Below are positions 1-64,000 of a stretch of DNA of 64,000 nucleotides, piece by piece. Positions within the stretch are counted from its first letter, which is position 1. The number at the start of each line of letters is the position of its first letter. Location of the stretch: contig SMNZ01000004.1 of NCBI GenBank assembly GCA_004353515.1, positions 328,360 to 392,359 on the forward strand, read 5' to 3'. A model generated the notes under the pieces. The model was not told the origin of the DNA and made no database searches. It saw only the letters and a list, made by a program, of their open reading frames with translations. This DNA is from Alteromonadaceae bacterium M269. GTDB taxonomy: Bacteria > Pseudomonadota > Gammaproteobacteria > Enterobacterales > Alteromonadaceae. The translations under genes and the position numbers were made by a program.

Positions 1-1226
1 ACAGTTTGAAATAATGAAGTTGATACCCCACAACTTTGCACTTTGGTTATAAAGGAATGCCTAAAACTATGTAATGTGTATCGTTGACCTTTATCATTAG
101 TATCAGGAATACTCAGATCACTAATCACTGATTGCACGTGGGTAGTCAGTTTGTTTGGTGTATTAGATATTTCAGGAAATAGCTTCTCATTACAACCGTT
201 AACGAATTCTAGAAAACCTAACTTCATAAGTTCTTTATGCAATGGGATAGGTCTAGTCGCAGCTTCAGTCTTACCAGACTCAATCCATAGGTAATGCCTT
301 TTTGTATCCTCATCTAACTTCAAGCTATCTTTAGTTAATCCAACAATGTCTCCTCGTCTAGCGCCAGTATATATGGCTAACAAAACAGTCCATTTCCTCC
401 ATCCATTTAATGAAAGAGCTTTTTCTTTAAGCTTCTTAATCTGTGTATCCGAGAAATTAGCGTAAGAAATTGATTTAACTTCGTATTTGATATTAGCTGT
501 AGGTGATACCTGATAAATATCTTTTTCAACCGTTAGGTAGGTGCTAAAGAAGCTCTGACATAGCTTTAAAAGCTCTTTAACGGTCTTAGCTGATACTTTA
601 TATTTATTATCAATATCTTCTTCATCAACAGCCATAATTTCTGTAACTGTCATCATATTGTAAGGTCTTATATTCCCTTTTGGAAAATCTTGATAGCGGG
701 ATAACAAGCCTTTAATCATCTGCTTGTTGATGTCTTGCACATCTATATCTCCCCAGAATTCAAACATCACTTCGTATAGGCGATTGTTATACTTTGCAAC
801 TTTGTCAGACCAATCGTTTTTATATAACTTAAAGTCATCCCAAGCCTCACTTAACAGGTATGGCCTGTTAGCTCCTGAATCGCTTTCTAACAGCTTCTCA
901 GCTTTTAGATATAGCTCATAGAAGCTATCAGAGCGACCATTACATATACGCTCAACCATGGCTTCTGAGAGCGCTAAAGCCATATATTCAAAATCTATTC
1001 TGTCATGTCTATCTATAGGTGGCTTAGTTTTCAAACCATAGTAAGATGGTTCAAAATGGCCTCCTCCGTCTTTTAAACTATCCCTAATACTAGAATCCAT
1101 AACATCAAACACAGTTGCAGCGCCATAAGACTCTGTATGTCGTTCATGTTCTTTTAAAGTATCTGTCCACTTATAGTCTGTTAATTCAACAAATAGTTGC
1201 TTCAAGCTTGGGTGCGGTTTTTTCAT
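1..1226 (-). CDS. int: Phage-type tyrosine recombinase/integrase. The N-terminus is at 1226; the C-terminus with the catalytic Tyr runs off the window start.
   Basis: Reverse-strand translation from ATG (revcomp of 1224-1226) gives MKKPHPSLKQLFVELTDYKWTDT... It contains LAIYTGARRGDIVGL (box I Arg) and HSFRHSF (box II His-x-x-Arg). There is no stop before position 1, which explains its absence from the ORF track. Confidence 0.85.
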   Translation of the reverse strand, partial: MKKPHPSLKQLFVELTDYKWTDTLKEHERHTESYGAATVFDVMDSSIRDSLKDGGGHFEPSYYGLKTKPPIDRHDRIDFEYMALALSEAMVERICNGRSDSFYELYLKAEKLLESDSGANRPYLLSEAWDDFKLYKNDWSDKVAKYNNRLYEVMFEFWGDIDVQDINKQMIKGLLSRYQDFPKGNIRPYNMMTVTEIMAVDEEDIDNKYKVSAKTVKELLKLCQSFFSTYLTVEKDIYQVSPTANIKYEVKSISYANFSDTQIKKLKEKALSLNGWRKWTVLLAIYTGARRGDIVGLTKDSLKLDEDTKRHYLWIESGKTEAATRPIPLHKELMKLGFLEFVNGCNEKLFPEISNTPNKLTTHVQSVISDLSIPDTNDKGQRYTLHSFRHSFITKVQSCGVSTSLFQT

Positions 1227-1399
1227 GCTTTTGATAGTTTCAATAATTAAAAGATTTCTAGCAATACGAGCTATAGCCCTACTATAACAACACGTGTGGA
1301 GAGAATACTTTATTTCAGAAAAATCAAAGTATCTTTTGAACCGAGTCGGTACTTTATAACGAAAGTAGTAAGTGTTGTTTCTTAATTGGAGGTATTTCA

Positions 1400-1436
1400 A
1401 TTGTGTACCAACCTGTGTCTCAAGTTGTGTACCAAT
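1400..1436. repeat. Two direct copies of (A/G)TTGTGTACCAA, at 1400-1411 and 1424-1435. They lie between the integrase start and the rnpB 3' end and are candidate arm-type recombinase binding sites in the att region.
   Basis: Read directly in the sequence; their position next to the integrase is typical of att arm sites. Confidence 0.3.
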
Positions 1437-1479
1437 CAAACCAATTCAAAAATACCCTTTTAAATTCAAACATTTAAAA

Positions 1480-1844
<365 letters not shown>

Positions 1845-2077
1845 CGCGCAGTTTACGGACAATTCAATTGAACAACAACCCATAAAAGCATTTATAGCCA
1901 GAACAATCGCTCGCCAAATCAACGTCGTTAGTCCCTTAAATACGCTTTTAAAACCAATACCTGAGCTCACAAAATCGGAAACAGTTCGAAACAAGTTTAA
2001 GTCCATAGTTAGCCAGAAAACGTATCAAAATTTACGCACTTTCGTTATTCTGTCGGTGTTAGAGAAGTATCAATAAA

Positions 2078-2110
2078 AAGGAGCTGAAAAAGCTCCACCT
2101 TTTGTTTTTG
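2078..2110. terminator. Palindromic hairpin GGAGCTGAAAAAGCTCC flanked by a T-run on the + strand and an A-run before it (bidirectional, rho-independent-like).
   Basis: Seen in sequence at 2080-2096, followed by ACCTTTTGTTTTTG. It lies between the rnpB upstream region and the aminopeptidase gene. Confidence 0.35.
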
Positions 2111-2217
2111 TGCATCTTCTATCCTCCAAAATCACTGGAAGCGAATGGATGGTGTGCGACGGCTTTTGCCAGCAACTAACACAACACATTAAATACAAAA
2201 ACTAATGAGACATTTCA

Positions 2218-4791
2218 ATGAAACCAGTAAAACACTTTTCTGTGGCATTATTGATGTTGCTATTCACATCTATAACCAGTGCTATGGCAGATGTTGAGTA
2301 TCGACTACCCAGCCATATAGAGCCTACGTTTCAGCGTATTGAGCTAACAGCAGATCCAGATAAACCTGACTATTCAGGAAACACTCAACTCGACCTTAAC
2401 ATTACAAAATCCACAAAAAAGGTGGGCTTCTATCAACGCGGTTTAACAATAACTCGTGCAGTTTTGGTCAGTGGTTCAACAACTATCCCATTGACTGTTA
2501 CAGAGGGTGATTACGATATTAACTGGGCAACTGCCGAAAGCACCATCCCAGCAGGTAAATATCGTTTAAGCCTTGAATTTAATGGCTTAGTAAACACTAA
2601 ATCCGATGGTATGTATTTGTCGGCGTTTGAAGGCAATAACTATATCTTTACCCAGTTTGAAGATATGTATGCACGCCGTGCTTTCCCGAGTTTCGACGAA
2701 CCTAGCTTCAAAATTCCATATCAACTAACCATTAATGCACCTGAAAAACACACTGTTTTATCCAATACCCCCGTTGAATCACGCTCAGTTAACAAAGGTA
2801 TTCAGCGCGTTACTTTCAAAAAAACCAAGCCTATGCCGACTTATATTGTGGCCTACGCTATTGGCGAGATGGACTCACGAGAAATCACTGGCCTATCGGT
2901 CCCAGGGAAAATCTACACACCTAAAGGTCATGCAAATAAAACCAAGTTTGTTGCAAAACATACACCGGGCATATTAACCGCTTTAGAAGATTACTTTGGT
3001 AGCAAGTATCCGTACGAAAAACTCGACTTCATCGCAGTACCAAACTTTACCTTTGGTGCAATGGAAAACGCAGGCCTTGTTACCTATCGTAGCGAGCTAC
3101 TTTTGCTAGATGATGAGCCAGGTCTGACAGAACAACGTGGTCCTCTTAATGTAGTTGCCCATGAGCTTGCGCACCAATGGTACGGTAACTTAGTGACTAT
3201 GGCTTGGTGGGATGATTTATGGCTGAACGAAGCGTTTGCATCTTGGATGGCCAGCAAAGTCATGGGGCAACTTTACCCTGAACAGAATTTTGCTGCTCGT
3301 TTAGTGCAAGAAGGTGCATTCCCCGCCGACGCTAGTCCAACAACAAAGCCGATCAAGAAACTTGTTCGTACTCAGCCTGAAGTTATGGACGGGCTTGGAC
3401 TGAACTACAGTAAAGGTGAATCTATTCTACAGATGATAGAGGCACTTGTTGGCCAAGATGCGTTCCAAAAAGGTGTCCAATCCTACATGCAAAAACATCA
3501 GTGGAGTAACACCGAGGCCGACGACCTTTGGAAAGTACTATCAAGCGTTTCTGATATTGACGTACCTGCAATGATGAAAACCTATCTTGAACAAGCAGGC
3601 TATCCGTTGATTGAATTTGCAGACAATGGTCGCGTTACTCAAACTCGTTACCACCTCGCTGGCGCTAAGGTTAAAGAGCAAGTTTGGACGGTTCCATTGC
3701 CCATTACCTACAAAGTGAATGGTAAATTGGAACGCACGTTGGTCTTCCTTGATGATCAGGAAACATTAGTGGGTCCACTTGCTGAAGCTGACTGGATTTA
3801 CCCCAACGCAAATGCCATGGGTTATTTTCGCTGGAAAGTTCCTGCGAAGAAACTATTCGCCTTACTAGAAGACCTCGGCGAACTCAATAATCGCGAAAAA
3901 AACAATATTCTCAATAACTCGAATGCTTTGTTATTAGCAGGCGAGTTGACTATGGCAGATCATATGTCGGTGTTGAACGCATTAGCAGAAGACAACGATC
4001 CTCAAATTGCCAGAACCGTTATGCGTTCGCTAGGCTCACTGACATATTTGGTAGATGACAACAACGAAGCTAACTTCACAGCATTTGTCGAAGCTAAGTT
4101 ACTTCCATGGTTCGAACGTTTAGGCGTTACCCCTGAAGGTAATGAGTCAGATGATGTTATTCGTCTTCGTCAGGCAGTATTCGCTTTCTTGGGTCGATAC
4201 TCAAAAAGTGATCAAGTCTTAAAAACTAGTGAAGAGCTAGCCTCTGAGTTCTTAAAAGATTCATCTTCAGTATCTCGCGGAATGGCAGCAGGCGCACTGA
4301 GAGCAATCTCTCGTAATGGCAGCACCGACTGGTTCGCAAAAGTTCAGAAAGCTTATGTTGAAAATACAGATGGTAATGTCAGAAACACATTGCTTTCAGG
4401 CATGCGCTTCCCGCAGCCTAACAATGTTAAAACGGTATTAGATTTTGCCCTGCAAGATAGCGTAAATCCAGCAAACGTCATTCGCGTTGTTGCTACGGCA
4501 GCCGCAGCGAATAATGATCAAACTGCTTTTTACGAGTGGATGAATGAGAACTTTGATGCATTGTCGCAAAAAATGCCTTCATTCCACTTATCGAGAATGC
4601 CTGAGTTTGTATCAAATTCATGCTTCACAGACAATATCGCTTTAGCGAAAGCATTCTATGAACCAAGAATGGCTAAATTTGATGGTATGCAGCGTAGCTT
4701 CGATGTCGCTATGGCTCGCGCTAATCAGTGCGTAGAATTGAAAGAACGCAATCAAACAACCTTTAATCAGTTCTTATCTAACGCAAAATAA
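2218..4791 (+). CDS. M1-family zinc aminopeptidase (aminopeptidase N-like) with an N-terminal signal peptide
   Basis: GAMEN exopeptidase motif (FGAMENAGLVTY) and HEXXH-18-E zinc site (HELAHQWYGNLVTMAWWDDLWLNEAFAS). Hydrophobic N-terminus MKPVKHFSVALLMLLFTSITSAMA. Confidence 0.9.
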   Translation: MKPVKHFSVALLMLLFTSITSAMADVEYRLPSHIEPTFQRIELTADPDKPDYSGNTQLDLNITKSTKKVGFYQRGLTITRAVLVSGSTTIPLTVTEGDYDINWATAESTIPAGKYRLSLEFNGLVNTKSDGMYLSAFEGNNYIFTQFEDMYARRAFPSFDEPSFKIPYQLTINAPEKHTVLSNTPVESRSVNKGIQRVTFKKTKPMPTYIVAYAIGEMDSREITGLSVPGKIYTPKGHANKTKFVAKHTPGILTALEDYFGSKYPYEKLDFIAVPNFTFGAMENAGLVTYRSELLLLDDEPGLTEQRGPLNVVAHELAHQWYGNLVTMAWWDDLWLNEAFASWMASKVMGQLYPEQNFAARLVQEGAFPADASPTTKPIKKLVRTQPEVMDGLGLNYSKGESILQMIEALVGQDAFQKGVQSYMQKHQWSNTEADDLWKVLSSVSDIDVPAMMKTYLEQAGYPLIEFADNGRVTQTRYHLAGAKVKEQVWTVPLPITYKVNGKLERTLVFLDDQETLVGPLAEADWIYPNANAMGYFRWKVPAKKLFALLEDLGELNNREKNNILNNSNALLLAGELTMADHMSVLNALAEDNDPQIARTVMRSLGSLTYLVDDNNEANFTAFVEAKLLPWFERLGVTPEGNESDDVIRLRQAVFAFLGRYSKSDQVLKTSEELASEFLKDSSSVSRGMAAGALRAISRNGSTDWFAKVQKAYVENTDGNVRNTLLSGMRFPQPNNVKTVLDFALQDSVNPANVIRVVATAAAANNDQTAFYEWMNENFDALSQKMPSFHLSRMPEFVSNSCFTDNIALAKAFYEPRMAKFDGMQRSFDVAMARANQCVELKERNQTTFNQFLSNAK

Positions 4792-4927
4792 AATTTGAAA
4801 ATAGTGACTTGCCAATCGTTAAGGCAAGTCACTTTTACAACCAGAGCCTATTACTGTTTCAGTTTTGGAAGAGTTAATCGACTAGAATTGAAACACTAAT
4901 ACTTCTCTTAACTTCTATCTTCAGGAT

Positions 4928-7855
4928 TTGACGTTGAATTTATCTAAAGCTCTTCCTTATTTTTCCTCATCTCGCGTCGCCTCCGCCACGAGAATAGTCG
5001 CGCTCACGCTAATCACGATCTTTTCATCAGCTGTTTTAGCGGTGAATGATGTTATCGAAACCCAAGACTGGCAGGTATTTGAAACGGAGAACTTTAGAGT
5101 GCATTACACACCTGAGTTTCGCGATTGGGCGATCTCGAGTGCAAATGAAATGGAAGCTGCAAGAACCGCTATCTTAAGGCAACAAAACCGTGCTTTGTTA
5201 GAGAAGACAGATGTCATAGTGTTTGACCCACTCAATATCTCCAATGGCTACGCATTACCTTTTACCAACAAACCTTTTATGGCGTTATACGCTACTGCAC
5301 CTCAGTCTGATTCAATCATAGGTAATTACCGTAGTTGGCAACAACTCCTTGTATTACACGAATACGTGCACCTAGTTCACTTAGGACAGCCTCAGCGCAA
5401 TCCAATCAAGAGCTCAATCGGCAGACTTTTCGATTGGTACGACATATCAGATGCCAATAAGCCTCGTTGGGTGACTGAAGGTTACGCCACACTTTTAGAG
5501 TCAAAAATGACCGGTAGAGGTCGTCTGTACAACAATCAAGTCGATGCCATCTTAAGGCAGTTTGCCCGTGAAGGAGCTCTCCCGACCTATAGCGGTTTGA
5601 GCGCGACCTCTGGACGTTTTATGGCAGGCTCTCTTGCTTATTTGATGGGCGTACGTTATTTAGATTGGCTCGAGAAGAACTATGGCGAAGACACCCTAGA
5701 TGCAGTTTGGACTCGTATGGTTGCAGTTAAAACCCGCAGCTTTGAAAGTGCTTTTTCAGGCGTATTTGGTAAACCGCCTTCACAACTTTATCAGCGTTTT
5801 GTTGCAGAATTCACCTATGAAGCCATGAAGGAAGAACAGAGTTTTCAGGAAGATCCTTCAAAACTTTGGCTCGATCACAGAGGTAACGCTATCGACCCGA
5901 GCCTAAGCCCTGATGGTAAATTGCTGGCGTTGGTACAAATCAATACCGACGGTGAAGCCATGCTTTATGTTTACAGCACCGAAGAAAACAAAGTTGCTAA
6001 AGATAAATTTGATATTCAACAGAAGATGTTGCTTGAACTCGATCCAGAAGACATTGCTGACAAAGCACCGGAAGTTTTTCGTCGTAAGGTTAAATACAAG
6101 CTACGCCAAACCAACGAAAGGCGCATGTATAACCCTCGTTGGGTAGATAATGAAAGCTTAGTTTATACTGCGCTCAACAAGGACAACCAAGGACATTTGC
6201 ATAAAGACCTTTATTTGTGGGAGCTGAAAAAAGGAAAAATCACACGACTAACCGTCGACCAAAACCTACGACGCTTTGATGTTGATAAAACTAATAGAAC
6301 CGTTATAGCAGAACGCAATCGACACGGTAAATCACAGTTAGTGAGAGTCAATATTGATACTAAAGCAATAACTGCTATCACTGAGCCAAGCTTAGAAGTT
6401 GTTTACGACTTTCCCCGAGTGAGACCTAACCATGAAAAGCAGCTCGCTGTTTTACATGCTGAGCTTAACCAAAATTGGCAATTGTCACTGGTCGACTTAA
6501 ACGACGACTCTCGTCGGACGCTACCGATGCCCAAAGGTTATCAATTTTTGTCTTACCCAGAATGGGCTGCCGATGGCAAAAGTATTTATTTCGTTGCTGG
6601 TCTAGATAAACAGGTAAACATTTACCAATATCACTTGGAAACCGAATCCCTAGAACAAATCACGCAAGGGCAACAAGCGATTAGTTGGCCCATGCCGACA
6701 CCGAATAATAGTCTCCTGCATCTTGCCATTAACTCTTTAGGCCCTGATGTGCACGAAACACAATTGGATGAAGCACTCATTAGCCGTGTAGAAAATACAA
6801 CAACAACTGGCGAACTTGCTTTCATCAACAGCTATGAACATCAACTACCACCAGCGACCATTGACTTGAGTACTGAGGGCGGCCAAGAAAGGCCGTACGG
6901 CTTAGGACAACAGAAAATAACCGGGACCTTATCAGCAAACTTCTCAAGCCCCTCAGCTAACCTACTCGAGGTAGGCATTAAAGGTGGAGATTTATTGCAA
7001 CGGCTTGATTGGCAAATCAGCTACAGTCAGGATATTTCTCAGAACTCACTGTCTGGTTTTGCGGCAAATGGACGCTGGCAAGGCTGGCCAATAAAAATAA
7101 CGGCCCAAGTCTACGATTTTAAATTGGAGCCATTTAAACAACACGATCGCGTTGCTCTGGAACAGCAGGACTTCAGTGGATTTTTTGTTGAAGCAGCTTA
7201 TCCATTCACTGTAGGGGAATTAAGAATAAAACCAGCTGTACAACATCATACTCAAGAGATTAACAATCGCGATGTTGATTACTGGAGTGCGTTGGTTCAA
7301 CAGAGCTGGCGACTCAACAACCAGAACTGGGGCTTACGCCAAAACGTTCAGTGGCAATGGCTAGACGGCGAAGCAGATATCCTTAATCCTGACGGGCTTA
7401 TTAGCAATAGCAATTGGCAAGGTATCAACGGCAAAGCATCTTTTGGAGGCCACTGGCAAAAGACTTCTTTCGACGTATCAACACGCTGGGCAAAGCGCTT
7501 CGATTCAGAGCAACCCTTATTGAGTTTAGGTGGATTTGAGTCAACCCTGCTAAATGCCAATGTGCACGCCAATATTTTGTTTTCACCTGAACTCGCATTC
7601 TTTAATCAGCAAACCAACGATTACCGCTACTATCAGGCTGCCTTCTCTTATACTGAAGCGCCTGTTTTCGGCTTCTATGGTCGCCACAAACTGCAAGAAG
7701 ACATTGATGTGTATGGGTTTAAAGGAAAAAACAACGTCGAGTTTGCGGGAACCGGGCTGAGTGATGTCATTATCGAATACGGTATTGTTCAAGTGAACCC
7801 TGAATTTGATGAATCCAGTACGGAAGCTTGGCTAGGTTTGTATTATCAGTTTTAA
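4928..7855 (+). CDS. Large secreted/outer-membrane multidomain protein: N-terminal HExxH (putative metallopeptidase-like) region, TolB-like beta-propeller repeats, C-terminal beta-barrel-like region ending in a terminal Phe
   Basis: 975-aa ORF with a signal-like N-terminus (RIVALTLITIFSSAVLA). It has an LVLHEYVHLVH motif, WD/TolB-like repeats (SPDGKLLALV, WAADGKSIYFVAG), and a C-terminus ...LGLYYQF typical of OM beta-barrels. The start codon is uncertain because the track uses TTG. Confidence 0.55.
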   Translation: MTLNLSKALPYFSSSRVASATRIVALTLITIFSSAVLAVNDVIETQDWQVFETENFRVHYTPEFRDWAISSANEMEAARTAILRQQNRALLEKTDVIVFDPLNISNGYALPFTNKPFMALYATAPQSDSIIGNYRSWQQLLVLHEYVHLVHLGQPQRNPIKSSIGRLFDWYDISDANKPRWVTEGYATLLESKMTGRGRLYNNQVDAILRQFAREGALPTYSGLSATSGRFMAGSLAYLMGVRYLDWLEKNYGEDTLDAVWTRMVAVKTRSFESAFSGVFGKPPSQLYQRFVAEFTYEAMKEEQSFQEDPSKLWLDHRGNAIDPSLSPDGKLLALVQINTDGEAMLYVYSTEENKVAKDKFDIQQKMLLELDPEDIADKAPEVFRRKVKYKLRQTNERRMYNPRWVDNESLVYTALNKDNQGHLHKDLYLWELKKGKITRLTVDQNLRRFDVDKTNRTVIAERNRHGKSQLVRVNIDTKAITAITEPSLEVVYDFPRVRPNHEKQLAVLHAELNQNWQLSLVDLNDDSRRTLPMPKGYQFLSYPEWAADGKSIYFVAGLDKQVNIYQYHLETESLEQITQGQQAISWPMPTPNNSLLHLAINSLGPDVHETQLDEALISRVENTTTTGELAFINSYEHQLPPATIDLSTEGGQERPYGLGQQKITGTLSANFSSPSANLLEVGIKGGDLLQRLDWQISYSQDISQNSLSGFAANGRWQGWPIKITAQVYDFKLEPFKQHDRVALEQQDFSGFFVEAAYPFTVGELRIKPAVQHHTQEINNRDVDYWSALVQQSWRLNNQNWGLRQNVQWQWLDGEADILNPDGLISNSNWQGINGKASFGGHWQKTSFDVSTRWAKRFDSEQPLLSLGGFESTLLNANVHANILFSPELAFFNQQTNDYRYYQAAFSYTEAPVFGFYGRHKLQEDIDVYGFKGKNNVEFAGTGLSDVIIEYGIVQVNPEFDESSTEAWLGLYYQF

Positions 7856-8066
7856 CATAAATTGATAAAGCCCAACTCTGCTGACATATGGGTAAATAAC
7901 ATTAGCATCAATCGTAAAACCGTGTTGGATACAAATTTAGCCCTACACAAAATGTTGATTTATAAGACTTTATTTCTTTTCGTACTGGGATGGACAGCTT
8001 CCATAACACAGGGTTAGAATGCAGCCACAAACGACAAAATAATAATTATAAATAGTTGGTGTCACT

Positions 8067-8525
8067 ATGTTTACTCAGCGTGCACATGGTAATTGGGATA
8101 TCCAATTACTAGAGTCCATTAATGTTGTATTGATTAAACGCGGCGGCGCATGGAATAAAGAAGCGGCTCTGCAATATGTCGATGAATTCAAACACAAAAT
8201 CCGACCACTTATAGGCCAAAACTGGGCTTCTGTTGGTTATGCTGTTGACTACGGCTTAGGCGTTCCAGAGATGGATGAGGTGATTAAACAGCTTTATCAG
8301 TGGATGGTAAAAAACGGATGTGTCTGTCAAACCACTGTGGTCAAAAGCGTTATAGGTGCTCAGCACTTATCAAGAATGGCCTCAGTTGCTTCCGATATCT
8401 ATCAGCTGAAGTTTGTACATTCGCCTGAACAAGCCGTAGAGTTTGTGGAAACACTCGGTTTCCAACTTCCTCTGGAACAGCTCGTTCAGTTCATTGAAAA
8501 GCCTTACCCTGATAGGATTGATTAG
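8067..8525 (+). CDS. Hypothetical protein
   Basis: 152-aa ORF in an intergenic-sized gap. No recognisable motif. Confidence 0.45.
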   Translation: MFTQRAHGNWDIQLLESINVVLIKRGGAWNKEAALQYVDEFKHKIRPLIGQNWASVGYAVDYGLGVPEMDEVIKQLYQWMVKNGCVCQTTVVKSVIGAQHLSRMASVASDIYQLKFVHSPEQAVEFVETLGFQLPLEQLVQFIEKPYPDRID

Positions 8526-8547
8526 AGTGCCTTCGGTTACTCTAGTT

Positions 8548-9108
8548 TTAGTTAAGAGCTCTATCTTTCCAAAACTTTGTGCCCTTCACAGTTGCTTGTA
8601 AGGCCAAACCCGCTTCGGTGACTTGATAAATCTCAATATCATCTGCGACAACCTCTGCACCGGTTGCTGCTCCTTTATCTGTCGCTTTAGCCGTTGCATC
8701 AGCTTGGGCACCAAACACCCACCCCGTATCAACGAATCGCTCAAAGGCAGTCTCTGATTTGAACACCATCAAAACACGAAAATCCTTAGCACCTATTCCC
8801 AGACCTAGACCTGCTTCTCCCATTTTCATATAGGTATCTTTACCGGAAATATTATTATGTGCGAGTCCATATCCGCCGGAGAAACTAGCGAAGATCAAGT
8901 TCACATTAGCATTACTAAAAACCGCATACCCGGGAGAATCGCTCAGTTTAGGTTTCACACTAGGATAAGCATTAACGATATCCGCAATAGCGAGGTCGCG
9001 CATGTCATTTACTGCTTGCCGACGCTCCCCTAAAGTCTGATTGCCTGTGTTCACACATCCAGACATGAACAATAAGATAACTATCGCAGACATATAATGT
9101 TTAAACAT
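8548..9108 (-). CDS. Lipoprotein with Gly-rich repeats, possibly SYLF/Ysc84-like lipid-binding domain
   Basis: Lipobox LLFMSGC after a hydrophobic N-terminus. GAGGAA RBS 6 nt upstream of the ATG for MFKHYMS (start trimmed from 9135 to 9108). Repeated G-x-G-G motifs. Confidence 0.55.
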   Translation of the reverse strand: MFKHYMSAIVILLFMSGCVNTGNQTLGERRQAVNDMRDLAIADIVNAYPSVKPKLSDSPGYAVFSNANVNLIFASFSGGYGLAHNNISGKDTYMKMGEAGLGLGIGAKDFRVLMVFKSETAFERFVDTGWVFGAQADATAKATDKGAATGAEVVADDIEIYQVTEAGLALQATVKGTKFWKDRALN

Positions 9109-9255
9109 TTTAAATTCCTCACAATTGAGCATCATTAACTTGTATTAAAAACATAAAGTTAGGGCATGTACTGACGCATAAGTTCACTTTATGTCATTAA
9201 AAGTAGATGGAATGTATAGGGTCACTTTATTTACAACTAAGGATATCCGAACTTC

Positions 9256-9459
9256 TCATTCTTGCAGAACTCTTTGGCGTTTACCCTTTCTATAGGCACT
9301 GGGCGTTTGATTAAATGCTTCTTTAAAGCGCCTAGAGAATGTCGAGAGATATAGATAACCGCAACGCTCCGCGACCTTCTCTAAAGATAGAGAGGTGTTT
9401 TCCAACAACCTTCGGCTTTTCATCAATCTCCATTTAGTCAAATAAGCGATGGGAGGCAT
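9256..9459 (-). pseudogene. C-terminal HTH remnant of an AraC/XylS-family regulator; the N-terminal ~200 aa are missing
   Basis: The 67-aa ORF matches only the second AraC helix-turn-helix (…YLYLSTFSRRFKEAFNQTPSAYRKGK). An upstream in-frame stop falls within 40 nt, and only ~270 bp remain to the next gene. Confidence 0.45.
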
Positions 9460-9750
9460 GCCTACTAAATGAGAAAAAGTATCGCAAGGAACTCAGTGTT
9501 CCCGCTACTATGCGACTCTTAACATTACTAGCGCTACTCTCTAAAAATAGCCACTTCTCAGTCGGATGTTACTGTGAATGTGAAAGTAGGTGTCACCGTT
9601 CAATATTAAGAGAAGTGCTAAAAGAAAATGGTGCCTCCATGGAGTAATCGCTCGTAACCTGAATTCAGGTAAAATTCGTAGACAGTTGATCCATATAGTT
9701 AAATCTGCTTCTATAGATTCCGTTGTTGGTTGGATAAAGGAAAAAGACTC

Positions 9751-10365
9751 ATGAGAAAGGTATCAAAGCAATGTATCGTAGCGAGCACACTATTTATATC
9801 AGCTCTGGCTTATAGTATCCCTAATGCCCCAACCAATGAGCAAGATAGTCAAGATGTTAACAACAAAGAAAACGTCGAGGTCATCGAAGTTTATGGTCAG
9901 CGTTCACTGGACTTCTTTCGCAGTGAGCTTCGACTAGCAGAGGATAGTTTTAACGAGCTCTACAACTCACTAACCGATAACGAAGACTACTACACAGAGT
10001 GCGCTGTTAATCTCTCTTCTGCTTACAAAATTAAAGTCCGTGAATGTCATGTTAAATTTGAACTCGATATCAGAGCTGAAGCTGCGCAGATAGGTCGAAA
10101 CTGCGGCTCACGGAGCTTTAGCTGCGCAACACCCAGCCCTGCGGCTATTAACAAAAGAATTGCGAAACGACGTTTAGAGTATGTTCAGGATCTCAAAAAA
10201 CATGTCGAATCCAATCCTGAATTAATGGCTCTACTGATTAAAGTGCAGGAAGCTAAAACGAACTTAGAAAAAGCACATCTTGCCAGATGGGGAAAGCTCT
10301 CAGAGCATTACTATACCGCGTCAAAAACAGAGGATGCTCAAACACACACAGAAGACAATCAATAG
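9751..10365 (+). CDS. Secreted hypothetical protein (signal peptide, several Cys)
   Basis: ATG at 9751 preceded by AGGAAAAAG. N-terminus MRKVSKQCIVASTLFISALAYS. No family recognised. Confidence 0.5.
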   Translation: MRKVSKQCIVASTLFISALAYSIPNAPTNEQDSQDVNNKENVEVIEVYGQRSLDFFRSELRLAEDSFNELYNSLTDNEDYYTECAVNLSSAYKIKVRECHVKFELDIRAEAAQIGRNCGSRSFSCATPSPAAINKRIAKRRLEYVQDLKKHVESNPELMALLIKVQEAKTNLEKAHLARWGKLSEHYYTASKTEDAQTHTEDNQ

Positions 10366-10387
10366 CGTTTGTTAGAGCAGTTTTGAG

Positions 10388-10627
10388 CTAATTTGAGATA
10401 GGCTTTTCAAGCTCAGCTATAGCTTCGCTAACACTATCTATTCGCACATTAAGTGCAGCTTGCGCATCGTAAAGACCTTGATTATAAAAATGTGCACCGA
10501 AGTTTTCACCGATAAAATCGAGTAAAAACTCGGCATCAAACTGCCCAAGCTCCATATCAAGCTCACGGCTACAATAGCTCTGTAGCTTTAAAATAAGTTG
10601 TTCTTTGTCTGCTTGATTCAGTTTCAT
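10388..10627 (-). CDS. Small conserved hypothetical protein (DUF2164-like)
   Basis: 79-aa ORF 10 nt downstream of the phnA-like gene. Family assignment is by memory only. Confidence 0.4.
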   Translation of the reverse strand: MKLNQADKEQLILKLQSYCSRELDMELGQFDAEFLLDFIGENFGAHFYNQGLYDAQAALNVRIDSVSEAIAELEKPISN

Positions 10628-10637
10628 TTCAAACTCA

Positions 10638-11213
10638 TTATGATTTCTTTAAAAACTTGGTGCATATCACGACACGAGTACCATTGAGCTTCCCTTCAAT
10701 ACTTGTCGGATCATCCGTTAAAGTAATATTACGTATAGCAGCTCCTCGCTTTGCGGTAAAACCAGCACCTTTAATTTCTAAATCTTTGATAAAAGTGACA
10801 GTGTCGCCAGTTTCCAACTGAGCACCATGCGTATCTGTTGTCAGTTGCCCTTTGTCTCCACCACCAGCATTGGCACCTTTCGCCGCCCACTGCAGAGTTT
10901 CCTGCTCTAAGTAAAGCATATCGAGTAAATCTTGGGCCCAGGTTTCACTTGATAAACGATTTAGCATACGCCAAGCCGTCACTTGCACGGCGGGCTCAGC
11001 ATTCCACATACTGTCGTTCAGACAGCGCCAATGGTTTAAATCAATCTCCGTCTCACCGTTAATTTGCTGCCTACAGTTTTCACAAAGAAAGACACAGCTT
11101 TGCGCATTTTTACCATCGCTAAAGGGAACTTCAAACACGTCAAGTGATGCATCACTGCCACATAATTCGCAAGAATTTTGACTACGCTTTTCTAGAGCTA
11201 GCTGAACTGACAT
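10638..11213 (-). CDS. phnA: PhnA-family zinc-ribbon protein (alkylphosphonate utilization operon protein PhnA-like, long form)
   Basis: N-terminal CxxC…CxxC ribbon (CELCGS…CENCRQQ). The C-terminal domain GDTVTFIKDLEIKGAGFTAKRGAAIRNITL resembles E. coli PhnA (DSVTIIKDLKVKGSS…KNIRL). Confidence 0.75.
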   Translation of the reverse strand: MSVQLALEKRSQNSCELCGSDASLDVFEVPFSDGKNAQSCVFLCENCRQQINGETEIDLNHWRCLNDSMWNAEPAVQVTAWRMLNRLSSETWAQDLLDMLYLEQETLQWAAKGANAGGGDKGQLTTDTHGAQLETGDTVTFIKDLEIKGAGFTAKRGAAIRNITLTDDPTSIEGKLNGTRVVICTKFLKKS

Positions 11214-11224
11214 AAAAATCTCAA

Positions 11225-12091
11225 CTACAGCCGTTTCTTTCTGACGAACTTAGCGCCAAGCACCAATAATGCAGCGCCAATAAACATCACCAAACCATAG
11301 ACACCTGCTGACGTTGCATAAGCAGTATCACCGAGAAAGGTTAACGCAATGAGTATCGCCATTGCTGAGTTTTGAATACCCACCTCGATACCTAATGTAA
11401 CAGTCTCCGCTTCCTGTAACTTAAACACCAACCCGAGTATCACACCCGCAGCTACGGCAGTGAGATTAAGCGCTAAGGCTGCACCAAACACAGCATCAAA
11501 TGAGTTAGCTAACGTATTCCTCTCTTGGTAAGTAATAAGCACTATCATGCACAGAAGGAACAGTGTTGAGAAACGACGGAAAAAAGTCTCACTGCGCATG
11601 GCTGAATTAGGATAATAGTGTCGGCCTAGCAACCCTAAAATAACGGGCAGCAAAGTCACCACAAACAAGCCAATTGTGGTTCCTAGAAGTGAAAAGGAAA
11701 CTGCATCACTTTGCGTAAAGTGTTCTATCGCAAACTGAATAATAAAAGGAGTGCTAAATACACAAACTAAGGTTGTTACTGCGGTCAAACTTACTGAAAG
11801 GGCAAGATTGGCTCTGGCTAGCTGACAAATAACGTTCGACGTTGTGCCACCCGGACATGCTGCAAGCACCATCAAACCAATAGCTAAGGGCTCTGATAAA
11901 TCGAAAGCGATGGCGACACCGTAAGCGATAACGGGCAATAAGATAAGTTGACCAAATATGCCGACGAAAATTGGCTTAGGTATTCGCCACAACCTTAAGA
12001 AGTCATCTTTTGTGAGGCTTAACCCCATACCAAACATGATAATAGCTAAGGCCAAAGGCAAGAGAACTTCAGTTAAAACAGAGGCTTGCAT
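11225..12091 (-). CDS. Bile acid:sodium symporter (BASS/SBF) family transporter
   Basis: 288-aa polytopic membrane protein. The MFGMGLSL motif near the N-terminus is typical of BASS. Confidence 0.65.
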   Translation of the reverse strand: MQASVLTEVLLPLALAIIMFGMGLSLTKDDFLRLWRIPKPIFVGIFGQLILLPVIAYGVAIAFDLSEPLAIGLMVLAACPGGTTSNVICQLARANLALSVSLTAVTTLVCVFSTPFIIQFAIEHFTQSDAVSFSLLGTTIGLFVVTLLPVILGLLGRHYYPNSAMRSETFFRRFSTLFLLCMIVLITYQERNTLANSFDAVFGAALALNLTAVAAGVILGLVFKLQEAETVTLGIEVGIQNSAMAILIALTFLGDTAYATSAGVYGLVMFIGAALLVLGAKFVRKKRL

Positions 12092-12215
12092 ATGGTGGAG
12101 TCTTCCATTTTATTTATTTTGAAATACGTGTTGGCGTCTTTTTTGACTTATTACTACCGAATGGTATTAGGCAGTTTTCAAACTGTCGGCACGAGATTAA
12201 AGAGTAATATACCTG

Positions 12216-12482
12216 ATGAATGAAAATCATAAAATAAACTATGCCGAATTCCCTTGTGCTGATTTGGCGGCGACAAAACGCTTTTTTGAGGCCGATCTCG
12301 CGTCATCAACAACTCGCGGTTTATCGCTGACCGTTATTTACAGCGATGACCTCGAACAAACGCAAAAAATGTCGAAATTGCCGGTGGCACAGTCATTAAG
12401 CCGATTTTTTCATTCACAAGAGGAAAGCGTTTTCACTTTGAAGAGCCAGTGGTAATAAACGTGCTGTTTGGAGTGCGTTAGA
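12216..12482 (+). pseudogene. VOC/glyoxalase-family (PhnB/YecM-like) gene disrupted by a frameshift in an A6 run
   Basis: The ORF frame gives INYAEFPCADLAATKRFFE…SDDLEQTQK. The +1 frame continues with the expected C-terminus VEIAGGTVIKPIFSFTRGKRFHFEEPVV. The switch occurs at the CAAAAAATG tract around 12363-12371. Confidence 0.5.
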
Positions 12483-12561
12483 TAACGAGTAGAATCAATA
12501 TGTTAAGGCATCAATGGATAGTTGATGCTCACCACAATTCGTTAATAAAACTCCAGATTGA

Positions 12562-13761
12562 TTAACTCACTCGGCGAGCAGAAGATTGTGATTCATCCCA
12601 ATGAAAAACTTCACCAGCCCCATCACTTGCTGTGCAGATATAAATCGTTTCTTTAATCCCACTGTGTGCTTCGTAAGTACTTTCAATCAACTGACAAGCA
12701 CCTTCTACCATGGCATGCGGCATCAAAGCGACAATACAACCGCCAAAGCCACCACCAGTCATTCGAACGCCACCTTTCTCTTTTAAGTAATCACTTAATG
12801 TCGCAACGATAAAATCAATAGGTTCAACCGTTATCTCAAAGTCATCTCGCATCGAGGCATGTGATTGCGCCATAAGGCGTGACAATTGAGAACAATCACC
12901 TTGCTTAAGCGCTTCTGCTGCTGCCAATGTTCGTTCGTTTTCAGACACAACATGGTGCGCTCTTAAGTAAGTCTCATCTGGTAACAGCACCTTTCGGTGT
13001 TCGAGGTCTTTCAGGCTGATATCTCGAAGTGCTTCTATGCCTAATAGCTTGGCAGCTTTTTCACATTGCAATCGCCTGGTATTGTATTCACTATCGACTA
13101 AACCTCTTTTCACGTTTGAGTTGATAATTACGACTGATAACTCGTCGGGCATAGGTATAAGTTGTGTTTCCAGTGACCTGCAATCTAACAGCACGGCTTT
13201 GTGTGCTTCACCGCAGGCACTTACCATTTGATCCATAATGCCGCAGTTGCAGCCTACAAATTGGTTTTCAGCTTCCTGCCCTATGCGCGCAATATCTTGT
13301 TTGCTGATATCAAGCTGACACAAACCTTTAAACGTTTCGCCCACAACAACTTCCAACGATGCAGAAGAACTCAACCCAGCACCTTGTGGCACATTGCCAG
13401 TGACCACCAGATTCGCACCTTTGAGTCTATGCCCTCGCATCTGCAGGTGTTTTACAACTCCTCTTATGTAATCACTCCAGAGTTGTTCAGGATGATTTTC
13501 TATGGATTCATCTAAACTAAAGGTGTCTTTTTGGTTTTGATAATCAGCGGCGACTACATGCACTTGATTATCATTTCTCGCTGTCGCGGCTATAACGGTT
13601 TTGTAGTCAATAGCACAGGGTAAGACGAAGCCATCGTTATAATCAGTATGTTCACCAATGAGATTGACGCGTCCAGGCGCCTGAAACAGGTGTTCAGGTT
13701 TAGCGCCGTAGGCTCGTTCAAATTGTGAAATAACATAATCTCTTTGGGTCTGTGCCGGCAT
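12562..13761 (-). CDS. galK: Galactokinase
   Basis: Galactokinase signature [19 protein letters not shown] plus the GHMP kinase motif. The start is placed at the ATG of MPAQTQ (GAGAAAG 6 nt upstream), 19 nt after the galT stop. Confidence 0.9.
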
Positions 13762-13780
13762 AATGACTTTCTCGTTTCGT

Positions 13781-14833
13781 CTAAACAGCTTCGTTGTAGT
13801 GACAATCACTGACTTGTTGCAGCTTTTCTGCTGCTTGTTCTGGCGTCAGGTCTCTTTGTGGCTCAGCAAGCATCTCAAAACCAACCATAAACTTGCGGAT
13901 CGTTGCCGAACGCAAGAGCGGTGGGTAAAAGTGCGCATGCAGCTGCCAGTGCGAAGCATCCTCTATATCGAAAGGCGCGCCATGCCATCCCATAGAATAA
14001 GGAAATGAGCATTGGAATAAATTGTCGTATCGGCTTGTCAGTTTTTTCAACGCAATGGCTAGGTCTGATTGCTGAGATTTGGACAAATCCGTAATACGTG
14101 AGCATGCGAATTTCGGCATCAATAAGGTTTCAAACGGCCAAGCAGCCCAAAAGGGAACTACAGCAATCCAATGCTCAGTTTCCACAACTGTTCTTCTGCC
14201 ATCTTTAGACTCTTGTAACGCATAGTCTAACAACATAGAAGACTGATTCTTCTGTGCATAATCAAGCTGAGTCGTTTGCTCTTTCGCAATTTCGTTGGGC
14301 CAAAAGCTATTTGCCCATATCTGCCCATGTGGATGCGGATTAGAACATCCCATAGCAGCGCCTTTATTCTCAAAGACCTGAACCCAAGCATAATCTTTAC
14401 TTAAATCTTCAACTTGTTCTATCCAAGTCGTAATAACCCCTTCAATCGCATTCAAAGATAGCTCAGGTAGAGTTTTACTGTGATCAGGAGAAAAACAAAT
14501 GACTCTACTTGTACCTCTCGCTGGCTCTAACTGCATCAGATTAGAGGAGTCGTCATTTGTATTTTCAGCGTCTGGTGTGTCTGACATCAATGCCGCAAAA
14601 TCATTAGTAAAAACAAAGGTCCCTTCGTACTTAGGATTTTGTTCTCCATTGATGCGCTTATTGCCAGGGCATAGATAACAAGTCTCATCATATTCCGGTA
14701 GTGCTTCGGTTTGTGGCTTCTCCAACTGTCCCTGCCATGGCCTTTTAGCACGGTGCGGAGATACAAGAACCCAATCACCTGTCAGTCGGTTCTTTCTTCG
14801 ATGAGGGTGATCATTAGGTTCAAACACTGCCAT
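13781..14833 (-). CDS. galT: Galactose-1-phosphate uridylyltransferase
   Basis: CYLCPGNKR zinc site and the HPHGQIWA active-site His-Pro-His motif. Confidence 0.9.
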
Positions 14834-14974
14834 AGCTCAATTCCAAAAAATATTAATTATACTATAAATAGACATTCTAGACATTTTCCAAGTGGCTGTC
14901 ATCTATTTGGATGACAGATTTTTCACATTAGGATGATAATACAGGCAAAAATAGGAGGAAGAGAGCGGCGTCAC

Positions 14975-15663
14975 TCAAGGTGTTTGCGATGATATAAGCT
15001 CTTGATTGTTCAGCCGAACCCAACGAAACAGATATAAAATAATCAACTTGGTGATTGCACTAGTCACGGCAAGAACAACAAGAGGCCAAGACGTGTCTAA
15101 CCCTATAGCAATAGCCAACGCAATGGTTGAGAAGTCCATCAGCAAAATAAATTGGCTCATTTTAATATCAACAGCACCTGTATCCCTTTGTCTGATTATC
15201 AACCTAATTTGATGCGCGTACCCTTGCGCAATCAACACAGATATAACCAAAATCAGTAAAGTCGACACCCATTGTCCCTGAACAGCATACTGTTCCGAAA
15301 ATAAGAGCCCCAAAAACCCAATCATCAAAGCAGAAAGTGCCATTCCAAATACTAATTTCGTTAAATGACTTCTCCGATCTCTCCATATCTCAAACAAGAT
15401 AGCTAAAACAAAGATACTGGCTGTTAATCGAGGCCAGACAATAAAATGATTAAAAGGCTGGATAGAATAGCCATAAACAAAAAAAGCAAAGTAAGCGAAA
15501 AAACTCACTGTGAATTGATTCAGAGATAACACATCCGTCGCATTACCCATAGCCTGCCGCTCTCTTCGCCTCTTCCTTATTGTCGACAATTGCGAAAATA
15601 CACCATAAACACTAACAGAGATAAGTAACGTATTTACAGCACCCCAGAACTCAATTAATGTCA
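14975..15663 (-). CDS. Polytopic inner-membrane protein, unknown family
   Basis: About 6 predicted TM helices. ATG of MTLIEF at 15663; the track's TTG start at 15697 was trimmed. Confidence 0.5.
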
Positions 15664-15760
15664 TTAACAATCTCCAAATCAACAAAGTTGTCGACAATTA
15701 TATAAACTGGTACCTAAAAATCAACTTAAAGAGCTGAAGATAAAGGTTAATTGTCGACAA
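15579..15760. promoter_or_regulatory. Three copies of the 12-bp palindrome ATTGTCGACAAT (15579-15593, 15686-15700, 15746-15760); candidate operator sites
   Basis: Exact palindromes read in the sequence. Two lie in the promoter region of the membrane-protein gene and one lies inside its 5' coding region. Confidence 0.35.
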
Positions 15761-15914
15761 TGTGGAAGTTAAGTGAATGAGCTAATTTGCAATGGTGCCA
15801 TCACACAGCATTTAGATAATATTGTTTACGAGGGGGTTATAGATAGGAGTGGTAATCTTAGTCTGGCTCAGCGAATGCCGAACCAGAAAACAACGAAGCA
15901 GTTGTTGAGATATT

Positions 15915-16307
15915 TTATACGAGTTCAAACTCTGTCGTTATCTCAACATTACCCGCTAACATTAACATCACGGAACAGTACTTCTCGCAAGACAACTCCA
16001 CTGCACGAGCCAATTGCTTCTCACTGACATCATTACCACTGACAAAATACTTCGCATGGATTGATTTAAAGACCCTCGGTGCATCATCGGCCCTAACAGC
16101 CGACATTTCGCAACGACAATCCGTTATGTCTTGACGTGCTTTTTTCATGATCATCACAACATCTATTGAAGAACACGCTCCTACTGACAAAAGCACACTC
16201 TCCATAGGCGTCATGATATTACCATCACCGTCCAGCTCTAGAGTATGGCCTGTATCAGTTTCACCTTTAAACTTTAAATCGTCTTGCCAAACGACTGTTG
16301 CTTTCAT
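15915..16307 (-). CDS. OsmC/Ohr-family peroxiredoxin-like protein
   Basis: 130-aa protein with the two conserved Cys (GACSSIDV… and CEKYCSV) of the OsmC family. Confidence 0.75.
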   Translation of the reverse strand: MKATVVWQDDLKFKGETDTGHTLELDGDGNIMTPMESVLLSVGACSSIDVVMIMKKARQDITDCRCEMSAVRADDAPRVFKSIHAKYFVSGNDVSEKQLARAVELSCEKYCSVMLMLAGNVEITTEFELV

Positions 16308-16319
16308 ATGTATTACCTC

Positions 16320-18686
16320 TTAAGCATCAATATCATTTTCACTGAGCCATTCCTCAAGCTTACGCATATCTTGCTGGTAAGCTTGTTGAAGTTCTTCAAC
16401 CCAGTTGTCTACATTTTGCCACCAAGCCGGATAATCCCCTTGCTGGATTTGATTAGCTATTTTACCGACACGCACTAAACCGACTGAGCCTGCCGCACCT
16501 TTGATTTTATGGGCTTGTGAACAAACTTCATCTTGGTCTTTTGCTGTTAGGTTCACCAGTAAATCATCAATATACTCGGGCATCTTTTCCTGAAGAACCT
16601 TAGCGCTGTTACGAAGCATGTCGGCACCGATGGTTTCCAAAAACATCTCTAGTAACTCAATATCTAATATGGCAGCCAATTTTTCCTCTTCTTTCTTTTG
16701 TTTCTTCTGTTCACCAGGTTCACTCACCTTAGGTAATGCTTTATCGTGAACAAAGAGTTTATTAAACACCTCAATCACACGGCTTTTCTTTACCGGCTTG
16801 GATATGACATCTTGCATACCGTTATTAAGGTAATCTTCTCGCGTTTTTATGACATTTGCGGTTAAAGCGACAATCTTAGTATCACCAACTAAGTTCTCAT
16901 CAGCTAATGCTTTAGCGATATCAAAGCCTGTCATATCAGGTAATTGGATATCGAGAAGGATCAGGTCATATTTGTGATTTCTGACTTGTTGGATCGCATC
17001 TTCGCCCGTCATAGCGACATCAACTTTTTGCTCTAACTTCTCTAGCAAGGCTTTAGCGACCATAACATTCAATTCAATGTCTTCAACCAACAAGATATTA
17101 AGACCTGTCACCTGCAACTCTTCAACTTGCATCGGCGTTTTACTTAACGCCAGCGGTAATTCAACAGTAAAACTGGTTCCTTCGCCAACGACACTACTCA
17201 CGCTGATGTGGCCGTTCATACGTGTCACCATTTGCTCACAAATGGCCAACCCGATACCTGTCCCTGTTGCCGAATAATGATTAGGATTCTTAACCTGATA
17301 GTACATGGCGAAGATCTTATCTAACTCATCGTTAGGTATCCCCACACCAGTATCTGTAACTTTAAACTTAACGCAGCATTTACCATTTTCCGGCATACTG
17401 GCTTCGACGCTAAAGCTCACACTACCCTGCTGGGTAAACTTCACTGCATTAAACAACAGATTCCATAAAACTTGTCTCAAGCGCGTTCCATCTACTTCAA
17501 CAAAATCAGGTAAAGGCTGAATGACATGTGTATGCAGGGTGAGGCCTTTATCCGCAGCCAACAACTCGACAATGCTGCCAAGTTCCTTAGTGAAATCGTG
17601 TAGAGAGACTGTTTTCAATGACAATTCAAGACGCTCACGGTCAAGCTTATCGAGGTCAATGATATCGTTAAAGATATTACCTAGCGTAATTGCACTGGCA
17701 TAAATCGTACTCACCCAATTAAATTGCTCGTTGTTTAATTGAGTGTCTCTCAACATACGACTGAGCCCGACAATACCGTTAAGAGGTGTTCTTAATTCGT
17801 GACTGATAGTAGCGATAAAGGCCGTTTTATCTTTACTGGCTTTAGCCAATGCATCTTGTGAACGCTTACGTTCAGAGATATCACGTCCAAATGCCAACAG
17901 TCCGAGACGATTTCCTTCACTATCAAAAAATGGCACTTTGCGCATTTCGTAGCACTGTTTACCGTTCTCTCCAAATTTCAGCCACAGCTCTTCCGTAATA
18001 CCCGCGTTAGTTTCTAAAACTTCATGGTCACTGGCGACAATTTGTGATGCAAGTTCTACGTCATAAACATCATGCGGAGTTAAACCAATTAACTCTGCTT
18101 CTGTTTTACCTGTTAGTTCCTCAGCGATTCGGTTGCACCCTGCAAACTTACCTTCTTCATTGCGGTAGTAGATAAGGTCGGGAGATGCATCAATGATCGA
18201 ACGAAATAGAGCCGATAGACGTTGCGCTTTTCTTTCATTCTCCGAGCGGTATTTGATCTCATGTTCTAGATCAACGAAAACACTCTCTCTTTCTTTCTCT
18301 GCTTCTTTACGCTGTGCTATCTCGTAATTCAACAATTCAATGTTGTTCTGTAGCTCTCGATTGAGTACTGCATCTTCTTCGTGCAGGCGTTCAAGCTCAT
18401 CTATCACACGTTTAAGATCCAGCCGCGAACGCTCAAGCTGCTTAACCAATTCACTGAAGAAGAATAAAACCCAAGGTGCGCTCACTAGTGTCAAAATGAC
18501 AGCAGTAATAAAGTCTATATATTCAGATTGGCCAGAAAGATAAGCTCTTAAAACATACGAACCAGCCAGGGTAAAACCAAGTGTTAGTAGAATAAAAACA
18601 ATACTGGCTCTCAGGGCTCCCATTCGATTTATAAAAGCCGCAAGCTTGATGGCCCAGGAATCAATTTTTGTAGTGGGAGGTGACAT
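16320..18686 (-). CDS. arcB: Aerobic respiration control sensor hybrid histidine kinase ArcB (TM-leucine zipper-PAS-HisKA-HATPase-REC-HPt)
   Basis: The N-terminus aligns with E. coli ArcB (…QLERSRLDLKRVIDELERLHEE…SALFRSIIDASPDLIYYRNEEGKFAGCNR vs FLRSFLDASPDLVFYRNEDKEFSGCNR). H-box SHELRTPLNGIVG, receiver domain, and C-terminal HPt motif HKIKGAAGSVGL. Confidence 0.85.
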   Translation of the reverse strand: MSPPTTKIDSWAIKLAAFINRMGALRASIVFILLTLGFTLAGSYVLRAYLSGQSEYIDFITAVILTLVSAPWVLFFFSELVKQLERSRLDLKRVIDELERLHEEDAVLNRELQNNIELLNYEIAQRKEAEKERESVFVDLEHEIKYRSENERKAQRLSALFRSIIDASPDLIYYRNEEGKFAGCNRIAEELTGKTEAELIGLTPHDVYDVELASQIVASDHEVLETNAGITEELWLKFGENGKQCYEMRKVPFFDSEGNRLGLLAFGRDISERKRSQDALAKASKDKTAFIATISHELRTPLNGIVGLSRMLRDTQLNNEQFNWVSTIYASAITLGNIFNDIIDLDKLDRERLELSLKTVSLHDFTKELGSIVELLAADKGLTLHTHVIQPLPDFVEVDGTRLRQVLWNLLFNAVKFTQQGSVSFSVEASMPENGKCCVKFKVTDTGVGIPNDELDKIFAMYYQVKNPNHYSATGTGIGLAICEQMVTRMNGHISVSSVVGEGTSFTVELPLALSKTPMQVEELQVTGLNILLVEDIELNVMVAKALLEKLEQKVDVAMTGEDAIQQVRNHKYDLILLDIQLPDMTGFDIAKALADENLVGDTKIVALTANVIKTREDYLNNGMQDVISKPVKKSRVIEVFNKLFVHDKALPKVSEPGEQKKQKKEEEKLAAILDIELLEMFLETIGADMLRNSAKVLQEKMPEYIDDLLVNLTAKDQDEVCSQAHKIKGAAGSVGLVRVGKIANQIQQGDYPAWWQNVDNWVEELQQAYQQDMRKLEEWLSENDIDA

Positions 18687-18689
18687 AGA

Positions 18690-19170
18690 ATAACCTTTTA
18701 ACTAACTTAGCGAGAGCGACTCAAAAAGAGCGAGCATCCTATCAAGTTTTACGCCCGAAAAGAATTATCCTCCCACTTGTTGTATTAAAACGTACACTTG
18801 ACCTAAATTCAGGCTATTTTTCCACCAAAAACCGCCAAAATGTTAATAAATTATTAACTCGTTAGTTATATAATTTCTATTTTAAATAAAAATTAGGATA
18901 TTCCGTTTTATACGATTGATTTATTTTTTTGATGTCGGTAGTGTCTGCCGACTGCATGAAAATTCTTATTTAGTGCATAACTTGCACTTATATGGAGCAA
19001 GGAAAAAACGGCTCAAAATCGCTAAAAACCACTTCAATACCTAACTGATTAAGACAAAAGTCAAACTAGGGTCAGGAGAAAGGAACAGCGATAAAAGCAC
19101 AAGGCTAGATAAGATTATCCAATTTGGTATTCGCTTTGCTCAATAAAAAGCTAAGCGAAAGGAGCTTAAT
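18690..19170 (+). promoter_or_regulatory. Long AT-rich leader/promoter region upstream of gltB
   Basis: 480-bp non-coding, AT-rich tract between the divergent arcB and gltB. The gltBD promoters of enterics are known to have extended upstream regulatory regions. Confidence 0.3.
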
Positions 19171-25063
<5,893 letters not shown>

Positions 25064-25201
25064 AATCTCTCCTATTAGACACCACTCCCGCAGATTGTGA
25101 CTGTAGGGGTGGTTAATCTAAAATTTATAAAAAGAAACTTGACCCTAACGCCACGTGATACAGGATTGTATTGATGCCGTATTAAATATTAGGTATTCAA
25201 T

Positions 25202-25942
25202 ATGAAAAATAGAAGCGAAATTACAGTCAAAGAGATGGCTTTACTCTCTGGCGTTACTATCCGAACCTTGCATCATTACGACGACATAGGTTTACTCAAA
25301 GCACACAGAGCAGCGTCAGGTTATCGCGTGTACAATGAAAAGCATGCTTTACGCCTACAACAGATATTACTCCATAAATCATTTGGTTTATCGCTAGAAG
25401 ACATTGCCAAAACGCTCGATGATCCTCAATTTGACAACTTAGCCAACCTCAAGCGTCAAAAGAAAACGTTAGAACAACAGGCCGAAAATATGCACTTGAT
25501 GATTGGCGCCATTGATGCAGCAATTGAAAAATTAACATGCTCTAAAACAATTGATCTGTCTTCCATTTTTGAAGGCTTCGATCCGGCTTTATATGACGAC
25601 GAAGTCGAACAACGCTGGGGAGAAACGTCTTGCTACAAGGAATGTCAGGATAAGATGAAAAACTATACTGACGAGGATTGGGAACAACTAAAACAACAAG
25701 AAAACGCCATTTGGCGGGACGCGGCTCATGCTTTAAGAGCTGGAACAAAGCCCGATAGCGCAAGTGCTCAAGAAATCACAAACAAGTATAGAAAACACAT
25801 TGATAGATGGTTTTATACCACTTCGACTTCGGGCTTTGCTGCATTAGCGGACCTCTGGGAGAATGATCCCCGATTTGCTAAAAATATCGATAAGTTTGAA
25901 CCCGGTTTAGCCAAATGGATGGCAGCCGCTGTGCGCCGTTAA
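25202..25942 (+). CDS. MerR-family transcriptional regulator with C-terminal TipAS-like effector domain
   Basis: N-terminal MerR HTH (VKEMALLSGVTIRTLHHYDDIGLLKAHRAASGYRVY). 246-aa length and a C-terminal W/D-rich region as in Mta/TipAL. Confidence 0.75.
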   Translation: MKNRSEITVKEMALLSGVTIRTLHHYDDIGLLKAHRAASGYRVYNEKHALRLQQILLHKSFGLSLEDIAKTLDDPQFDNLANLKRQKKTLEQQAENMHLMIGAIDAAIEKLTCSKTIDLSSIFEGFDPALYDDEVEQRWGETSCYKECQDKMKNYTDEDWEQLKQQENAIWRDAAHALRAGTKPDSASAQEITNKYRKHIDRWFYTTSTSGFAALADLWENDPRFAKNIDKFEPGLAKWMAAAVRR

Positions 25943-25960
25943 TTATAGGTTTACAAACTG

Positions 25961-25995
25961 ATGGCTTAACCTAGCACCTACCCGCGTTAAGCCAT
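25961..25995 (+). terminator. Hairpin ATGGCTTAAC…GTTAAGCCAT followed by a T-rich tract, just after the MerR stop
   Basis: 10-bp perfect inverted repeat with a 15-nt loop. Confidence 0.35.
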
Positions 25996-26219
25996 TCCTC
26001 TTCTAATAACTATCTCACCACTAACAACAAACACACATATACCTCTTGTACATTGAAGCGTCTGATTTAATTTCAGAACTATGATGCGAAATTTTTTTAC
26101 AAAAATTATCGACAGGAGCACCTAACTCAGCTAACTTCATGAAGCTTGTTTTCAGCACTTTGTACAGCGCACAGAATTAGAGAACCTTGAACCACAACAG
26201 CAAAAAGTAAGGTTATTAG

Positions 26220-26978
26220 ATGGATTTAACAGAGTATAGAGAATCAGATTCCGAAAAGAGTCGCACACAAGACTTGAAACGGCTCATCGAAAAAATGACG
26301 CCTCACTCAGGTAAAACACTGGATATTGGTGCGCGAGATGGCCATTTCTCGAAACTGCTAGCTAATTATTATGATTCTGTAATCGCACTTGATTTAGAAA
26401 AGCCCGTCTTTGAACATGAAAAAGTCACTTGTGTTAAAGGGGACGTTACGGCTTTAGAGTTCAACGATAACGATTTTGATCTTGCCTTCTGTGTCGAAGT
26501 TTTAGAACACATTCCACCTCACCTGTTAAATGACGCATGCAAAGAGTTAAGTCGTGTTTCGACCGACCATATCCTTATCGGTGTCCCTTATAAACAAGAT
26601 ATCCGACTTGGTAGAAGCACTTGCTATTCTTGTGGAGGAGTCAATCCACCTTGGGGTCATGTGAATAGCTTTGATGAAAAACGATTAGCTGAGCTTTTCC
26701 CCGATTATGACATTGAAGAAATGTCTTTCGTCAGTAAAACAAACTCCTATACCAACGCGCTGTCAGTAGCTCTGATGGATTTTGCCGGAAACCCATACGG
26801 AACGTACTCTCAAGGCGAACCTTGTATACATTGCGACAAACAGCTTATTCCACCACCTGAGCGCACCTTTATACAAAAAGTGGCCACTAAGATAGCCTTT
26901 TATGCTCTATACGCTCAAGCACCTTTTACTTCAGAGCATCCAAATTGGGTACATGTGTTGTTTAAGAAAAAGCACTAA
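26220..26978 (+). CDS. Class I SAM-dependent methyltransferase with a Cys4 zinc-ribbon insert
   Basis: Motif I LDIGARDG, post-I acidic D (ALDLE) and motif II-like FDLAFCVEVLEH. CYSCGG…CIHCD pairs. Confidence 0.65.
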   Translation: MDLTEYRESDSEKSRTQDLKRLIEKMTPHSGKTLDIGARDGHFSKLLANYYDSVIALDLEKPVFEHEKVTCVKGDVTALEFNDNDFDLAFCVEVLEHIPPHLLNDACKELSRVSTDHILIGVPYKQDIRLGRSTCYSCGGVNPPWGHVNSFDEKRLAELFPDYDIEEMSFVSKTNSYTNALSVALMDFAGNPYGTYSQGEPCIHCDKQLIPPPERTFIQKVATKIAFYALYAQAPFTSEHPNWVHVLFKKKH

Positions 26979-27019
26979 AAAGAGCTCACATCAACGATAC
27001 TTGCATGTAAGCTCTTTTT
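26977..27019. terminator. Bidirectional hairpin AAAAAGAGCTC…AAGCTCTTTTT between convergent genes
   Basis: Inverted repeat with flanking A/T runs, read in the sequence. Confidence 0.4.
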
Positions 27020-27035
27020 CTTAACTTCACTAACT

Positions 27036-27269
27036 CTATTCTTGAGCACTGGAATTAAGGTCTCGATATTCCGTAACCGGTAAACCGCCTATTCCCCAAT
27101 TTTCCAATGGGACTTCATCGATAACAACAAAGGTTGTTGACGGCTTTTTATCCAAAACCTTTTGCAAAAGCTCGGTAACACCGGCTATCAAAGCCGCCTT
27201 TTGTTCATTGGTAGGGCCATTTCCTCTTTCTCCACCTTCTTTAGTCACCTGAATATTAACGTATGGCAT
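27036..27269 (-). CDS. 4-oxalocrotonate tautomerase-family protein
   Basis: 77 aa, starts MPYVNIQV (catalytic Pro1), typical length and beta-alpha-beta pattern. Confidence 0.7.
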   Translation of the reverse strand: MPYVNIQVTKEGGERGNGPTNEQKAALIAGVTELLQKVLDKKPSTTFVVIDEVPLENWGIGGLPVTEYRDLNSSAQE

Positions 27270-27278
27270 TGTCGCTCC

Positions 27279-27668
27279 TCAGTATGTTGTTACGTTAGTT
27301 GGAGTAAAAGAAAAAGCTTTATTCATAATCACCCATTCACCATGCCATTTCGTAAAGGTGAGAAAATCAAGATACTGCCTTTCCATCATCACCAGCGAAA
27401 GCTCTACAAAAGCCAATGTATTGCCACCTAAATGTAAAGATATAATCTTCTCACTAAGAGAGCTTTGCGTAGCTGAAGGTGGGTTACGATCTTTCAATAT
27501 GCCGATATAGTCTGATCGGGAATAATTCACATAACCGTCTTCATTGGTATTGATATATCTGGCCTCTGGATGAAACAGTGTTTCCATTGCAACGCTATCC
27601 GCATGATATAAAGCCTTAATGTACGCCTCCACACACACCATTATTTTAAACATTTCTGATTCATTCAT
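27279..27668 (-). CDS. NTF2-like/SnoaL-like small protein
   Basis: 129 aa, co-operonic with the GST (4-bp overlap). The family call is tentative. Confidence 0.45.
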   Translation of the reverse strand: MNESEMFKIMVCVEAYIKALYHADSVAMETLFHPEARYINTNEDGYVNYSRSDYIGILKDRNPPSATQSSLSEKIISLHLGGNTLAFVELSLVMMERQYLDFLTFTKWHGEWVIMNKAFSFTPTNVTTY

Positions 27669-28279
27669 GACTTTGATAAACCTTCTGAAGACATCGCTTT
27701 TTTAACGCTAGAGCGCTGACCAATCCGTTCAACATATGCCAAAACGTTATTCCAACGACTCAGGTCTATCCCAACAAAATGAGTCCAATTGCTGATGACA
27801 AATAAATAAGCATCTGCAATTGTAAACCCCCCGCCCATCACGAATTGCGTGCAACCTGCCAATAGCTGATCGAGATAATCCAATCGAGATTCTACGTTTC
27901 GGATGGCTGTTTGTTTTTCACTGACTGATGCGTGTTTGGAAAACAACGGACCAAAGGCTTTGTGATACTCGGAACTTGCAAAACTCAAGTACTCATCGAG
28001 TTTCGCTCTTCTCAACGTCCCAGGTGCAGGAGCCAAATCCAAATCTGAGTGACTGTCCGCAAGGTATTGTAAAATAGCAATATTTTCAGTAATGATTTCA
28101 GATGAATCTAGCTGTAACGCCGGAACTTTCTGCTTAGGATTAATAGTTGAGTAAGTTAGCCCCGATGCTGTTCGGTCATTCTCAATATCAACGGATTCAA
28201 TATTAAACTCAGCGTCGATTTCATTCAGAATGATGTGCGTTGCCAGTGAACAGGCACCTTGGATATAAAATAATCTCAT
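27665..28279 (-). CDS. Glutathione S-transferase
   Basis: N-terminal thioredoxin-like GST fold (MRLFYIQGACSLATHIILNE…KVPALQL…ENIAILQYLA). Confidence 0.8.
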   Translation of the reverse strand: MRLFYIQGACSLATHIILNEIDAEFNIESVDIENDRTASGLTYSTINPKQKVPALQLDSSEIITENIAILQYLADSHSDLDLAPAPGTLRRAKLDEYLSFASSEYHKAFGPLFSKHASVSEKQTAIRNVESRLDYLDQLLAGCTQFVMGGGFTIADAYLFVISNWTHFVGIDLSRWNNVLAYVERIGQRSSVKKAMSSEGLSKS

Positions 28280-28425
28280 ATAAATACTCCTCTAAAAGGT
28301 TCTATTTTCGTAATGTCGCCATTACCGCTTAAGTTAATTTAGAGGAGCAAACGATTGATTAATAATATTATGTTTTTATACTCTTGATATATAAAACAGA
28401 ACATCATGAGTTAAACCTTTAACCA

Positions 28426-29307
28426 ATGACTTACGAGCAATTAGTAGTTTTAGACGCGGTTGTTACGCAGGGAGGCTTCCGAAATGCTGCAGAACACTTA
28501 TACAAATCTCAATCGGCCATCAGCATTGCAATTAAAAAGCTTGAAGATGAATCAGGCATTCAACTATTCAATAGAGATAATTACCGACCGAACCTAACTC
28601 AAGACGGTGAAGTATTCTATCGACAAGCGCTGAAAGTTTTACGAGGCATGCAGCAACTTCAAGCCACAGCGCAACAATTAAAAGGTGAGCAAGAAGCCGA
28701 AGTCAGAATTTCCATTACAGCGACATGCCCAATTAAAAATGTATTAGAGGTCATCGGCGATACCAATCAGCAATACCCGGATACCAAGATAAAACTCAAA
28801 ACCGAGATGATGGGCGGTGCGGTAGAACGATTACTTGATGGACAAGCCGATATAATCATTGCATCGAATGACGGTGTTCCTTTCGAACAGGTTGATTCGT
28901 TCCCATTTACTACAACCGTTATTACCCCAGTTGCACATCGCGAATATGAACTGGCAAGTATGGGTTCTAATGTGTCTTCTGAGCAAATGGAAAACTTTGT
29001 CCAAGTTGTCGTTACTGGAACAAGTAGCGAAAAATACGAGCAAAGCAGGGATATTATTCAGGCAAGCCAACAGTGGACGGTTTCTGACTTCGCAACCAAA
29101 CGAGAAATCATCCTCGCCCAAATGGGATGGGGCGGATTGCCTAAGCACCTTGTTCAAGAAGACCTAGACAGAGGTGATTTGGTTGAGCTGAATCTCATCA
29201 ATTACCCTCCTCGAAAAACACAGCTTTACGTCATACGTAAGAAAGATGCGGGACTTGGTATTGTTTCTCAAGACATATTCGAAAAGCTTAAATTAATGAC
29301 GGCGTGA
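28426..29307 (+). CDS. LysR-family transcriptional regulator (divergent from the GST/tautomerase operon)
   Basis: N-terminal LysR HTH (LVVLDAVVTQGGFRNAAEHLYKSQSAISIAIKKLE) plus substrate-binding domain. Confidence 0.85.
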   Translation: MTYEQLVVLDAVVTQGGFRNAAEHLYKSQSAISIAIKKLEDESGIQLFNRDNYRPNLTQDGEVFYRQALKVLRGMQQLQATAQQLKGEQEAEVRISITATCPIKNVLEVIGDTNQQYPDTKIKLKTEMMGGAVERLLDGQADIIIASNDGVPFEQVDSFPFTTTVITPVAHREYELASMGSNVSSEQMENFVQVVVTGTSSEKYEQSRDIIQASQQWTVSDFATKREIILAQMGWGGLPKHLVQEDLDRGDLVELNLINYPPRKTQLYVIRKKDAGLGIVSQDIFEKLKLMTA

Positions 29308-29403
29308 TATCCCCACTATATTTTCTTTGGTAGCCTCGTTAGAATAACGCGCTAAGCCATCAAATAGCGTCTCAAAATAACAACTATGAAATAGGGATAT
29401 ATC

Positions 29404-30186
29404 ATGTCTACTCCATACCAAGCCCCCGAATCTGTATTACAAGAACATGGGATGACACAATGCAGTGCTTGTCATCAAGATGTACATGTTACAGCATCGA
29501 TGTGTCCTCATTGCGGAGTTTCCCGCAGAAGTTCACGTTATAAAAATAAAACGATTGCAGCCCTCTTCGCGTTTTTTCTAGGAGGTTTCGGCGCACATCG
29601 ATTTTACTTGGGGCAATGGTGGGGAATATTCTATCTCCTGCTGTTTTGGACAAGTATCCCTGCAATTATTGCACTCGTAGAGTTTATTTATTTCTTGGTT
29701 AAGGATCAGTATAAGTGGGATGCTCATTACAACGAGAGCATGCCTGCAGGCCCTGGCGATAAAAGCGGCGGTGCGTTAACTGTCATACTCGCTATTGTTG
29801 GTGTTATTGTATTCGTTGCTTTCATCGGAATTTTAGCAGCAATCGCACTACCTGCTTATCAACAATACACCCTAAAAGCACGAGTCGCAGGCGCTTACAA
29901 TGAAACAGTTGTTTTGCAAACAGAGATGGAAAACTACTTCCAACAAAACGGTATTTTTCCGCAATCTAATGCAGACTTACGCCAAAAATCACCGCTGTTC
30001 TTAAGTGACACCCATACCGCAAAGGTCGTTCCAGGTGGAATAGAAATCGACTTTGGACCAAGCGTTCAACAACTATCCTCCAAAACGCTAGTTATTTCCC
30101 CTCTTGTAGTCGGGGAAAACATTATTTGGAAGTGCACAGATGGGACATTGGAGAAAACACTCTACCCACCAGCTTGTTCGGACTAA
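29404..30186 (+). CDS. Membrane protein: N-terminal zinc ribbon + TM2 domain + third TM that continues as a type IV pilin-like domain with C-terminal disulfide loop
   Basis: CSACHQ…CPHCG; the TM2 signature FFLGGFGAHRFYLGQWWGIFYLL; then IGILAAIALPAYQQYTLKARV, identical in 9 consecutive residues to pilin alpha1 (IGILAAIALP); C-terminal C…C (WKCTDG…PPACSD). No G-1/E5 prepilin processing site. Confidence 0.6.
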   Translation: MSTPYQAPESVLQEHGMTQCSACHQDVHVTASMCPHCGVSRRSSRYKNKTIAALFAFFLGGFGAHRFYLGQWWGIFYLLLFWTSIPAIIALVEFIYFLVKDQYKWDAHYNESMPAGPGDKSGGALTVILAIVGVIVFVAFIGILAAIALPAYQQYTLKARVAGAYNETVVLQTEMENYFQQNGIFPQSNADLRQKSPLFLSDTHTAKVVPGGIEIDFGPSVQQLSSKTLVISPLVVGENIIWKCTDGTLEKTLYPPACSD

Positions 30187-30290
30187 AGCTTCAAAGAGTT
30201 GGTAGCTTGAATAAGTGGGTAATATTTTATCGTATTGAATTTATTCAAGACTACCGCTAATATCTTTCGCTCATAATCGTAGTACTAGGA

Positions 30291-30950
30291 ATGGCAAAAA
30301 TGGAAATTTTTCTTAATGAAATATACAGCTTCCCCACGGTTATCTATGCATTTCCCCTTCTCATTCTTCTTTTGTTTTGGCTAACATCCTTTGCTGGATT
30401 AGTTGATATTGAGATACTGGATTTCGACTCAGACGTCGATGCCGACGCAGATTCTGATTCAGATACTGCAAGTTCTTCTTGGCTACAAAAGCTCGGTTTA
30501 GATGGTGTGCCGTTAACGGTCGCACTCACTTTTGTCGACCTCTATGCTTTTATTCTCACCTACTTAGCCAAAAAGCATTTGTTACCGCTGCTTGATGGCA
30601 TTATCACGGGTGCTGCACTCGGTGGATTAATCGCTTTAGCTGCGTTAATTATTGCTATTCCATTAGCTGCACTTTGCATTAAGCCACTTAGGCCTGTTTT
30701 CCATACTCATGAAGCGATTAGTAAAAATGAGCTAATTGGAACACTGTGTACAGTGACCACTCAATCCGTTTCCGAAACCTTTGGTCAGGCTGAAACAGAT
30801 GACGGCATGATACTCAGTGTCAGAGCCCCCCAACCCAACGATATTCAAAAAGGCAGTCGCATTGCGCTGATTCAATTCGATAGTGACCAAGATACCTATC
30901 TTGTTGTCACCGAAACTGAACTCATGGGCCAAGCGACACCTATCAATTAA
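30291..30950 (+). CDS. yqiJ: YqiJ-like inner-membrane protein with NfeD/OB-fold C-terminal domain (flotillin partner)
   Basis: 219 aa, TM helices, acidic DxD repeats, C-terminal NfeD-like beta domain. Immediately upstream of a flotillin gene, as for E. coli yqiJK. Confidence 0.6.
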   Translation: MAKMEIFLNEIYSFPTVIYAFPLLILLLFWLTSFAGLVDIEILDFDSDVDADADSDSDTASSSWLQKLGLDGVPLTVALTFVDLYAFILTYLAKKHLLPLLDGIITGAALGGLIALAALIIAIPLAALCIKPLRPVFHTHEAISKNELIGTLCTVTTQSVSETFGQAETDDGMILSVRAPQPNDIQKGSRIALIQFDSDQDTYLVVTETELMGQATPIN

Positions 30951-30995
30951 CTTAGAAAAGCATACACATTTAGGAATTCTTAAAGGAGTAAACCA

Positions 30996-33005
30996 ATGGA
31001 CTCAAGCCTCTTAATCTTTGTTGCTGTCGTGGCATTTGCTGCCATTTTCGGCGTTATTATTATGTTTGCCAGCCTCTACAAAAAAGTAGAGCAAGGTAAA
31101 GCCATGATAGTGAATACTATGCGCGACGAACCCAAAGTCACTTTCACTGGCTCAGTGGTTATGCCAGTTTTCCACAAAATGGAAATTATGGACATCTCAC
31201 TTAAAACCATTGAAGTGGATAGAAGCGGCACTGACGGATTGATCTGTAAAGACAACATACGCGCAGATATCAAAGTTGGTTTCTTCGTTAAGGTGAATAA
31301 AAACCGTGATGATGTGCTTAAAGTTGCTCAGGCCATTGGTTGTGAAAGGGCTTCGAATATAGATACGCTAGAAGACCTATTTAGTGCCAAGTTCTCTGAA
31401 GCTTTGAAAACCGTTGGTAAATCGCTCGACTTTGAAGATCTTTACGCTAAACGCGACAACTTTCGTGACCTTATCATCGATAATATCGGGACAGACCTAA
31501 ACGGCTATGTACTGGAAGACGTAGCTATTGATTACCTAGAACAAACGCCTATTGAGAAACTCGACCCTAACAATATCCTCGACTCTCAAGGTATTCGTAA
31601 AATCACTGAATTAACGGCTGAACAACACATCCAAACCAACATCTTTGAGCGCGAAGAAGAAATGAAAATTAAGCGTAAAGATGTTGAAACTCGCGAGGCT
31701 ATTCTTGAGTTAGAGCGCCAACAAGCCGACGCGGAAGCTAAACAGAGACGTGAAGTAGAAACTGTTGTCGCGCGTGAAGAAGCCGAGACATCAAGAGTCC
31801 AACACGAAGAAAAACTTAAAGCAGAACAAGCTCGTGTTCAGGCAGAGCAAGAAATCGAAGTTCAAGAACAAAACAAACAGCGTGAAGTGGAAGTGGCAGA
31901 AAACAATCGCTTACGTGCTGTTGCTATTGAAGAAGAGCGAGTCACCCGTGCTCGTGAGCTTGAGCAAATCGATCGAGAGAAAGAAGCTTCGCTACAGAAA
32001 ATCGCTAACGAAAAGCTTATCGAGCACGAAAAACGCGAGATTGCAGAAGTCATTCGCAGCCGTGTCGAAGTTGATAAAACCGTCGCACAGCGCGAAGAAG
32101 AAATTAACGAGCTACGTGTTGTCTCTGAAGCAGATCGTAAGAAGAAAGCACAAGTCATTGCTGCGGAAGCAGAAGCAGAAGAAGCCTTGGTTAAAGACAT
32201 CAAAGCTGCTGAAGCGGCTGAGAAATCTGCGGATTTCATAGCGAAAGAAAAAGCCATTATTGCTCAAGCTGATTTAGAAGTCGCTGAGAAGAAGGCGCAG
32301 GCACAACGCAAAGAAGCTGAAGGCATGGAAGCGTTAGAAGCTGCTAATGGTCTTGCAGAAGCTAAGGTGATGGAAGCTCAAGCTGCCGCTAAAGAGCAAG
32401 AAGGCATGGCTGAAGTCCGTGTTCAAGAAGCTAAAGCCGAAGCTATTGAGAAAACAGGTTCTGCTGAAGCTGAAGTTGCAGCCAAAATGGCTGAAGCAGA
32501 AGCCGAGGGCATGACTAAGAAGTTCGAGGCCATGGCAACCATGTCTGATCAACAACGTTCACACGAAGAGTTCAGAATGCGCTTAGACAAGCAGCATGAA
32601 CAGTCGATGGAATCTATCCGTACCAATGTTGACATCGCACAGCAACAAGCACTGGTTATGTCAGAAGCACTGAAAGAAGCCAACATTGATATTGTAGGCG
32701 GAGATACAGCATACCTAGATAGCTTTATCAAATCACTTTCTGTCGGTAAATCAATAGATGGTGCTATCGGTAAGAGCGAAACGCTCTCAACAGCCTTCAA
32801 AGATCACTTTAACGGGGATGCTAGCTTCGTTGAAGATGCTAAAGAGTTAGTCGCTGGCTTTGGTGCTGCAAGTGGTAACGCTAAAGACACAGCAATGACA
32901 GCACTTATCACCAAATTCTTACAAGAAGGTGGCAATAACCCGCAGCTCTTGGATTTACTGAGCAGCGCAGTTTCTAAAAACAATAACGACTCAAGTTCAA
33001 AGTAG
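30996..33005 (+). CDS. yqiK: Flotillin-family SPFH/band-7 protein (YqiK-like) with long Glu/Ala/Lys coiled-coil tail
   Basis: N-terminal TM + SPFH domain; then extensive EA-rich coiled coil (AEAEAEEALVKDIKAAEAAEKSA…), the flotillin hallmark. Confidence 0.85.
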   Translation: MDSSLLIFVAVVAFAAIFGVIIMFASLYKKVEQGKAMIVNTMRDEPKVTFTGSVVMPVFHKMEIMDISLKTIEVDRSGTDGLICKDNIRADIKVGFFVKVNKNRDDVLKVAQAIGCERASNIDTLEDLFSAKFSEALKTVGKSLDFEDLYAKRDNFRDLIIDNIGTDLNGYVLEDVAIDYLEQTPIEKLDPNNILDSQGIRKITELTAEQHIQTNIFEREEEMKIKRKDVETREAILELERQQADAEAKQRREVETVVAREEAETSRVQHEEKLKAEQARVQAEQEIEVQEQNKQREVEVAENNRLRAVAIEEERVTRARELEQIDREKEASLQKIANEKLIEHEKREIAEVIRSRVEVDKTVAQREEEINELRVVSEADRKKKAQVIAAEAEAEEALVKDIKAAEAAEKSADFIAKEKAIIAQADLEVAEKKAQAQRKEAEGMEALEAANGLAEAKVMEAQAAAKEQEGMAEVRVQEAKAEAIEKTGSAEAEVAAKMAEAEAEGMTKKFEAMATMSDQQRSHEEFRMRLDKQHEQSMESIRTNVDIAQQQALVMSEALKEANIDIVGGDTAYLDSFIKSLSVGKSIDGAIGKSETLSTAFKDHFNGDASFVEDAKELVAGFGAASGNAKDTAMTALITKFLQEGGNNPQLLDLLSSAVSKNNNDSSSK

Positions 33006-33162
33006 AAGGATCTTAGATACTCAATAGATTTCAAGATGCACGTAGGCGGCAATCGAGAGAACCCCCATGAGCATAGAGATACTATGTGATTGGGGTGAAC
33101 GAGTGAAGCTAACACCCGTGCAGTTTGAAAGATGAAGAGTATATTCGGAAAGCTAGGAGAAC

Positions 33163-36100
33163 ATGATGTCTACAGATCAAGAACAGGTTGATCAGGCGGT
33201 CACTGAAGGTGGTGCGTATGAGGTCATTCGTGCGCGTCTGGAAGAACAAGCCTCTCAACTAAAAGCAAAAGTCGATAGCATCAATACAGCACGTATTGAA
33301 GAGTTTGGACAAGCCAAGCTAGAAGTTATCGGCCGTGTGCGTGTGCGCACCGAAAATAACTGCATTGCACGCGATATAGTTCCCGTAGGCGATGCTATCC
33401 TTTTTGGATACAACGTCTTTATAGGCTTGAAGAAAGAAACGCAAATTAGCGACGTTTTCAGCCTTTATGCACTCACTCAAAAAGAATCAGGGTACGAACT
33501 CACACCTAAAGATTTAGCAGGAACTTTCCTCGATCAGCCTGAATTCAAAAAAGAATTCCATGAGCTATACGTTTACTACAAAGAAGCACGATTAATCCAA
33601 TTAAAAGTGCAGGGGCAGCTCCTCTTTGCCGTGTTCCAAATAGGCCGTAAGCTGGAAGATACCCGTGTATTTCAGTGGCAACTAAGTAAAGATGGCACGG
33701 CCAAATACATCGACAACCGAGGCGAACGTGCAATCAAGTCAGCACCTTCGCACGACTTTGAATGGCAATCGGTAGGTCGCGAACAGCATGTTTCGGGCAG
33801 CCATCCACATATCAACATCCTGGATGAAGTCTTTGTCGAAACTATTGGTGGCGACCTCACCATTAAGGTTGAGAACAACACCGAAGACGGTTTGGGCATC
33901 TACAACGAACCTGTTGAAGATAAGACTCAGAGTTTAGCTGATGCTGATATTCGATATGCCAAAGTTGGCACCCTAATTCTGCTGAAAATTCAGCCTTATC
34001 GCGAAAAAGACTATCGATTTTTAGTCTTCAACACGCGTACACAGCAAGTCGATAGAATTGATGCGATTGGTTTAGCCTGCGTAACACTACCTGAAGACCA
34101 TGGCATTATTTTCCCTGGCGGTTACTATTTACAAAATGGTGAGACCAAGTCTTTCCCAGACCAAATAGAAGGGTTGAAGTTTAAACGCAGTATTCGCTCC
34201 CCTAATGGTGAAGACGTTCTCTACATATTCTATGAACCTGAATCTGGTTTAAGTGGATTGTTCTCCTACAACCTTATTCGTAAAGAGCTACAAAACCCGA
34301 TTTATGCACACGGTTACAGTGTGTTTGAAGATGGCACAACCGTTGTTTTCAATGCAGAAGATGAAGCGACACGTGTGCATCCGATGCAAGTTTGGGAAAC
34401 GCCTTATTTCAGTACAGAGCATGCCGCTAAACAACCGACTAGTGACAGTTTTTACAGCCGTATCGGCAACAAAGAGTTAGTCCGTGGTATATCCGATTTA
34501 ACAGCCATTAATCGTGCTGTCCGCAACCCAAATCCAAGCCGAGTGCTTTACGAAGATTTAATCCAAACCTGTCGAAGTATGTTTGACAGATACCACTGGA
34601 TTGACGAACCTGAAGTTGATGGACTCGGTGAAGTGGTTAAACAAATCACAGCAACATCTGAGTTGGTTATCGACGAATTCGAGAAAGTTGAACAAATCAG
34701 GCAACAAGCTGACAAAGCACTTGCGGGAGCAGAAGAGAAACAACAAGAAGCGATTTCGTCCATACGTATCAGCGACTGGCAGTCTCCTGAGCAATATGTT
34801 GATTGCCTAACAAGGTTACGTCAGCAGCGCGGCCACTTAATTACACTAAAAGATCAACGTTACATCAATCGTGAGCGCATTGCTGAGCTTGATGAAGAGG
34901 TTACTCAGCGCTTTGATGAAGTCAGTTCAGCAACAGTTTCTTTCCTATCTAGTGACAAATCACTACAGCCCTACACAGACAAGATTACCACGTTAGAGAA
35001 TGCCATAGCGCAAGTCGAACTCGTGGTTGATATCAATCCAATAAATGAAGAACTCGAAACCTTATCAGTCGGTTTGGATTTATTGACTGAAATACTCAAT
35101 GGCTTGAAGGTAGAAGACGCCACAGTAAGAACAAAAATACTGGACGATATTTCTGAGATCTACGCCAAACTCAATCAGGTCAAAGCGCAAGGCAGACAGC
35201 GCAAGAAACAACTCGGCTCGGGCGAAGCCAATGCAGAATTTGCGGCACAATTCAGACTCTTCTCACAGAGCATCAATAGCGCATTGGCAATGGCTGACAC
35301 ACCAGATAAAGCTGATGAGCAATTATCGCGTTTAACCATTCAATTGGAAGAACTCGAGTCTAAATTTAGCGAGTATGATCAGTTTCTTAGCGACATTATG
35401 GATAAACGCGAAGAACTGCATAATGCTTTTGAAAGTCGCAAACAAAGCTTGTTAGAAGAGCAACAAAGACGCGCACAAAATATGTTTAGTGCTGCCGAAC
35501 GCATCATTAAAGGCATCACTCGTCGCGCTGCGACATTTAGCGATACTGACGAGCTCAATACCTACTTTGCCTCTGACCCAATGGTACTCAAAGTCTCTGA
35601 TCTCGTAGAGCAGTTGAGGGGCATTAACGACCAGATACGTGCTGACGACCTAGAAAGCCAGCTTAAAGCCGCCAAAGAGCAAGGCATCCGTAGCTTAAGA
35701 GATAAACAAGATATCTTCGAAGATGGCGGAAACGTTATCAAACTGGGTAAGCACAAATTCAGCGTTAACCAGCAGGCTCTTGATTTAACTCTATTACCCC
35801 GTGACGACGGCCTTTATCGCCATCTCGTAGGTACAGACTACTTTGAACGCATTGAAGATAATGAACTAAACGAGCTTAAGCCCTACTGGCAGCAAAATCT
35901 GATTTCTGAAAATGATGATGTTTGCCGGGCGGAATACCTCACATCTGTCATCATTAGAGATGCTGAACAGCAGCAAAATAACCTCTCGATAAGCAAACTT
36001 GCTGAGCTCCTGGACAACGAAACTGAGCTTAGTAAGTTGGTCAGGAAAACCATGTCTGACCGCTATCAGGAAGGTTACGAAAAAGGCATTCACGATGCCG

Positions 36101-38244
36101 ATACAGTTAAGCTATTAAAAGCACTGTTACCTATCCACCAAAAAGCTGACTTACTACGTTTTGCGCCTAAAGCTCGGGCTGTTGCATTGCTCTTTTGGTG
36201 CTTCGAAGCTAGAGACAAACAGCAGAAGCAGCTTTGGCAAAGCCATGCTATAAGCGCTCAGTTGCTCTCTAAAACATTCCACAGTCGCAGTGGTTTTACC
36301 GAGCTTAATGCTAACTTGTTCAACGCTATTGCGAGATTTTGCCAGCGATTTGATCTGCCGTTTGAAGAAAACGACATAGACGTCGGTGCTGAATACCTGA
36401 GCTTAGAATTAGCTAAAGAAAAGCTGGCTTTTAGCACCAGCCAACCCGCGAGAAATCTGCGCGATACTATGTCTAAGCAACTGAAAGAGCTTGGACATGA
36501 CAGAGAATTTGATGCTGCAATGTCACGCTTTGCTGAATTGATAGAACAGACGCCAACGGAATCAGAACAGGCTGCTGGTCTTAAAGAGCAATGGAGCCTA
36601 GCCAATGCTTGGTTGAACGCGTTACTCGATTCCTCTGAGGCAAGCCAAGAGTTCGAACATTATCTACCCGAAGCAGCTGCGCTAACACTATGCCAAGGTA
36701 AACTCCAAACCGAGGACAGTAGTGTCAATCTGCAAGCGGTAGTAGATGGATTACTGAGTGATCATAATCGTGTTAAAGATGGTCAACTGAACATTGCTTT
36801 AGACGAGTTTAACCAACGTTTAAGCCACTACCATTTCCATCATGTCACGCAATTCAAGCGTTACCATGACTTACGACATGAACAGATGGTGACGAGTAAA
36901 CGTGAACTTCAACTCGACGCTTATACTGCTAAGCCACTTAGCTCTTTCGTTCGTAATCGCCTCATTGACGAAGTCTACCTGCCTATTATTGGAGACAACC
37001 TCGCGAAACAGATGGGTACTGTTGGTGATGATAAACGTACCGATTTGATGGGTTTGCTATTACTTATTTCGCCACCTGGCTATGGTAAAACGACCTTGAT
37101 GGAGTATGTCGCTGATAGGCTTGGCTTAGTGTTTATGAAAATAAACTGCCCCTCGCTAGGGCATGATGTTACCTCTGTTGATCCATCCAATGCACCCAAT
37201 GCAACAGCTAAACAAGAACTTGAGAAACTCAATTTAGGTCTTGAAATGGGTAACAACGTTATGTTGTATCTGGACGATATTCAGCATACGCATCCTGAAT
37301 TCCTACAAAAGTTCATTTCACTGTGTGACGGCACAAGACGTATTGAAGGTGTCTGGAAAGGCGAAAGTAAAACCTACGACATGCGCGGTAAGAAATTCTG
37401 CATGGTCATGTCAGGAAACCCCTATACCGAATCAGGCGATGTCTTCAAAGTACCTGATATGTTGGCTAACCGTGCTGACATCTACAACCTTGGTGATGTA
37501 CTAGGTGGCAAAGAAGAACAGTTCGCCTTGAGCTATATCGAAAACTGTCTAACCTCCAATCCAGTGCTAGCGCCTTTAGCACTACGTGATATGAAGGACG
37601 TCTACAAGTTGCTAGATATGGCACAAGGTGAAAACGTTGCAACAACCGACTTAAGCCATCAGTACAGCGGTGCTGAAATCAATGAGATCACCAGCGTTCT
37701 CGGGCATCTGAGAGAAATCCAAAATGTCATCTTAAAGGTGAACTTGCAGTACATACAATCTGCGGCAACAGCTGAGGATTACCGCCAAGAGCCTCCGTTC
37801 AAACTGCAAGGCAGTTATCGAAACATGAATAAAATGGCAGAGAAGGTATCAGCTGTCATGAATCATGAAGAACTGATGCAGTTGATTGGCGATCACTACA
37901 CTGGTGAGGCACAAACACTGACGTCTGGTGCCGAAGAAAACTTGCTTAAATTAGCTATCTTACGCGGCACTATCACCGAGGAAGAGCAAGGACGTTGGGA
38001 ACACATTTGTAGTACCTACGCCAGCAAGCAAACTTTGAATGTTGAAGGCGATCCAAGCCATCAAGCTGTTCAACAGTTGAGTCATATTGCTGCCTCTTTG
38101 GAAGCCATCAAAATTGACGCTCAGCAGTCAGATACTGGTGATTTGATTAGACCGATAAATCGCGTCGCAGCTGCGATGCATTTACTCAGTAAAACTTGGG
38201 CAGGCGATCAAAAAGAATCATCAGAAGAACAAACCGATAAATAA
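33163..38244 (+). CDS. Giant (1693 aa) protein: N-terminal ~450-aa globular domain, ~550-aa coiled-coil region, C-terminal MoxR/AAA_5-like P-loop ATPase module; function unknown
   Basis: AGGAGA RBS. Walker A LISPPGYGKTTLMEY (~37060-37105), Walker B MLYLDDIQ (~37262-37285), sensor-1/arginine region VMSGNPYTESGDVFKVPDMLANRADIY resembling MoxR (ATQNP…LP.A.LDRF). No ABC signature LSGGQ. Confidence 0.8.
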   Translation: MMSTDQEQVDQAVTEGGAYEVIRARLEEQASQLKAKVDSINTARIEEFGQAKLEVIGRVRVRTENNCIARDIVPVGDAILFGYNVFIGLKKETQISDVFSLYALTQKESGYELTPKDLAGTFLDQPEFKKEFHELYVYYKEARLIQLKVQGQLLFAVFQIGRKLEDTRVFQWQLSKDGTAKYIDNRGERAIKSAPSHDFEWQSVGREQHVSGSHPHINILDEVFVETIGGDLTIKVENNTEDGLGIYNEPVEDKTQSLADADIRYAKVGTLILLKIQPYREKDYRFLVFNTRTQQVDRIDAIGLACVTLPEDHGIIFPGGYYLQNGETKSFPDQIEGLKFKRSIRSPNGEDVLYIFYEPESGLSGLFSYNLIRKELQNPIYAHGYSVFEDGTTVVFNAEDEATRVHPMQVWETPYFSTEHAAKQPTSDSFYSRIGNKELVRGISDLTAINRAVRNPNPSRVLYEDLIQTCRSMFDRYHWIDEPEVDGLGEVVKQITATSELVIDEFEKVEQIRQQADKALAGAEEKQQEAISSIRISDWQSPEQYVDCLTRLRQQRGHLITLKDQRYINRERIAELDEEVTQRFDEVSSATVSFLSSDKSLQPYTDKITTLENAIAQVELVVDINPINEELETLSVGLDLLTEILNGLKVEDATVRTKILDDISEIYAKLNQVKAQGRQRKKQLGSGEANAEFAAQFRLFSQSINSALAMADTPDKADEQLSRLTIQLEELESKFSEYDQFLSDIMDKREELHNAFESRKQSLLEEQQRRAQNMFSAAERIIKGITRRAATFSDTDELNTYFASDPMVLKVSDLVEQLRGINDQIRADDLESQLKAAKEQGIRSLRDKQDIFEDGGNVIKLGKHKFSVNQQALDLTLLPRDDGLYRHLVGTDYFERIEDNELNELKPYWQQNLISENDDVCRAEYLTSVIIRDAEQQQNNLSISKLAELLDNETELSKLVRKTMSDRYQEGYEKGIHDADTVKLLKALLPIHQKADLLRFAPKARAVALLFWCFEARDKQQKQLWQSHAISAQLLSKTFHSRSGFTELNANLFNAIARFCQRFDLPFEENDIDVGAEYLSLELAKEKLAFSTSQPARNLRDTMSKQLKELGHDREFDAAMSRFAELIEQTPTESEQAAGLKEQWSLANAWLNALLDSSEASQEFEHYLPEAAALTLCQGKLQTEDSSVNLQAVVDGLLSDHNRVKDGQLNIALDEFNQRLSHYHFHHVTQFKRYHDLRHEQMVTSKRELQLDAYTAKPLSSFVRNRLIDEVYLPIIGDNLAKQMGTVGDDKRTDLMGLLLLISPPGYGKTTLMEYVADRLGLVFMKINCPSLGHDVTSVDPSNAPNATAKQELEKLNLGLEMGNNVMLYLDDIQHTHPEFLQKFISLCDGTRRIEGVWKGESKTYDMRGKKFCMVMSGNPYTESGDVFKVPDMLANRADIYNLGDVLGGKEEQFALSYIENCLTSNPVLAPLALRDMKDVYKLLDMAQGENVATTDLSHQYSGAEINEITSVLGHLREIQNVILKVNLQYIQSAATAEDYRQEPPFKLQGSYRNMNKMAEKVSAVMNHEELMQLIGDHYTGEAQTLTSGAEENLLKLAILRGTITEEEQGRWEHICSTYASKQTLNVEGDPSHQAVQQLSHIAASLEAIKIDAQQSDTGDLIRPINRVAAAMHLLSKTWAGDQKESSEEQTDK

Positions 38245-38255
38245 AGGGTATCACT

Positions 38256-38804
38256 ATGAAATGTACAAGTTGTAAAACAGGTGACTTAGAAAGAACTTTT
38301 ATTGATGGACTATTTGAAGCCAAAACCTGCACTCATTGCGGCGGAAATTGGATCTTGGTAGAGCATTATGTTGCTTGGAAAGAAAGGAATCCGAATCATG
38401 AGTTTGATGTTGACCAAGACTTTACAATTTCAGAAACCTCTACAGCTATGCTTTGCCCAGTATCGGGTATTATTATGCGTAAACTAAAAATAGGGGATGA
38501 TAGCTCTCATCGTGTTGATTACAGTGCAGCTGTTGGAGGTGTTTGGTTAGATAGCGGTGAGTGGGAATTGCTAAAGAAGAAAGGTTTAGCGGGTTCGCTT
38601 AACAACATACTCACTGCAGTTTGGCAACGTAATATTCAATTGAATACCACACACAAAAACCTCTCAGAAGTTTATAAAAATAAGTTTGGCGACGAAAACT
38701 ATCAAAAGGTCAAAGCATTCAGGGAATGGCTGATTGAACAACCCAACAAAACTGATCTAAAAGCTTACATCAATGCTGAAGATCCTTACTCAGCTATCAA
38801 GTAG
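38256..38804 (+). CDS. zf-TFIIB-type zinc-ribbon domain protein (tandem ribbons), 11 nt downstream of the giant ATPase gene
   Basis: CTSCKTG…CTHCGGNWI and CPVSG…AAVGGVWLDSGEWELL match the PF13453-like pattern C-x2-C…C-x2-G-G-x-W-x-D-x-G-E. Confidence 0.6.
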   Translation: MKCTSCKTGDLERTFIDGLFEAKTCTHCGGNWILVEHYVAWKERNPNHEFDVDQDFTISETSTAMLCPVSGIIMRKLKIGDDSSHRVDYSAAVGGVWLDSGEWELLKKKGLAGSLNNILTAVWQRNIQLNTTHKNLSEVYKNKFGDENYQKVKAFREWLIEQPNKTDLKAYINAEDPYSAIK

Positions 38805-38821
38805 CTACCTCGAATAATTGA

Positions 38822-38876
38822 GCTTGCGGCTATATAGAAAACCTTGAGTTGAGTTCTACAGCAGCAAGCTTTTATA
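38822..38876. terminator. Imperfect long hairpin (AGCTTGCGGC…GCAGCAAGCTTTT) between convergent genes
   Basis: Inverted repeat read in the sequence, followed by TTTTAT. Confidence 0.35.
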
Positions 38877-38932
38877 ACCAAGTTTTAGGCTCCAATAATA
38901 ACGAGGCAAAGTATTAGGCAGCCTCTTTGGAA

Positions 38933-41900
38933 TCAGTACAACCAGACTCGCATTAGCGAGAATAAGCGTTCAATTTCTATCGGCTTAGAAATGTAATCGT
39001 TTGCCCCTGCTTCAATACACTTTTCCCTGTCATTTGTCATCGCTTTGGCAGTAAGCGCAATAATCGGCACATTCTTATATTGGTTGTTGTCGTCACGAAT
39101 TCGACGTATCGCTTCATATCCATCCATTTTAGGCATCATGATATCCATTAACACAATATCGATATCTGTGTTTTCCACCAGTTGTTCTAGTGCCTCTTCG
39201 CCGTTTTTCGCAACAACAACTTTCATGTTTTTACCTTCTAGTCCTGCAGAAAGTGCATAAATGTTGCGCATATCGTCATCGACCAACAACACCTTTTTAT
39301 GATTCAATATAGCTTCGACATCATGCATCTTTTGCAGAATTTGGCGCTGTTTATCAGGCAAGTTCGCTTCCATTCGATGCAAAAATAGCGCAACTTCATC
39401 CAACAGTTTTTCGGCCCCCTTCTCGCTTTTCTGAATCACGGCATGGGCATACTGGTTTAACTCAACCAGCTCATCTTTCTGAAGATCCTTAGCGGTATAG
39501 ACAATGATAGGGAGGTTATCCAACTTTTCATTTACGTGGACCAATCTCAGGAGTTTAAGGCCATCAGTATCTGGCAAGTTCAGATCTAAAACCATGCAAT
39601 CAATATCTTCACTCTCAAGATGTTTTTCAGCCTCAAAAGCAGTCTCAGCAGTGATAACTTCCATATCATGATTACCTAATAAGTCACGTATGTAATCAGA
39701 CTGAACCTCATCATCTTCCACTAACAACAACTTCTTAATAGGTTTTTCAGCTAACTGAGAGAAGCGTGTTAGTACCGAAACAATTTTTTCTTGTGAAACC
39801 GGTTTCTGTAGGAAACCAATAATCCCCTTGTCTTTTACTTCTTCGATACTACCCGTACCGCTCATCACATGAACCGGAATATGTCTTGTTGAGGAGCTAT
39901 CTTTCAAACGGGAAATAGCCGTTTGCCCACTGATGCCTGATAAGGTGAGATCGACAATAATGCCGATGGGACGAAACTCCTTGGCTAACATATAGCCTTC
40001 ACCACCATCATCTGAAATCAATATATTAAATCCATGTTCGCGCACTAAGCTTGCCACTATCATGGCGAAATTAGGGTCGTCTTCTAATAACAAAATAGTC
40101 TGCTTATCAGAAGACAAGCTGTCCCTATCATCAGGCACCACGGTTCGTGCTAAACGGTTCGACTTCTCAGATCTCGATAACGAAGTCTTAATTCGATGAG
40201 TAGGCACCAGCTTTTCGCATTTCTCAGGTAGGTATAGTGTGAATACGCTACCCTCTCCTTCAACACTCTCAAGATGAATTTCCCCGTTAAGCAAATCTGC
40301 GAGCTGCCTACATATAGACAACCCCAGCCCAGTGCCACCGTATTCTCGCTGAATTCTGGCATCTATCTGCTGAAAAGCATCAAAAATGATGTTTTGCTTT
40401 TCCTTAGGAATACCAATTCCCGTATCTCTCACCGCAAAGGCAATGACTCCATTTTCCCTTAACTCGTTACGACTAAAGTGCGTATTTTTTCCAATACGAC
40501 TGATGTGAAGAGACACACTGCCTTGTTTAATAAATTTAAACGCATTCGAGAGCAAGTTGCGCAATATCTGCTTCAATCGTTGCTCATCAGTGGTCATGGT
40601 TTCTGGCAAGGTACTATCTAATGTTATCGAGAAACCGATTCCTTTTTCTTCAGCAACGGATGCAAAGGACTTCTCCATTTCTGTTGAAATTTGAGAGAAC
40701 GAAAGAGGTTCTAGCGTAACCGTCATCTGCCCCGCTTCTACCTTCGACAGATCGAGAATATCGTTGATCAGCTTCATCAAATCATTACCAGAATGGTAAA
40801 TGATAGAAGCTGATTTCACTTGGTTATCATTAAGGTTCCCTTCTTTATTATCCAATAACATTCGAGAGAGTATGAGTAAGCTATTTAACGGAGTTCTGAG
40901 CTCATGGCTCATATTGGCAAGAAACTCAGACTTATAAGCGCTTGTCTCTTCAAGCTCTACTTGAGTTTCTTCAAGTTGCCTGTTTCGTTCTTCAACTTCT
41001 ACACTCTGACGCGCTAACTCCTCGTTGCTAACTCTGAGTTCTTCTTCGCTCTGTTTTAGCTGTTCTGTTTGATTTTGCACTTGGCTCAACAGTTCTTCAG
41101 TACGCAAAATAGATACAATGCCGTTAACAATGATGGCGCAGCTATGTAGCGTTTGCCTAAGTAAGGCGTGATGTTGCGAAGTAAAAGGAGCTAATGATGC
41201 CACCTCAATCACAGCCAAAGTTCGACCTTCAAACACAATAGGCATAATACTTACCTGAGTTGGTTTGGCGTTCCCTAGCCCTGAACCAATATTATGAATA
41301 TAGTCGCTAGGTATTTGATTTAAATAAATCGGCTGCTTGCTTTCAGCAGCCTGGCCAACTAAACCTTCACCTAATTGGGTATCTCGCTGCAATTCTTTAG
41401 CATCTGAATATCCATAAGTTCCCTGACACCTGAGAACACTCCTTTCACCCTGCTTTCTGTAAACGAAATAAAAAAGTCCTAACTGGGCATCCAGCAATGG
41501 TAAAAGACCATTTAATAACTCACGAGCAAAGTCCTCAACATCCGTTTTCGCCTGCAACTTCACTGTTAGCTGTGTAAAAGCCCTTTGAACCCAGTCTTGT
41601 TCTTCAAGCCGTTGCTTTTCGTTCTCTAGCGCTTCACGGATATCTCTCTCTGTCTTTTGTGCTTGTTTGAGCACACTCAAATCTTCAATAGCTCCAGTAA
41701 AAATTCTACGGCTCTCAAGGTTCACTTCACCGACGTGCAGCATAAGCGGAAACTCTTCACCATTTTTGCGCAAACCCGTTAGCTCCCGCCCTGCACCGAA
41801 GATACTTTTTTTTCTCGTTTCGCTATACTTTTTTAGATATTCGTCATGGTGATTTTTGTACTTTTCAGGCATCAATACTTTGATATTCTTACCCTTGACC

Positions 41901-42388
41901 TCCTCCATGTCGTAACCGAACACCCTTTCTGCGGCTTCGTTAAAGGTTTCAATGGTTCCCTCTTCAGTGACAGACACAATGACAGTATTAACAGTATCTA
42001 AAACACTTTGCAGGCGTGTTTCATTCACTGACAACCTATTCTCAGTTTTTTTCCGAAAATAGATGGCTATTGCCACGCTCCATAACGCCAGAATCGAAAG
42101 TCCGCGATTGAATTGAACAATCCAAGGTTCAGACTTTATCTCGGTGATCAGAAAATACCCTATTATGGTTAAAACAGTGGATATGACGGCAAAAACAAAA
42201 GAGGTATAAGGCCAAGGATATCTGAGTGCACTTAAAATAAATATGACATAAATAATGCCACCAGCAACGCCTAAAGGTGTGAAGAAGTCGAACACAAGGC
42301 CAACGATAAACATGATAAGAGTGGCGGCAGATGCTCTTAAGTTTGTTGGAGTAAGCCATAAAGAAAAAGAACCTTCTATACTCATCAC
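38933..42388 (-). CDS. Hybrid sensor histidine kinase: membrane sensor-PAS-GAF-HisKA-HATPase followed by three receiver domains
   Basis: 1151 aa. H-box SHELRTPLNSLLI. G-boxes (DTGIGIP; GGTGLGLSI). Three REC modules with conserved D/K (LLLEDD…DLTL; LLLVEDD…LDLNLPDTDG; VLLVDDD…MDIMMPKMDG). Confidence 0.85.
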   Translation of the reverse strand: MMSIEGSFSLWLTPTNLRASAATLIMFIVGLVFDFFTPLGVAGGIIYVIFILSALRYPWPYTSFVFAVISTVLTIIGYFLITEIKSEPWIVQFNRGLSILALWSVAIAIYFRKKTENRLSVNETRLQSVLDTVNTVIVSVTEEGTIETFNEAAERVFGYDMEEVKGKNIKVLMPEKYKNHHDEYLKKYSETRKKSIFGAGRELTGLRKNGEEFPLMLHVGEVNLESRRIFTGAIEDLSVLKQAQKTERDIREALENEKQRLEEQDWVQRAFTQLTVKLQAKTDVEDFARELLNGLLPLLDAQLGLFYFVYRKQGERSVLRCQGTYGYSDAKELQRDTQLGEGLVGQAAESKQPIYLNQIPSDYIHNIGSGLGNAKPTQVSIMPIVFEGRTLAVIEVASLAPFTSQHHALLRQTLHSCAIIVNGIVSILRTEELLSQVQNQTEQLKQSEEELRVSNEELARQSVEVEERNRQLEETQVELEETSAYKSEFLANMSHELRTPLNSLLILSRMLLDNKEGNLNDNQVKSASIIYHSGNDLMKLINDILDLSKVEAGQMTVTLEPLSFSQISTEMEKSFASVAEEKGIGFSITLDSTLPETMTTDEQRLKQILRNLLSNAFKFIKQGSVSLHISRIGKNTHFSRNELRENGVIAFAVRDTGIGIPKEKQNIIFDAFQQIDARIQREYGGTGLGLSICRQLADLLNGEIHLESVEGEGSVFTLYLPEKCEKLVPTHRIKTSLSRSEKSNRLARTVVPDDRDSLSSDKQTILLLEDDPNFAMIVASLVREHGFNILISDDGGEGYMLAKEFRPIGIIVDLTLSGISGQTAISRLKDSSSTRHIPVHVMSGTGSIEEVKDKGIIGFLQKPVSQEKIVSVLTRFSQLAEKPIKKLLLVEDDEVQSDYIRDLLGNHDMEVITAETAFEAEKHLESEDIDCMVLDLNLPDTDGLKLLRLVHVNEKLDNLPIIVYTAKDLQKDELVELNQYAHAVIQKSEKGAEKLLDEVALFLHRMEANLPDKQRQILQKMHDVEAILNHKKVLLVDDDMRNIYALSAGLEGKNMKVVVAKNGEEALEQLVENTDIDIVLMDIMMPKMDGYEAIRRIRDDNNQYKNVPIIALTAKAMTNDREKCIEAGANDYISKPIEIERLFSLMRVWLY

Positions 42389-42798
42389 CGCGCTGCCTCT
42401 TTAGCAATAATGGGCATTCCTACCTGAATCATAACTTCTACACCTTCCTGCAATATTAGAATTCGTATTGATTGTTCGACCAGCTTTTCATAGCCGAACA
42501 TAACCTCCTTTCAGTATATGCCATATTATTTTACCGTCACGTAAACTTTGTTCACTTCTCTATTTATTCAAGTACTGATAGTTATTCAGTTTGGGGGAAT
42601 CGCTGCACTGTTTAGAAGCGTCGAGTGAATTTTGTTTGCGGTCTGCGCAAGATTTAACGCATAAGTTGGCTTTGTGTTGTAAAAGACAGCTTTCTTCAGG
42701 ACGGGACAATAATTAGGCTTTTTAAGGCAGCCTAGCTCATACTGAGCCAGGCTATGATAAGTGGAATATCTTTTTTGTTCTTAGAAGTTAAATAAGCT

Positions 42799-44382
42799 CT
42801 ACCAAGAAGCTGCGTTGGCTTGCTCCATATCAAAACGCCAGTTTTCAGGCATTTTATCGTTATCTAGCAAAGAGCCTGGCTCCATCGTCGGATACAACTG
42901 AGCATAGCTTTTAACTTCGGTCCCTTGAACCCTGCGATTGATATGTTTGGGTTCAAGTTCATGTATACCATTTAACCCTGCAGCTCCCACTAGCTCAACC
43001 AGGTTTGTAACTGTTTCACGATGGAAGTTAGCCACGCGCTGAGACTTATCACTGACAACAATAGCCTTATTTCTCGAAGGATTTTGAGTGGCAATACCCG
43101 TCGGACAGTGATCTGAGTTACAAGTACGCGCTTGAATACAGCCTAAAGACATCATCATGCCTCGAGCAGAGTTAACCGCATCTGCGCCTAAGGCTATGGC
43201 TCTTAAAATATGGAAAGCTGAGAACATTTTTCCGGATGCAATGATGCGAATGCGATCTTTTATCCCAAACCCAATCAAGGCATTGTTAACAAAAATCAGG
43301 CCATCGCGTAATGGCGTTCCTACCGAGTTTGTCATTTCAGTTGGCGCAGCACCCGTGCCACCTTCACCACCATCAACCGTAATAAAGTCAGGTGTTATAC
43401 CCGTTTCTATCATCGCTTTACATATGGCTAAGAACTCATCGTGACGACCGACACAAAGTTTGAAACCAACGGGTTTACCGCCGGACAAATCCCTGAGTTG
43501 TTTTACAAAACCTAACAGTTCAGTAGGCGTGGAAAATGCCGTATGTGCTGGAGGTGAAATAACATCTTTCCCCATAGGAACATGGCGTATCGCTGCAATT
43601 TCTTCCGTTAGTTTCGCTGCTGGAAGAATACCTCCGTGTCCAGGTTTAGCTCCCTGTGAAAGCTTAATTTCAATCATTTTAACGACGTCTTTAGAGGCAT
43701 TTTCCTTGAAAGTCTCTGGATTGAAATTACCTTCATCATCTCGGCAGCCGAAGTATCCCGTCCCAATTTGCCACACAATGTCTCCACCGTGCTTTAAATG
43801 ATAAGGGCTCATACTACCTTCACCCGTATTATGAGAAAAACCACCGATTTTTGCCCCCTTATTTAACGCCATAATGGCATTTTTACTTAGAGCGCCATAA
43901 CTCATTGCGGAGATATTTAAGGGCGATGCCATATAAGGTTTGAGGCAATCAGGGCCACCAAATTTAACTCTTGGGTCAAGATCAGTTAAGTGCTTAGGCT
44001 GCATTGAGTGGTTAACCCATTCATAACCCGCACGGTTAGCGTCAAAAATAGTCCCGAACGGACGCGTGTCTCTATCGCCCTTGGCTCTTTGATAAACCAA
44101 AGATCTAAACTCTCTAGGAACAGGAGTTCCGCTGATATCTGACTCAACAAAGTATTGCTGAATCTCAGCTCTAAAAGATTCTAATAAGTAGCGAAACCTG
44201 CCGAGTACAGGGTACAAACGCCTTATAGAGTGTTTTGTTTGGACCATATCATAGAGACCAATCACAATAAGAGGCCCCAATACTACAAATACCCACAACC
44301 ACGACTGGGATATTGTTGATAGTGCAAGAACGAATACGGTCGAAACCATCGCGAATAAAACGAAATTCTGACGCATTGTCAT
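42799..44382 (-). CDS. FMN-binding glutamate synthase-family protein (GltS FMN-domain homolog) with N-terminal TM anchor
   Basis: GltB domain-2-like motifs (…KLSQGAKPGHGGILPAAK…, GGEGGTGAAP). Confidence 0.8.
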   Translation of the reverse strand: MTMRQNFVLFAMVSTVFVLALSTISQSWLWVFVVLGPLIVIGLYDMVQTKHSIRRLYPVLGRFRYLLESFRAEIQQYFVESDISGTPVPREFRSLVYQRAKGDRDTRPFGTIFDANRAGYEWVNHSMQPKHLTDLDPRVKFGGPDCLKPYMASPLNISAMSYGALSKNAIMALNKGAKIGGFSHNTGEGSMSPYHLKHGGDIVWQIGTGYFGCRDDEGNFNPETFKENASKDVVKMIEIKLSQGAKPGHGGILPAAKLTEEIAAIRHVPMGKDVISPPAHTAFSTPTELLGFVKQLRDLSGGKPVGFKLCVGRHDEFLAICKAMIETGITPDFITVDGGEGGTGAAPTEMTNSVGTPLRDGLIFVNNALIGFGIKDRIRIIASGKMFSAFHILRAIALGADAVNSARGMMMSLGCIQARTCNSDHCPTGIATQNPSRNKAIVVSDKSQRVANFHRETVTNLVELVGAAGLNGIHELEPKHINRRVQGTEVKSYAQLYPTMEPGSLLDNDKMPENWRFDMEQANAASW

Positions 44383-44827
44383 AGGGTGAAGTCCTCTTTT
44401 AAGTTTGCTCTACTTTGATTATCTTTTTTATTTTGTTGCTATGAGATAGCTTTTTATTCATTTAAATTTCAGTCTAACAACACCTGACTTTAGACAAAGC
44501 CTTTCAAAAGTTTTTTTAATCAAATACTTATAATAGCTTTCTCCTAACAAACTATTTTGCTGCCATTCTATTTCACAGTAAAAGGTTTCAATCTAATAAA
44601 CGTTACTAGACTAGACTAAATTTAAAACTTTTGTCTATTTACTGTTTAAAGGTATCAGGACTTTCAAGGTTAGCCTTCGAGCCAAAAACAATAACTTATA
44701 GGTGGGGTTTAGAGAGGGATATAAGCTTTTAGTCGAATAGTAAAGCGTATATCCCAATAGAGATGCCCTGAAAACTTATTTTCGTTAGGAGGGTATGAAG
44801 AAACGAGTAAAATAATCGGCTAGCAGC

Positions 44828-45385
44828 CTACCAAGTCAGATCATCAGGAATTTCATAATCTGCATACCAATCATCTTCTTCTGATGTTGCCTTATTTTCT
44901 TCCTGAGTTTCTGGCGGTGCAATATAAACAACAATCTCTTGATCACGTTCACTAATCTTATCTGCGACAGGCATAGGGACAATTTCATAGCCATCATCAG
45001 CTCTAACAATAGCTAGCTTGCCTTGGCTGATATGTTTTTGCGTCGCTTCATCAACAAAAAGGCGTTTAATCTTTGTACCGTCAGTGAAGTTGCAAATCAC
45101 CTCACCATTATTCTTAGGCTGCTTATTTACTTCAATAAGCTGCTTAATTTGCGCTTTAATGGCTTTCTCGTCCGCCACTTGCTTCGCTTTAGCGTTTAAC
45201 TCGCGGTCTTTAGCTTTCTTAGCCTCAAGAGATTCCTGAGCAGCTTTAGCGCTTTCATCTACTTCAACAATTTTATGTTTCTTATTTATTTTGTTCTTTT
45301 TACGCTTTTCATTCTTAATTTTGACGGCTTTCTTTTTATCCGTCAGCCCAGCTTTCAGCAGCTGATCTTGCAGAGACAATGCCAT
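44828..45385 (-). CDS. Lys-rich DUF2058-family protein (YaiL-like)
   Basis: 185 aa, highly charged KKKAVKIKNEKRKKNKINKK tract, acidic C-terminus. Family called from memory. Confidence 0.5.
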   Translation of the reverse strand: MALSLQDQLLKAGLTDKKKAVKIKNEKRKKNKINKKHKIVEVDESAKAAQESLEAKKAKDRELNAKAKQVADEKAIKAQIKQLIEVNKQPKNNGEVICNFTDGTKIKRLFVDEATQKHISQGKLAIVRADDGYEIVPMPVADKISERDQEIVVYIAPPETQEENKATSEEDDWYADYEIPDDLTW

Positions 45386-45516
45386 AGGAGACCTTCATAT
45401 GATGAATAGGAATGATGCTATTTTAATACTAATTTAAAGGACTTGAAATGGTGGATAACGGAATAGCAAACACACAACCCAAACAACTAAGGAAAGCTTG
45501 CATTCAACGAAAGATT

Positions 45517-45547
45517 CTCAGTAACTGCTAGCTACACAGTTACTGAG
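45517..45547 (-). terminator. Perfect 11-bp stem hairpin (CTCAGTAACTG / CAGTTACTGAG, 9-nt loop) 9 nt after the peptide-gene stop
   Basis: Read in the sequence. The downstream transcript sequence AAUCUUUCGUUG is moderately U-rich. Confidence 0.4.
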
Positions 45548-45555
45548 AATTAAGT

Positions 45556-45738
45556 TTAGTTAATAACCGGAACACCAGGAAATGGGAAAGGTGTTGGCTG
45601 TTGTGGAGCAGGCTCGCACACAAAGTCACGACCCACAAATCGACAGACTTGCTCTGCCTGAATGCCCATACCACCAGCAACATGATTAATTTCCATATCT
45701 GAGAGTTCAGTTAAGTTTCTTTTGATACTATTTTCCAT
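45556..45738 (-). CDS. Double-glycine leader peptide precursor (bacteriocin/microcin- or signal-peptide-like); predicted 37-aa core with 2 Cys and a Pro-rich tail
   Basis: Leader MENSIKRNLTELSDMEINHVAGG fits the GG-leader consensus exactly: hydrophobics at -4 (V), -7 (I), -12 (L), -15 (L), Glu at -8, Ser at -11. Core MGIQAEQVCRFVGRDFVCEPAPQQPTPFPFPGVPVIN. AAGGA RBS 6 nt upstream of the ATG. Confidence 0.6.
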   Translation of the reverse strand: MENSIKRNLTELSDMEINHVAGGMGIQAEQVCRFVGRDFVCEPAPQQPTPFPFPGVPVIN

Positions 45739-45768
45739 TACTTATCCTTATCAATTTATTGAACTTTT

Positions 45769-45801
45769 ACTGATTAACTACCTTTAAAATACTTAATCAG
45801 T
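45769..45801. promoter_or_regulatory. Inverted repeat ACTGATTAA-N15-TTAATCAGT, 31-63 bp upstream of the peptide-gene ATG
   Basis: Read in the sequence. Located in the 155-bp gap between the kinase gene stop and the peptide gene. Confidence 0.3.
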
Positions 45802-45892
45802 GAATAAGATAATATGGAGTTTTGAGGTTACGAATAACTGTACAGAAGTTCAGTTCTATAAGGGTAGTTCTGATAATGAGGTATGGAGCTAA

Positions 45893-47374
45893 TTAAGCCG
45901 CTTTTGCCAAACCAAAAGTAAAACGCGTGCCTTTACCTAACTCACTCTCAACACGGATATCTGAGTCCAGCAATGTTAGGAGTTTCTTGCTGATAGGTAA
46001 TCCCAACCCGGCATGAGTACCATCTTCAACATTGGTATTCTCGGCTTGGAATCTCGGATCAAATATTTTCGGAATATCGAGTTCACTAATACCTATGCCG
46101 TTATCAATAACATCAAAGCGCACACGACCAGACTCTTCGTATACACGGATCTCAATTTTACCGCCTTTGTTAGTATGGCGAATGGCGTTATCGATAATAT
46201 TAGAAAGAACACGCTCAAGCTTACCCATGTCGGTATAAACCTGATAATTAAACTGTGAAGGGTTAATCACAATCTCTAAAGATCTTTCTTGCGCTTGCTC
46301 CTGGAACTTAGCAACGACGTCATAGATAAGTTCAGCTACAGGGAAAGCCTCTTTCTCAAGATAATACTGGCCAGTTTCCAAATAAGTATATTCGAACATC
46401 TGATTGATCAATTGCTGCAAGTTTTGCGCGCTGCGTCGACAAACACTGACATACCTTGCTCGCTGTTCATCATTCAAGCTCGCACTCGAGGTTTGTAGCA
46501 TTTCCATATACCCCTGGAGCTTGGCCAAAGGTGTACGTAAATCATGTGCTAGATTTGCCAACATCTCTCGACGCATAGAATCAAGTTGCTGCAGTTCTTC
46601 GAACTGTGAATGAATATGGTCAAGGGTGTTGTTAAAGGCAGTTCCTAACTTATGAACTTCATTGCTACTCTGAGCTTCCCAACTCATTTTACCTTTTTGT
46701 ACTGCATCAGGTGTAAAGTCAGCTGATGTCACCGCTTGCATGGCTTTACTCAGTGACCGCAAAGGTGCCGTAAAGTAGCGGAATAGCGCCAATAAAAGGC
46801 CTAATAATAACATCAAGCTAATGGCAACGAACAAAGCCCACCTTTGCATCGACTTATCATCATTGAGCATGCTGACTACAGAGTCGTATTGCTTACCACC
46901 GATAATGACATACAAATAACCTTGCATGCCTTGCTCAGAGGCTAATGAAGCTGCTGAGAAAACCTTCCCGGTATCACTATGCAATGGATCATCGCCGCGA
47001 ATTGCCGAGCTTTTATCGTTACTGATAAAACCTTGAATAGGTGTTAGGTCAACTTTATCACGCTCAAGTGGTGCACTATTTTCAACACGATGCGTCACTT
47101 GCCCCGTTGTATCCAACAGATAAAACTCAAAGCCAGGCATAAGCCGGCTTAAATCACTCAGTATGGTGTTGACTCTTTGAGGTTGCTCGTTAGCACGATT
47201 TAACTCAGGGTAGTTTTTAACAAGCTCTTGCGCTAAATCGGCATGCAAAAGCTGTTGGGCATGAAGCTGCGTATTCATTTGTAGATGACTGCTCCACCAT
47301 AGGAATAGCCCAATCACCAGCATAAAAACGCCGACCACAGAAATGGCTAAACGCTGGTAGAAACACAACTTCAT
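45893..47374 (-). CDS. Sensor histidine kinase (EnvZ/PhoQ-like: TM-periplasmic domain-TM-HAMP-HisKA-HATPase)
   Basis: H-box LAHDLRTPLAKLQGY. N/G boxes (IIDNAIRHT; GLGLPISKKLL). Two TM segments flank a ~150-aa periplasmic domain. Confidence 0.85.
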   Translation of the reverse strand: MKLCFYQRLAISVVGVFMLVIGLFLWWSSHLQMNTQLHAQQLLHADLAQELVKNYPELNRANEQPQRVNTILSDLSRLMPGFEFYLLDTTGQVTHRVENSAPLERDKVDLTPIQGFISNDKSSAIRGDDPLHSDTGKVFSAASLASEQGMQGYLYVIIGGKQYDSVVSMLNDDKSMQRWALFVAISLMLLLGLLLALFRYFTAPLRSLSKAMQAVTSADFTPDAVQKGKMSWEAQSSNEVHKLGTAFNNTLDHIHSQFEELQQLDSMRREMLANLAHDLRTPLAKLQGYMEMLQTSSASLNDEQRARYVSVCRRSAQNLQQLINQMFEYTYLETGQYYLEKEAFPVAELIYDVVAKFQEQAQERSLEIVINPSQFNYQVYTDMGKLERVLSNIIDNAIRHTNKGGKIEIRVYEESGRVRFDVIDNGIGISELDIPKIFDPRFQAENTNVEDGTHAGLGLPISKKLLTLLDSDIRVESELGKGTRFTFGLAKAA

Positions 47375-47379
47375 TAATA

Positions 47380-48096
47380 TTAAACGCCCTGTAAGTTAAA
47401 CTTGTAACCCACACCCCAAACCGTTTGTACAATTTTAGGTGCTGCCGCATCTTGCTCAATCTTCGCTCTAAGGCGATTAACGTGAGAGTTAACCGTATGC
47501 TCATAACCGCTATGGTGATATCCCCAAACAGCCTCTAATAACTGTGCACGAGAAAATACCTGATTTGGGTGATTAGCAAGGTGTAACAATAATTCGAACT
47601 CAGTTGCAGTAAGGTCGAGTTCTTTTTCATCTAAGAAAGCCTGATGCGTTTTTTGATCAATCGTTAGTTTACCGATAACCAGTGCATCATCTTCATTAGT
47701 ATCTGACTCACTAGAAGCTTTCTGAATGACATGCACTTTTCGTAATTGTGAACGAACACGAGCTTGAAGCTCTCTCACACTAAATGGCTTAGTCATGTAA
47801 TCATCAGCGCCGAGCTCTAAGCCAAGTACGCGATCTGTTTCAGAATTCTTGGCAGTCAACATGATGATCGCTTGCTCGGGGTTTGCGTCCCTAACACGTC
47901 GACAAATGTCCAGACCATTTACATTGGGTAGCATCACATCCAGAATCAGCAATGCATAATCATTTGATAATGCACTATCAAGGCCTTGCTGACCGTCATT
48001 GCAGTGAGTCACTTCAACGCCCAGCTCTTCAAGGTTAATTCGGATCAGCTCTGCAATATCCGCATCATCTTCAACGACTAAAACTTTATCTGACAT
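47380..48096 (-). CDS. OmpR-family response regulator (REC + winged-helix)
   Basis: VLVVEDD…LLILDVMLPNVNG receiver domain and C-terminal Trans_reg_C (LTATEFELLLHLANHPNQVFSRAQLLEAVWG). AGGAAG RBS before the ATG at 48096 (MSDKVLVVEDD). Confidence 0.9.
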   Translation of the reverse strand: MSDKVLVVEDDADIAELIRINLEELGVEVTHCNDGQQGLDSALSNDYALLILDVMLPNVNGLDICRRVRDANPEQAIIMLTAKNSETDRVLGLELGADDYMTKPFSVRELQARVRSQLRKVHVIQKASSESDTNEDDALVIGKLTIDQKTHQAFLDEKELDLTATEFELLLHLANHPNQVFSRAQLLEAVWGYHHSGYEHTVNSHVNRLRAKIEQDAAAPKIVQTVWGVGYKFNLQGV

Positions 48097-48369
48097 TAAT
48101 CTTCCTACGTATCTCAAAACATTCAATGCCTATTCTAGGCTACATCTTGAACAAAACTGAATCTCTTTTTTCAACGATCAAGACTGAACGCTTTATCTAT
48201 GGCAACAATAGCGTCCAAATATCGCGTGAATATCACGAAATATTAGACTTTTGCTCCAAATTTATAGCGAAGATAATCTGGTGAACGCTAGATAGACACT
48301 AGGCTTGAGGGAAATGCTGAAAAGAGAACGCAATAAAAAATCATATATAGTGCGACCTCTTAGCATCAA

Positions 48370-49215
48370 TTAATATAAGAGGCTGTATATTTTTCGGCGA
48401 TAAACGCCAGCTAGGGGATCCCCATCTGGTAGTGCGTTAATCATATCTAGCGTCAGCTTTTTCGCCTCACCAAAATTAAGGTCTTTTTGTAAAACAGTCA
48501 GTAACAGAGCTAGCGCTTCTTCTGTTCGGTTCGCTTGCTGCAGCTGTACACCAAGCTTCACCTTTAACTCCAAATCATCAGGCGACTTTTCAAGTTCAGC
48601 TTCAAGTGCTTTTATCTCAGGTGATTCAGCCGCTTGTTCTGCCAATTCAATCTTGCCTAATAAAACAGAATATTGATGATCCTGATCGACCAAACCAACC
48701 GTTCCCAACAGTTCTTTTGCTTGCGCAATGCGCCCAAGTTCAATATAGATATCAGTCAACACGAACTTGATATCTACCCGTTGATTATCAATATCGTAAG
48801 CTTGCTTCGCCAGACCAAAAGCCTGTTGATAATCTTGTTCAGCAATTAACGCTTGGGCCTGGGCTAAAAGACCATCTTCAACTTTAGGCAAGTGCTTTTC
48901 TAACAATGCTCGAACTTCGGCTTCTTCTTGAGGCCCTGCAAAACCATCTATGGGTTGGCTTTCTTTCACCAACATAACAGTTGGAAGACCACGCACACCA
49001 AATTGCTGTGCTATTTGTTGCTGCTCATCACAGTTTACTTTAGCCAGAATCAAGTCACTTGGATACTCAGCAGCAATTCTCTCAAGCATTGCCATGGTTT
49101 GTAGACTTGATTCGTCCCACTCTGCCCAGAAGCCGACCATGATAAGTGTTTGCTTAGATTGCTCAATAATGACCTGCTGGAAATTCTCAAGCGTGATATG
49201 TACTATGTTGTCCAT
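48370..49215 (-). CDS. ybbN: Thioredoxin-like/TPR co-chaperone (YbbN/CnoX family)
   Basis: N-terminal thioredoxin fold lacking the CxxC (…VGFWAEWDESS…) followed by TPR-like helical repeats. Confidence 0.7.
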   Translation of the reverse strand: MDNIVHITLENFQQVIIEQSKQTLIMVGFWAEWDESSLQTMAMLERIAAEYPSDLILAKVNCDEQQQIAQQFGVRGLPTVMLVKESQPIDGFAGPQEEAEVRALLEKHLPKVEDGLLAQAQALIAEQDYQQAFGLAKQAYDIDNQRVDIKFVLTDIYIELGRIAQAKELLGTVGLVDQDHQYSVLLGKIELAEQAAESPEIKALEAELEKSPDDLELKVKLGVQLQQANRTEEALALLLTVLQKDLNFGEAKKLTLDMINALPDGDPLAGVYRRKIYSLLY

Positions 49216-49336
49216 GAATTAAGTAGCTCGCTGGCGTTATGTAATTGCCTATTATGTGGGGTTTATCTTCCACAAAACAAGGCCAAGATTTACCAAGCTC
49301 AGTGAAAGCATACAAGCCAAGTTGAGGGTCTGAGAA

Positions 49337-49642
49337 ATGAAGAGAGAATATCAATCATTTAAAGAGTTTTATCCTTATTATCTAAAAGAACATCGCAACA
49401 AAGTATGCCGCCGACTGCACTTTATTGGCTCATTGTTCGTCTTAGCTATTATTGCCTGGTCAGTCTCAACGGCAACTTGGTGGGGCTTAGCATTAACACC
49501 AGTCTGTGGCTACGGATTTGCTTGGGTAGGACACTTCTTTTTTGAGAAAAACAAACCAGCTACATTTGATTATCCCCTGTATAGCTTAGCGGGTGACTGG
49601 GTGATGTTTAGAGATATATTGACGGGCAAATTGAGATTTTAA
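49337..49642 (+). CDS. DUF962 (Mpo1-like) small membrane protein
   Basis: 101 aa, EFYPYYLKEH…HFIG…GHFFFEKNKPATF matches the DUF962 pattern. Confidence 0.6.
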   Translation: MKREYQSFKEFYPYYLKEHRNKVCRRLHFIGSLFVLAIIAWSVSTATWWGLALTPVCGYGFAWVGHFFFEKNKPATFDYPLYSLAGDWVMFRDILTGKLRF

Positions 49643-49817
49643 GGGGCGATATTAACTCCCTTTGTCCCATTAATAACCAACTTTCTATCTTCCCGCTCAA
49701 TAGCTCGCACATACTATTCATTACCCTAATTTTATTTTGGATAAATGTTCGACCTCATTTATGATCTCGCTAACTATTGTTTTTAGTGATCTATACATCA
49801 CATGGAGAAACTCAAAG

Positions 49818-50426
49818 ATGCAGAAAGCTGATTCAAAAGATTATCGAAGCTACGTAATTTCAGCGGCCATAGGACTGTCAATTTTTCTATTTGGCCTTTT
49901 TTCAGATGGAGTATCAAGACCGACATTAATAATTATTTCTATATCCATTTTTTTACTTCTCTTTGTTCTAGTTAAACAGATTGATGCATATGGAGACAAA
50001 GAAAACCAATACACAAAAGTTAAAGGAAGAGAAGGGAAAGAACTTATCAAACCAATTAAAGCAGCCGAAAGGTCCATCGTCCTCACAACATTTTCAGAAG
50101 ATAAGCCGTCCCCTAAATACCTCAAAGCTTTAATGAAAAAACTTAATGATAATGTTTCTATTACTCGCTTTATCACTCAAGAGTTGGAAAACAATAGACC
50201 TGAATGGCTCAAACAGTTCGATAAAAACAGTATGCCAAATTACGAAGAAAAGGTGATACAAGGGAAAGCTCTCCCCTTTGACGTCTATATTTTTGATGAG
50301 AAGCTTACTTATGCCTACTTCCCACCAGCAGGTGAACATAAACTTTTTAAAGAGGGGAGTGTTTTTCATTCAACCTATATGGCCTCTAACTATAGAGCTG
50401 CTTTGGATAAATCAACTCAGATTTAA
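49818..50426 (+). CDS. Hypothetical membrane-anchored protein (AT-rich gene)
   Basis: GGAGAAA RBS before the ATG of MQKADSK. Two TM segments then a soluble domain. No family recognised. Confidence 0.45.
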   Translation: MQKADSKDYRSYVISAAIGLSIFLFGLFSDGVSRPTLIIISISIFLLLFVLVKQIDAYGDKENQYTKVKGREGKELIKPIKAAERSIVLTTFSEDKPSPKYLKALMKKLNDNVSITRFITQELENNRPEWLKQFDKNSMPNYEEKVIQGKALPFDVYIFDEKLTYAYFPPAGEHKLFKEGSVFHSTYMASNYRAALDKSTQI

Positions 50427-50502
50427 GAAATGGAGAAACCTTTTTCGGTGTATACCTCATCTACGAGACAAGCAACTAATAACTATTAAATAAGGCTCAA
50501 AA

Positions 50503-50940
50503 ATGACAATCAAGGTTTATCTTTCCGGTGAAATTCACACAGACTGGCGTCAGCAGATTATCTCGGGTTGTTCAGGTTTAGATATCGAATTTTCATCTGC
50601 TGCGACTGATCACGATGCAAGTGATGCTGCGGGTGATTTACTAGGCCCTGAAGAAAACAACTTTTGGCGCGATCATAAATCTGCCAAAGTAAATGCTATA
50701 CGCACCCAAACAATGATAGAAAAGTGTGACATCGCCATCATAAGGTTTGGTGATAAATACAAGCAATGGAATGCGGCGTTTGATGCAGGTTATTGTGCCG
50801 CCCTAGGCAAGCCTTATATCACACTTCACAGTGAAGACATCATTCATCCCCTCAAAGAAGTTGATGCGGCGGCATATGCTTGGGCAACAACACCAGAACA
50901 GGTTGTTGGTATATTACGTTACGTTATCGATAACCAATAA
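50503..50940 (+). CDS. ytoQ: YtoQ-family protein (nucleoside 2-deoxyribosyltransferase-like fold)
   Basis: N-terminus MTIKVYLSGEIHTDWRQQI is the characteristic YtoQ start. Length 145 aa. Confidence 0.65.
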   Translation: MTIKVYLSGEIHTDWRQQIISGCSGLDIEFSSAATDHDASDAAGDLLGPEENNFWRDHKSAKVNAIRTQTMIEKCDIAIIRFGDKYKQWNAAFDAGYCAALGKPYITLHSEDIIHPLKEVDAAAYAWATTPEQVVGILRYVIDNQ

Positions 50941-50967
50941 AACCAGACTAAACAAAAAGGATTGACA

Positions 50968-51288
50968 ATGAAGTACATAGTCACTATTGCATTACTTCTA
51001 TTTTCTTTTACCTCAAATGCAGGTCAATGGACATCAAGCCAAGGGAAAGATGTAGGTATTGTTAACCCTGGAGCATTTCCTGGAAAGAGCTCTTTTATAA
51101 CACTCATTGATGAAACCTTTGCGGGCTGTTCTCGAAATGATGGAGCAGCTCTGAATGAGAGTAATCCAAACTACAATGAGATATACAGCCTATTACTGGC
51201 AGCAAAAATGGGCGAGAAGAAAGTACGAATTTACTATGAGGGATGCTTATTAAACCTACCTGTAATAAAGCAAGCTTACATTCTTTGA
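50968..51288 (+). CDS. Small secreted protein (signal peptide, 2 Cys)
   Basis: AAGGA RBS; MKYIVTIALLLFSFTSNAGQ signal peptide. Confidence 0.5.
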   Translation: MKYIVTIALLLFSFTSNAGQWTSSQGKDVGIVNPGAFPGKSSFITLIDETFAGCSRNDGAALNESNPNYNEIYSLLLAAKMGEKKVRIYYEGCLLNLPVIKQAYIL

Positions 51289-51375
51289 AGAATACACAGT
51301 CCATAGCAAGCACTTAATTGTCTTACTTGTCGTGTTTATCCGCGGCAAGCCTCAAATTGATTCTATTCGGTGGTG

Positions 51376-51876
51376 TTATTCAGCGTCTTTACTCAAAACC
51401 CGTTGCCAGTAACCCACATCAACCCATTCCCCAAACTTAAAACCAACTTGCTTAAAGTGCGCAACTTTCTCCATACCAAACTTTTCATGCAACGCTATGC
51501 TGGCTTGGTTAGGCAACGAAATACCGCCCATCACTGCATGCACACCTTTTTTGTGTAACTCGTTGAATAAGGCACTATAAAGCGATTTACCAAGCCCTTT
51601 CCCTTGATAATGTGGGTCCAGATAGACAGTAGATTCCACCGAGAATCGATAAGCTGCACGTCCTTTCCACTTGGTCGCGTAAGCGTATCCGGCCACTAAC
51701 TCTCCTTTGAGCGCCACCAGCCAGGGTAACTCCATCTCGTTCACAGCTAGAATACGCGATGCCATCTCTTCACCGGAAACTTCCGTCTCTTCGAACGTGG
51801 CAAGCGTATTCAAAATATAGTGATTGTATATATGCGCTATGTGTTTGGCGTCTTCTAATTTAGCGGCCCTAATCAT
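51376..51876 (-). CDS. GNAT-family N-acetyltransferase (PAT-like)
   Basis: Acetyl-CoA binding motif QGKGLGKSLYSALF. Confidence 0.8.
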   Translation of the reverse strand: MIRAAKLEDAKHIAHIYNHYILNTLATFEETEVSGEEMASRILAVNEMELPWLVALKGELVAGYAYATKWKGRAAYRFSVESTVYLDPHYQGKGLGKSLYSALFNELHKKGVHAVMGGISLPNQASIALHEKFGMEKVAHFKQVGFKFGEWVDVGYWQRVLSKDAE

Positions 51877-51900
51877 ACCCTTGTCTCATTTAATGAATTT

Positions 51901-52356
51901 TTAAAACACTTTGGTCATAAATCGACTATTTGGATCATCCTCATAATCCGCAAAAGGTTCACAATACACAAAACCAAATTTTTCATACAAGGAACGTGCG
52001 GGTTTAAAAAACGCCATTGAACCTGTTTCAAGGCTAATTCTCTCAAACTCGAAGGTTCGACAGTACGCAAAAATATGTTCAAGTAATGCTTTCCCTGTTC
52101 CTTTATTTCTCATGTTCGTTGGCGTCCTCATCGATTTAAGTTCAGCATGTTTATTGTCTAGCTTTTTTATCGCGACACATCCCATCAAAACATCATTTTC
52201 CCAAGCACTGAAGAAGGTGATAGCAGGATCTTTTAGCGCATTAACATCCAAAGCATGTACACTCTCAGCTGGCGAGGTTGCATACATATCAGCAAGGTGT
52301 TCTTTTAGGAGAGCGATAACTTTTCCATTTTCTAAATTATCTTGTTTGATAAGCAT
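51901..52356 (-). CDS. GNAT-family N-acetyltransferase
   Basis: RNKGTGKALLEHIF acetyl-CoA motif. Confidence 0.8.
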   Translation of the reverse strand: MLIKQDNLENGKVIALLKEHLADMYATSPAESVHALDVNALKDPAITFFSAWENDVLMGCVAIKKLDNKHAELKSMRTPTNMRNKGTGKALLEHIFAYCRTFEFERISLETGSMAFFKPARSLYEKFGFVYCEPFADYEDDPNSRFMTKVF

Positions 52357-52381
52357 AACAACCCCTTTCTCAGCAAACCGG

Positions 52382-52804
52382 TTAGCGACGATTCTCTTTA
52401 CGAATAACCAGCTTCAACCCAGACCAGACATCGTCTACAGCACATACTTTTACGTCAACTAATCCCAAAGGCAAAGCGACCTCTCGCACTGTATTCTCTG
52501 TTATATCCGTTTCAACCTTAGATGACTTTTTTGGCCACGAAACCCAAATCATGCCGCTTTGTTTCATTCGCTCCAGGTATTGAGGTAATAGGGATTCAAG
52601 CTCAGCCCTTTGCTTAGAAAAGACATGGATAAGATCAATATCAACTGACAACCTTTTGATGAAAGTCACGCGCTCTGGCAAAGGTGACAACAGCTCCAGA
52701 TACGCGTCGGGTGAATTTTTAACGTAAGCTCTGAAATCAGCTTTATACCCAAGCTTTTTGGCTAAAGGAGTTCCTGAATAACCTGACATGTCATAGTTCT
52801 CCAT
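52382..52804 (-). CDS. DUF3052-family protein
   Basis: N-terminal SGYSGTPLAKKLGYK is the hallmark start of this family (from memory). Confidence 0.5.
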   Translation of the reverse strand: MENYDMSGYSGTPLAKKLGYKADFRAYVKNSPDAYLELLSPLPERVTFIKRLSVDIDLIHVFSKQRAELESLLPQYLERMKQSGMIWVSWPKKSSKVETDITENTVREVALPLGLVDVKVCAVDDVWSGLKLVIRKENRR

Positions 52805-52810
52805 GAGCTA

Positions 52811-53284
52811 TCAATAACGATCGTGACTCAAGTCTTTAATATTAACTTCCCATTCCAAATCTTCTCCAGACTCATTCTTGAACGGAATACTAATCATCGA
52901 CTCCGAATCAGGCTGTATTACCCAATCATAATCTTCGCCTGACTTAATCATAATGACTTTATCATCCAATCTCCCAATAACTTCAAAGTGTATTGCATGC
53001 CATTTGTATTTTGTTTTATTGGTAACATTAGCGTTAATAATATACCGAGACGTATTTTTGATGCTGACTAAATTAATCGTTTCCATAGTGAACTGGTCAC
53101 TAAAATCTATGAACTCTTTCTTACTAAAAAAGGCTGTTTGATAAAACATGAAAAATATAAAAGGGAATACAAACAAATAGGAATAAAATTGAGGGTTGCG
53201 ATACCAACGTTGGTAAGAGCGGCAGTATTTACATACTTTAGAGTCAGACTCTATTTCTGAGCGACATGACTTACAAAGAATCAT
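52811..53284 (-). CDS. Zinc-ribbon + single-TM hypothetical protein (AT-rich)
   Basis: CKSC…CKYC at the N-terminus, an aromatic-rich TM, and a C-terminal beta-rich domain. Confidence 0.4.
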   Translation of the reverse strand: MILCKSCRSEIESDSKVCKYCRSYQRWYRNPQFYSYLFVFPFIFFMFYQTAFFSKKEFIDFSDQFTMETINLVSIKNTSRYIINANVTNKTKYKWHAIHFEVIGRLDDKVIMIKSGEDYDWVIQPDSESMISIPFKNESGEDLEWEVNIKDLSHDRY

Positions 53285-53377
53285 CGAATATCCTTTTCTA
53301 TCAGAAATTTATAAAATCCTAAACTAACTGTTTTCGTTGTAACTCTCAACTCAAAATTAACCTTCGAGTACGTCATC

Positions 53378-53494
53378 ATTCGCGAACAAGTTCGGCTCCT
53401 ACATCCAGTTAAACTTCATCTTGTAGGAGCAAGATTTATCTGCGAATAAATCCTCAAACCCATCAAATTTCGCGAACAAGTTCGGCTCCTACAT
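53378..53494. repeat. REP-like palindromic element cluster (TTCGCGAACAAGTTCGGCTCCTACA x2, with an inverted CTTGTAGGAGC partner)
   Basis: Read in the sequence. The same TGTAGGAGC…GCTCCTACA family recurs at 60276 and 63836. Confidence 0.7.
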
Positions 53495-53498
53495 AAGA

Positions 53499-54767
53499 TC
53501 AGCGAGCAAACTTCCTACGCATACCGAGTTTAAAATCGTTTTTCATATGCCGACAAAAAGAGCGAAAAACTCTAAGTCCTGGCTCAACGGGTAATCCTTC
53601 AGACAGCAGGATAATTTGCCAATAGTAAAAGCCGACTTGGCCAAAACTGTTAATGGCTTTAATCAGATTTAATGAACTGTTGTTCCCAAGAAAACCTTTG
53701 CCGAGAACCAAGCCTTGTTCGTAATCATCCAACTGCTCAAGTTCGCCTTTGATAAATTTTGAGGAACAGTTAGGTTGAGTACATAAAGGGCGGGCCAAGC
53801 CAATCACGTCTGTTTCACCTTTTTCAATAGCATTTTCCATAACGTCACGACTGCGAAAGCCACCTGTCACCATAATTGGAATATTTGCAGATGCCTTAAT
53901 TTTCTCAGCGTACTCAATAAAGTAAGCCTCACGTTTGCGTGTGCTTTCGCGAACCTCGGTCGGCTCGACACCCATCAAACTTAATTGTTCGTAGTTACCA
54001 CCAGAGATTTCAAGCAAATCAACACTGTCTTCACCTAACCATTGCGAAACTTGAATACAATCCTCTAAGCTAAATCCGCCTTTTTGAAAGTCAGCCGAAT
54101 TTAGTTTAACGCTAATAGGGAAATCATCACCAACCGCGGAGCGAACTTCACGAATAATCTCACGAATAATCCGTGCCCTGTTTTCCAACGAACCGCCCCA
54201 CTCATCAGTACGTTGATTTATTTTGGGAGATAAAAACTGGCTCAATAGATACCCGTGTGCGCAATGAATCTGCACACCGGTAAAACCGGCCTGTTTAACC
54301 AAGGCCGCAGAACGGGCAAAGCGCTGAATAACCTCCTGAATATCCTCTTCTGTCATCGCTTTTGGCTTACCAAAATTCCCTAATATGTCCAATTGAACAT
54401 CAGAGGGAGACAATGGCTTACTATTAATTAAGCGAGGGCACTGCCGTCCAGGGTGATTCAACTGCACCCATAATTGATTTCCACCAGCCGTTCCCTCCTC
54501 AGCCCAGTGTTTGAACAATTCCAAATATTTGTCATCTTCCAATACCACGTTACCCGCTCTTTCCAGATAACGTTTATCTATCATGACATTCCCAGTGATA
54601 TGCAACCCGGTGCCACCTTCAGACCAAGTGCGATAAAGCTGATTGTGCCGTCTTGTCGGCCTATCAAATTTATCTGCTAAACCTTCTGTCATGGCACTTT
54701 TAGCTAGCCTGTTGGGCAAGATGACACCGCATGGCAAAGTCAAGGTTTGGGCAAGTGGGCTGGTCAT
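53499..54767 (-). CDS. NADH:flavin oxidoreductase (Old Yellow Enzyme family)
   Basis: TIM-barrel OYE motifs (GFTGVQIHCAHGYLLSQFLSP; proton-donor region) and typical length. Confidence 0.85.
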   Translation of the reverse strand: MTSPLAQTLTLPCGVILPNRLAKSAMTEGLADKFDRPTRRHNQLYRTWSEGGTGLHITGNVMIDKRYLERAGNVVLEDDKYLELFKHWAEEGTAGGNQLWVQLNHPGRQCPRLINSKPLSPSDVQLDILGNFGKPKAMTEEDIQEVIQRFARSAALVKQAGFTGVQIHCAHGYLLSQFLSPKINQRTDEWGGSLENRARIIREIIREVRSAVGDDFPISVKLNSADFQKGGFSLEDCIQVSQWLGEDSVDLLEISGGNYEQLSLMGVEPTEVRESTRKREAYFIEYAEKIKASANIPIMVTGGFRSRDVMENAIEKGETDVIGLARPLCTQPNCSSKFIKGELEQLDDYEQGLVLGKGFLGNNSSLNLIKAINSFGQVGFYYWQIILLSEGLPVEPGLRVFRSFCRHMKNDFKLGMRRKFAR

Positions 54768-55396
54768 ATTGAGACTCCATTAGGTGAAGATGATTTCTGG
54801 CTAACTACAGCTAACCAACGCTGTAACTCGGGTGGTGCATCAGTCGGTCGGTAATAGTGATTTAAAACAGTAAATCCGGCTTGGGTTAAGAACGAAGAAA
54901 TAACCTCAAGCTCCATATAGTGCCCATAGCGAGCGCCCAACCACTCCTCAGAACTACCTCTGGGATTGGACATAAACAGAATACCGTCATCAACCAACGC
55001 TTGATTGAGATGACAAAGCACATGAAGCAGATTTTCTTTGGGAACGTGAAACAGAGACGCGTTAGCAAATACACCATCATAGGAACCAAGTGCTAAATCA
55101 GCATCAACAAAATTCTGATTCAAGGTTCTGCAACCAGAATATTGCTCTGCCATCCGACAAAACTCAGCACTACCATCTAACCCAACGGGGTTATGACCAA
55201 GTGATTTAAACGTCGCTAAGTCTCGGCCTGGTCCACAACCGAAGTCGAGGATATTCAATGCTCTATTTTGGGGTAACGCAGCCAGAAACGCCTCTACGTT
55301 TTGGCTAACATCGTGATCTTTTGTGCCTTCCCAAAACGATTCCGCATTTGCAGAATAGTGCTCGATAGTTGAGCGCTCTTTTTCGATTGCCTTCAA
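54764..55396 (-). CDS. Class I SAM-dependent methyltransferase
   Basis: Motif I LDFGCGPGRD; 4-bp overlap with the OYE gene. Confidence 0.7.
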   Translation of the reverse strand: MKAIEKERSTIEHYSANAESFWEGTKDHDVSQNVEAFLAALPQNRALNILDFGCGPGRDLATFKSLGHNPVGLDGSAEFCRMAEQYSGCRTLNQNFVDADLALGSYDGVFANASLFHVPKENLLHVLCHLNQALVDDGILFMSNPRGSSEEWLGARYGHYMELEVISSFLTQAGFTVLNHYYRPTDAPPELQRWLAVVSQKSSSPNGVSI

Positions 55397-55516
55397 TGAA
55401 ATTCTCTACAACAGATGATTGAAAGAATATTCTCATAAAAGCCATCAAAGTGGCGCAAATGAATTGAAAAAATATATGTATACTCATCATCCTTGAAAAA
55501 GCTTGTTTAAAAAGCT

Positions 55517-55714
55517 TTAAGCTTCATTCTCATGATTCACTCGTAGTGTCATACCACCCCACTCCCTCATTGCAACATGGAAAGTAATGGGCCGACAACA
55601 AACATGACAATCTTCAATATACTCCTGATCTTCGCTGTTAGTGCAATCTAATAAAATATCAATCGTTTCACCGCAATAAGGACATTCGATAACCCGTTCT
55701 TCTTGTACATTCAT
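55517..55714 (-). CDS. Cysteine-rich CPxCG zinc-ribbon protein
   Basis: ECPYCG…CHVCC; GAGGAA RBS before MNVQEE (start trimmed to 55714). Confidence 0.55.
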   Translation of the reverse strand: MNVQEERVIECPYCGETIDILLDCTNSEDQEYIEDCHVCCRPITFHVAMREWGGMTLRVNHENEA

Positions 55715-55909
55715 AGTGATTTGTTCCTCGAATAACAAAAGGAATTGGGCCTTCACCGTTAACAATTAAGAATATGAGCGGCCTAATCCTTCTCTGTTGT
55801 TACCTCTATGAGTATAGGCTAGTTTAAAGGTTCAATTGTTAGCGACACTGCTGTTTGGACCACTCGTGTCTGTTAATATATCGACCAACTGATATGTGCA
55901 GAGAAAGCC

Positions 55910-56875
55910 ATGATAACCACGCAACTCACCAGACGACTCAACCTGAAACACCCCATCATATCGGCTCCTATGGCGTTCGCTGCCTCGGGAGAACTCGCAG
56001 CTTCAGTGAGTCAAGCGGGAGGCCTCGGTTTGATTGGTGGAGGTTATGGCGATATCGACTGGATAAAGCAGCAATTTTTAGCAGCAAACAACTCTCAAGT
56101 AGGTTGTGGCTTTATTACTTGGACGCTAAACAAAAACCCTCAGGTATTGGATCAAGTTCTTGAACTGAATCCTTCTTATCTCTGCCTCTCGTTTGGTGAT
56201 CCAAAACCCTTTGCCCAGACAATAAAAAACAAAGGCGTCAAACTGATATGTCAAATCCAGACCGCCAAAGACGCAATACGAGCCATAGAATGTGAGGCCG
56301 ATATTATCGTTGCTCAAGGCTCTGAAGCGGGCGGCCATGGTGAAAAACGCTCAACCATGACATTAGTTCCCGAAGTTGCTGACTTAATTGCGGACCGAGC
56401 TCCTGAAACATTGCTATGTGCCGCTGGCGGAATTGCCGACGGAAGAGGCCTCGCAGCAGCACTCATGCTTGGCGCAGATGGTGTTATGGTTGGCTCTCGC
56501 TTATGGGCAAGCCGTGAAGCTAATGTACACCAAAGTATGCACCAAGCAGCATTACAAGCATCAGGAGACGACACCATCAGATCTCAGGTTATGGACATCG
56601 CTCGATCTTTAGATTGGCCTTCGAGATACAATGCGCGCGTCCTCAAGAACCCATTCACCGATAAGTGGCACAACGATATTGCCGGACTTAAAGCGAACGC
56701 AGATGTGGAATCCACTAAATGGAAGCGAGCCTGGGAAGAAGGTGATATCTCGATTGCAAATACCTTTGTGGGCGAGGCAACCGGTCTTATTGATGAAATA
56801 GAACCGGTCGCAACAATCATAGAAGATATGATGTTCGAGGCCGAGCATTTACTCAATCAGCGTTGGTCCATATAA
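55910..56875 (+). CDS. Nitronate monooxygenase (NMO, 2-nitropropane dioxygenase-like, FMN)
   Basis: ISAPMAFAASGELAASVSQAGGLGLIGGGYGD motif, and the VAQGSEAGGHG FMN-binding motif. Confidence 0.85.
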   Translation: MITTQLTRRLNLKHPIISAPMAFAASGELAASVSQAGGLGLIGGGYGDIDWIKQQFLAANNSQVGCGFITWTLNKNPQVLDQVLELNPSYLCLSFGDPKPFAQTIKNKGVKLICQIQTAKDAIRAIECEADIIVAQGSEAGGHGEKRSTMTLVPEVADLIADRAPETLLCAAGGIADGRGLAAALMLGADGVMVGSRLWASREANVHQSMHQAALQASGDDTIRSQVMDIARSLDWPSRYNARVLKNPFTDKWHNDIAGLKANADVESTKWKRAWEEGDISIANTFVGEATGLIDEIEPVATIIEDMMFEAEHLLNQRWSI

Positions 56876-56884
56876 CTCACTCAA

Positions 56885-57814
56885 TTAAGGGCTCTTGAGC
56901 ACTTGCTCAAACAATTTATCCAATGCATCGGTATCTTCACCTTTATGTCTCAACTCGTTGTCTTTGGCTCCTGCAATTTTTGCCAATGCAGCAACGCGAC
57001 CTTGACCTAAGAACAAGGTGGCAGGAGACACTTTCGCTATTGGATCTTTGTAAGCCTCGCTAGTAGTAATAATCGACCAACTGTTGTCTTTAAACGCATC
57101 AATTAAAGCTGGCAAAAACAAAGCGGCGACATCATTTTCATGCAGTAAGAGCACGTGTGCGGGCGACCTTTTCATCCACCGACAAGCAACGCCATCATAA
57201 TGCTCTGCTGCTGATAAAATCATATCAACATAAAGCGCTTCAACAGCTTTGATATCAACCGGCTTTTTATCCCTAACAGCCCTGCGATAGAAGTTATCTA
57301 TATAAAAATCAAAGTTATCTATGGTGACATAGCCTTGACGATACCCTTTAATCGAAAGCGCATTTCTTACTGCATCACGCTCTTCAATAGACTTGCCTTC
57401 ATTCAAATAAGGAAACCGAAACAAAGGCTGAAACCCAGGTAATTGCTTGAGCTTTTCATCAGCGAGAGACACATCCTCAATAAATCGCTCAGCCCCAACA
57501 TTATGCAAGTTAGCATGACTCAAACTATGATTCGCTATCACATGCCCAGCCTCGGCATAATCTAACATGCGTTGCCGATTAGCTTCGTTGATATGCGAAG
57601 CGACAGAATAAAATGCAGCTCCTTTAACACTACCTTCTTTCAGCGCTTCGATAATGCGCTTGGTTCTTTCTGCTCCCGACATCAAAATGGAGCCACCTCT
57701 AGGTGCATCGTCAAAGCTAAACACCACTCTCTTATCACCGCATTGCTGTCCTGCTAGTGCATCACTGCTGATAAAAATAATGCAAAGCAAAACCACAACA
57801 GAAAGTAATCTCAT
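56885..57814 (-). CDS. Secreted polysaccharide deacetylase (NodB-domain)
   Basis: Signal peptide; FSFDDAPR (Asp-Asp motif) and HVIANHSLSH His motifs. Confidence 0.75.
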   Translation of the reverse strand: MRLLSVVVLLCIIFISSDALAGQQCGDKRVVFSFDDAPRGGSILMSGAERTKRIIEALKEGSVKGAAFYSVASHINEANRQRMLDYAEAGHVIANHSLSHANLHNVGAERFIEDVSLADEKLKQLPGFQPLFRFPYLNEGKSIEERDAVRNALSIKGYRQGYVTIDNFDFYIDNFYRRAVRDKKPVDIKAVEALYVDMILSAAEHYDGVACRWMKRSPAHVLLLHENDVAALFLPALIDAFKDNSWSIITTSEAYKDPIAKVSPATLFLGQGRVAALAKIAGAKDNELRHKGEDTDALDKLFEQVLKSP

Positions 57815-58668
57815 TGCAGATGTTTCCTTAGTCCCGTCGAATACGCAGCAGGGAAAATGCTCGCATGCGTCTCGTCTTCAAATATTCTTTTATAAACCAT
57901 TACACTGCGCTTTTTACAACTGGACATCAACTTAGCCAGCTTATTTAAATCACTGACCATGGCTCGACCATTTTCGGGCTGCTCTTCGTACTCACCAACC
58001 GCCAAGAATAGTTTCGCCTTATGCGCGCTATCTGATTTCGCACAAGCTTGTTTCACCGCATCCAACGTCGCTTTATTTCCATACCATAGTGACGCAGACA
58101 CAATAATATAATCAGAAAAAACATCAGGGCTGCTGACCCAAGCATTTACAGCAAACAAACCGCCATAAGAATGCCCCACCAAAATTCGACCTTGAGAGTC
58201 AGCAGGATAATGCTTCTCGACAAAAGGAATAATCTCCTCTTCGAGAACTGATAAGAAGGCAGGTCCACCTCCCGAAAGCGATTGCACCGATTTACCATAA
58301 CCACCCTCTGCGACAAAGAATGGTGTGTAATCTCGGGTTCTAGACTGCCGGTAACTGGTTTTGTCAGGATAAGCAATCGCCACGCTTATCACAGGTGGAA
58401 TCCGATTTCTGTCAGACAGATGTGTTACAATTTGAGTAGACAACGCAAACGAATAATCCGCATCTAACAGATAGACAGTTTTACAGCCTTGTTCAGCCTT
58501 AGAACAAGCATCGGGCACATGAATATAAAGCTGATAATTTACGCCATTCTTGGCTTTAGGCCGTGTTACAACCTCAGTGTTAGGCAACGTATAAGGCTCT
58601 GACTTGGCAACTTCTACAACCAACAGCATCAAAACTGCTGTTGCAATTATCCATCTAAATACTGGCAT
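57811..58668 (-). CDS. Secreted alpha/beta-hydrolase esterase
   Basis: Signal peptide; nucleophile elbow GHSYGG (ILVGHSYGGLFAVNA). Confidence 0.75.
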   Translation of the reverse strand: MPVFRWIIATAVLMLLVVEVAKSEPYTLPNTEVVTRPKAKNGVNYQLYIHVPDACSKAEQGCKTVYLLDADYSFALSTQIVTHLSDRNRIPPVISVAIAYPDKTSYRQSRTRDYTPFFVAEGGYGKSVQSLSGGGPAFLSVLEEEIIPFVEKHYPADSQGRILVGHSYGGLFAVNAWVSSPDVFSDYIIVSASLWYGNKATLDAVKQACAKSDSAHKAKLFLAVGEYEEQPENGRAMVSDLNKLAKLMSSCKKRSVMVYKRIFEDETHASIFPAAYSTGLRKHLQ

Positions 58669-59062
58669 TAGTATCTGTCCTGTCACTCCCTTTCTCACGC
58701 ACTCTGTTCCAAGGCTTAAGAATCACTAACGACACAGTCACAACAACCAAGTACATCACCTTATAAGCCAGAGGTTCAATGCTTTGGTTTAAGTAAATAT
58801 TCAAAGCAGTAATCACCATCAACAGAAACCATAAAACGCCACTCACAACTAGCTTCCACTCTTTAGATAGAGATACAACCAATCGGAACAATCCATAGCT
58901 CGTTGGCGCTATAACGATAATTGCAATCGCTAAAGCAGCGACATGATTTTGTGTGTCGATAGCCAATGAGTGATAAATCAATAAAACGGTGCCCATATTT
59001 ACGAGAGAAAACACAATATAACCAATAATAACTGTAAGAAAATTAATCACTAATACCTTCAT
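58655..59062 (-). CDS. Small 4-TM membrane protein
   Basis: 135 aa, hydrophobic helices; overlaps the esterase start by 14 nt. Confidence 0.5.
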   Translation of the reverse strand: MKVLVINFLTVIIGYIVFSLVNMGTVLLIYHSLAIDTQNHVAALAIAIIVIAPTSYGLFRLVVSLSKEWKLVVSGVLWFLLMVITALNIYLNQSIEPLAYKVMYLVVVTVSLVILKPWNRVREKGSDRTDTNASI

Positions 59063-59236
59063 AACGACTTCCCAGATCCAATATCAATGAGCACTAATTA
59101 ATGAAAGTTTTTATTGGCAGGCAATGGTCCAAAGGGAGGTATTTGATGGAGGATACTTTCGTACCATAGCGATTACTCATCATCCTTGGAAACGAATTTG
59201 GTATTCATCCGGGAATATTAAGAAAAACCACAACTG

Positions 59237-59731
59237 TCAGCTTTGTTGTTCGCTGGCTTCACTCTCTACCAACAGATTAAGCTCTTGTGCAATTCGAATA
59301 GCATCAGTTCGGCGCTTCGCACCCAGTTTTGAATAAAGCTTGCTCACATGTTTCTTCACTGTGCTCTCAGCTAAGTTCAAATCGCTTGCGATTTCTTTGT
59401 TAGATAGACCCTGAGCAATCCGTTCTAGTACTTCTTGCTCTCTCGTGTTTAAGTCAGACTCTGCTACTTCTAAAGTCAACTTAGATTTAGACATATTTTT
59501 GATGCCTAATCTTAGTAACCCGATAAAAGTGGCAAAAACTGCCAGAACAATTATCCATTCAAGCACTAAAGATGCGTAATAAGTCGATGCTCGTGCTAAG
59601 GTCACCAACACAATAGCGAGAATAAATAATCCTACAAAGATGAGTATTTTTGCTCGAGGCATAGCTGGTTTGATGACCCCACCGATAAGACTTGTCAAAG
59701 CATCATACTGAATAGCTTGTAAAACAAGCAA
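59237..59731 (-). CDS. Membrane-anchored LuxR-family (GerE HTH) regulator
   Basis: Two N-terminal TM helices, then [40 protein letters not shown]. Confidence 0.7.
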   Translation of the reverse strand: [164 protein letters not shown]

Positions 59732-59819
59732 TAGCCAAAGCGTTTTGATAATTTTCTTGTTTTAACAAATACTAGAACGTGTATGAGAGATAACACCTCG
59801 AAGATAAATGGAGCAATGA

Positions 59820-60260
59820 ATGCGTATCGTTAAAATTATGACCGAAAAGCTGGTAACAGTGCAGATGGACGACTCGCTCCTTCTGATTAACGATATCTTT
59901 GAAAATACTAACTTCCATCATTTATTGGTTGTTGAATCGAATAAATTAGTCGGCGTGATTTCAGATAGAGATTTGTTTAAAGCGCTGAGTCCAAACTTGG
60001 GTTGTGTCTCTGAAACAGCAAAAGATGCAGCCACCCTCAACAAAAAAGCGCATCAAATCATGAGTCGAGATTTGATTACTCTTTCACCTGACGCCAGCGC
60101 TTACGATGCCATTGCCTTATTTAATCAACACACCGTTTCCTGCCTTCCAGTGATTGACGAAAACCAAAAACCATTGGGCATAGTTAGTTGGCGCGACATA
60201 TTGCGAGTTATCGAAGAGAACAGAAACAAACGCAAACAAGCCGATAGCGAGAAATCATAA
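59820..60260 (+). CDS. CBS-domain pair protein
   Basis: Tandem CBS motifs (…HHLLVVE…LVGVISDRDL; …VSCLPVIDENQKPLGIVSWRDI). Confidence 0.75.
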   Translation: MRIVKIMTEKLVTVQMDDSLLLINDIFENTNFHHLLVVESNKLVGVISDRDLFKALSPNLGCVSETAKDAATLNKKAHQIMSRDLITLSPDASAYDAIALFNQHTVSCLPVIDENQKPLGIVSWRDILRVIEENRNKRKQADSEKS

Positions 60261-60275
60261 GTCCCAGCGTCCCCC

Positions 60276-60428
60276 TGTAGGAGCCGGACTCGTCCGCGAA
60301 CAAACAAAACTCATCACTGTTCGCGCGCAAGCGCTGCTCCTACAATTAAAACCCTCTGTAGGAGCCGGACTTGTCCGCGAACAAACTCAAAACACGTCAC
60401 CATTCGCGCGCAAGCGCTGCTCCTACAG
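60276..60428. repeat. Two tandem ~72-bp REP-like units (CTGTAGGAGCCGGAC(T/C)CGTCCGCGAACAAA…CATTCGCGCGCAAGCGCTGCTCCTACA) between convergent genes
   Basis: Read in the sequence; each unit has terminal inverted repeats TGTAGGAGC/GCTCCTACA. Confidence 0.8.
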
Positions 60429-60459
60429 GTAACATTTTCGGTGTTTGAATTACCAACAA

Positions 60460-61032
60460 TTACTCTTCACGCATTTCTATCAAGGGCTTTTTCCAGACTT
60501 TAGACTGAGCTTCCTTATCCAAAGGTGTTCCTGCAATGGAGTTGGTGTAATTGCTGATCAACTTGACGGCTAGCGCCAGAATCACGTCCAACGCTTGTTG
60601 GCTGGAATAACCCGCATCGAAGAAGTCCCGCATTTGCATCTCAGAAAGCTTTCCGCGATTGGCAATTAACAGACGAGTAAACTGACTCAGGGCATTGAGT
60701 TTTGAATCTTCTAACTGACTACCACCACGCAGCGCGTCGATATTTGCTTGGCTCAACCCACTTTGTTCAGCCAAAATCGTATGCCAAGGTACACAATAAT
60801 TGCACTCGTTCTCATAATTGGCAGTGAGGTAAATCACCTGCTTTTCCTGATCACTAAAACTGGTGGTATTAAAGCCATCCCACATAAAGGTATAGCCAGC
60901 CAATAACTGCGGACTCAGCGCCATCACCTTCTCAACGTTAGGTATTAATCCAAAGTTCTGTTCCGCTTTTTTAAGCCAATCAACTGAATCGGCAGGCGCT
61001 GTATCGATCTCAAATAATGGGAAATTCGTCAT
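60460..61032 (-). CDS. Carboxymuconolactone decarboxylase (AhpD-like) family protein
   Basis: CxxC-containing CMD motif (ECNYCVPWHT). Confidence 0.7.
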   Translation of the reverse strand: MTNFPLFEIDTAPADSVDWLKKAEQNFGLIPNVEKVMALSPQLLAGYTFMWDGFNTTSFSDQEKQVIYLTANYENECNYCVPWHTILAEQSGLSQANIDALRGGSQLEDSKLNALSQFTRLLIANRGKLSEMQMRDFFDAGYSSQQALDVILALAVKLISNYTNSIAGTPLDKEAQSKVWKKPLIEMREE

Positions 61033-61045
61033 CTTATCTCTCCTA

Positions 61046-61897
61046 CTAATTCGCTGTACGGCTATGTTTTAGCGAATTACGCTTGTTGAATGAACGCATC
61101 GCATTACTAATCAGCGCGCCAAACAACCATACTGGCCAAGACCGAGGAATAAGGCGGTTTTCCCAGGCATAGAACTTATTTAGGAACCCAGAAACAACAG
61201 TCGCTTTCTTACCAATTTTCTTCAAACCAAGTCGAGCCACTTTATTGGGGTTCTGCGCAATCATAGGCAGCAAAGAGAGGTTCATTTTCAAACCATCAGC
61301 GAACGGTGTCGCAGTTAAACCAGGAGACAACGTCAATACATCAATATTCTGCTTGCCTAACTCAGATGTCAGCGCCTCTCCTAGAGTCAATACGTAAGCT
61401 TTAGTTGCAGCATAAGCTGCAAAGTTCGGGATACCTTGATACGCAAACAGGCTTGAAACCAATAAAATACCGCCGCGCTTTTTAAGCGTGTGACGTCTCT
61501 CTCGCATCGCATTACCGTAGTGATGAGCGAGGTAAGTCAACGAATCAACGTTTGTACGTAGCATGCGTTGCAGGTCGCTATAGTCTTTATCTAAAAAAAC
61601 GCCCATCTCATCAACGCCAGCACTAAGCACCACTAAACCAATATCCAAATCGCGGGTTTGTGACGGAATAGATTCAAGATCATCCGTCTGGCTTAAATCA
61701 GCTCTTACAACCCGAGTATTGATTGGGTGTTCCGACTTCAAACGGTTAGATAGAACCTGCAATTTTGCTTCGTTTCTTCCAACCAAAACCAAATTAAAAT
61801 GTTGCTTAGCGAGCTCCTTTGCGAACTCTTTGCCAATACCCGATGAAGCGCCCGTTACCAGCGCCCATCCTTCATACTTCTTCATTAAATTTTGCAT
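61046..61897 (-). CDS. Short-chain dehydrogenase/reductase (SDR)
   Basis: TGASSGIG cofactor motif and YAATKAY catalytic Tyr-x3-Lys. Confidence 0.85.
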   Translation of the reverse strand: MQNLMKKYEGWALVTGASSGIGKEFAKELAKQHFNLVLVGRNEAKLQVLSNRLKSEHPINTRVVRADLSQTDDLESIPSQTRDLDIGLVVLSAGVDEMGVFLDKDYSDLQRMLRTNVDSLTYLAHHYGNAMRERRHTLKKRGGILLVSSLFAYQGIPNFAAYAATKAYVLTLGEALTSELGKQNIDVLTLSPGLTATPFADGLKMNLSLLPMIAQNPNKVARLGLKKIGKKATVVSGFLNKFYAWENRLIPRSWPVWLFGALISNAMRSFNKRNSLKHSRTAN

Positions 61898-61962
61898 CGC
61901 AAAATACCTCTTTAAATAATTAGGGTCTGTCGACCTTTTCTGTACAGATAGAACGCGGCATA

Positions 61963-62178
61963 TCAGCCACTTATCATCTTTTTCACATCATCCAGGGCTA
62001 GCGCATTTCCGCCGATAGCCCAATGCTTATCCTTAATTTCCTCAATCATGACCCAAGTTGCATCGCGTAATTTTTCGCTTGTGACCGATGTCACGCTGTC
62101 CGTAATCTTTTCAATCAGCGCCCTCGACTGCGCTTCATCCAATTCGTTTTCAAATACTTTTACTGTTATTAAAGGCAT
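61963..62178 (-). CDS. Tautomerase-family protein (4-OT-like)
   Basis: MPLITVKV… with Pro1 after the initiator Met; 71 aa. Confidence 0.6.
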   Translation of the reverse strand: MPLITVKVFENELDEAQSRALIEKITDSVTSVTSEKLRDATWVMIEEIKDKHWAIGGNALALDDVKKMISG

Positions 62179-62206
62179 CACAATTCCTCATCAATTTAGG
62201 GTTAAA

Positions 62207-62872
62207 TCAGTGCTTGTTGGCTTTAGCGCCAACGAGAGAGTCTCTCGCTTTAAGAAAGGTCAGCAGCTTTTCGTCGTAGTCGTCAGAAACAGCAGCCTTC
62301 ACCGAAGGCCTGTCTAGCAACCTGTCGCGCCACTGCGAAATACTGGGGAAATGAGCAAAAACATCGTGCTCCAAAACATCATTCAAAACATTGAAATAAC
62401 GAAACGCAGGCGCAAAAGCCGCATCAACCAAAGTAAAGGGACCATAAGCAAACCAATCACCTCGCCCTAGCTCCTGTTCCACGATTAAGAACTTACGCTC
62501 AATGCTTTGCATCGCCGCCGTGAATTGCTCAAGGTTTTTAGCGCTATATAACCGGCCGATATCAGCCAAAACCTCGGACGCCACTTCTGCCCAGGCTAGT
62601 TGTTGATACTTCTCCAACAAATTGGCAGACAGCAAATCACCACCACAAACATCATGGACGTAATGAGCGATAATGGTGGATTCAAAAAGCGCAACGTCTT
62701 CATCAATTTGCAGCACAGGCACCTTCGCCAACGGCGATATCCTCAGCAACCAGTCTGGCTTACTCGATAGGTCAATATCGACACGCTCAAATGCAATGCC
62801 AGATTCTGTCAGTACAATGTTCACTCGCTGCGCGTAAGGGCATAGTGCGTGGCTGATTAACTTAAACTGCAT
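62207..62872 (-). CDS. Glutathione S-transferase
   Basis: GST N-terminal fold (…KVPVLQID…) and C-terminal helical domain. Confidence 0.8.
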   Translation of the reverse strand: MQFKLISHALCPYAQRVNIVLTESGIAFERVDIDLSSKPDWLLRISPLAKVPVLQIDEDVALFESTIIAHYVHDVCGGDLLSANLLEKYQQLAWAEVASEVLADIGRLYSAKNLEQFTAAMQSIERKFLIVEQELGRGDWFAYGPFTLVDAAFAPAFRYFNVLNDVLEHDVFAHFPSISQWRDRLLDRPSVKAAVSDDYDEKLLTFLKARDSLVGAKANKH

Positions 62873-62962
62873 AGAAAATATCCTCTCTAAAGTCTTGCGG
62901 CGCAGTCTAAGCTATGCATAAATAGTTAGATATAGACAATAAAACACAGTTGATGTGCATAA

Positions 62963-63841
62963 ATGCAGAGTTTAAATTGGGACGATCTACGCTTCTTCTT
63001 AGCGTTAAGTCGACACAAAACAGCAACACACGCCGGTATCGCTTTAGGGGTGAATCACACCACCATTGCAAGGCGTGCAAGTGCTCTAGAAGAAACTTTA
63101 AAAACACGATTATTTGAGCGTTCACAAGGCGGCTTTGAACTGACACAAGCCGGAGAAAACCTATTAGCTTACGCTGTTGAAATGGAAGAGCTAACACAGT
63201 CCATCGATCGTGACATTTTTGGACGGGATTCCCAGCTAAGCGGGCCGCTAAAGATCACCATAGCGCACGATGTCGCAGAGCGTTTGGTTCTCAAACATAT
63301 CAAAGACTTTCACAACAACTATCCGCATATCAGTCTTGAGTTGCTTACCACAACAGGCTTAGTGAATATGACAACGCGAGAGGCAGATATTGCCTTACGG
63401 TTAACTCCTAAACCGCCTGAACATTTGGTTGGAAAAGAGATCACGCGTTTAAAGCACGGTATTTATACTTCCAGTGAGTATTGGGAAAAACATCAAAACA
63501 ACCCAAGTACTATTCTGTATTTTGATAACACAAGTTCTGATTGGGTGAAGAAGCATTTCCCGGAAGCTGATGTCGCAATGCGCGTCGATGATGTGGGTAC
63601 CATGTGTCATGCCGTGGCTAATCATATGGGCATAGCTCGCCTACCCTGCTATGTGGGCGATACCGACTCACGCCTAAGACGGCTAGACATCGATCTACCA
63701 CGTTCAACCTGGGGCATTTGGATCCTCAATCACATCGATTTACGCAGCACAGCAAGGGTAAGAGCAGCCAGAGAATTCCTAATCGACATTATCGAAAAGC
63801 AGCTACCTTTAATTCATGGCGAGCAATCTATGTACATGTAG
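62963..63841 (+). CDS. LysR-family transcriptional regulator (divergent from the GST/tautomerase/SDR/CMD operon)
   Basis: LysR HTH (LRFFLALSRHKTATHAGIALGVNHTTIARRASALE). The stop codon TAG is supplied by the first bases of a REP element. Confidence 0.85.
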   Translation: MQSLNWDDLRFFLALSRHKTATHAGIALGVNHTTIARRASALEETLKTRLFERSQGGFELTQAGENLLAYAVEMEELTQSIDRDIFGRDSQLSGPLKITIAHDVAERLVLKHIKDFHNNYPHISLELLTTTGLVNMTTREADIALRLTPKPPEHLVGKEITRLKHGIYTSSEYWEKHQNNPSTILYFDNTSSDWVKKHFPEADVAMRVDDVGTMCHAVANHMGIARLPCYVGDTDSRLRRLDIDLPRSTWGIWILNHIDLRSTARVRAAREFLIDIIEKQLPLIHGEQSMYM

Positions 63842-63908
63842 GAACGGGGCTCATCCGCGAATAAACTCCAAACACATCACATTCGCGCGCAAGCGCTGCT
63901 CCTACATT
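63836..63908. repeat. Single REP-like unit (ATGTAGGAACGGGGCTCATCCGCGAATAAA…CATTCGCGCGCAAGCGCTGCTCCTACAT)
   Basis: Same family as 60276-60428. It overlaps the LysR stop codon. Confidence 0.75.
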
Positions 63909-64000
63909 GTGAACGTTATGCGAATCCTATGGTCGAACAAAAACACAGCGTTGCCTTTCAAGAAAATATACAATCATAGAACCAATCATCTATAAGGATA

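Follow-up and report, generated by a model that had tools for sequence, protein, structure and literature searches.

The 64-kb stretch of DNA analyzed here (the window) encodes a giant cytosolic AAA+ ATPase, and the locus raises the question of what such an enzyme acts on and with which partners. A preliminary description paired the ATPase with the zinc-ribbon gene that follows it and presented the two as a candidate undescribed system, possibly of anti-phage function. Both open reading frames, of 1693 and 182 residues, are present where that description placed them. Its boundary of the system was drawn too narrowly, as it left out two upstream genes that are near-universal partners of the ATPase. 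Because the ATPase nearly always sits behind genes for a flotillin-like protein and a YqiJ-like membrane protein, its role is most likely membrane maintenance and not that of a new anti-phage system built on the zinc-ribbon gene. The ATPase most likely supplies the ATP-driven component of an envelope-stress module built on flotillin and NfeD. The locus contains the following features.

30291..30950, + strand: gene for a YqiJ/DUF1449-like membrane protein, with which the conserved three-gene core begins
30996..33005, + strand: gene for a flotillin-like (putative SPFH/Band-7) protein, the second core gene, directly upstream of the ATPase gene
33155..33160, + strand: Shine-Dalgarno-like AGGAGA, located as a motif in the sequence
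33163..38244, + strand: giant cytosolic AAA+ ATPase of the DUF3686/DUF7902 family, 1693 aa (open reading frame call, Pfam, and homologues)
38256..38804, + strand: zinc-ribbon protein gene, 182 aa (Pfam match and cysteine positions)

The AGGAGA motif, first described as a good ribosome-binding site for the ATG at 33163, is present but lies only 2 nt from that codon; its spacing to a second ATG at 33166 is 5 nt. The NCBI record (P0001, 1692 aa) starts at this second ATG, and 33166 is the more likely start. The ATPase frame ends in TAA, and a direct count reproduces the reported gap of exactly 11 nt from there to the zinc-ribbon ATG. The frame is genuine rather than a fusion artefact: collinear full-length homologues are found in many genomes, with lengths of 1590–1930 aa in a representative search. 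On the upstream side, a zinc-ribbon/TM2/pilin-like gene at 29404–30186 was considered as an operon member and rejected as a singleton among 81 loci. A scan for sigma-54 promoters (TGGCAC-N5-TTGCW) gave fewer matches than did shuffled sequences, with no match upstream of the operon, and sigma-70 and terminator scans did no better than shuffles. The sole match of an Rfam scan was an RNase P RNA distant from the locus.

The ATPase belongs over its full length to a family defined in Pfam (DUF3686 + DUF7902 + AAA) that is widespread and already catalogued, and its operon appears in Ravi et al. 2024 (PMC11237479); the idea of an architecture of no characterized family thus has to be given up. The family is large and ancient, and strong purifying selection acts on it. 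Searches gave more than 6,600 homologues and 737 clusters at 50% identity, in at least five phyla, and homologues cover 95–100% of the window ATPase at 55–78% identity. NCBI names the family product 'DNA repair ATPase' without giving evidence. A role as a DNA repair ATPase is scarcely credible to us; the one thing in its favor is an inherited label, which stands in Pfam's description of DUF3686 and in the product name at NCBI. A Pfam scan of the ATPase detected no DNA-binding or nuclease domain, and no SMC/Rad50 signature was detected. The conserved neighbours are all membrane or membrane-stress proteins, and a literature search for 'DUF3686' found no paper. The label is misleading. That the protein is not SMC/Rad50/RecN-like had been recognized from the start, and indeed both Walker motifs lie in a single C-terminal domain, and the protein has no LSGGQ-like motif.

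Within the ATPase, the following parts can be distinguished.

33259..34596, + strand: DUF3686 region, aa 33–478 (Pfam PF12458)
34960..35211, + strand: DUF7902, aa 600–683, within the middle arm (Pfam PF25472, E 1.1e-27)
37057..37428, + strand: AAA+ core, Pfam AAA_5 span, aa 1299–1422 (Pfam, AF2 model, and Foldseek)
37069..37095, + strand: Walker A SPPGYGKTT, aa 1303–1311, invariant in 68 sequences
37264..37284, + strand: Walker B LYLDDIQ, aa 1368–1374, with Asp-Asp in place of the Asp-Glu of most AAA+ proteins
37336..37395, + strand: predicted beta-hairpin between alpha3 and beta4 at the pre-sensor-1 position, about aa 1393–1406 (AF2 secondary structure)
37411..37485, + strand: sensor-1 and candidate arginine-finger block SGNPYTESGDVFKVPDMLANRADIY, aa 1417–1441 (motif location)

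The DUF3686 match (E 7.9e-203) covers profile positions 2–448 of 448, and the region runs from an N-terminal helix through a divergent beta-propeller-like domain to a helical bundle. In the AF2 model (pLDDT 87), the propeller-like domain has about 27 strands at aa 54–412, and the N-terminal beta-propeller repeats that are a trait of the family are thus present in the window protein. The middle of the ATPase (about aa 420–1250) has a composition that favors helices; this helical character is read from composition and from a rough heptad scan, which gave ~150 residues of clean heptads, and the AF2 models cover the parts on either side of aa 500–1225. Conserved blocks of non-heptad sequence, namely DUF7902 and GGNVIKLGKHKFSVN (aa 855–869), interrupt the middle. 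The three-part layout first proposed is broadly right, but its N-terminal part is a helix-flanked propeller and its heptad region appears far shorter than the ~550 residues assumed. Modeled by segments, the N-terminal part is propeller-like and the C-terminal part AAA+, and the layout is otherwise that of the family. No TM segment is predicted in the ATPase.

Conservation within the protein is highest in the AAA+ core, with 83–93% column identity to the reference. Walker A, Walker B, and the sensor block SGNPYTESGDVFKVPDMLANRADIY were all located as first claimed. Invariant across 68 sequences are the Walker A Lys, the Walker B Asp-Asp pair, the sensor-1 Asn (N1419), and the candidate Arg finger (R1437), the last two also in an 11-sequence alignment. 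In Walker B, the Y, D, D, I, and Q are invariant in the 68 sequences and L1368 and L1370 vary, whereas all seven positions are invariant in the 11-sequence alignment. The replacement of DE by DD could make hydrolysis slow or switch-like. The proposed likeness to MoxR/AAA_5 proteins holds, if weakly: the Pfam AAA_5 match to aa 1299–1422 reaches 28.1 bits against a cutoff of 22, and the top Foldseek matches to the AAA+ model are NorQ and CbbQ, with low TM-scores. The AF2 model of this domain is itself moderate (mean pLDDT 69, pTM 0.42; about 72–83 in the hairpin segment), and the beta2-alpha2 segment is not resolved into a helix-2 insert at this quality. A PDB sequence search with the whole protein and a search with a 68-sequence C-terminal profile returned P-loop matches only, of about 33 residues. 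Because the profiles reach solved AAA+ proteins only via the P-loop, clade assignment and ring formation are insecure.

An indication of function comes from the two genes upstream. The YqiJ-like protein has three hydrophobic segments (about 3 TM) and a soluble C-terminal domain; its Pfam YqiJ_N match is weak (E 5e-4) and below the cutoff, and the Hymenobacter counterpart is annotated DUF1449. Of the 71 loci with enough upstream DNA, 70 have a homologue at the position two genes before the ATPase. The flotillin-like protein has an N-terminal TM (aa 1–31), and its gene immediately precedes that of the ATPase in 73 of 74 informative loci. The window member shows weak Flot and FloT matches and a Band_7 match below the Pfam threshold, and single-sequence and profile searches of PDB sequences gave no match. 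Across its whole length it shares 43% identity (E 5e-167) with a protein from Actinomycetota for which a Band_7 match is on record. Band_7 is matched individually by 4 of 32 family members and is recorded for Actinomycetota and Vibrio orthologues as well. The window protein is probably an SPFH protein, an identity that rests on this family-level evidence. A membrane-anchored SPFH-like gene thus adjoins a YqiJ-type gene in the window, which is the arrangement of an SPFH–NfeD gene pair. The triad of YqiJ-like, flotillin-like, and ATPase genes is also found in Actinomycetota, Vibrio, Bacteroidota, Deinococcota, and a Myxococcales assembly (L079). In one exception, a Methyloprofundus locus (L025), neither flotillin nor YqiJ neighbours the ATPase.

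The zinc-ribbon gene, by comparison, cannot be the defining partner that the preliminary description made of it: conservation of the neighbourhood is near-universal for the upstream pair and facultative for this gene. It occurs at 22 of 80 ATPase loci in variable positions, and the closest relative, which is 92% identical, has no such gene next to its ATPase. In Colwellia the gene and the operon are transcribed divergently, and in Photobacterium and Shewanella the zinc-ribbon homologues are unlinked, far from any such ATPase. Nor is the protein a full tandem of zf-TFIIB-type ribbons. One CxxC...CxxC ribbon (C3, C6, C25, C28) is intact, whereas the second copy is degenerate, with C67 as its sole Cys and a Zn_ribbon_TFIIB match at a lenient threshold only. 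The zinc-ribbon gene is a recurrent but facultative neighbour.

The ATPase lacks a TM segment and both upstream partners are membrane proteins. This pattern, together with the family membership, the invariant ATPase motifs, and the gene linkage across phyla, supports a reading to which we give a little better than an even chance: that the ATPase is the ATP-consuming soluble subunit of a conserved three-gene membrane module and remodels flotillin assemblies. The module consists, in order, of a YqiJ/NfeD-type 3-TM protein, a membrane-anchored flotillin-like SPFH protein, and the AAA+ ATPase. In many other bacteria it is extended upstream by a CesT/Tir-like chaperone (YjfI/DUF2170) and PspA/IM30 and downstream by a rhomboid, a PLD/HKD enzyme, and the zinc-ribbon protein. 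The MoxR-like AAA+ domains may form a ring, and the long arms and N-terminal beta-propellers could attach to the flotillin scaffold in the cytoplasm or to the C-terminal domain of YqiJ. Turnover of ATP would then drive assembly, remodeling, or release of flotillin, and of PspA where present, at a damaged or stressed inner membrane, and the zinc-ribbon protein might serve as an optional adaptor or regulator. Gene linkage is what suggests an association of the ATPase with flotillin or YqiJ, and we infer from the available data the physical interactions among the module proteins, ring formation, and the identity of the substrate. A bolder form of the proposal, which we offer tentatively and by analogy, is that the ATPase is a dedicated, ATP-powered assembly/disassembly machine that is to flotillin (SPFH) scaffolds what Vps4 is to ESCRT-III, with the propeller arms gripping the scaffold and the double zinc-ribbon protein acting as a lineage-specific adaptor.

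Accessory genes near the ATPase bear on what it might act on. YjfI and PspA are encoded at 48 of 80 loci, a rhomboid at 32, and a PLD enzyme at 23, and PspA and YjfI are also in the same cluster as the ATPase in Hymenobacter. The frequency of PspA would be expected if the ATPase acted mainly on PspA/IM30, an ESCRT-III relative, disassembling or recycling its polymers as Vps4 does, with flotillin only as a platform; ATP-dependent remodeling analogous to Snf7/Vps4 has in fact been proposed for this operon (Ravi et al. 2024; PMC11237479). However, loci without PspA retain the ATPase, always with flotillin and YqiJ. The window is an example: no YjfI/DUF2170 or PspA/IM30 homologue of these subfamilies was found within its 64 kb, and for this reason we regard its operon as the abbreviated form. 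The protein also lacks Vps4-like features, with a general Pfam AAA match of only 48 residues around the P-loop and, in a Pfam scan of the N-terminal part, no MIT domain or any family besides DUF3686. We consider PspA an unlikely principal substrate.

The AAA_5 match and the structural matches to NorQ and CbbQ would instead suit a MoxR-type maturation chaperone, one that inserts, matures, or extracts a client in a flotillin microdomain and leaves the scaffold itself as it is. MoxR proteins are maturation chaperones, and SPFH cages are known to hold AAA+ clients, an example being FtsH in HflK/C. A VWA-domain partner is typical of MoxR systems, yet no VWA domain was found in the window genes scanned or in the Pfam-scanned conserved accessory clusters, and, leaving aside the rhomboid and PLD genes, which are facultative, no conserved gene stands out as encoding a candidate client. 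This explanation, too, is improbable in our estimate.

Experimental data on an operon of this kind come from P. aeruginosa. In strain PA14, bacA–F are co-transcribed, and BacB–F build up together in a bacA mutant (PMC10948618). The locus of the sister species P. paraeruginosa (L068) has the order YjfI-PspA-YqiJ-flotillin-ATPase-PLD, by which BacE is the ATPase and BacF the PLD enzyme; its ATPase is about 52% identical to that of the window over the full length. By this gene order, the window ATPase appears to match BacE (PA14_16190; PA3728 in PAO1). A literature search on PA3729/PA3731 and related tags returned incidental table mentions only. In B. subtilis, recruitment of PspA to the membrane needs an SPFH protein (PMC8581546; summarized in PMC10936438).

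Phage infection induces PA3728–PA3732 (PMC12041424), as expected for an envelope-stress response. The same induction could be taken to favor anti-phage defense or abortive infection, with the coiled-coil NTPase as sensor and either the small partner or the PLD enzyme acting as effector; the HKD/PLD enzyme and rhomboid at some loci can be read as effectors. Against this stand several observations. The best match in PADLOC-DB 2.0 is IetA, at E 0.0018 over 29 P-loop residues and thus not significant, and four neighbouring proteins match nothing. The ATPase gene is in none of 50,697 phage records and in only 13 of 72,556 plasmid records. Its product keeps 50–57% identity across gammaproteobacterial orders. 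An island-like distribution does not fit because an upstream flanking gene is common to the six Pseudomonas-group loci checked directly and to further loci in the gene-order table. The preliminary description itself noted no evident nuclease or other effector domain, the Pfam scan detected no nuclease domain in the ATPase, and the window locus has no effector. We consider a defense function very unlikely.

The value of the membrane-module reading lies beyond this one locus, which adds little except one more family member. The locus does show that no PspA gene need be adjacent for the operon to work, and that the double zinc-ribbon protein is an optional neighbour that recurs. Because bacteria, to our knowledge, lack Vps4, an energy source for flotillin and PspA assemblies is missing, and the near-absolute linkage of the ATPase to flotillin/NfeD-type genes is a concrete lead on the long-standing question of the control and dynamics of these assemblies. 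If the bolder, Vps4-like form of the proposal is true, the ATPase would be the first regulator of an SPFH scaffold known to consume energy.

The window ATPase can be compared with several known systems. Its domain finds its best structural matches among MoxR-type proteins (NorQ, CbbQ, RavA; AAA_5) and passes the AAA_5 threshold, and its NPxxxxG...P..L.NR block resembles what we take to be the MoxR sensor-1 region. MoxR proteins have about 250–500 residues and VWA partners, whereas the window ATPase carries about 1,290 residues more at its N terminus, reads DD in Walker B, and comes without a VWA partner, and MoxR structures are out of reach of its sequence profiles. It is unlike SMC, Rad50, and RecN, in which an antiparallel coiled coil separates an N-terminal Walker A from a C-terminal Walker B and LSGGQ, and it fails as a classical AAA protein (Vps4/p97) for want of a full AAA-domain match. 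With HflK/C–FtsH and Vps4/ESCRT-III it shares, by analogy, a general logic in which an AAA+ machine has a genetic link to an oligomeric membrane scaffold. The propeller-arm-AAA_5 layout is found neither in FtsH, which is a protease of the membrane, nor in Vps4, which belongs to the classical AAA clade and carries an MIT domain. Compared with the full PspA-type operon (CesT/Tir-PspA-YqiJ-flotillin-AAA+, with or without PLD), the window has no adjacent YjfI/DUF2170 or PspA/IM30; relative to the bac operon, it lacks equivalents of bacA (YjfI), bacB (PspA), and bacF (PLD) and has no sigma-54-like site nearby. The operon description of Ravi et al. does not include a zinc-ribbon gene or a rhomboid, and in the window a zinc-ribbon gene directly follows the ATPase. 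In the core there is no difference: the window ATPase has the same Pfam domains, length class, and part order as their family and the same flotillin-like and YqiJ-like partners, and the gene order 30291–30950, 30996–33005, 33163–38244 is that of their abbreviated operon, which holds just the YqiJ-like, flotillin, and ATPase genes (PMC11237479).

The ATPase of the window belongs to a family that Pfam already defines. DUF3686, annotated there as "ATPase involved in DNA repair," covers residues 33–478 (E 8e-203), DUF7902 covers residues 600–683 (E 1e-27), and AAA and AAA_5 are weakly matched at residues 1299–1422; on every test of membership the protein is a DUF3686/DUF7902 AAA+ family member. 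A word-indexed search returned 6,667 relatives at E ≤ 1e-5, the best 120 of which are all full length and mostly bear the NCBI name "DNA repair ATPase," and 737 cluster representatives at 50% identity came from searching exhaustively with the first 500 residues of the protein. Members were seen in Gammaproteobacteria, a Myxococcales assembly, an Actinomycetota assembly, and a Vibrio, and also in Streptomyces, Nonomuraea, Deinococcus, Hymenobacter, and Proteus. Function in DNA repair is the least likely of four alternatives to the role proposed below, an inherited database label being all that speaks for it. The preliminary description had not recognised the architecture and had put forward a candidate undescribed system, but both the family and an abbreviated form of its operon are already in print.

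Features of the window and of the ATPase
1482–1842 (−): bacterial RNase P RNA class A (Rfam RF00010, 327.7 bits), unrelated to the ATPase locus
29404–30186 (+): 260-aa protein with N-terminal zinc ribbon (DZR), TM2, and C-terminal pilin-like domain
30291–30950: YqiJ-like gene
30996–33005: flotillin-like gene
33006–33162: 157-nt non-coding spacer
33163–38244 (+): ATPase, 1693 aa
ATPase residues 1303–1311: Walker A, SPPGYGKTT
ATPase residues 1368–1374 (window 37264–37284): Walker B, LYLDDIQ (context LYLDDIQH)
ATPase residues 1417–1441: sensor block, SGNPYTESGDVFKVPDMLANRADIY
38256–38804 (+): zinc-ribbon protein, 182 aa
38933–42388 (−): 1151-aa PAS-GAF hybrid histidine kinase with three receiver domains

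The anatomy first described has held up, whereas the system boundaries, the claim of novelty, and the suggested function have not. Both reading frames lie where they had been placed, exactly 11 nt apart, the three motifs were all located, and an LSGGQ-like signature is indeed absent. The ATPase frame is not a frameshift fusion, since collinear homologues of 1590–1930 aa occur in many genomes. An AGGAGA box at 33155–33160 is 2 nt 5′ of the first ATG and 5 nt 5′ of the second (33166), where NCBI starts its 1692-aa record of the same sequence (P0001, Alteromonadaceae bacterium M269).

The ATPase domain is the best-conserved portion of the protein, and its catalytic motifs are invariant in 68 aligned sequences, including an Asp-Asp pair at Walker B (68/68). 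Most AAA+ ATPases have Asp-Glu at this position; Asp-Asp may make hydrolysis slow or switch-like. A predicted model of residues 1225–1693, of moderate quality (pLDDT 69, pTM 0.42), has an AAA+ α/β core, with a hairpin at the pre-sensor-1 position, and an entirely helical region C-terminal to it. Foldseek ranked the MoxR-type proteins NorQ and CbbQ at the top for this model, then Skd3, MCM, and RuvB; in sequence and profile searches with the ATPase, solved AAA+ proteins were reached through the P-loop only. That the protein is a MoxR-type chaperone acting on some client is the second most probable of the alternatives, less likely than the role that we favor. In its middle part the protein favors helix by composition, but only ~150 residues resemble clean heptads, and the ATPase has no transmembrane segment.

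What surrounds the ATPase was examined in 80 loci, one genome per species, searched with the proteins that neighbor it in the window. A flotillin-like gene is directly upstream in 73 of the 74 loci having upstream DNA, and a YqiJ-like gene just precedes it in 70 of 71. These two genes are the real partners of the ATPase, and not the zinc-ribbon gene to which that place had been given. The sole exception is L025 (Methyloprofundus sp.), the only locus in which the ATPase has neither neighbor although upstream DNA is ample. The same triad is found in Deinococcus, Hymenobacter, a distant Vibrio, and an Actinomycetota assembly, where a Band_7 match is recorded on the middle gene. In the window, the YqiJ-like protein has ~3 transmembrane segments and the flotillin-like protein carries a membrane anchor at its N terminus; Band_7 was matched individually by 4 of 32 flotillin-like family members. 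The flotillin-like protein of the window has 43% identity, end to end, with the Band_7 protein of the Actinomycetota MAG (L085), even though the two come from different phyla; for the N-terminal domains of the two ATPases the figure is only ~36%. It is possible that the module was transferred horizontally or that the flotillin-like protein is under unusually strong constraint.

Clustering of all locus ORFs revealed a bigger, partly optional gene set around the triad.

Genes accompanying the triad in the 80 loci
DUF2170 (YjfI) and PspA_IM30: upstream, 48 loci
Rhomboid: downstream, 32 loci
PLD/HKD enzyme: 23 loci
Zinc-ribbon protein: 22 loci
c7 (ORF cluster, 79–107 aa): between flotillin-like and ATPase genes in L046, L047, L057, L058, L063–L065, and L070; before the YqiJ-like gene in L023 and L034
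c23 (ORF cluster, ~110 aa, distinct from c7): before the YqiJ-like gene in six loci

The PspA, YjfI, rhomboid, and PLD subfamilies are absent from the whole 64-kb window; its locus is therefore the abbreviated three-gene form plus a zinc-ribbon gene. The c7 proteins, with homologues in 23 loci, show faint TerB/DUF533-like similarity only; between its flotillin-like and ATPase genes the window has the non-coding spacer instead. Further proteins were observed near the set. The 260-aa protein of the window (Pfam Pilin, E 1.6e-7), whose gene ends 104 nt 5′ of the YqiJ-like gene, has no homologue at this position in any other of the 80 loci. A 900-aa protein, c20, lies 3′ of the PLD gene in L046, L048, L058, and L065 (Pseudomonas group), with homologues in six loci; its P-loop motifs, GPPGTGKS and DEATQ, look helicase-like.

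The zinc-ribbon gene is a recurrent, facultative neighbor and not a defining partner. It had been asked whether the ATPase always travels with it; the two are together in only 22 of 80 loci, and its position varies. Usually it is 1–2 kb downstream, after rhomboid or PLD genes, but it is upstream in some loci, on the opposite strand in part of those, and divergent from the operon in Colwellia. Photobacterium and Shewanella have well-conserved homologues, at 55–65% identity, in contexts unrelated to this locus. Of the supposed tandem ribbon, one copy is intact, with four cysteines, and the other is degenerate. In the closest relative (L001, ATPase 92% identical), both the zinc-ribbon gene beside the ATPase and the kinase gene are absent. 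A two-gene insertion or deletion is suggested because a 527-aa opposite-strand ORF directly follows the ATPase in L001, and past the kinase the window has an ORF alike in size and strand. In Photobacterium sp. J15 (L082/L083, 10895–15175), with no DUF3686 gene nearby, a close homologue of the zinc-ribbon protein lies 345 nt ahead of a 1426-aa protein that has no recorded Pfam match. The latter may be a large partner, either unrelated or strongly diverged.

Ravi et al. (mSystems 2024, PMC11237479) described an operon joining CesT/Tir-PspA to three more genes, including a 3TM protein typified by YqiJ/YuaF, and in some cases a PLD(HKD) hydrolase; abbreviated operons, limited to flotillin, the YqiJ/YuaF protein, and at times the ATPase, have a wider distribution. 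In Pseudomonas aeruginosa, the bac cluster (PA3732–PA3729) was enlarged to bacABCDEF by RT-PCR, a σ54 site was proposed 5′ of bacA, and BacB–F, PA14_16190 included, rose 6- to 13-fold in a bacA mutant (PMC10948618). The P. paraeruginosa locus reads YjfI-PspA-YqiJ-flotillin-ATPase-PLD; by position, BacE (PA14_16190; PA3728 in PAO1) is the predicted ATPase and BacF the predicted PLD enzyme. PA3728 is listed among the genes with recurrent mutations in isolates from cystic fibrosis (PMC8190622). SPFH and PspA are functionally linked in Bacillus subtilis, where YdjI recruits PspA to the membrane (PMC8581546; cited in PMC10936438). Our literature search found no study testing the ATPase itself.

The ATPase is a giant soluble protein of the AAA+ class whose ATPase motifs are invariant. 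Its gene is linked almost universally, and across phyla, to those of an NfeD/YqiJ-type protein and an SPFH protein with a membrane anchor, and often to those of PspA and its chaperone; in P. aeruginosa the operon is co-transcribed and stress-induced. We propose that the AAA+ domains would form a ring, that the arm and propeller could engage the flotillin scaffold in the cytoplasm or else YqiJ through its soluble domain, and that ATP turnover might drive assembly, remodelling, or release of flotillin (and PspA) assemblies at the stressed membrane. A Vps4-like recycler of PspA is the foremost alternative, though less likely. As direct partner we prefer flotillin/YqiJ over PspA, because in the loci sampled the ATPase is, with one exception, always beside the flotillin-like and YqiJ-like genes, whereas it often occurs without PspA.

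An anti-phage system, suggested in the preliminary description, ranks third among the alternatives and was not borne out. PADLOC gave no significant match, and the gene is absent from 50,697 phage records. Among 72,556 plasmid records it has only 13 copies, and most of these are on megaplasmids or on chromosomes labelled wrongly. ATPase identity holds at 50–57% across gammaproteobacterial orders, and the same upstream flanking gene recurs in Pseudomonas-group loci, which also argues against this reading.

Overall, the protein is another member of a known family without established function. The additions made here are modest, namely, the linkage counts, the rhomboid and double zinc-ribbon proteins as recurrent accessory genes, and the Asp-Asp Walker B, and the family is a worthwhile experimental target. 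The protein resembles neither SMC nor Vps4. It is like the MoxR ATPases in its ATPase core but is several times bigger and has neither their VWA partner nor their Asp-Glu Walker B. The locus itself matches the abbreviated operon of Ravi et al.

Follow-up and report, generated by a model that had tools for sequence, protein, structure and literature searches.

What does a 60-codon open reading frame lying just behind a two-component system of Alteromonadaceae bacterium M269 encode, and does its product have anything to do with the two-component system? The original prediction, made from a stretch of 64,000 nucleotides that we refer to as the window, was that of an orphan peptide with a double-glycine (GG) leader, which could be either a microcin-like toxin or a secreted signal sensed or controlled by the neighboring sensor and regulator. 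The explanation that best accounts for our results overall, and to which we assign a probability of about 0.5, is an accessory GG-leader peptide that would be exported by an ABC transporter with a C39-peptidase domain (PCAT) encoded elsewhere in the genome and would serve in competition, its position beside the two-component system being incidental. The features on which the argument is built are listed in Table 1.

Table 1. Features of the peptide gene and its surroundings (window coordinates)
Feature	Coordinates	Strand	Remarks
Precursor gene, 60 codons and stop codon, MENSIKRNLTELSDMEINHVAGGMGIQAEQVCRFVGRDFVCEPAPQQPTPFPFPGVPVIN	45556..45738	-	GenBank TDF37450.1, hypothetical protein; leader plus core
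Leader, residues 1-23, MENSIKRNLTELSDMEINHVAGG	45670..45738	-	Predicted cleavage after G23
Predicted core, 37 residues, MGIQAEQVCRFVGRDFVCEPAPQQPTPFPFPGVPVIN	45559..45669	-	Residues after G23
Shine-Dalgarno sequence AAGGA	45745..45749	-	6 nt before ATG
-10-like hexamer TATTAT	45809..45814	-	Exactly 21 nt downstream of the dyad
20-bp dyad, AACTGAACTTCTGTACAGTT	45836..45855	-	Candidate operator for a dimeric regulator
Terminator-like hairpin	45514..45550	-	15-bp stem, 7-nt loop, after the stop codon
Histidine kinase gene	45893..47374	-
Direct repeat upstream of the response regulator gene	48207..48237	-	11-bp period

Judging from sequence comparison, the ORF is almost certainly a real gene. It is present on the minus strand as originally described, together with its AAGGA ribosome-binding site, and the latter is kept ahead of the start codon in the homologous loci L001, L006 and L009. 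The remark that so short an ORF is easily missed does not hold in this case: GenBank already lists an exact counterpart, the hypothetical protein EYS14_14975 of strain M269, and the same exact peptide is also present in the MAG GCA_947502165.1. The original prediction staked the gene on the conservation of the ORF, leader included, in related genomes, and conserved it is in three other lineages, at 87%, 61–63% and 43% identity. We consider the ORF to be coding because all indels among the homologues are in frame, pairwise dN/dS among them is low (0.12–0.35), substitutions between the window and L001 are biased toward the third position (5, 2 and 11 at codon positions 1, 2 and 3, respectively), and the frame of the peptide is the sole frame open in all four lineages (window, L001, L006 and L009). 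The hairpin behind the stop codon has a folding energy of −21.5 kcal/mol (z = −5.5 against shuffled sequences), and equally strong hairpins of unrelated sequence occupy the same place in L006 and L009. A chance ORF within an intergenic region would be in keeping with the shortness of the ORF, the lack of a Pfam family and the very few homologues. Yet it would have to explain why the frame is conserved even in a homologue of just 43% identity, dN/dS staying below 0.35, why no other frame is open across the four lineages, and why the ribosome-binding site, the promoter module and the terminator are all conserved. Taken together, the comparative data appear effectively to refute this possibility.

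The family to which the peptide belongs is very small. Among about 15 billion proteins it comprises four sequence variants, and all of them come from one genus-level clade of Alteromonadaceae/Pseudoalteromonadaceae. No further variant emerged when 5.8 billion clusters were searched by a word index and 1.84 billion representatives exhaustively by phmmer. Besides the window peptide these are P0001 (87% identity), encoded at the syntenic locus L001; P0005/P0127 (61–63%), encoded at L003 and L006–L008; and the 54-residue P0003 (43%), encoded at L009 immediately behind the C-terminal end of the orthologous histidine kinase (HK). In the exhaustive phmmer search, the genuine relatives were P0001 and P0003 only. 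P0002, a repeat protein of 1047 residues with a phmmer E-value of 2.8e-14, was rejected as an artefact, in which eight near-identical repeats sum up weak matches; a single repeat gives a BLASTP E-value of 9e-7 for a search space of two sequences, which is insignificant database-wide. P0004, with three near-identical repeats, was judged spurious too; these repeats look like, and probably are, translated repeat-element (REP) DNA of the kind known from Pseudomonas. Scans of metagenome contigs and viral contigs with the family profile returned nothing, neither the peptide nor its homologues matched any Pfam family, Rfam gave no match in the region 45300–46000, and our search for literature on strain M269 or its locus tags found none. 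The peptide is best described as a new, narrowly distributed and probably bacteriocin-like member of the broad class of GG-leader peptides, the substrates of PCATs.

Leaders of this class consist of some 15–30 N-terminal residues ending in GG, GA or GS; positions −4, −7, −12 and −15 are hydrophobic, whereas −8 and −11 are typically occupied by E and S, respectively. Counting G23 as −1, the window peptide features V−4, I−7, E−8, S−11, L−12 and L−15 in addition to GG at −2/−1, and our recount agreed with the original assignment at every one of these positions. In the four-member family, the invariant leader columns are E11, L12, S13, E16, V20, G22 and G23 (−13/−12/−11, −8, −4 and −2/−1). Column −7 is occupied by I, V or T and column −15 by L, M or I, and the remaining leader positions vary freely. 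Since the invariant columns coincide with positions of the GG consensus and the others vary, the leader signature itself is selectively conserved. A loose regular expression for GG leaders, applied to 1726 candidate small-ORF starts in the window (ORFs of 25–150 codons), matched a single one, that of the peptide ORF; on account of this uniqueness we regard the leader as more than a chance resemblance. The sole signal from the family libraries was NCBIfam NF038167, 'CTB family bacteriocin': residues 1–28 of the peptide align to profile positions 1–27 with E = 0.0028 and 17.8 bits, a score below the curated cut-off of 32 bits that applies to the whole protein. The same leader-only match recurs in three of the four family members, at E of about 0.002. 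The CTB family consists of cyanobacterial GG-leader bacteriocins, with which the window peptide shares a similar leader; the core lacks similarity and the taxon is different. AlphaFold2 placed a helix at residues 14–23 of the leader, with low confidence. By pattern and by selective conservation, then, the peptide has a double-glycine leader, although the curated profile threshold is not reached.

The residues flanking the predicted cleavage site, V[AS]GG-M, are invariant across the family, and this stretch could instead belong to the functional peptide. According to such an interpretation, the gene would encode a small intracellular or otherwise non-PCAT protein, for example, a regulatory or stress protein, the N-terminus of which merely resembles a GG leader and in which V[AS]GGMG[IV]Q is part of an uncleaved 60-mer. 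Invariant residues on both sides of the proposed site, the missing exporter nearby and the below-threshold profile match all fit this interpretation, and a family of four variants is too small for strong statistics. What makes it unlikely in our view is that the invariant residues are spaced as in the GG signature (−13/−12/−11, −8, −4, −2 and −1) and the intervening positions are free, and that the sole detectable similarity, found in three of the four members, is to the leader of GG bacteriocins. Moreover, the combination of a Cys pair and a Pro-rich tail is met more typically in extracellular peptides, and the gene is dispensable and fast-evolving. All in all, the sequence features make it rather likely that the product is a PCAT-exported GG peptide.

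For the predicted core we computed a monoisotopic mass of 4070.00 Da in the reduced form and of about 4067.98 Da with one disulfide, and a pI of 4.7. The computed values for the other family members are similar, with cores of 3.8–4.1 kDa that are all neutral to acidic. Eleven core columns are invariant: M24, Q27, C32, C41, P43, P45, Q46, P48, G55, P57 and N60. Hence the single Cys pair and the Pro-rich tail that had been pointed out in the one sequence are features of the family, the former as a conserved C-x8-C pair. In the AlphaFold2 model, C32 and C41 lie on opposing strands of a β-hairpin (residues 30–35 and 38–43; pLDDT of this block about 71); the model as a whole is poor, with a mean pLDDT of 52.5 that is too low for a fold search, and gives a weak indication of a Cys-bracketed hairpin in the core. 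A profile search of the PDB produced chance matches only (E-values of at least 1.2).

Many RiPP precursors have GG-type leaders that are cleaved by PCAT-like transporters. The leader might therefore have a second task in guiding modification enzymes whose genes lie elsewhere; the modified part would be the Cys residues or the Pro-rich region, both of which are conserved. This we consider very unlikely, as neither the window nor any homologous locus encodes a modification enzyme, the two Cys residues are accompanied by no Ser/Thr-rich or other typical modification motif, and no RiPP precursor family was matched.

If the peptide is exported by a PCAT, the transporter would be encoded at some distance. 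The gene is flanked by the HK gene and by a DUF2058 gene, and the gaps of 154 nt and 170 nt, respectively, contain no membrane ORF. We scanned 36 window ORFs of at least 120 residues against Pfam and NCBIfam and inspected Pfam lists of the region within ±10 kb of the peptide and of the left flank. Neither these ORFs and lists nor the 10 kb that adjoin the window on the left include an ABC transporter, Peptidase_C39, HlyD, TolC, an immunity-like membrane protein or a peptide-modifying enzyme, which bears out the original statement that exporter, immunity and modification genes are absent from the window. The idea of an exporter encoded just beyond the left end of the window was dropped, since the 10-kb left flank holds an integrase/resolvase island and no transporter. 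An orphan GG-leader peptide on which a distant transporter acts in trans is a familiar arrangement.

Two gene arrangements deserve mention in their own right. The island to the left of the window (L018 1–9222) is a cluster of integrase (DUF6538 + Phage_integrase), resolvase, HTH_3, HEPN and ClpX-zinc-finger genes adjoining a peptidase M1 gene, and probably represents an integrated mobile element or a defense island. The other is a gene for a 212-residue DsbA-family protein (PF01323/PF13743) with a CSWC motif and no obvious signal peptide, found at L003 1577–2215 (−), which is the same as L006 9001–9639 (−). It sits between the HK gene and the peptide gene, divergent from the latter, in the L003/L006–L008 lineage only; the window, L001 and L004 have no counterpart. 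Its position beside a peptide with a Cys pair may or may not be meaningful.

Is the peptide functionally linked to the two-component system? Besides two transmembrane segments and a periplasmic-type N-terminal region, the HK comprises HAMP, HisKA and HATPase_c domains, and it matches no specific equivalog; the response regulator (RR) combines Response_reg and Trans_reg_C domains and is thus of the OmpR/PhoB type. The adjacency and common strand noted originally are correct, and the distance needs a small correction: the HK gene ends with its stop codon at 45893, leaving a gap of 154 bp rather than 155 bp. The two-component system also occurs without the peptide. Its RR and HK genes are followed after 94–153 nt by the DUF2058 gene in four sister lineages (L004, L010, L011/L012 and L013/L014), whose HKs are 79–85% identical to that of the window and whose retrieved flanks contain no ORF with a GG leader. 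HK orthologues of 47–50% identity in other Alteromonadaceae reside in a different neighborhood, again with no GG-leader ORF. In a neighbor-joining tree of the HKs, the peptide carriers (window/M269, L001, L006–L008 and L009) are not monophyletic, which implies that the peptide gene was lost or gained several times as the two-component system was retained. The peptide gene is, by these sequence comparisons, dispensable, accessory and fast-evolving. Between the window and L001, 8 of the 60 peptide residues differ, five of them in the core, whereas the HKs are 100% identical over residues 1–200 and 98–100% identical elsewhere in the three regions compared. An identical sensor facing a differing peptide is the opposite of receptor–ligand co-variation.

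The RR also appears to have a site of its own elsewhere. Upstream of its gene there is a direct repeat, CGTGATATTCA-CGCGATATTTG, joined by a third unit, GACGCTATTGT, which is degenerate. Four lineages, among them the peptide-less L004, have kept these repeats, and the full 20-nt pattern occurs in the window just once, at this very place. They are likely to represent the autoregulatory box of the OmpR-type RR. We looked for this CGYGATATT repeat, the putative RR site, at the peptide promoter and did not find it.

These observations bear on the possibility that the core is a pheromone sensed by the periplasmic domain of the HK and/or that the RR drives the peptide promoter. Such an arrangement would be a Gram-negative analogue of three-component quorum sensing of the ComCDE/BlpCHR type, and there are points in its favor. 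In every known case the peptide gene follows the same HK in the same orientation, at a spacing of 154–163 nt in the window, L001 and L009; a missing immunity gene is what one would expect for a signal; and the rapid divergence of the peptide resembles pherotype variation. Furthermore, read-through transcription is possible in the window, where we detected no terminator separating HK and peptide. Nevertheless, adjacency to the HK carries little weight, because all the carriers are close relatives with overall synteny. As in the Gram-positive systems (ComC/ComDE, BlpC/BlpHR and PlnA/PlnBCD), the peptide gene lies beside a histidine kinase and a response regulator. The components differ: an EnvZ-like kinase that has a periplasmic domain and two transmembrane segments takes the place of a multi-pass HPK10; the regulator is OmpR-type rather than LytTR; and the order is RR-HK-peptide with a separate peptide promoter. 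Neither the HPK10 and LytTR types of the known GG-pheromone circuits nor co-inheritance and co-evolution of peptide and sensor were found here. The suggestion that the adjacent two-component system senses or controls the peptide fares poorly against the intact RR-HK pairs without a peptide in the four sister lineages and in distant Alteromonadaceae, the DsbA-family gene between HK and peptide in L006–L008, the sensor that stayed identical through five core substitutions, and the lack of the putative RR repeats at the peptide promoter. A functional link is not supported by these sequence data, the pheromone arrangement is quite improbable, and the position beside the sensor looks incidental.

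Instead, the peptide gene is, as its upstream sequence indicates, independently transcribed from a promoter module of its own. The dyad follows the pattern AACTR-N10-YAGTK, with the same spacing in the window, L001, L006 and L009, and in L006 a symmetric G>A / C>T change affects both arms. We counted two occurrences of the pattern in the window, where 0.4 would be expected. At an identical distance from the dyad, three diverged lineages have the hexamers TATTAT, TATCAT and TACTAT. The entire module, consisting of the dyad, exactly 21 nt, TAYNAT and then 70–81 nt to the ATG, is kept in the window, L001, L006 and L009 in the midst of sequence that has diverged. An alternative reading of the region as a Sigma-E/ECF-type promoter (GAACTT...) was rejected; its −10 part is not conserved in L006/L009 and the spacing is wrong. 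Further downstream, in what is presumably the 5′ untranslated part of the peptide mRNA, there is an 8-bp inverted repeat, CTGATTAA-N15-TTAATCAG (window 45770–45800), which is identical in L001, whereas L006 and L009 show no recognizable conservation of it.

With a transcription start about 7 nt past the hexamer, the dyad would be centered at about −43.5. The lux box of V. fischeri is located at −42.5, and the LexA box has the consensus CTGT-N8-ACAG. The dyad resembles the LexA box, matching seven of its eight core bases in the window and L009 and five of the eight in L006, and we treat this resemblance as a lead. Another lead is the resemblance of the CTG-N10-CAG core of the dyad to lux-type boxes, exemplified by the V. 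fischeri sequence ACCTGTAGGATCGTACAGGT (PMC4444344). It is conceivable, if very improbable, that the peptide is a PCAT-exported signal and not a toxin, either sensed by the EnvZ-like kinase or placed under quorum-sensing or SOS control through this dyad. Were that the case, it would represent peptide communication of the Gram-positive style, with strain-specific 'pherotypes', in a marine Gram-negative lineage.

To return to the reading that we prefer, namely an accessory peptide exported in trans, we infer export, cleavage, the disulfide, antibacterial activity and the regulator as parts of the following scheme. A PCAT acting with a membrane-fusion protein and TolC, all encoded elsewhere in the genome, would recognize the leader helix through L−15, L−12, S−11, E−8, I−7 and V−4, cleave after G22-G23 and export the core. 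The exported peptide, slightly acidic and of about 4.07 kDa, would consist of a β-hairpin stapled by a Cys32-Cys41 disulfide and a Pro-rich tail, and would act in interbacterial competition as an unmodified class II bacteriocin or microcin-like peptide. The OmpR-type RR and EnvZ-like HK would be core genes of the clade that flank the insertion point by chance. Expression would probably be governed by a dimeric helix-turn-helix regulator bound to the conserved dyad, immediately ahead of the −35 region. We favor a role in competition over a housekeeping one because of the rapid amino-acid divergence and the presence/absence polymorphism among close relatives. That the peptide is actually antibacterial is a tentative proposal, for which the sequence gives somewhat less than even odds. 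The size of the core and its single Cys pair are comparable to those of known disulfide-containing GG-leader bacteriocins and microcins (PMC12219008), whereas the missing immunity gene and exporter nearby, a mass under the class II microcin range and the acidic or neutral core speak against a bacteriocin-like role.

Class II microcins are among the nearest parallels. Validated members are encoded beside a PCAT and a membrane-fusion protein, together with a small transmembrane immunity protein; their mature mass is usually 5–10 kDa, and MccV and EN43 have one disulfide each (PMC12219008). PCATs are widely distributed in Gram-negative bacteria, and GG-leader microcins have been described as ubiquitous in them (PMC12219008). 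Like MccV, MccL and MccN (PMC12219008), the window peptide comes from a Gram-negative host and a strain-variable gene, and its core is probably unmodified, acidic/neutral and closed by a single disulfide. The differences are that the core has 4.07 kDa instead of the usual 5–10 kDa and the leader 23 residues instead of 15–18, that the gene has neither an adjoining PCAT/MFP pair nor a membrane immunity gene, and that the peptide, whose role is here predicted from its sequence, has no similarity to any known microcin. The leader also conforms to the consensus LS-x2-E[LIV]-x2-[LIV]-x-GG of Gram-positive class II bacteriocins and GG pheromones, and core lengths of 35–37 residues are within the range of that class. 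Unlike most Gram-positive class II bacteriocins, however, all cores of the present family are anionic or neutral.

A further point of comparison is Xanthomonas RaxX (PMC8872720), which is secreted by a PCAT and acts as a signal, not a toxin. RaxX and the window peptide are both small proteobacterial precursors with a GG-type leader and a Pro-rich core. RaxX differs in being tyrosine-sulfated and encoded beside raxB (PCAT), an MFP and a sulfotransferase; the window peptide has no Tyr, no such neighbors and no sequence similarity to RaxX.

Provided that the peptide is indeed exported, it represents a new family, of very narrow distribution, among the GG-leader peptides of Gram-negative bacteria, a class which recent work suggests to be far more common than annotation shows. 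It overturns nothing established. At 37 residues the product is short enough for chemical synthesis, and sister strains with and without the gene provide a natural test of activity.

Several other regions of the window are noteworthy as well. The stretch most divergent from L001 is at 40157–40609, within the gene for a 1151-residue hybrid histidine kinase (38933–42388, minus strand). Here, nucleotide divergence amounts to 17–20% against a mean of 4.6%, L001 being otherwise about 95.4% identical to the window; either a recombination tract or a hypervariable linker could account for this. Positions 33163–38804 encode a DUF3686/DUF7902/AAA protein of 1693 residues followed by a zinc-ribbon protein of 182 residues; this pair is kept in all related loci and matches no NCBIfam family. 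The 260-residue protein encoded at 29404–30186 is an unusual fusion of an N-terminus resembling a double zinc ribbon with a TM2 domain and, at the C-terminus, a type IV pilin domain. Finally, the gene at the right end of the window (62963–63841) is found on a separate 3-kb contig (L017) in the MAG GCA_947502165.1.
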